Shown here: positions 1 to 64,000 of the stretch, in pieces
Layout: each line of letters begins with the position of its first letter
Position numbering within the stretch: position 1 is the stretch's first letter
Source of the DNA: Aplysia californica
Lineage: Eukaryota
Length of the DNA: 64,000 nucleotides
Assembly (NCBI RefSeq): GCF_000002075.1
Contig: NW_004798170.1
Span: 82,100 to 146,099, forward strand
Reading direction: 5' to 3'
Translations under genes and position numbers: made by a program
Notes under the pieces: model-generated
Databases searched by the model: none
Seen by the model: the letters and a program-made list of their open reading frames with translations, nothing else
Told to the model about the DNA's origin: nothing

Positions 1-37203: not shown

Positions 37204-37468
37204 CATCAGTCACGGTATTATGCCCTCCTGCTGTTGTAGTTGTTGTTGCGGCCGCAGGGTTGCCCGGCAACTGTGGGTGGCTGTTATCAAGAGGTGACAC
37301 CTCTTGCAACGCTTCACAGACAATATTTTCTCCCTCGCCACCCAGAGCTGCCGTGCTGTCCTTCGCGGTTTTCAAGTTTCGCTTTTTCGCCTGCCCTGCC
37401 GTCCCCGCTTTCTTCTTTCTCTTTTTGTCCGTCTCACTGGAGACAGCAGAGGTCAGCTGGCTCCAAGC
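37204..37468 (-). CDS. KDM4: KDM4 linker exon with basic NLS-like cluster (AWSQLTSAVSSETDKKRKKKAG...)
   Basis: CAG acceptor and GTGAGA donor. Phase 0 in and phase 1 out, which bridges donor 41862 to exon 36466. No conserved domain. Confidence 0.75.
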
Positions 37469-38960
37469 CTGGAAAACCACCATGTCACAAAGGTCAGACA
37501 AACAGCTCCCACACTCATAAAACGACCATGTAACAAAGGTCAAACACTTGCCTAACTCATAAAACCTTCCAAATATTACAGACAAACACCTCCATACCTC
37601 ATGCAACCTTCCAAATATTACAATCTAAACGACCATGTCACAAAGGTCAGACAAACACCTCCCTAACTTAACTCATACAACCTTCAAGGTATTACAATCT
37701 AACTTCATAGGATACTGATTTTATGGACGCCTCAAATTTCCAATGTTCACAATGTGTCTTCTTTTTTGGATAGTTAAAGATGCCTGAAATATGTAATCAT
37801 GTTTTTTACACTACCATATCTGCAAGTATATTGTTTCATTTGTAAGCAATATCAAACTTTATCAATGTAATGTTTAATGTACTGTCGAATAACTTTAAAA
37901 AGAAATAGAATTATTTTTTCAGTGGTTTTTTTTCTTTCTTAAGAAGAAAGAGTACTTTTAAAAATATGATGTTGTCTTCTGTCCATTACCAAAGACTGTA
38001 TATACCCGCTTACAAAACAACACAAATGAGGTCTAAAATCTATACTCGCTTATCATACACCCAACATACAGACAGGACCAAGCCCAACAAAGGGGAACGT
38101 GTCCAAATAAATATGATCAGACATGCCAGCTAACCCCTCCATAACCATAAATAGATTTCCTCTGACCTCAGAAACTCTCTCAAAATCAAAGTTCAGGGGG
38201 GGGGAAAGTAAAAGTCTCCAAACCCCAGTAGATTCAGATTACGTTAGGAAATGATTGAGGCAAATAAACTAGAATTGCAAATACAAGCCAATAAAAATGT
38301 GTATTTTCACCTCTTTCACAAAAAGTTGTGCAAATATTGCAAATAAACCTGTGTATTTTCACATTATTAACGATAAGGTCAATATGACCAGCAAACTGAA
38401 TTCAAGAAAAAAATAGAATTTTACGCAAATCTGATCGGGGTTCTTCCAAAGGAAAAAAAAAAGAATTAGAGGGCTCGGGTTTTATCTGAGTACTCAGCAG
38501 GTGTGTATTATACTACTACTAGCATTTCAAGTCATGAAGGCCACAACGAAGTGGAAGAGTGATGGGTTACAAGGCAGGCTTCAAGCTGAAAATTGTTGCA
38601 TACTCGAAAGACCACAGTAACTTTCCTGCCGGTTTGCAGTTATAGATTTCCAGCACTTTATTTCACACACACCGAGTCTCCTCCAGCACGTAAAAAAAAT
38701 TCACCCCATATTACACACGCGACCTACAAAAATAGGTCCATTTGGGAGTCAAAGTCAGTCCCTCGTATTATTCATCAGGTTGTGCTATAAGCGAGTATAA
38801 ACAGTATGGACAGAACAGAAAATCTTTTACCAAGTTCACTTCCTTATCTCTAAACATCTTTTCACCAAATAGCAAGCAAGGAAAAACAACTGTTGCATGC
38901 AGTTTCCCTTCTGACATCTACATTGACATAAGAAGACTAGACACTTCCTTCTGAAGCCTA

Positions 38961-39124
38961 CAGTGCAGCCTCTCTATAATAACATTGTCGGGACCCCAAA
39001 AAAATGTCGTTATAAAGAGGCAACCAAAAACATTACTTATGATAAAAGCAAAAAATCGGGACCTGGGCCCCATGTATACAGAAGATGTTGTTATATCGAA
39101 GATCGTTATAGAGAGGCTGCACTG
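38961..39124. mobile_element. Tc1/mariner-type MITE (164 bp)
   Basis: TA|CAGTGCAGCCTCTCTATAA ... TTATAGAGAGGCTGCACTG|TA: a perfect 19-bp TIR with TA TSD. Confidence 0.9.
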
Positions 39125-40853
39125 TATCTTGACAGCCTCATAAACAAACCATGTCTGTTTAGTCATTACTTTATACGTAAGGACAAGTCTGTATCATTGT
39201 GATTTTTTACTTGACTCACAGTGAGACAAATGGTGGTATAGCACATTAATATTGGTCTGATGACTGTTATATAAACTGACAGGGTGAAATGGGGATTTTT
39301 GTTTGTTAATTAAAAATAAAGCATAAAAGCATCAGAGAGAAACTAAGATGGTTTGTGCCTAGGTCATCAATATACACAATATTATGATAAACCTCCTAAA
39401 ATACAAATATGCGTAGTCGAAATTGCCCATGAAGGCCACCCATTGTTGAAAAAAGTGGCTGTCTTAAGGCAAGTGGAGGTCTGGGACAATGTCTTTAACC
39501 CTATCCGTACCTTGTGTTTTACTATCATATCCATACGACCTGGGAAACTCTGTGCCACCACTTCCAAAGAGGAAATTTACTTGTTAATCCGATCCTCACG
39601 CTTTGCATAGCAGTCTATCAAAATGATTTTTTGAGAAATACTGAAAGTTTCAACGAGATCTTCGTATTAGAAGTATTCTAAAATGTGATGAATAAAACCA
39701 TTACAACCCCGGGGGTACAAAAATGACCCCAGGGCGTACAGATAGTGTTAAAATACATGTTTTTACTTTTTTTTAAACAAGGAGAGAAGTGGGAAGTGGT
39801 AGTTTGTACAGGTGGCTGTTAGAGGATGTTCCACTGTACTGGTAAATATCTGAGGTGTCAAGTCTACTTTAGCATGCCAACTGACAGGAAACAAGAGAAT
39901 GGGTGCTACCTTCCAGTTACACACATGCAAAGCACAAGGCAAAGGGAAGAGAAATAGAAATAATGACACAAAAAACGTATATTGAAACATTTTTAGTTAT
40001 TTATTTTCTTTTTTTCTAATAGGGAGTACTTGACAGCTTTGGTTTTTTTACCATCAGTTGCCTTGATTTATTTTTTTTTTTTGATTGGGGGGTGGGGGGC
40101 AGCAGACTTGTTTTTTTAATTATATTTGAGGAAAATGCCATCTTCTCACTTAGTAAAAATTACAATTTACAACAAAAAAATCTTTAGCGATACACTGTCA
40201 TACAATGCCAAAGGAGAAAAACCAGGTAGATGACCAACAGGGATATACCTTCAGTGTTCCACCCCTGAAGCTATCCATAAATACAGGACATTACTCGCAG
40301 ATGCCCCCCACCCCACCCATCCCTCTTTTATCACTACAAATCTAGAAGAAAATTCTGTGACAAGGACCACAAATTATTCACTTCGAAGTATTACCATTGT
40401 TAATTCCTATGTTAGCATTTTCAGTAAAATATTAGTACTTCTACTTCCATACAACAAAAGGTTATGCTACAAAGGAATCTCCGAGTAAAAAAGAGGCCAA
40501 AGAAGGGAAAACTAAGAAAGAAAGGGAATGTCAACAGAAATTAAATAAAATAAATAATAGCAATCACCACAACCAATTCAAATTTAGACAGTGTCCAACA
40601 ACACCGAAAAAAGAAAAATCACCACCACAGGAACAATATGAAACAGTAAGAAAATGCCATGGCAACTTTATTGAGGAAAAAAAGAAAAGCACACATGCAT
40701 ACATAGACAAATACGAGAAACGTGCAAATACTGTCACCAAGGAGGTCTGACATAAATGATGGCAAAACATACATTCTACACAGGGAGCGCCACAACATCA
40801 AAACACCAAATCCTATATTATTTCACTCAAAGACAAAGATGCTACACAACAAA

Positions 40854-41100
40854 ATGGTTCACCCCTCTAGTTGAGATTGTAAGAAAAATACTGAAGTGTC
40901 TATGGTGACAGCTATATTATGCATTAAATATCATTTTTAGCAGGGGACAGACACATCATGCGTACAAATTGAAGCAAAGAATATTTTGAACTGAAAATGT
41001 CTCATTTTAGAAACCAAACAGTTTCCTTTGTCAGCGTCAGTTTCGTAATTATGCAAACAAATTTTGGAGGAAGCTCTTTAGATTCTAGAGGGTGAACCAT
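40854..41100. mobile_element. MITE (about 247 bp)
   Basis: TIR ATGGTTCACCCCTCTAG / CTAGAGGGTGAACCAT. Confidence 0.75.
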
Positions 41101-41861
41101 CATGACCAGTGCTATGTTTAGACACAGTCCAACCATCTCCAGAGTTCTCCATGCCCACCCCCACCCCCCCTCTCAAGCTGACACAGAATGTTACATCTTC
41201 CAAGGCTAGAAAGCCCAACACAAACTCCAGGCCTTCATGCTTCATTTATTAATCAAATTTATTCATTTGATACCTTCACTGCCAGACGGTTCAGGGCATG
41301 TTTTATATCGGCCCTAGAAAAAGGGGTTCTAATGGCCATGTCTTCAAAGCAAAAAAAGCCATGCAAATCTCAAGTCTTCATAGCGAAAAAGCCAAGGCAC
41401 ATTACACAATTTCATGGCAACAGGTCTCATTCCAATTTCATGTCTTCAAATACAGGATAACAGGTTCTCTTCGTAAAAAACACACGTGCAAAACGTGTCT
41501 TTGTCAATAAAAGCCTTGGTCAAACTTCATCTTCAAATACAGGGACCATGCAAATTCCAGTGTTTGGAAGAAGGCCACATGCAACCCTCATGGCAACTAC
41601 TACAAAGGGCTCATACTCCTATGTCACTAGGACTAAAAGAGCCCAAATGGGAGAGGACAGTGTAAGGCCCCATTTACTCTTCCCAGACTAAAGGTCCATG
41701 CAACTTTCCCACCTTCAAGGCTACTACAGGTTACTAAAGGATGCAGGGTGCACACAACATTCAACTGTCAACACAACTACACCATGAGGAGGGTTCAACA
41801 CCGAAAAGTGGTGGGAAAAACTAACACTGAAAATTTTGACAAAATAGCAAGACACCTATAC

Positions 41862-44800
41862 CTTGTTACCTTTGCTCAAGGACAGTTCGTCTAGCAACCC
41901 TAGGTCGGACGTGCTTGGAGGAGCAGAGGTCGCAACGTGGTCTTGAACCATAACTAATTCGGGAGGCGTACTCCTCTCTTCTTCTAAGGTGCAAGAAAAA
42001 CTTTCTGGCATCAAGACTGGAGGGGTACCATATTCCTGCCCAGCCAGAGGGGCTTCTTCATTTGCTGACCCATTACTTTTCACTTTCTTTGGCCCGCTTT
42101 GACTCAACTTCTGGGTTCTAGCATGCAATCGTTTTGCTTCGACAGTTTGTCGCAACTGCTCCTGTCCCAGCTTGATTTTTCTCTTACTGTGTTGTTTGGC
42201 TTGCTGTGGCGGCAATGTAAGAGGGGGGTAACGACTAGAAGGGGCTACTCTGGTGCTGGTGATGATAGGCTGGGGGATGAGCTGCCTTGAGGCCATGGCT
42301 ACACTGGGCTCAGGGAAGGAGGGGACTAGGACACGGGGCCGGGGAGAAAGAGAGCTCAAAGGAGTAGTGAGATGGTGGACTGAAGGTGGTGAGATGACCC
42401 AGTTGGGGTCAGTGCTGGCCGGGTCACAGAGACAAAGATCTGACGGCCACGAGCTTCTCACCTGTGGGGACAGACGAGGCATCTCGGGGGGCTGGCTGCA
42501 CGCAGGAAGATCCACGGACTGCTGCTTAGGGGTCGTGTCAGGGTCAGGTTTGGTTTTGGCGGCTTTCCGAGACCTGCTTTTCCCCGGGCGCTTCCCTGTC
42601 CCGGCGCTCTGCCCGTGGGATCGAGGGATGCCGACAGCTGCGTAGTGGTGCTCTTCGATGTGGGGGGAGAGCTGTGGGAACAGTTGGTCAGAGGACAACG
42701 ACGATCCCGTGTGGATGTGGAGATCTCCGAGACCGGGCGAGGCAGACGAGGAAGTCGAAGGGTTAGTGGGGGAGTAATGTTTCATTGGGGCGAGCTGAGT
42801 CAGGTTAGATGAGGGATGGCCATCTAGAGACGGCTGTCGCAACTCAGGCATGGATAAATCATTTCTTAGCTCGGCAGAATTAAAAATGTCTTGGTAAGAC
42901 GACGTAGAGGATAACGAAGATGTGGGGCGGAAGGACTCCAAGGTAGCACACAAGGGATTGTCAATGGGAAGTGGTATATTGTCACCATTAGTCACAGCAG
43001 GGGACTGGAAAGGGGTCAGTGTGGGCATTCTGTCACTGAGGGCAGGGGACAGGGACGGGGGGCGGGACTTCTGCTGGTTGACGGGCAGGTCTGGTTTTCC
43101 CCTCTGAGGGGTCAACTCAGGGGCAAAGGAATGGTCAGCACCATGCACATCGGTCTGAGGGAACAACAGGGGGGCGCCCGATAAGGGTGTGCTCGACTGC
43201 ATGCTGACAAGTACGGGTGGTGCCACCACGCCCTGCAAGCTAGGGGAAGAGGTCTTGTGAACAGTGATCACATTGGAGTCTATATTCAGCAGGTGCACGT
43301 GATCTTCCTTACTGGAGGAGTTGGAGGAGAGGAGTCCGAGGGATGTGGTGGGGAGACTGTTGGTCCCGACTCCTCCCTGAGCCATCTGCAGCAGAGTCTC
43401 AGCGACAGAAACGGTACACTGTGAGGAGGAAGCAGAGACAGTGGGAGCAGCCACAAATCGAGATGCGACCTTGGACAAACTAGCTTTGCCAGCAGATGGT
43501 TTGCTCCTCTGGCCGGGGTTCTGCTTCTTCCTCTTGGCAGCTTCAGCCAGCGGAGTGTTCATTATTTCCTGCTGTTGCAAAAGGGCAGTCCGCTGGGCCT
43601 GAGCGAGTATCTCTCGTACCCGTGACTCGGTGTTGGAGACACTCGACAAAGTATTCAAGAGTTGCGAAGTTGGTTTCTGATTCCTTTCGGTGCCAACAGA
43701 ATCCAGGGAGTTTGAGAACACAATGGGTGTACAGTCTGGCCTTGGCAGCGCTGGAGAGATGTTCAAACCCCCACTTCCACGGACCTTGATCACAGTGCTT
43801 TGAGGGACACTAGTAGCTACAGTCTGTAGGCTGCCAGCAGCAGAGGCTGGGGAAGATGCAAACGCTTGAGTGGGCGGTGCAGGAGCCTGAACTTTGATCG
43901 TGGTAGGAGCAGTTTGAGGCACAAACTGAAAGGCATTCGAATCCTTTGTCTCTTGGCTTGTACTCCCATTGGTCCCGCTCACCAATTGGCCCGGGTTCAC
44001 AACAATCTGGGGTACAGCCCCTCGCTGACCTATGATCTGACCCATAAACGACTTCAGGGGCAAACTGGTGTGAAAAGTTTGCGAAGGAAAAGCCTGGAAA
44101 GCTGACTGAGGCAAGGAGGTGACGACCGTTAGCTGTCCCGAGGGACCCACGACAATCTGGTTCTGGTTGAGTCCAAGCTGTGTGCCAGTCCGACCTACTA
44201 AGGTGTTCACAAACTGCTGGGCTGGAGCTGTTTGTACAGAGCCATTCTGTGGCAAGACCCTGAAAAACTCAGATCCAGACTGGTTTGAACTACCATTGAA
44301 ACCAGTACCTACAGGAGCTGGCAAAGATGTGTTCTGCACTCCACTTATCACAGGCTGCTGACTAGGGGCATTCCCAGGCGCTTGTTGAGATCCCATGTTG
44401 TTCCCGGGCATCTGTTGAGATCCCATGTTGTTCCCGGGCATCTGTTGAGATCCCATGTTGTTCCCGGGCATCTGTTGAGATCCCATGTTGTTCCCGAGCA
44501 TCTGTTGAGATCCCATGTTGTTCCCGGGCATCTGTTGAGATCCCATGTTGTTCCCGGGCATCTGTTGAGATCCCATGTTGTTCCCGGGCATCTGTTGAGA
44601 TCCCATGTTGTTCCTGGGCATCTGTTGAGATCCCATGTTGTTCCCGGATATCTGTTGAGATCCCATGTTACTCCCAGATATCTGTTGAGATCCCATGCTA
44701 CTCTCGGGAGAACGGATTATTCTCACATTCATGACAGAAGGCTGGGTGAGATGAGCCTGTGGTTGGGGGAGGAGTCCTGCTGGAGAAGTGACATTTGAGG

Positions 44801-46662
44801 TTTGGACACAGGGAGCAGCATCTTGCCTCCCATTGGCCATTTTGAGCTGTAGAAAATTCTCCTGTACTGACGGTGGTGCCACCAGTGTATTTGTGTTTTG
44901 TCTTTGAAAAGAACCGTTAAGGATAGAGGCCGTGGTGTTTTGACTCGCAAACTGTGGCTGTGAGTTGTTGGTAGAGGGGGGATTGAAATACGAGGTAGCC
45001 TTGTTGGAACCAAAACCATTGGACGACACCTGCACCGGAGTGTTTGCGAGATTGTTGGGAGGCACAGGCTGGGAGACACTAGCAAGCTGTATCGGTAGTT
45101 GACGACCGTCTGTTAGACTCACAATCTGACCATTTGGCAGCTTAACCAGACCGGCTGTGGGACCTGGCTGTGTTGTTACAGGAGACTTCACACTGGGCAC
45201 AGCTTTCCCCGCCAGTTTTACCAGTTGTCCAGCACCATCATTCTGCTGCACGGTGGCAGCCACTTTGGTCCTTTCACTCTCGGCCCTCAGAGCCCCCCAC
45301 ACGCCACCCTCCACTTTGGTGGGCTTGGGCATCCAGGAAGGTCGCGCCCCCCACACTTGATGGCCATCGGTGGACTGACCAACCCCAGACATCGGCAACT
45401 GGTTGCACTGAGCAGTGTTATGGGGAGAAGCTTGGGACAGCAGCGGCGGGGAGAAATGACCAGCATGCACTTGTGGCTTCTCAACAACTGTCATGGGACC
45501 GCTCCCTGGCAGCGACATCGCAGAGCCCACAGCACCAGCCTTACGTACAGAGACACCCGAATCGGCCACAAACGGAAGTTGCGATGGAGTGACGGCAGTC
45601 GCGGGGAACGAAGCCAGCGAGGCCGCTTGACTGGCTGAGCTCTGGGGAGGTCTGTGCTGTAGTGTGACCGCACCGCACGGCTCACCCGCCGAACGAAGCA
45701 GCTCGTGGGGCTTGAGGCCGCCTCGGAGCAGCTGGTGAGGCTGGATCTTCTTTGGGAGCACCACACCCGCTACAGGTACACCAGACGTTGTGCCAGCCGA
45801 CTTGTGCTCCATCTGGGCAGTGCCTATGCTGGTCGGGTTGACAGGAACCCCAGAAGACACGGGGATGTTGACCGAAGTCTGAGGGCCCTGAAGAACTGTG
45901 CTGCCTTGATATCTTCCACCATTCTCCCCTTGAGGAGTAACACTCTGAGGGGAATTCTTTACTTGACTGGGAACGGGTTTCAGCAACTCCGCTTTCAGTT
46001 GTTCCCCTGAAAAACCATTACAGACCTCTTTCTTCACAGATGCTGCCAAGGAAGAATCTGCGGATTCCTGCTTTACTTCACCTCCAGACGGCACTAGGGA
46101 TTTCATGAACGCCTCTTGAAAAGCAGAGATGCCTTTTGGAAAGCTTGACGGTTTTGATTCTTCAAGAGGTTTCGGTAACTTCAGATACTCATCAATCTTT
46201 GAGCGTTTCACAAGCTCGTCCTGATTCACCAAGGCCTGTGGCTTCTGATCCTCCTCCGACTTTGGCGACACACTCGTTGCTGTCAGCGGCACCACATGGC
46301 TTTTCACTGGGCTGAGAGAGTTCCCTGCTGCTGCTGTAGGAACCATCACATTAGAGTTCTTACTCTTGGAAGCGCTTTGTTTCCCTTTCTTCGCTGGGAC
46401 CTCCTGACCAGTCGGACCCTCCGCTGCCTTCTTTTTCCTGGGTTTCTTCTTCGGGGCAGTTTGGCCGTCTCCAGACGAGTCCCCTGAAGGAAGCTGTGGC
46501 TTAACTTTTTTGGTGGACTTGTGGGATTTAGATTTGGGAGCATCAGAAGACCCATTGGCAGATACCTCTTTGACAGACTCCGCGGTAAAATCGTCCTTCA
46601 GCGGGTGGCGACGGGAGTGAGCTGTACCAGAGCTATTCGCTTCAATCTTTTTCTTGGAAGAC
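41862..46662 (-). CDS. KDM4: KDM4 giant exon (4801 nt, about 1600 aa, disordered, S/P/Q/G-rich)
   Basis: AAG acceptor after a polypyrimidine tract at 46663-46700. Its phase-2 start fits exon 49253 and runs in frame into ORF 41856-46349. Donors at 41862 (GTATAG) or 41870 (GTAACA). Confidence 0.85.
44373..44702 (-). repeat. Coding 30-bp minisatellite, 11 copies, encoding (NNMGSQQMPG)n
   Basis: TCCCATG recurs every 30 nt from 44391 to 44691. Confidence 0.95.
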
Positions 46663-48834
46663 CTTTAGATTCACGAAGAGAGAAAAAAAGACAAGGAAAA
46701 AAGTGATTATTACTATACACCAATCAAATAAATTTGTTTTGATCAATCATTAAGTTTTCAAAACTTAATTAAAAAAATTTTTTTTTAAATGGGAACATAA
46801 CATAAACCCCTGCTGTTATTGGACGACTTATTCATCCACAATGCTTACCATTGGCTTATGCAAAGATCATAAATTTTCAAGCAGTAAAACGTGTTTCAAA
46901 CCACTGGAAAAGTACAAACTGCAGGGACAAGGACTTTTGGTTACACAAAACCACAAAAAAAAGGGTTGCGGAGGAATTCGAATTCATCAGTAAATGTAGA
47001 AAATAATCAGAAGGGGGACTTTCAATCAACAGGTTTCCTGCCATGAACTTCCCATCAAATTCAAGGAGTTTTCAAGGAGGTTTCAAGGAGAAATTGTTAA
47101 AATTCAAGGAGATTTGGTCAAGAAATTCATGACGAAAGCCTATTAAAAAAAAAACACTTGTCCGAAAGGAATCATAATATCATATTCATAGTTTCGATTT
47201 TCCTAGAAAAACTGTTCCCAGGGTGACTGCCAACCCGGCTTCTCAATTTTCAAGGGGGGGGTTCTCATCCATTCTCCAGGGAGAATGTTACATAACGACA
47301 GTGCATGCTCCATTTATATATTATATATAATATTTACACACACATGCATGTAGGTACATTGAATCCAGTCAACAACATGATGTCAGTGTGGCACTGGGAT
47401 ACTGTGACTTTTCAGTCTGTTCTAACTTATTTATATTTTCCCCTCATCATATTCGCCTATATAAACTATATACAAATGAATCTTACTTTGAGCCTGAGAA
47501 AAGGCCTAGAACAGGAATATCCACCGTCAAGAACCAGTTGGGGTGTCAAGGTTTATATAATAAACGTGAAAGACAAAAATTATTACTCTAGCTCAAAGTA
47601 GAGTAATAACATGAATGGCTCAAGTAGACTTATTCAGAGCGAAAGGTGTAAGAACTGTCGGAGGGCAAGATGCAGTGACACTGAAAATCTGCGAATCTTG
47701 AACAGAAAGCTAAAATATACAATACATATAATTTACTATCACCTACACAATGAAACGGGAACCCTTTAGTAAAAAGAACACGGCTTAGACGATTTGAGTA
47801 TGATGGATCCCGATTCCACACAAGGAATGTGCACCAACGCGCCCTTTGCAGAGAGATCTAGAGAGATCATTCCTTCAAACCCCCCCCCCCCCTCCCCCCC
47901 GCCTGCATCTTTTTAAAAAAATCAATAATCCTCCCATTCCCGAGTCCTATACTTCGCAGCGCTCAAACTTTACATGAACTTTGGTGAACTCAACCATCGC
48001 CGATACTCACAATGTGACGAAAACGCACAGGTTCAATGACCGGTCACGATGGCGAGCCCGACAAGAAGCTTGTATAACTTTCTTTTTCTTTTGTTTTTTT
48101 CACACAAGTGACAGCACAGGATAAATGATTTATTTTCATGGCAACACAGCGTTTGTAATGCAGAGCCTGCATGTTACAAATGTGGTGTTATCAGACTACT
48201 ATAGGCCCTACCGGCAAGTTTCTGGGTGGTAACGAAAGCGAAAGCAGATCTTGATTTTCCCGATCGAGCTTCGGTATCACACATACTTCCACTTGTTGCC
48301 GCCATTACCGCATGTGCGCATGTAACGTACTCTCAGGCCGGGAAAGGTCGAATAAATATTATATCACAATCGCGACCGGCAAAAATGAACTCAAGGACGT
48401 TATCGGGTTTGGTTTTCAAATATTCAAGAACTTTTATGTATTTGCCTGGGTCTTTCACGGGGCAATTTACAGATTTCTTCAAATTCCCGTTGCACTCCGG
48501 ATCTCGACGATTTATTCAAATTCCTGGGTAATTCCAGGGGCATGATAGGAAAGAAGGAGCAAACCACACCAGAGCACCCACCAACCACCCACATCCACTT
48601 TGTTAGCGAGCTAAAGACTAGACATCATGCCAAACACATGTCGAGGAAGCAGCGTATGGTCACTGGCGAGTGTTTCAACACTATGCAGTCACATCTCGTC
48701 GATCGGCAACAACGCTTTACTTTCGCTCCCGTCACAAAACGCCAATCGGCGATGCTTATCACCTAGTTTCTTTGGATTTCCCCCTAAACGCTTGTGATGG
48801 CAAAGTGTTAAAGCACCATCAAATACCCTTAGCT

Positions 48835-48890
48835 CTGGCGCTCTTATGACCTTATGCCTGTGCGAGCGCCATGAAACCTCTACTAAACTA
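48835..48890 (+). mobile_element. Stem-loop-only fragment
   Basis: CTGGCGCTC...GAGCGCC plus ACTAAACTA; imperfect TSD ACCCTTAGCT/ACTCATAGCT. Confidence 0.7.
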
Positions 48891-49252
48891 ACTCATAGCT
48901 AAATAAACCGGTCACAACAATACAGCACATGGAGAATGGCAATAGCATGTTAGTAAAATATAATTATTGTATACACTAGGTGCCATGGAAACTAAATTTC
49001 CCCTAGAGGAATAAATAAACGTGGTAAAAAATCAATACCTAAAAGTGCTGGTATAAAAGTTGTTCTCAGTCATCCAGGTCATATATATGACCTGGCTCTA
49101 TTACCAAAACAAAAACAAAAGAATAAGTCATTAGTAAAAATCTATACAGTTCTTTTAACAAGCCATTGATAATCACACTGGCTCTTGTGATTGAGTGGAG
49201 CTGACAATCAAAGCACAGATATATCTACAAGAGACAGAGAGAGACGTCTCAC

Positions 49253-49401
49253 CTGTTGCTGTTCAAACGGTTCCCGTCCTTGTGTCCTTCTGGGTGTGGC
49301 GCTATGTCCTTGCCTGCTTTCCACAGCTCGTAACGTTCGGGTTGATACTTCTGAACAAAGATATCCATGGAAATCTTCACACCGTCTTTTCGACAAATAC
49401 A
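49253..49401 (-). CDS. KDM4: KDM4 exon ([32 protein letters not shown]...)
   Basis: CAG acceptor and GTGAGA donor; Zn-binding CxC and RKD motif. Confidence 0.96.
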
Positions 49402-49844
49402 CTGTGGGAAGTAAGCACATGAGGTTAAAAAATAAACTTCAAATGTTGCATTTGCTGTCATAAAAAAAGTTTAAGCTGTAAAAACAAAAACATTTTAATA
49501 TCTTTGAGGACCATATGCAGCCCCCCCCCCCCCCCCCCAACAAAGACATTCCATTTTCCAGAATATCAAAACACCACAACTTGACACCCCCCCCCCCATT
49601 TCTTTAAACCATCATACATTTACATTGTCACAAAACATTCATAAACATATTCAGACCATTCCAGTATCAAAAAGAATGTACCTGCAAAGTCAATTAATAG
49701 TTTGCTCTGACATAATAACGGCCATTTAGTGCCAGATAAAAGCAAAACACCATCAGGAACAAGACGGACAGCAAAGTAGTAGGAACTACCAATTACTCAA
49801 CAGAATTACACTAATACCATTTAAGTCTATTCACCATTTTGTCA

Positions 49845-50165
<321 letters not shown>

Positions 50166-50323
50166 CTACAAGTGAAGTCCTTCGAGCAACCTTTTTAAAC
50201 ACTTTTCCACTGATCAGCAATGGTAAGAACCTATCTCACTTCTCTTCCCCTGATCAGCAATGGTGAGAAGTTATCTCATTTCCTTTACCCCACAGGACAC
50301 CGATCGATAGCATGAGCAGTGTA

Positions 50324-50764
50324 ATATGTGCCACGACATGGTAGAATCAGGCGCTTGTCAATTTTTGGGCATGTGGAGTTATTGATACCATTGTAAAGCT
50401 TGTTCATTTTTCTTGCTTTCGATGAAAAAACTACCCATCAATCTTGAGCCAAAGTCGAGATATTTGCATTGAAAAATATGGGGGCCATCTGGTTTCAAAG
50501 ATGAAATTAGCGAGAAAATGGCGGTCAAAGTTTGGTGATTTCCAAAGCTTGAAAGTACTGGGACACTGACAATTTACCATTTACGTGCGTTTAATCACCG
50601 TTTTCCAGTAAAATCCACACAAAAATGTATTTCCAAAGGGACATAAAAGGCGGTGAGCCAAAAAACAAAAATTCGAAAAAAAAGGCCAAACCATTGGAAA
50701 AATGAAGCTTTCTTTGATGTCATTGTTTTGACAAACACCTGGTTTCACCACGAAGCCTCACATA
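50324..50764 (+). mobile_element. Family C MITE-like element
   Basis: Imperfect TIRs of about 37 bp (TATGTG...CAGGCGCTTGTCAA / TTGACAAACACCTGG...CACATA). A partial copy lies at about 57650-57900. Confidence 0.75.
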
Positions 50765-51668
50765 CAGCAACAAAAACGGAGGATTGATCTCCTTTGAGAC
50801 ATGCACACTTGGTAAAGTTATAACTTCCTTCCTGAAAGGTTTGTTTGACCTTTGAGCACAGATAGATATCACTTTGCAACAACTGGCGGGGAAATATTTT
50901 GAAAAATGTCAGGCAGAACTAGGCTTGAATACTTTTTAAAAGTCAAGTATCATCATGATGAGGACTCGGGTGATCATGTGCTAATGTTTTAAGTTTCGAT
51001 TCTTATTCTTATTTTGATGAACATGTGCAATTGTCACATTCAATTTTCCCAATGTCCTGAAAACTTCACGCAAATCGGAGAGTTTTTGGCAGAGATACAG
51101 GTATGGAGTCGGACTAATAACTGATATACCGCCATCTGCTTCCTGGGGCGTGGGGACAAATCTTTTGCACACTGCATGCTGTGTGGGGAAAGTGCGGTTA
51201 TGAAAATGCTCATCAAGGGCACAAACTTTGAACATTCTAATTAACATATTATCATACTACATCCAAACAAAAGCCTAACTTATGGTATAATTTTTCTTAT
51301 GTGGTAGTATTAGTACTGTTTGTAAGAACCACTCTAACCTATGCCAAGCTCATCCTCACCTATTTGCCTTTTGCTCCGTAACCGAAACATAGCTTTCTCA
51401 ACCACCACTGATTGAACACAACTTATATTCTTCAAAAGATGGCCCCACAAGAAGATGCAATAAATCTATACCTGTCTATGAACAAAGCAACAAAATAACT
51501 GCAAGCAAGAAGCAATCTTTTAAACACCATCTCGTACTCCTATGGTTGACACATCAAAAGCATACACCACGTTCATTACCCCTCCCCCCAATCACGATCA
51601 TAAGAGCAAGACAAAGGAGACTATCACACATTTAAAAGAATCTCTTCAGTCTTATGTGGACTACATAC

Positions 51669-51772
51669 CTTATTGACCGGGATAGAATACTTCTTCAATA
51701 TATGAGGTGATATCATCGACATCTTATGTCGCAGAAATGCAGGGCACTCTGAAAAACTGCTTGGAAAAAAAC
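51669..51772 (-). CDS. KDM4: KDM4 JmjC exon ([35 protein letters not shown])
   Basis: CAG acceptor and GTATGT donor; CxAFLRHK motif. Not in the ORF track; translated by hand. Confidence 0.96.
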
Positions 51773-52589
51773 CTGAGGAGAATAACAACAAAATTCTAAA
51801 CAAAGAACTATTTAAAGTAATCTTGCCAATGCTTTAGTAAGGACCGTGGCAGAATCAATGTTTTCCAAATGATTTGACAGGAGACACCATTGAGAATTGA
51901 CTAAGTAACTGTCGTGCAAAAACTGGACTGCTATTTACGATGAAAAGGCTCCACAAAATGCCAAACCCCAGTCCACTTTATTCCTATCGGTTAGAAAAAT
52001 TTTGCACTCTTCACTTATTCTGCCGACAATATGATTTATCAATAATAGTCACACATAAATGATAAATGAGTCCCTTCTCAGATAGGATAGAAACAAAAGA
52101 AAGACCATATTTCAAAACACCACTCCTCATCACAAGCAATAAAAAAAGACTTCATGAGAGAGGAAAGTTAGATTTATGGTCTTCTTTTTGACAGCCTATT
52201 CATTTAAAGACCAGTTTCAATAACGATTTTGGCAAAATTCACTGGCATATCTACAGGCCCCTACAATTTCTCCAGAGAGACACAGGTTGGCCAAACCTTT
52301 TCTTTAATTTCATGATGTTTTCATAAGGTCTGAATCAACTCACTCAGAGCTGCCTCTACCTCAAATTTCCTATTTCAAGTAGATTCTGGGTCAATTCCAG
52401 ATATTTTCACCAAAAATCAGGCAATACAAAGACAAAGAAGGACAAAAAAAGAAAAAAAAAGAAAATACACTAACCCAGTATAAGTACTATCGAGCGGAAC
52501 TTGCTTCTCGCAATACAACGTAATTATTTTTAAAACAAGTGCGAGTGTGGGTGTGCGTAAGTGTGAGTGTGCATGCATATTAACTCTCT

Positions 52590-52966
52590 GTATTTCATGC
52601 CTCAAGGATCTCTAACCTTCTCTACATCATGCCTCAAGGACCTCTAACCCTCTCTCTATATCATGCCTCATGGATCTCTAACCCTCTCTATATCATGCCT
52701 CAAGGATCTCTAATCCTCTCTCTATATCATGCCTCAAGGATCTCTAATCCTCTCTCTATATCATGCCTCAAGGATCTCTAATCCTCTCTCTATATCATGT
52801 CTCAAGGATCTCTAACCCTCTCTATATCATGCCTCAAGGATCTCTAACCCTCTCTATATCATGCCTCAAGGATCTCTAACCCTCTCTATACCATGCCTCA
52901 AGGATCTCTAACCCTCTCTATATCATGCCTCAAGGATCTCTAACCCTCTCTATATCATGTCTCAAG
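52590..52966 (+). repeat. 32-34-bp minisatellite (TATATCATGCCTCAAGGATCTCTAACCCTCTC), about 11 copies
   Basis: Tandem array. Confidence 0.92.
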
Positions 52967-53852
52967 CATTTCTCCAACACATTAAGATCTGCGACTGTCC
53001 CATCTTTTCTGTGTCTGCCCACCCACCAATGTTTTAGTAATCAAATAGATAGAAAATTAGTAAACTGGCTTGGAAATTCGTAATATGGCCATGGAAAATG
53101 TTCTTCAATGGGGTGTAAAGGACAGGGCTGTAGTACAGTACTGTTAAATTCAACGTAAACAAGTGTGATGATGCAAAAGGGCAGGAATTTTCCAACACCT
53201 TGTAAATCTAATCTTTGCCTTACTCCAGACTTTGGCACTTCTAAAGTTTAATAATGTTTTTCCAAGGGCAAAGTGGCAATGAGCAACAACAAAGGCTCAG
53301 TGCAAAGAGGGTGCTAATACTGTTAAAGTAAGACAGCTGCACGTGACGTAGTGATGTAGACTGTCCGGGTCTTGTAGTGTTTCTATTATTCATTCCCTAT
53401 AAACCAGGAAGATATGCAGTGCAGTTGGGGTAGCCGATTTTTGTATAAAATGGAATCAGGGGTGTTAGACTGTATGTTCATAAAAATCGTAACAATTCCA
53501 ATAAATTCGTAATATCAGGCAGCCCTGCTTTGTCCCAGGCATTTCTTCCACATGTGAAAAAATCTGTAACCCTCCAGTTTTACCTCAAGCAACCCTAACC
53601 CTTCTGTTTTGCTTCCAGCATTTCTCTGGCACACACACACACAACAGATATGTGACCTTCCCATTTTGTCCCAGGCCTGTCTTCAACATGACGTGAAAAA
53701 CCCATAACCCCTACCTCAAACATTTCTACAAAATGCAAACTGATCCTCGACCCTCCCATTTCCCCCTCAAGAATTTCTCCAACACATATTTATAAAGAAT
53801 TGTAACTCTCCCATTTAGCAACAAGCATTCCACAACACATGCAGAGACTCGA

Positions 53853-54250
53853 CACCCCCCCCCTCCGGCAGTGCTACTGACTGAAGTGTCTTTAGGCCAT
53901 TTCCAAAGATGGGACATTAACTATGTTCTTATGCAGAGTAGAACTGTAATTGTAGATGGGCTGATTCATTAATGTCATGGACGGCAACAGGGAACTGCTG
54001 CTTTTTCTTTCTTCGTCTTTACTATCTTCATTTTCCTCTACTTCTTTTGTATGTTTGTCACTCTCTTGTGAACTGCTCTTTCCTGGGTGCCTTCATAGTC
54101 AAAGCAGACTTTGTGCTGTTGAGGCTAGAGAGGTGAGCAGAGTAAGCCTGATTCCCCATTTGGACTTTTCTGTCGACATCTACCCCTTGGCGCTCAAATG
54201 ACCTTATGCAGTTGCGAGCGCTGTAAAACCCTACAAAAACTAAAACTAAA
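53853..54250 (+). mobile_element. Family B retroposon
   Basis: CACCCCCC 5' end and shared 3' end; AGAGACTC on both flanks. Confidence 0.85.
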
Positions 54251-54268
54251 GAGACTCATGAGTCTCAC

Positions 54269-54627
54269 CTTGAGCCAGTCTTTCCAGCCTCTGTCCGTGC
54301 TCCGGCGGTATGGCATACCAGGACTTGGGGGCACCAAAGTGGAGGTAGTTGATGCTGTATAGGTCCATGTCCTCTGTGTGCCAGGCGAAGGTCGTCTTCC
54401 ACATGCCAAAGTAGAGGTAAGCCGTCACCACACCCTCAATCTTGATGCCATAGTCATCCTTCACGTGGTCCAAGATGGTGCCCAGGCGGTTTATGTTCCA
54501 GTAATCCTGGTCGTCATCTGTGATGGAGCCGTTGATGTCAGCTCCGTAGATTGCTTGGCCAAATGTGACGTTTTTCCAGTATTTCCGTTCCAAGTCCTCA
54601 AAATCAAAATGATTTGGTGTGCGATAC
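54269..54627 (-). CDS. KDM4: KDM4 JmjC exon ([19 protein letters not shown]...IYGAD...[25 protein letters not shown]...RLERLAQG)
   Basis: CAG acceptor and GTGAGA donor; HxE Fe ligands and the 2-oxoglutarate-binding Y/N/K residues are present. Confidence 0.98.
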
Positions 54628-54960
54628 CTGTAAAAGATATAAACAAGTTCAGAAACTCACACTGCCAAGTCAAAACATATTGTGATAGCTGCTAGAATAA
54701 TGATAAAGTTATTGCTCAATATGTAAAGCTGGATCGAATGAACTACACATTTTTCTTGCAAGAGCCACAATAAATATAATTGTCTGATATGCAGTGTTTC
54801 GAGAAATAGGTCTCAATTCATTTGTGGCGAATGAACAGAGGTCCACTCTCTTAAGGTACAATGGCATCATTTTAAAACAAACTTTTATCAACAATAAAGA
54901 AAACTTTCTTACGCATCGTTCTAACATCAAATCAAATCAAGAAATGTACACTTCGGCTAG

Positions 54961-55387
54961 CACCCCCCGGGACGGTGCTACTGACTGCAGTGTCTTTAGG
55001 CCATTCCCATAGGGGGGGACATTAACCATGTTCTTATGCACAGTAAAATTGTAATTGTAAATGGGCTGATTCATCAATGTCATGCTTATTATAACTGTGC
55101 CTGAACTGCAACAGGGAACTGCTGCTTTTTCTTTCATAATCCTTACTATCGTTATTAATTATTTATTTTCCTCTACTTCTTTTGTATGATTGTCACACTC
55201 TTGTGACCTGCTATTTCCAGGGTGCCTTGATAGTCGGAGCAGACTTTGTGCTGTTGAGGCTAGAAAGGTGAGCAGAGTAAGCCTGATTCCCTGTTTAGTA
55301 AGGACTTCTCCGTTGATATCCACCCCTTGGTGCTCACATGAACTTACGCAGTTGCGAGCGCCTTAAAACCTCTACTAAAACAAAAAA
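54961..55387 (+). mobile_element. Family B retroposon
   Basis: CACCCCCC 5' end; imperfect TSD ACTT(CGG/TGA)CTAG. Confidence 0.85.
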
Positions 55388-56127
55388 TACTTTGACTAGA
55401 ACATCTTATTCCATATGATAGGGAAATAAAAAACAAAGAAACAGGTACAGAAAACTTACTACATCTCATTCAAAGTCTAGGATGATGACAGAGGGTAAAA
55501 AAGTGGAGGATGGACGTTCAACTAATAATCAACTTGCATGCAAAGATAATCTCTGTCTCTCACCCCCCCACCGGTCCTTTTCAGAAAAACAAAACGCCCA
55601 AATTCCATATGTTGTAGCGTAAACTTTTTATCTGAAACATTAACTGGAAGTAAAATGATGCTGTAAAGTTGTAACAGAAAAATGGGAGAAAACCTAGTTG
55701 CAAATGACACCTGAACACCCACCAATCCCTTGCATACACTAGAATAAGAAACCTGAACCAGAAGAACCAGACTTATATAATTAACTAGCTGGGTACCCGT
55801 TCTAAGGACGGACTCAAAAGAATTGATCGACAAGTCATTATGGAACAGTGAGCACTGCTTGTGAACGGACGCCACACTTGTTTATATGGCGTCTTAGAAG
55901 ACGGACTTTCCCAAGATTAGATTCAAATGAAACCAATCAAAACCTGAATATTAAACTACAGTGACTTCAGACGCCTTAATATAACTGTGCATCTTTTAAT
56001 GATTCTGAACCACCGTTAATTTTTTTCAATATTTGAAAGTTAAATGGTTCGGAAGCTTTAGGCGACCAAAGTGACGAACTTTCACAAACATGTTAATATG
56101 ATAAGAGAAACAGCTCAGACTACAAAC

Positions 56128-56303
56128 CTGGGAGAGTTTGCGAGCTCTTCAAACTCCTTGACGTGCATAGGTTTCTTTTGTACATTGTACTGTGTGTACA
56201 AGCCCTGCTGGCCCGTCACAACTTGCTCTATAGGAGCCGGGATCATCAGATCCAAGTTATCGTAGCCAGACTTTCTCGGCACCCACTCTTTGGGGGGTAT
56301 GAT
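56128..56303 (-). CDS. KDM4: KDM4 exon, JmjN end ([15 protein letters not shown]...[24 protein letters not shown]...LANSP)
   Basis: CAG acceptor and GTTTGT donor; KDM4 consensus. Confidence 0.97.
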
Positions 56304-56523
56304 CTGCGAATACAAAACAAAAATCGTTGGAGAAAAAAAATACATTCACAAGGTATGCTAGAAACAACATCTGGGAACTACAAAATGAGTTTTCAACTAC
56401 TAAAAGCATACTACACAAAAAAGCAAATCAGTAACAGTAACAGTCCGAAATACAGTCAGTCAGCTAAAAGAAACTGGTTGGTATTTTGAATTTACAGTCT
56501 CAGCATTCAATAAAGCTGCTTAA

Positions 56524-56703
56524 TGTTGGTGGTTGGTGGGTGCTCTGGTGTGGTTTGCTTCTTCTTCCCTATCAACATCTATCGTCCTTATGCCTGATCT
56601 CCCCTCCTTTTTTGTGTGTTACTCTCTTGTAACACCTCTAATCTTCGGCACTTATAATAAATATGACCTTTATAATATGTTGCAAGTGCTGTAAAACACT
56701 AAA
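56524..56703 (+). mobile_element. Family A2 retroposon
   Basis: TSD AAAGCTGCTTAA. Confidence 0.87.
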
Positions 56704-56883
56704 AAGCTGCTTAAGTTGTCATGATGGCATAAATCAGCACAATGAATGATAATGATCAGCTCCAGCACATACACACTGAAAACAAGGGGAACTTTCTCCA
56801 CTTGATGTCACTTTAACAATTAAATTATAAAATTTCTCTGTAGACACTATTCACAAAATTAAAACATACAACATTTAGCTCAC

Positions 56884-57012
56884 CTTGGCTAAGCCTGCCC
56901 TGTGGGCTCCTTGAGACTCAATATACTTTATGTACTTGTTGAAATCTTTGAATTCATCATATGTAGGCCTGAAGACCATTATCTTGTCAATACCCCCACT
57001 AGACGTCTCCAT
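56884..57012 (-). CDS. KDM4: KDM4 first coding exon, JmjN ([43 protein letters not shown]); exon begins at 57045
   Basis: ATG at 57012-57010, GTGAG donor, CAG acceptor at 57048-57046; JmjN consensus. Confidence 0.96.
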
Positions 57013-59642
57013 TGTAGCTGATCAGAATGCAACACTCAAAATCTTCTGAAAAATAGGAAAGCAGATTTTATAAACAAAGGGAAAGCACAAAACTGTTTTA
57101 AATACTAACATTAAATGAAAACCACAAGAATCAATGCATATTCAAAACAGAACAAAAAATTTCAGACAGCATTCGGCATTATCTCTTGCCACAAACAGGA
57201 ACAAACATTCTCTAAGGAAAGGTCACATAAACACAGTCAGAAGTTGATCAGAAAAGGAACTCTTCAAGTGAAACCAAGAGGTGGCTAAATAAAGATAAAA
57301 AATTTGTACAATGCAGAGCTACCATTCTGGCCAAGTTTTTACAGAGTTGTACTTCTTTCTGACACTATTTCCACAAACCAACAAGTTAATTATCCTAGCA
57401 ATTATTATACATATATATATATATCATGGTCCCAGGAACTCCAGCCTTCTAAACTTAAAAAAAGAAAAAAACTTGGAGACAGCATTGCTTTTTACTTTTC
57501 TCAACTTTTCCTCATGTACTAGGTACCATTCAACAATGAGGACACACGATATATTTCCTACAATAATATATTGCATATTTTTCCCTACTTGTTTCTTGCT
57601 TTAGATACGTAAAAAAAAAAAAAACAACATGTCTGTCTTGAACAGAAGCTGAGACATTTGCGAGAATGAGGTGGGGGTCACCTGGTATCAGAGGTTTAAA
57701 AAAAAAGCAGAGATAAATAGCTGCTAAAGTTTGGTGACTGCCAAAGTTTGAGAGTCCTTGGAAACTGCAAATTTACATTTGTTGTGCCTTTGATCAACTG
57801 TTATTAATGTAAAATTTACCCTAAACACGTGTTTTTAAATGTTATGGAGAAACGGTGTTGATACACACACAAAAAAAAAAAAGGGGGGGGGGGTTGATAA
57901 AAATGTCCACTGCACTTATGACTGTCTCCAAGAGAAACATCTTTCTTTTGTTTCTATTCTCATGTCCATTATCTTTGGTAACTGACAACTTATATTAATA
58001 GCCATTCAGAAGGCTTGACCACAACCAATTCCAAGTATTGCATAGTTAAATCAAAGAGGTCTGGAAATACACACATGTAGCTATAAAGTACACTGAATTT
58101 AAATCATACTTTCTGGAATCTCATCATTGTCAGAGACACACACAGTCACAGCCATCTTATAATGCCATCATTCAAAAATTTTCTTTCAAACCAACACACG
58201 AGATAATGCATGTGAAACAGGCGTCTAACCATGTGCTGGGGTTGGGGGATGTTGAATGGGCAGCAAGAACATCACACACAGAGTATAAGGTACACATATT
58301 TTATGTTGTATGCATCATATAATATTGTGAGTGTGTGTGTGTATGTGTGTCGCGAAAATCGCATGTCATTAGGTAAGCACTGTATAGAGTCACTCCTTGT
58401 GTGTTTTTTAATTTATCTGTAGCGCCTAGCCAGGCGAAACGCCCAGCTGTTTCTTTGTATTTGAACACACACACACATGACATATATGAGGACAGGTTGG
58501 CGGAAAACTTTTGTAGCCAATGACCACTATGAGCAGGTTTTGAGACCAACTCATCACGCAAATGACAGAGCCTGGCTACTTTGAACAGGGACTGTTCGGA
58601 CAGGTTAAAATCTAAAATACAGTCAAAGCTCGTATACTCCCAGATTTTGCAAATATGTACAAAAAGGACAAGTGCTTCCATAGTAATTGCACCTTAACAT
58701 TGCTAAAACCAACCGCTTGAGCTATACGGTTCTTACCAAACTTTGACATAAATTTTCCCCGCTATAATATAATCAAAGTAAACTGGCTACGATAGGTATA
58801 ACAGTAATTACACACTCAGTGGCTACTCTTTTCTACACCTATCTCTACGAGCTCAGCCTAATTTCTTCTAGCACTTGGCCCCAATCTGTTCCTGATTTCC
58901 ACTTATGAAAACATAATTTATTCAAAGGCTTTGGTCAATCAAAAATTTAAAAGTTTTAAATAAATATTTAATAACATCAACAAATGTATTGAAATTTTAG
59001 TTGCTCAGAGAAACTTCAAAGGAACAGTGCCACCTCAGCTAGTAGCATTCTATCTGGCTAACTGATGACAAAAAGGCTGGCAACCACATGTGAGGCTTTT
59101 ATTGCGATTTTGTAAGGATTCACTCAAGTCTACAAGATAGAGGTTTGAGGCGGCCTGAGGATTGACACGTAATGGATTTAAAAAAAAAAAAAAGACATCT
59201 CTACAGGGTCCTTATATATCTTATAATAACCAAGCTTCTGATCAGGCAGAAACTTTCAGTTTGATTTTACGTAACAAAAAAACCCAGTAAAATTCTGCTG
59301 AACTGTAATTGTTTTTGTAACCTAATAGGGTGTTACCCAACTTGTTATTCCTCTGCACATGTTAACAGCATGACACATAATACCTAGATGAGGCAAGACT
59401 GACCAGTTTGTCTCTAACCAATAGTCTCCACCAGTCCACGACTAGTCGAGAGAGCAATCAGTTGAATCAATGCTCTATCCCGTTATACTGTCATCTTCAT
59501 ACTCGTCCCAAGCCCAAGGTCAGTATTATAACGTGATTTGACAGTATTTATAAGAAAAACAAGTGTCAAAGAACAGTCGCCATCAGTACAGGGAACTGCT
59601 ATGACAGAGATGTGACCGCTAAGCCATGTTTTATTGGGGGGA

Positions 59643-59845
59643 GATGTTTTATGGCGCTCGTAGCATTTAAGGTCATATGAGCGCGTGGGACACATTAAAC
59701 ATTTTCAGCTGATAGCAAATTTTTTATTTTGCCCGGGTGGCTGCTGAAGCCAACTCTTATCGATTTTAAACCACCAAGGGATCTTTAACGTGAGCAACTT
59801 GCACACGGGACCTCCAAGATTTTTCGCCCTTGTCCAAGAAGGCTA
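59643..59845 (-). mobile_element. SINE with a Deu/Nin-like core that ends in the shared stem-loop
   Basis: On -: GAGGTCCCGTGTG...CACGTTAAAGATCCC, which resembles the Deu/Nin SINE core as I recall it, then CGCGCTCATATGACC...GAGCGCCATAAAAC. Confidence 0.55.
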
Positions 59846-60075
59846 GAGGTGTAGATCTTTCTCAGACCAGGAAAATCAGGGGTGTGGGTGAAAGACAGCA
59901 GTAAGAAGGAGACAAGGAGTAGCAGTAGAAAGGCTGTAGAAAGAGTCAGGAGTACACACATCCAAGGCCATTAAAACCGTCACAAGTCAAATTTTCAAGA
60001 AAATATCAAACCTAATGGCAAAACATCAGATTAATGCCCTTTAAAGATTTTTATAATACCATGTGTAAACAAAGT

Positions 60076-60219
60076 GGCTATTCTCACCCTGGGTGAGAAT
60101 AAAAATATGATTGACCGTCGACCTCTCACCCCAGGTGAGACTTGCCAGCGTTGGCTATTCTCACCCGGTGTGAGAGGCCTACAACTGCGCTGTTCTCACC
60201 CCGGGTGAGAATAGCGCAG
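60076..60219. repeat. Array of four TTCTCACC-N3-GGTGAGAA-type palindromes
   Basis: Units start at 60081, 60123, 60158 and 60193. Confidence 0.85.
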
Positions 60220-60430
60220 ATGGCCTTATGTAAAATACAAAATGTTAAGTTGCACAATAAGGCCATGATAGCTTTCTACTGTATTGTAATACAGAAAGTT
60301 TGAGTAAAAACATCAAATATCCCGAAAAGCAATAATTTGCACTAGCTGCAAAGTCAAAATTTGATTCAGTAAGGGCGTTAGAGTTTTCCTTCATCTCATG
60401 GAAACACCTGAAGCAGGCCAAAATATTAAA

Positions 60431-60570
60431 TACAGTCGAACCTGCCTTAACAGAAACCTGTATAAAACGGAAACCTGTCTTAAAACGGAATCTCCCCGCT
60501 CCCCCATGATATTATTCCTCTTTGATTACCTGCATAAAACAGAAACCTGTCCAACGCGGAAACGGAAAGA
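60431..60570 (+). mobile_element. Tc1/pogo-like DNA transposon end
   Basis: TACAGTCGAACCT followed by subterminal (AAACGGAAACCTGT) repeats; no partner end found. Confidence 0.5.
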
Positions 60571-61090
60571 AAAATCCACTCCCTTCCGAGGGTTTCACCA
60601 AAGACAAAAAAAAGCTTTGCCCGCTCAGCCCTGATTTTAAACAAAACTCGCACGTTTGGTTCCGCTGGCTCTAAACTTAATGGTATGGCCATGCCGCTGG
60701 GCGAAGAAGGGGAGTAGGGGTGCAATTTGGGGGTAGATGTTACTCCATCATATATGAGCCCTGAGCAATGCAGATGGTCAGGGTAGTGTGGGTGTGAAAT
60801 CTCACGACTGCCTGTGAGAGTGCTCGAGTAGGGAGCCACTACGGAAACTTTTCTGGGTAGCCAGAAGCCAGAGGAGTGAAATTAGATTGACCAATGCCTG
60901 CTGCCCTGATCGTAGGGCCAGCCGAGAAAAGAGTTCCTAGAATCTTTGTTACAATGATGGCAGTGAGGGGTGGCATTGGTGGGTGGGGCTAAGGGTGAAA
61001 CCAAAGGAGATGTTCCAACGTTTGTTTTTAATAGGTCAAACAGTGGTCCTATGAAAGACAAGCACTGGTGGTAGTTGGATAGGCCGTCGT

Positions 61091-61190
61091 TATTCGGACT
61101 GGAGTCCGAATAACATTTTTTCATATTCGGACTCGAGTCCGAATAAAAAAAATTCTTATTCGGACTCGAGTCCGAATATGAAAAAATGTT
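61091..61190. repeat. Array of TATTCGGACTCGAGTCCGAATA 22-bp palindromes (three here, plus 1.5 at 61838-61881)
   Basis: Units at 61091, 61124 and 61157 (33-bp period). Confidence 0.9.
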
Positions 61191-62937
61191 ATCGCACCTT
61201 TTCTGCCGATCCGATGCCCGCCGCCTCATTGAAACGCCCCACCCCCCATGTTTCCCACTTTCTTTGTTGTAGAAAAAGGTGAAATTGAAGATTAACAGAC
61301 CACCTGGCACCTGCATATTATGAGCTGTTTATCCCGAAAAAAGTTGTGTTGCTGTGTAGAGCTGAGCATACGGCAACTTTTGATTCCATAGACCAGCGCA
61401 CAATTCATTACGTAGATCTACGTCAAGACTAGCTTATTATTGTAATAATGATCAGTTGCCGGGGGGGGGGGAGACTGACACGTATGCGACGTTCAACGCC
61501 CGGACCGATAGTGCCCCCCCCCCATCCCCCTCCCCGACACGCACACAGCCACACGTGTGCAGCCCGCCCATCCGACCCCGACACACGCTAACGAGCCATC
61601 TTTAATTGCTTCTGCTGACCTCTTGACAAATAAACATTTATTAGAAGCGCTATAACTTTTCAGGCCGGCCTCAAATTCATCATAAGATTAAAACTCGGCT
61701 CCTGCAAAAAACGCCTTTTTGCCCGAAGTGATCCCGGTCTCTACCCAGCCTGCGGCGAGTCACGAGTGAGGCAGGACAGGAATCCGGAGTCACGAGTCAC
61801 AGGAAGTTGGAAGTGATGTCATGCTGGACAAGAATCAGAGTCCGAATAACATTTTTTCATATTCGGACTCGAGTCCGAATAATCACTTCGAGTTGGATAA
61901 GTAAGACTGCATGTCATTATCAGACATGATAGCAATTGAGAGGTGTGAAGTTTTGACCACTGCTTGCCGATCGGACAAGCGATCCTTGATCCCACCGGCT
62001 GTGCCTTTGAACCCCCTCAGAGAAGGGAGGGAAAGTAAAAAAATACCGAGATGGGAAACAGGCGCGGTTCGTCCATAGAGCACAGTCGTTCAGTGCCACC
62101 CAAAAGTTTTTAATGGTTTATTGCGAAAAGTACCCACAAACATGAAATAAAAGAAGCCAGAAGAAACACTAGCCAAATATTTATATCAAAACAAGGTCCT
62201 CCCTGGCACCGGCAAAAGCGTTGTAAAGCATCTACTATGCCATGCCAAAGTCAACACTTAATAATACTTAACATAATAGGACATTCAACAGTGGCAATCT
62301 GACCTATAAATTGCTCTTTCGGACAACCCAAGCGATGACAGCACTCGTAGCAAGTTTGGCGGTACATTACAATTAATAAGACGGCATATATCTCAGATGT
62401 GCACCCACGAAACATAGCCCACAGTAGGTAGTCTATAACACTGCTATAGACCACACTATCATGACTATGTCTATTCTATGCCAAAATTACGTTATCCCCG
62501 GAGCAATCCAGCAGAGTGCTCAAGTGAATTGTGATTGGTCCATTGTCTTGCCACTATTTTAATGATTCTGTGACCGTGAACCTGAGGGAGGTGAACGTGA
62601 CATACTTTAGTCACTCTATGAGTTGTGCCTTTGAATTGTTTTTTAGTGGAGTAGTGAAAGTTATTAATTGAGTGTTTGGTTCCAATGAAGGATAAAGAAA
62701 TTGAAATTCAGCTAACAAACAGATTTACATTGTAGATTCTAGTTCTAGAAATCAAAGCGACAAGTAAAAAGAATGAAAACAAAAGCATTTAATAAGGTCC
62801 TCCTTCACCGACTCAAAGATCCTACCATCCCATTTACTTTGCCCTTGACTATCTTCAACCTGCTTCTAAGCTTAGCTGTGCATGCCCACTTTTTAGCCCA
62901 ACGAGCCGCCCCTGACGCTCCCCCTAAACGAAGCTTG

Positions 62938-63042
62938 AGTGCCGTGAACATAGCCTCAACTGTCAACAGCGCCTGCAAACTGCATTCAGGGCGCCGTGAA
63001 CGTAGCCTGCAGACTACATTCACAGCGCCGTGAACGTAGCCA
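62938..63042 (+). repeat. Short GCGCCGTGAACGTAGCC-containing tandem repeat, 3-4 copies
   Basis: GCCGTGAAC(A/G)TAGCC at about 62941, 62993 and 63027. Confidence 0.7.
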
Positions 63043-63230
63043 AGCCTAAAGTAAAGTAACATTTTACCTCATAATCAATAGTCAATAGCATAGCGAAACA
63101 AAAATCAAAAGCACTGCTCCAGCAAAGACAATAATTGCATTCAACTTGAGTGAGTCACACTGCTGAGTGGAGAGTTGCATTCCGACAATCACAATTATGC
63201 CACTCGACTGACTGGACTGGGTAGGATGAG

Positions 63231-63412
63231 TAGATTCTAGATTCTAGATTCTAGTTGATTAGGCAGGTGATTAGGTTAGGAGATATATCTAGATCTAGAT
63301 AATCTAAATCTAGATCTAGATCTAGATTCTAGATCTAGATCTAGATATCTAGATCTAGATCTAGAATCTACTACACACTACACATTTTCCACAATTAATA
63401 TCTCTAGATCTA
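63231..63412. repeat. (TCTAGA)n self-complementary microsatellite
   Basis: Tandem AGATCT/TCTAGA hexamers. Confidence 0.9.
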
Positions 63413-63476
63413 CACTTTTCTCATTTTATGACAATAGTAATTTTTCGGAAATCAACAAACGTAATTAAAAACGTAC

Positions 63477-63610
63477 CAAAAGTCAAAAGAAAAAATGCAT
63501 GGGGGTCACACGATTCTCCGATTTCTGAGAATTTATAGCAAGACACGAGGTGATCCCCCTTTGAAAGAAGGTCTCACAGCGACAACAAATATGGCGTCGG
63601 TGTGCTGTAA
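63477..63610 (-). promoter_or_regulatory. Putative non-coding first exon / TSS region of KDM4
   Basis: TTTG|GTACGT donor on - at 63477/63476 and a YY1-like GACGCCATATTT on - (63587-63598). The acceptor at 57045 requires an upstream exon. Confidence 0.45.
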
Positions 63611-64000
63611 TGCCGACTATTCTCCCTCAAATGAAACTTGTACTCTCAACTGTTTTTGTTTCCACTAAATAAGCTGCAATTAACATGTATACCGTTGTTT
63701 GATAGCACGATTAAATGTTCAAGAGTCCACAAGACCATAGGCATGTGATTTACATGCTCAAAATCATACCGCACCATCAACAAGACCCACGGGAAAGATC
63801 AACATCAGGCAGCAACTTCAACGGACGGCATGACACACGGCACGTCCGCACAAAAAGCAAAACACAGAGAGGCCAGGGCAACAACAAAATGAAGCAAACA
63901 ATACTTATGGTTTTATAAAATATGTTGCAAATGAAAAATACACACATAAATACAAACTTACTGAAAATTTAGTGAAAAGACCATCAGTCGTTTGTCCAAA

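What the first reader, a model, noticed from the sequence alone, without database searches (positions are those of the whole stretch)
42006..43172. Seven PxLxP (MYND-ligand-type) motifs clustered in the KDM4 insert: a possible reader-eraser tether for H3K36me3
Seen: the last ~430 aa of the giant exon contain PLLFP, PELTP, PSLSP, MPTLTP (43011-43028), PQLSP, MPRLSP (42465-42482) and PVLMP, plus near-matches (MPELRQP, PPELV). By eye I found no PxLxP in the preceding ~1170 aa of this also Pro-rich exon. Established: the ZMYND11/BS69 MYND domain binds PxLxP peptides (E1A, EBNA2, MGA; often MPxLxP), is dimeric, and ZMYND11 reads H3.3K36me3. This KDM4 keeps the NxQ and RKD determinants linked to H3K36me3 demethylation in KDM4A-C. 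Inference: a multivalent MYND-docking platform could couple a ZMYND8/11-type reader to the H3K36me3 eraser. I do not know of such a link for vertebrate KDM4.
Basis: partly seen in the sequence, partly recalled or inferred. Interest (0 to 1): 0.75.

Follow-up and report, generated by a model that had tools for sequence, protein, structure and literature searches.

The report
Conserved PxLxP motif cluster in snail KDM4
The sea hare's histone demethylase KDM4 has a long floppy insert whose last third holds seven proline-x-leucine-x-proline motifs that related snails also keep, so they look like real docking sites, perhaps for the chromatin reader ZMYND11, though no binding has been tested.

Summary
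Observation confirmed. The window is Aplysia californica. The minus-strand gene is a KDM4 with a 4.8-kb exon (46662-41870). All seven PxLxP lie in exon residues 1165-1553. None occurs in the 1164 residues before them or elsewhere in the 2443-aa protein.

Shuffles expect about 0.9. Corrected for after-the-fact motif choice, Aplysia alone gives about 3% (99 of 3000).

The stronger evidence is replication. Orthologous inserts from Lymnaea, Physella, Bradybaena and two unnamed snails are enriched in the same tail: 23 motifs against 2.4 expected. Their heads hold 1 against 2.7. Motif P and L are far better conserved than other P and L, and five of the seven sites are shared with at least two other sequences.

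The extended form, nonpolar-P-x-L-[S/T]-P, fits published rules for ZMYND11 ligands. The tail models as disordered. The genome encodes a complete ZMYND11 orthologue with 10 of 11 peptide-contact residues identical.

The organism is a gastropod, not a vertebrate. An alternative splice donor sits directly after motif 6.

The parts
41870..46662 (-). Giant exon of the KDM4 gene (about 1600 codons). Acceptor AG at 46664-46663. Its last base is 41870, 42462 or 41862 depending on the donor used.
   Evidence: Open frame, sequence, NCBI models P0001/P0002, joints. No Pfam family matches.
41871..43406 (-). Tail of the insert, from the conserved VAETLLQMA anchor to the exon end. It is predicted disordered and is the only part of the protein that holds PxLxP.
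   Evidence: The AlphaFold2 model has mean pLDDT 47.2, with 332 of 450 residues under 50 and one helix only.
43158..43172 (-). Motif 1, A-PLLFP-Q (exon residue 1165).
   Evidence: Lymnaea and Physella have C-PVLTP-Q at the aligned place, and P0004 has M-PVLTP-H nearby.
43107..43121 (-). Motif 2, A-PELTP-Q (1182). It is a full PxLxP only in Aplysia.
   Evidence: The orthologues have PELTC, PELTS and SELTP.
43044..43058 (-). Motif 3, P-PSLSP-A (1203), inside the conserved block SRPPSLSPALSDRMPTLTPF (43008-43067).
   Evidence: It is identical in Lymnaea, Physella and P0004, and degraded in P0005 and Bradybaena.
43011..43028 (-). Motif 4, MPTLTP-F (1213-1218), 11 residues after the start of motif 3.
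   Evidence: Physella has MPILTP and P0004 has IPVLAP. Lymnaea has MPTLSL, which lacks the last P.
42663..42677 (-). Motif 5, F-PQLSP-H (1330), which opens the conserved island PQLSPHIEEHHYAAV (42633-42677).
   Evidence: P0004 has C-PKLSP-H, and P0005 and Bradybaena have C-PILSP-H. It is lost in Lymnaea and Physella.
42465..42482 (-). Motif 6, MPRLSP-Q (1395-1400), which ends two codons before the internal splice donor.
   Evidence: P0004, P0005 and Bradybaena have MPDLSP-Q. It is lost in Lymnaea and Physella.
42006..42020 (-). Motif 7, P-PVLMP-E (1549). The last P is found only in Aplysia, whereas PP[VL]L is kept in all four orthologues that cover this part.
42831..42851 (-). Near-match MPELRQP.
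   Evidence: P0005 has MPELTL at the aligned place.
41952..41966 (-). Near-match PPELV, inside the island ERSTPPELV.
   Evidence: PxL is kept in 3 of 4 orthologues.
42460..42461 (-). GT of the internal alternative donor (CAG|gtgaga). The exon then ends at 42462, right after MPRLSPQ. The join to 37468 is in frame into the PHD/Tudor exons.
   Evidence: Joint 37467/42461 in contigs of X1 and X4, sequence, frame. This equals NCBI isoform X3, P0002. The Bradybaena model P0010 splices at the same place.
41868..41869 (-). GT of the terminal donor seen in RNA-like contigs (AAAG|gtaaca). The exon then ends at 41870. The join to 37468 shifts the frame and reaches a stop after 11 further codons.
   Evidence: Joint 37467/41869 in X1, X4 and X13, sequence, frame.
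37204..37468 (-). Next exon (AWSQLTS...). Acceptor AG at 37470-37469.
54249..54656 (-). Context: open frame holding the first part of JmjC. Other domain-bearing frames: JmjN at 56878-57021, the second part of JmjC at 49845-50165, PHD-like plus Tudor at 32553-33086, and the second Tudor at 31373-31531.
   Evidence: Pfam.

Best explanation
The last ~450 residues of the insert are a disordered platform. It carries an array of short linear motifs of the form nonpolar-P-x-L-[S/T]-P, and selection has maintained them in euthyneuran gastropods. Their most likely role is to dock a MYND zinc finger. The best candidate partner is the dimeric coiled-coil-MYND end of the animal's ZMYND11 orthologue. Single motifs would bind weakly and pairs would bind strongly through avidity, as published for EBNA2. 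This would hold the H3K9/K36 demethylase next to a reader of H3.3K36me3. The S/T-P inside most motifs could make docking sensitive to phosphorylation. Shown here: the motifs, their excess, their conservation, the disordered context, and the presence and conservation of the candidate partner. Inferred: any binding, the identity of the partner, and the effect on chromatin.
For: 1. Excess in Aplysia: 7 against about 0.9 expected.
2. The same regional excess in every orthologue, counted from the anchor. Lymnaea has 3 against 0.34, Physella 4 against 0.45, P0004 6 against 0.35 and P0005 3 against 0.28. With Aplysia this sums to 23 against 2.4. The ~5500 residues of insert heads hold 1 against 2.7.
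3. Conservation: motif prolines are identical in a mean of 2.43 of 4 orthologues against 1.00 for other prolines. Motif leucines score 3.00 against 0.90.
4. By position, P1 scores 20/28, L3 21/28 and P5 14/28. This mirrors E1A mutagenesis, where the first P and the L are essential and the last P tolerates alanine (PMC6315623).
5. The residue before P1 is P, M, A, C, F, I or L in all 24 motifs, against a background of 0.41. That paper finds A, P or M there in functional ligands and says a polar T appears to interfere.
6. MPRLSPQV has the same M-P-x-L-S-P pattern as the crystallised EBNA2 peptide, whose contacting residues are M382, P383, L385, S386, P387 and V388. In Aplysia a Q stands between the last P and the V.
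7. Two motifs together bind the BS69 dimer at 0.24 uM, which the paper gives as 30-150 fold stronger than either motif alone (34.9 uM measured for the second motif).
8. The tail models as disordered.
9. A ZMYND11 orthologue lies at G000:C10 with WH, bromodomain, PWWP, coiled coil and MYND. Ten of the 11 named contact residues are identical, and M531 becomes I.
10. [S/T]P sites outside the motifs are not conserved (0.45 against 2.0 of 4). The conserved unit is therefore the whole motif.
Against: No binding test or complex model could be run. After correction for choosing the motif afterwards, Aplysia alone gives only about 3%. The four orthologues are not independent: Lymnaea and Physella share a superfamily, and P0004 and P0005 resemble each other. 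Alignment of disordered sequence is uncertain; for example, the PVLTP of P0004 aligns to a neighbouring site. The conserved islands are longer than the motif (SRPPSLSPALSD......HIEEHHYAAV...QVR.W..D), and the +1 position is as conserved as L3 (21/28). The real binding unit may therefore be something else that merely contains PxLxP. Conservation at motif 6 is confounded by the splice donor that abuts it. Lymnaea and Physella lack motifs 5 and 6. [quoted passage not shown] At least 17 MYND loci exist in the genome, so ZMYND11 is only one candidate. A phmmer search of 1.84 billion representatives found the tail only in these snails, so any link is lineage-restricted.
Confidence: 0.4

Rival explanations
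1. The motifs are functional and conserved, but they serve a non-MYND partner. One possibility is phospho-regulated L-[S/T]-P sites for a proline-directed kinase plus a phospho-reader. Another is that they are parts of longer binding elements that fold on binding, with PxLxP incidental to them.
For: The position before the last P is S or T in 18 of 24 motifs, and the S/T class is kept in 22 of 28 orthologue cells. The conserved islands extend beyond the motif, and +1 is conserved at 21/28. No binding data exist.
Against: Other [S/T]P sites of the tail are not conserved (mean 0.45 of 4, n = 11, against 2.0, n = 5). P1 and L3 are the best conserved positions, which a generic proline-directed site does not require. 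The strict nonpolar residue before P1 matches the published MYND rule. From recall, no other domain class has P-x-L-x-P as its core consensus; this was not tested here.
Confidence: 0.3
2. The conservation reflects other constraints and not peptide docking. Candidates are nucleotide-level splicing signals, as at the internal donor beside motif 6, or general constraint on a few islands of the linker.
For: Motif 6 abuts CAG|gtgaga, a donor used in Aplysia and in the Bradybaena model. This constrains the Q-V-R codons.
Against: A donor constrains only the last two or three exonic bases. It does not constrain the M-P-x-L-S-P codons upstream. No joint was listed at any other motif. The same amino-acid pattern recurs at nine alignment sites with different x residues.
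Confidence: 0.12
3. The cluster is a chance or compositional by-product of a Pro-, Leu- and Ser-rich disordered segment.
For: The tail is richer in P (14%) and L (10%) than the head. The motif was picked by eye, and 99 of 3000 shuffles hold some equally extreme three-position pattern.
Against: Residue and Markov shuffles give about 1 against 7. The excess recurs in each orthologue's tail and not in the heads. Motif residues are conserved well above other P and L (p about 2e-4 each).
Confidence: 0.07

Closest known systems
EBNA2 CR7/CR8 PXLXP pair bound by the BS69/ZMYND11 coiled-coil-MYND dimer (PMC4742278, passages read)
   Same: Both have several PxLxP in a disordered region. The first EBNA2 motif has the form M-P-x-L-S-P, like MPRLSP, MPTLTP and the orthologues' MPDLSP, MPVLTP and MPILTP. 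Avidity from two motifs on a dimer gives a ready mechanism for an array.
   Different: EBNA2 is a viral transactivator with two motifs about 50 residues apart. Here a cellular demethylase carries six or seven motifs, with start-to-start spacings of 11 to 153 residues. Binding is shown for EBNA2 and not here.
Adenovirus E1A CR2 motif MPNLVPEV (PMC6315623, passages read)
   Same: Both need a nonpolar residue before P1. P1 and L are critical and the last P is dispensable, which matches the conservation order here (P1 and L3 above P5). HAdV-A12 has two functional motifs separated by 10 residues, close to motifs 3 and 4 here (starts 11 residues apart).
   Different: The E1A position before the last P is V. 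Here it is mostly S or T.
GATAD2A PPPL-Phi array bound by the ZMYND8 CC-MYND dimer (PMC13196413, passages read)
   Same: A cellular chromatin protein carries four motifs in a disordered stretch, with multivalent binding to a dimeric MYND reader. Aplysia also has a ZMYND8-type MYND (L023).
   Different: That motif needs three consecutive prolines, and the PAAA mutant loses binding. The Aplysia near-matches PPVLM and PPELV have only two.
Drosophila KDM4A-HP1a docking (PMC3384587 seen as a search listing only; the PxVxL motif is recalled)
   Same: A linear motif outside the catalytic domain ties a KDM4 enzyme to a chromatin reader and steers H3K36me3 removal.
   Different: No P-x-V-x-[LM] match was seen by eye in the Aplysia tail, and this was not formally scanned.

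Membership tests
BS69/ZMYND11-type MYND ligand (PxLxP short linear motif) | Core P-x-L-x-P | tested here: met
   There are seven matches in the Aplysia tail and 23 in the five non-redundant tails counted from the anchor.
BS69/ZMYND11-type MYND ligand (PxLxP short linear motif) | Aliphatic or aliphatic-like residue (A, P, M) directly before the first P; a polar residue appears to interfere (PMC6315623) | tested here: met
   Aplysia has A, A, P, M, F, M, P. Across 24 motifs the counts are P7, M6, A4, C4, F1 and I1, plus one Lymnaea motif. My script mis-scored that one as G because of index wrap-around; it is preceded by L. C, F, I and L go beyond the paper's A/P/M set.
BS69/ZMYND11-type MYND ligand (PxLxP short linear motif) | Lies in an accessible, disordered region | tested here: met
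   The AlphaFold2 model has mean pLDDT 47.2 and no secondary structure at any motif. The alignment behind it had only five rows, so this is weak support.
BS69/ZMYND11-type MYND ligand (PxLxP short linear motif) | Motif conserved against a diverging background | tested here: met
   Five of seven sites keep the full motif in at least two other sequences, and two are Aplysia-only.
BS69/ZMYND11-type MYND ligand (PxLxP short linear motif) | A cognate MYND domain with an intact peptide groove exists in the same organism | tested here: met
   L024 (G000:C10) matches PF24324 at 49.8 bits. Its best solved relative is ZMYND11, E = 5e-17. Ten of the 11 contact residues named in PMC4742278 are identical. 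The coiled coil matches ZMYND11 at E = 3e-11.
BS69/ZMYND11-type MYND ligand (PxLxP short linear motif) | Physical binding that depends on P1 and L | not testable with these tools
This needs a bench assay.
ZMYND8/ETO-type MYND ligand (PPPL-Phi) | Three consecutive prolines, then L and a hydrophobic residue | tested here: not met
   The tail has PPVLM, PPELV and PPVLV but no PPPL (translation, motif requirement).
KDM4 (JMJD2) histone demethylase | JmjN + JmjC, then PHD-like fingers and a double Tudor | tested here: met
   Pfam hits lie on minus-strand frames of the window, and the NCBI models carry the same six families.
KDM4 (JMJD2) histone demethylase | Residues tied to H3K36 as well as H3K9 activity in KDM4A-C: Ile-71, Asn-86, Ile-87, Gln-88, Arg-309 (PMC3308871) | tested here: met
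   At a constant offset of 3, P0001 has I68, N83, V84, Q85 and R306. Four are identical and one is I-to-V. HTED and HAGFNHG are at 185 and 273. That these hold the metal ligands of KDM4A is recalled. Activity itself was not tested.
Proline-directed phosphorylation site cluster | [S/T]-P sites conserved as such | tested here: inconclusive
   The five [S/T]P inside motifs are conserved and the 11 outside are not. Phosphorylation cannot be tested here.

The most novel reading that the evidence does not exclude
In euthyneuran gastropods the H3K9/K36me3 eraser KDM4 is physically tethered to the H3.3K36me3 reader ZMYND11. The tether is a multivalent, phosphorylation-tunable array of nonpolar-P-x-L-[S/T]-P motifs bound by the dimeric CC-MYND. 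Alternative splicing at the donor that abuts motif 6 decides whether this docking platform is joined to the enzyme's own PHD-Tudor reader module or ends without it.
Probability: 0.2. Interest if true: 0.65.

Novelty: new member of a known kind. Interest (0 to 1): 0.42.

Why it matters
If the motifs do bind ZMYND11, this would be a direct reader-eraser coupling for H3K36me3. Four searches of the held paper library turned up no such link in the listed titles and abstract openings. It would also show how a lineage-specific disordered insert can rewire a conserved chromatin enzyme. Aplysia is a classical model for long-term memory, where chromatin regulation is studied, so the prediction can be tested in a tractable system. 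If the motifs do not bind a MYND domain, the result is still a clean example of a conserved motif array in a fast-evolving linker, and its partner remains to be found.

Tried and rejected
A search for more orthologues reached only four further lineages. The phmmer search of 1.84 billion representatives with the tail gave 4 proteins at E <= 0.001. The three word-indexed searches gave only the Aplysia isoforms, Lymnaea, Physella and Bradybaena. The ESM Atlas gave no usable hit. KDM4 of other molluscs and of vertebrates was therefore not compared.

My first route to a ZMYND8/11-type gene failed. I looked for contigs that hold a generic zf-MYND hit together with a PWWP or bromodomain hit, and none of the 15 MYND contigs qualified. 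The one PWWP+bromodomain contig (C94) held a PHD/zinc-finger frame that I read by eye as BRPF-type, and no MYND frame stood out in what I saw of the listing, which was cut in the middle. The specific family PF24324 then found both genes.

I considered and dropped several other readings of the motifs:
- An FBW7-type degron at LTPFQS. It fits only in Aplysia and is not conserved (by eye on the alignment; the degron pattern is recalled).
- HP1-type PxVxL. No exact match was seen by eye; the pattern is recalled.
- The plus-strand ORF 42253-42645. I treat it as an antisense artefact of the GC-rich exon.

Supplementary files of the papers were not opened. Supplemental Fig. 8 of PMC3308871 and the S figures of PMC4742278 may bear on the residue mapping and on the affinities.

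The window's exons were searched one by one. The frames across the two joints were worked out by arithmetic and by translating the downstream exon by reference in two frames.
Full report
WHAT IS THERE. The window comes from Aplysia californica. The tail of the large open frame is 100% identical to NCBI 'uncharacterized protein LOC101863626' isoform X2 and 99% to isoform X3 (P0001 of 2443 aa, P0002 of 2283 aa). The gene lies on the minus strand. Pfam finds JmjN (56878-57021), JmjC (54249-54656 and 49845-50165), a PHD-like finger with Tudor_2 (32553-33086) and a second Tudor_2 (31373-31531). Between JmjC and the PHD fingers lies one exon of about 1600 codons (46662 to 41870). It matches no Pfam family.

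THE OBSERVATION. All seven PxLxP are present at the coordinates given, as are the two near-matches. There is none in the 1164 exon residues before them and none elsewhere in the 2443-aa protein. Shuffling the 389-aa segment gives a mean of 0.85, and 0 of 20000 shuffles reach 7. For the whole exon the figures are 7 against 1.38, P = 4.5e-4. A first-order Markov model of the 451-aa tail gives 1.03 and P(>=7) = 2e-4. PxLxP is the most enriched of all three-position a.b.c patterns in the tail. Because the motif was chosen after looking, I asked how often a shuffled tail holds any a.b.c pattern as extreme. The answer is 99 of 3000. On Aplysia alone the excess is real but only modestly significant.

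ORTHOLOGUES. A phmmer search of 1.84 billion representatives with the tail found four proteins at E <= 0.001. These were the Aplysia isoform P0002, P0003 (Lymnaea stagnalis) and two unnamed Logan proteins, P0004 and P0005. Word-indexed searches added P0009 (Physella acuta) and P0010 (Bradybaena similaris). P0010 is nearly the same sequence as P0005, so I did not count it as a separate lineage. All named species are euthyneuran heterobranchs. P0009 and P0010 carry the KDM4 domain set around a comparable giant insert.

I split each insert at the conserved anchor [VI]AETL[LI]QMA. The tails then hold these counts against the shuffled expectation:
- Aplysia: 7 against 0.95.
- Lymnaea: 3 against 0.34.
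- Physella: 4 against 0.45.
- P0004: 6 against 0.35.
- P0005: 3 against 0.28.
- The shorter Bradybaena model: 2 against 0.16.
The shuffle P values run from 0 of 5000 to 0.011. The five non-redundant tails sum to 23 against 2.4. The heads, about 5500 residues in all, hold a single motif against 2.7 expected.

CONSERVATION. The test used a MAFFT alignment of the tails with four orthologues (Lymnaea, Physella, P0004, P0005).
- Aplysia motif prolines are identical in a mean of 2.43 orthologues, against 1.00 for the other 54 prolines (p = 2e-4).
- Motif leucines score 3.00 against 0.90 for the other 51 leucines (p = 1.5e-4).
- By site, motifs 1, 3, 4, 5 and 6 keep a full PxLxP in two or three other sequences.
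- Motifs 2 and 7 are full motifs only in Aplysia, although ELT and PP[VL]L are kept.
- Two further sites are PxLxP only outside Aplysia: AP[CY]LSPQ in Lymnaea and Physella, and PP[FL]LQP in P0004 and P0005.
- Summed over the seven sites, identity is P1 20/28, L3 21/28, P5 14/28 and +1 21/28.
- The residue before P1 is nonpolar in all 24 motifs of the five sequences. My script scored one Lymnaea motif as G through an index wrap-around; one search shows that L precedes it. The background frequency of that residue set is 0.41.
- The residue before the last P is S or T in 18 of 24 motifs.
- [S/T]P sites inside motifs are conserved (mean 2.0 of 4, n = 5). Those outside are not (0.45, n = 11, p = 0.004).

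There are caveats. The orthologues share ancestry, and two pairs of them are close. Disordered sequence aligns poorly. The islands are longer than the motif.

DISORDER. An AlphaFold2 model of the 450-residue tail, built on a five-row alignment, has mean pLDDT 47.2. In it 332 residues fall below 50. There is a single helix at model residues 348-371, the basic stretch at exon residues 1496-1519, and none of the motifs lies in it.

COMPARISON WITH KNOWN MYND LIGANDS. I read passages of the following papers, not the whole texts.
- PMC4742278: in the BS69 CC-MYND complex, EBNA2 residues M382, P383, L385, S386, P387 and V388 contact Y532, C534, Y540, Q546, Q547, W550, C558 and R560, the backbone of M531 and H533, and W536 of the second MYND. 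The second motif alone binds CC-MYND at 34.9 uM and the MYND domain alone at 93.4 uM. The two motifs together bind at 0.24 uM, which the paper fold stronger than either motif alone.
- PMC6315623: the minimal E1A ligand is MPNLVPEV. P113 and L115 are essential and P117A is tolerated. The residue before P1 is A, P or M in functional ligands, and a T there appears to interfere.
- PMC12839526: lists E1A, EBNA2, MGA, ETS-2, ZHX1 and ALKBH6 as PxLxP partners. The words 'KDM' and 'demethylase' do not occur in it.
- PMC13196413: ZMYND8 CC-MYND binds PPPL-Phi motifs of GATAD2A, again with a gain from two motifs.

The snail motifs fit the BS69 rules in three respects that were not used to find them. They have a nonpolar residue before P1. 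P1 and L are conserved above P5. M-P-x-L-S-P forms are frequent. They do not fit PPPL-Phi.

THE CANDIDATE PARTNER. A generic zf-MYND search of the genome gave 15 loci. None of them looked BS69-like to me on reading the frames, and none shares a contig with a PWWP or bromodomain hit. The specific family PF24324 found two more.

The first is G000:C10:2108215-2108322. Upstream on the same strand lie a SAMD1-type winged helix, a PHD-like Cys/His-rich frame (no Pfam family matched it; read by eye), a bromodomain, a PWWP and a coiled coil. Their best solved relatives are ZMYND11: MYND E = 5e-17, coiled coil E = 3e-11 and PWWP E = 6e-10.

The second is G000:C878:110388-110492. Its best solved relative is ZMYND8, and a weak PWWP hit lies 15 kb upstream.

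I counted the ZMYND11 numbering back from the chain end in the alignment. All eleven residue types named fall into place, which checks the numbering. The Aplysia MYND is identical at ten of them, and M531, a backbone contact, is I. In the ZMYND8-type MYND, W1041, Y1048, Q1051 and W1055 are kept and F1037 is Y.

THE ENZYME. At a constant offset of three residues from the KDM4A numbering used in PMC3308871, P0001 has I68, N83, V84, Q85 and R306 for Ile-71, Asn-86, Ile-87, Gln-88 and Arg-309. HTED and HAGFNHG lie at 185 and 273. That paper, however, found that Q88K and R309G variants still act on H3K36, and it singles out Ile-71, which is also kept. That HTED and HAGFNHG hold the metal ligands of KDM4A is recalled.

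SPLICING. I laid contigs of four runs on 37100-43099. X8 covers the exons and the introns, so it is DNA. X1, X4 and X13 leave most intron bins empty apart from a repeat at about 38.9-39.9 kb (X4 also has one small piece near 38.0 kb), so they behave as RNA, although no run is on record as RNA.

Two joints to the acceptor at 37468 were listed. The first runs from 41870 (donor AAAG|gtaaca) and is seen in X1, X4 and X13. It shifts the frame and reaches a stop after 11 further codons. The second runs from 42462 (donor CAG|gtgaga, directly after MPRLSPQ) and is seen in X1 and X4. It stays in frame into the PHD/Tudor exons. It equals isoform X3, and the Bradybaena model splices at the same place.

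The donor of NCBI isoform X2 (exon end 41862) was not among the listed joints. Contigs drop rare forms, so this does not show that it is unused. As far as these data go, the form that carries PHD/Tudor holds motifs 1-6, and motif 7 belongs to a form that would end without them.

LITERATURE ON A KDM4-MYND LINK. I ran four searches: KDM4+ZMYND11, JMJD2/MYND domain/PXLXP, demethylase+PXLXP and KDM4+ZMYND8. No listed title or abstract opening describes such binding. I read only listings, plus passages of the one review that held all the terms (PMC9755447). That review discusses KDM4 only as a hypothetical target of ZMYND10. Papers outside the held library were not searched.

VERDICT. The motif cluster is real, it recurs across euthyneuran snails, and it behaves like an array of selected linear motifs. 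I put 'functional array' at about 0.75. I put 'docks a MYND domain' at about 0.4 and 'docks ZMYND11' at about 0.2. It would be a new, lineage-restricted client of a known recognition system, and it is predicted, not shown.

Noticed in passing
window 41868-41870, 42460-42462 and 37468: The terminal donor seen in all three RNA-like contig sets (exon end 41870) joins out of frame and reaches a stop after 11 codons. That form would lack PHD and Tudor or would be degraded. Only the internal donor (exon end 42462) was seen to join in frame. NCBI isoform X2 uses a third donor (exon end 41862) that was not among the listed joints.
   Followed up: partly
window 44383-44697: A tandem array of a 30-bp unit (10.5 copies, 96% matches) encodes the decapeptide NNMGSQQMPG. 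The window and P0002 have 11 MGSQQ copies, while P0001 has 7. This points to a copy-number allele or a model difference. Lymnaea, Physella and Bradybaena carry different peptide repeats in their inserts.
   Followed up: partly
window 43380-43406 and 43593-43622: Two short islands upstream of the motifs are conserved in the orthologues that cover them: RVREILAQA, followed by a Q-rich stretch, and SV.VAETL[LI]QMA. They look like amphipathic helices and could be further docking elements.
   Followed up: no
window 42255-42287: The island RQLIPQPIITS is almost identical in Lymnaea and Physella (RQL[VI]PQPI[IV]TS) but diverged in P0004 and P0005. It lies in the alternatively spliced last part of the exon.
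   Followed up: no
G000:C878:95499-110492 (L023): This is a second ZMYND-type reader gene, with a ZMYND8-like MYND followed by a Q/P-rich stretch. L023 also holds a run of N (withheld or a gap), which I did not touch.
   Followed up: partly
window 39500-39900: Contig depth is extremely high in all four runs (up to about 776,000 in the DNA run). This marks a high-copy repeat in the intron between the giant exon and the next exon.
   Followed up: no
G000:C94:207490-230939 (L019-L022): A minus-strand gene with a PHD/zinc-finger frame, a bromodomain hit and a weak PWWP hit, which I read by eye as BRPF-type. It is unrelated to the finding. It was met while I searched for ZMYND genes.
   Followed up: no
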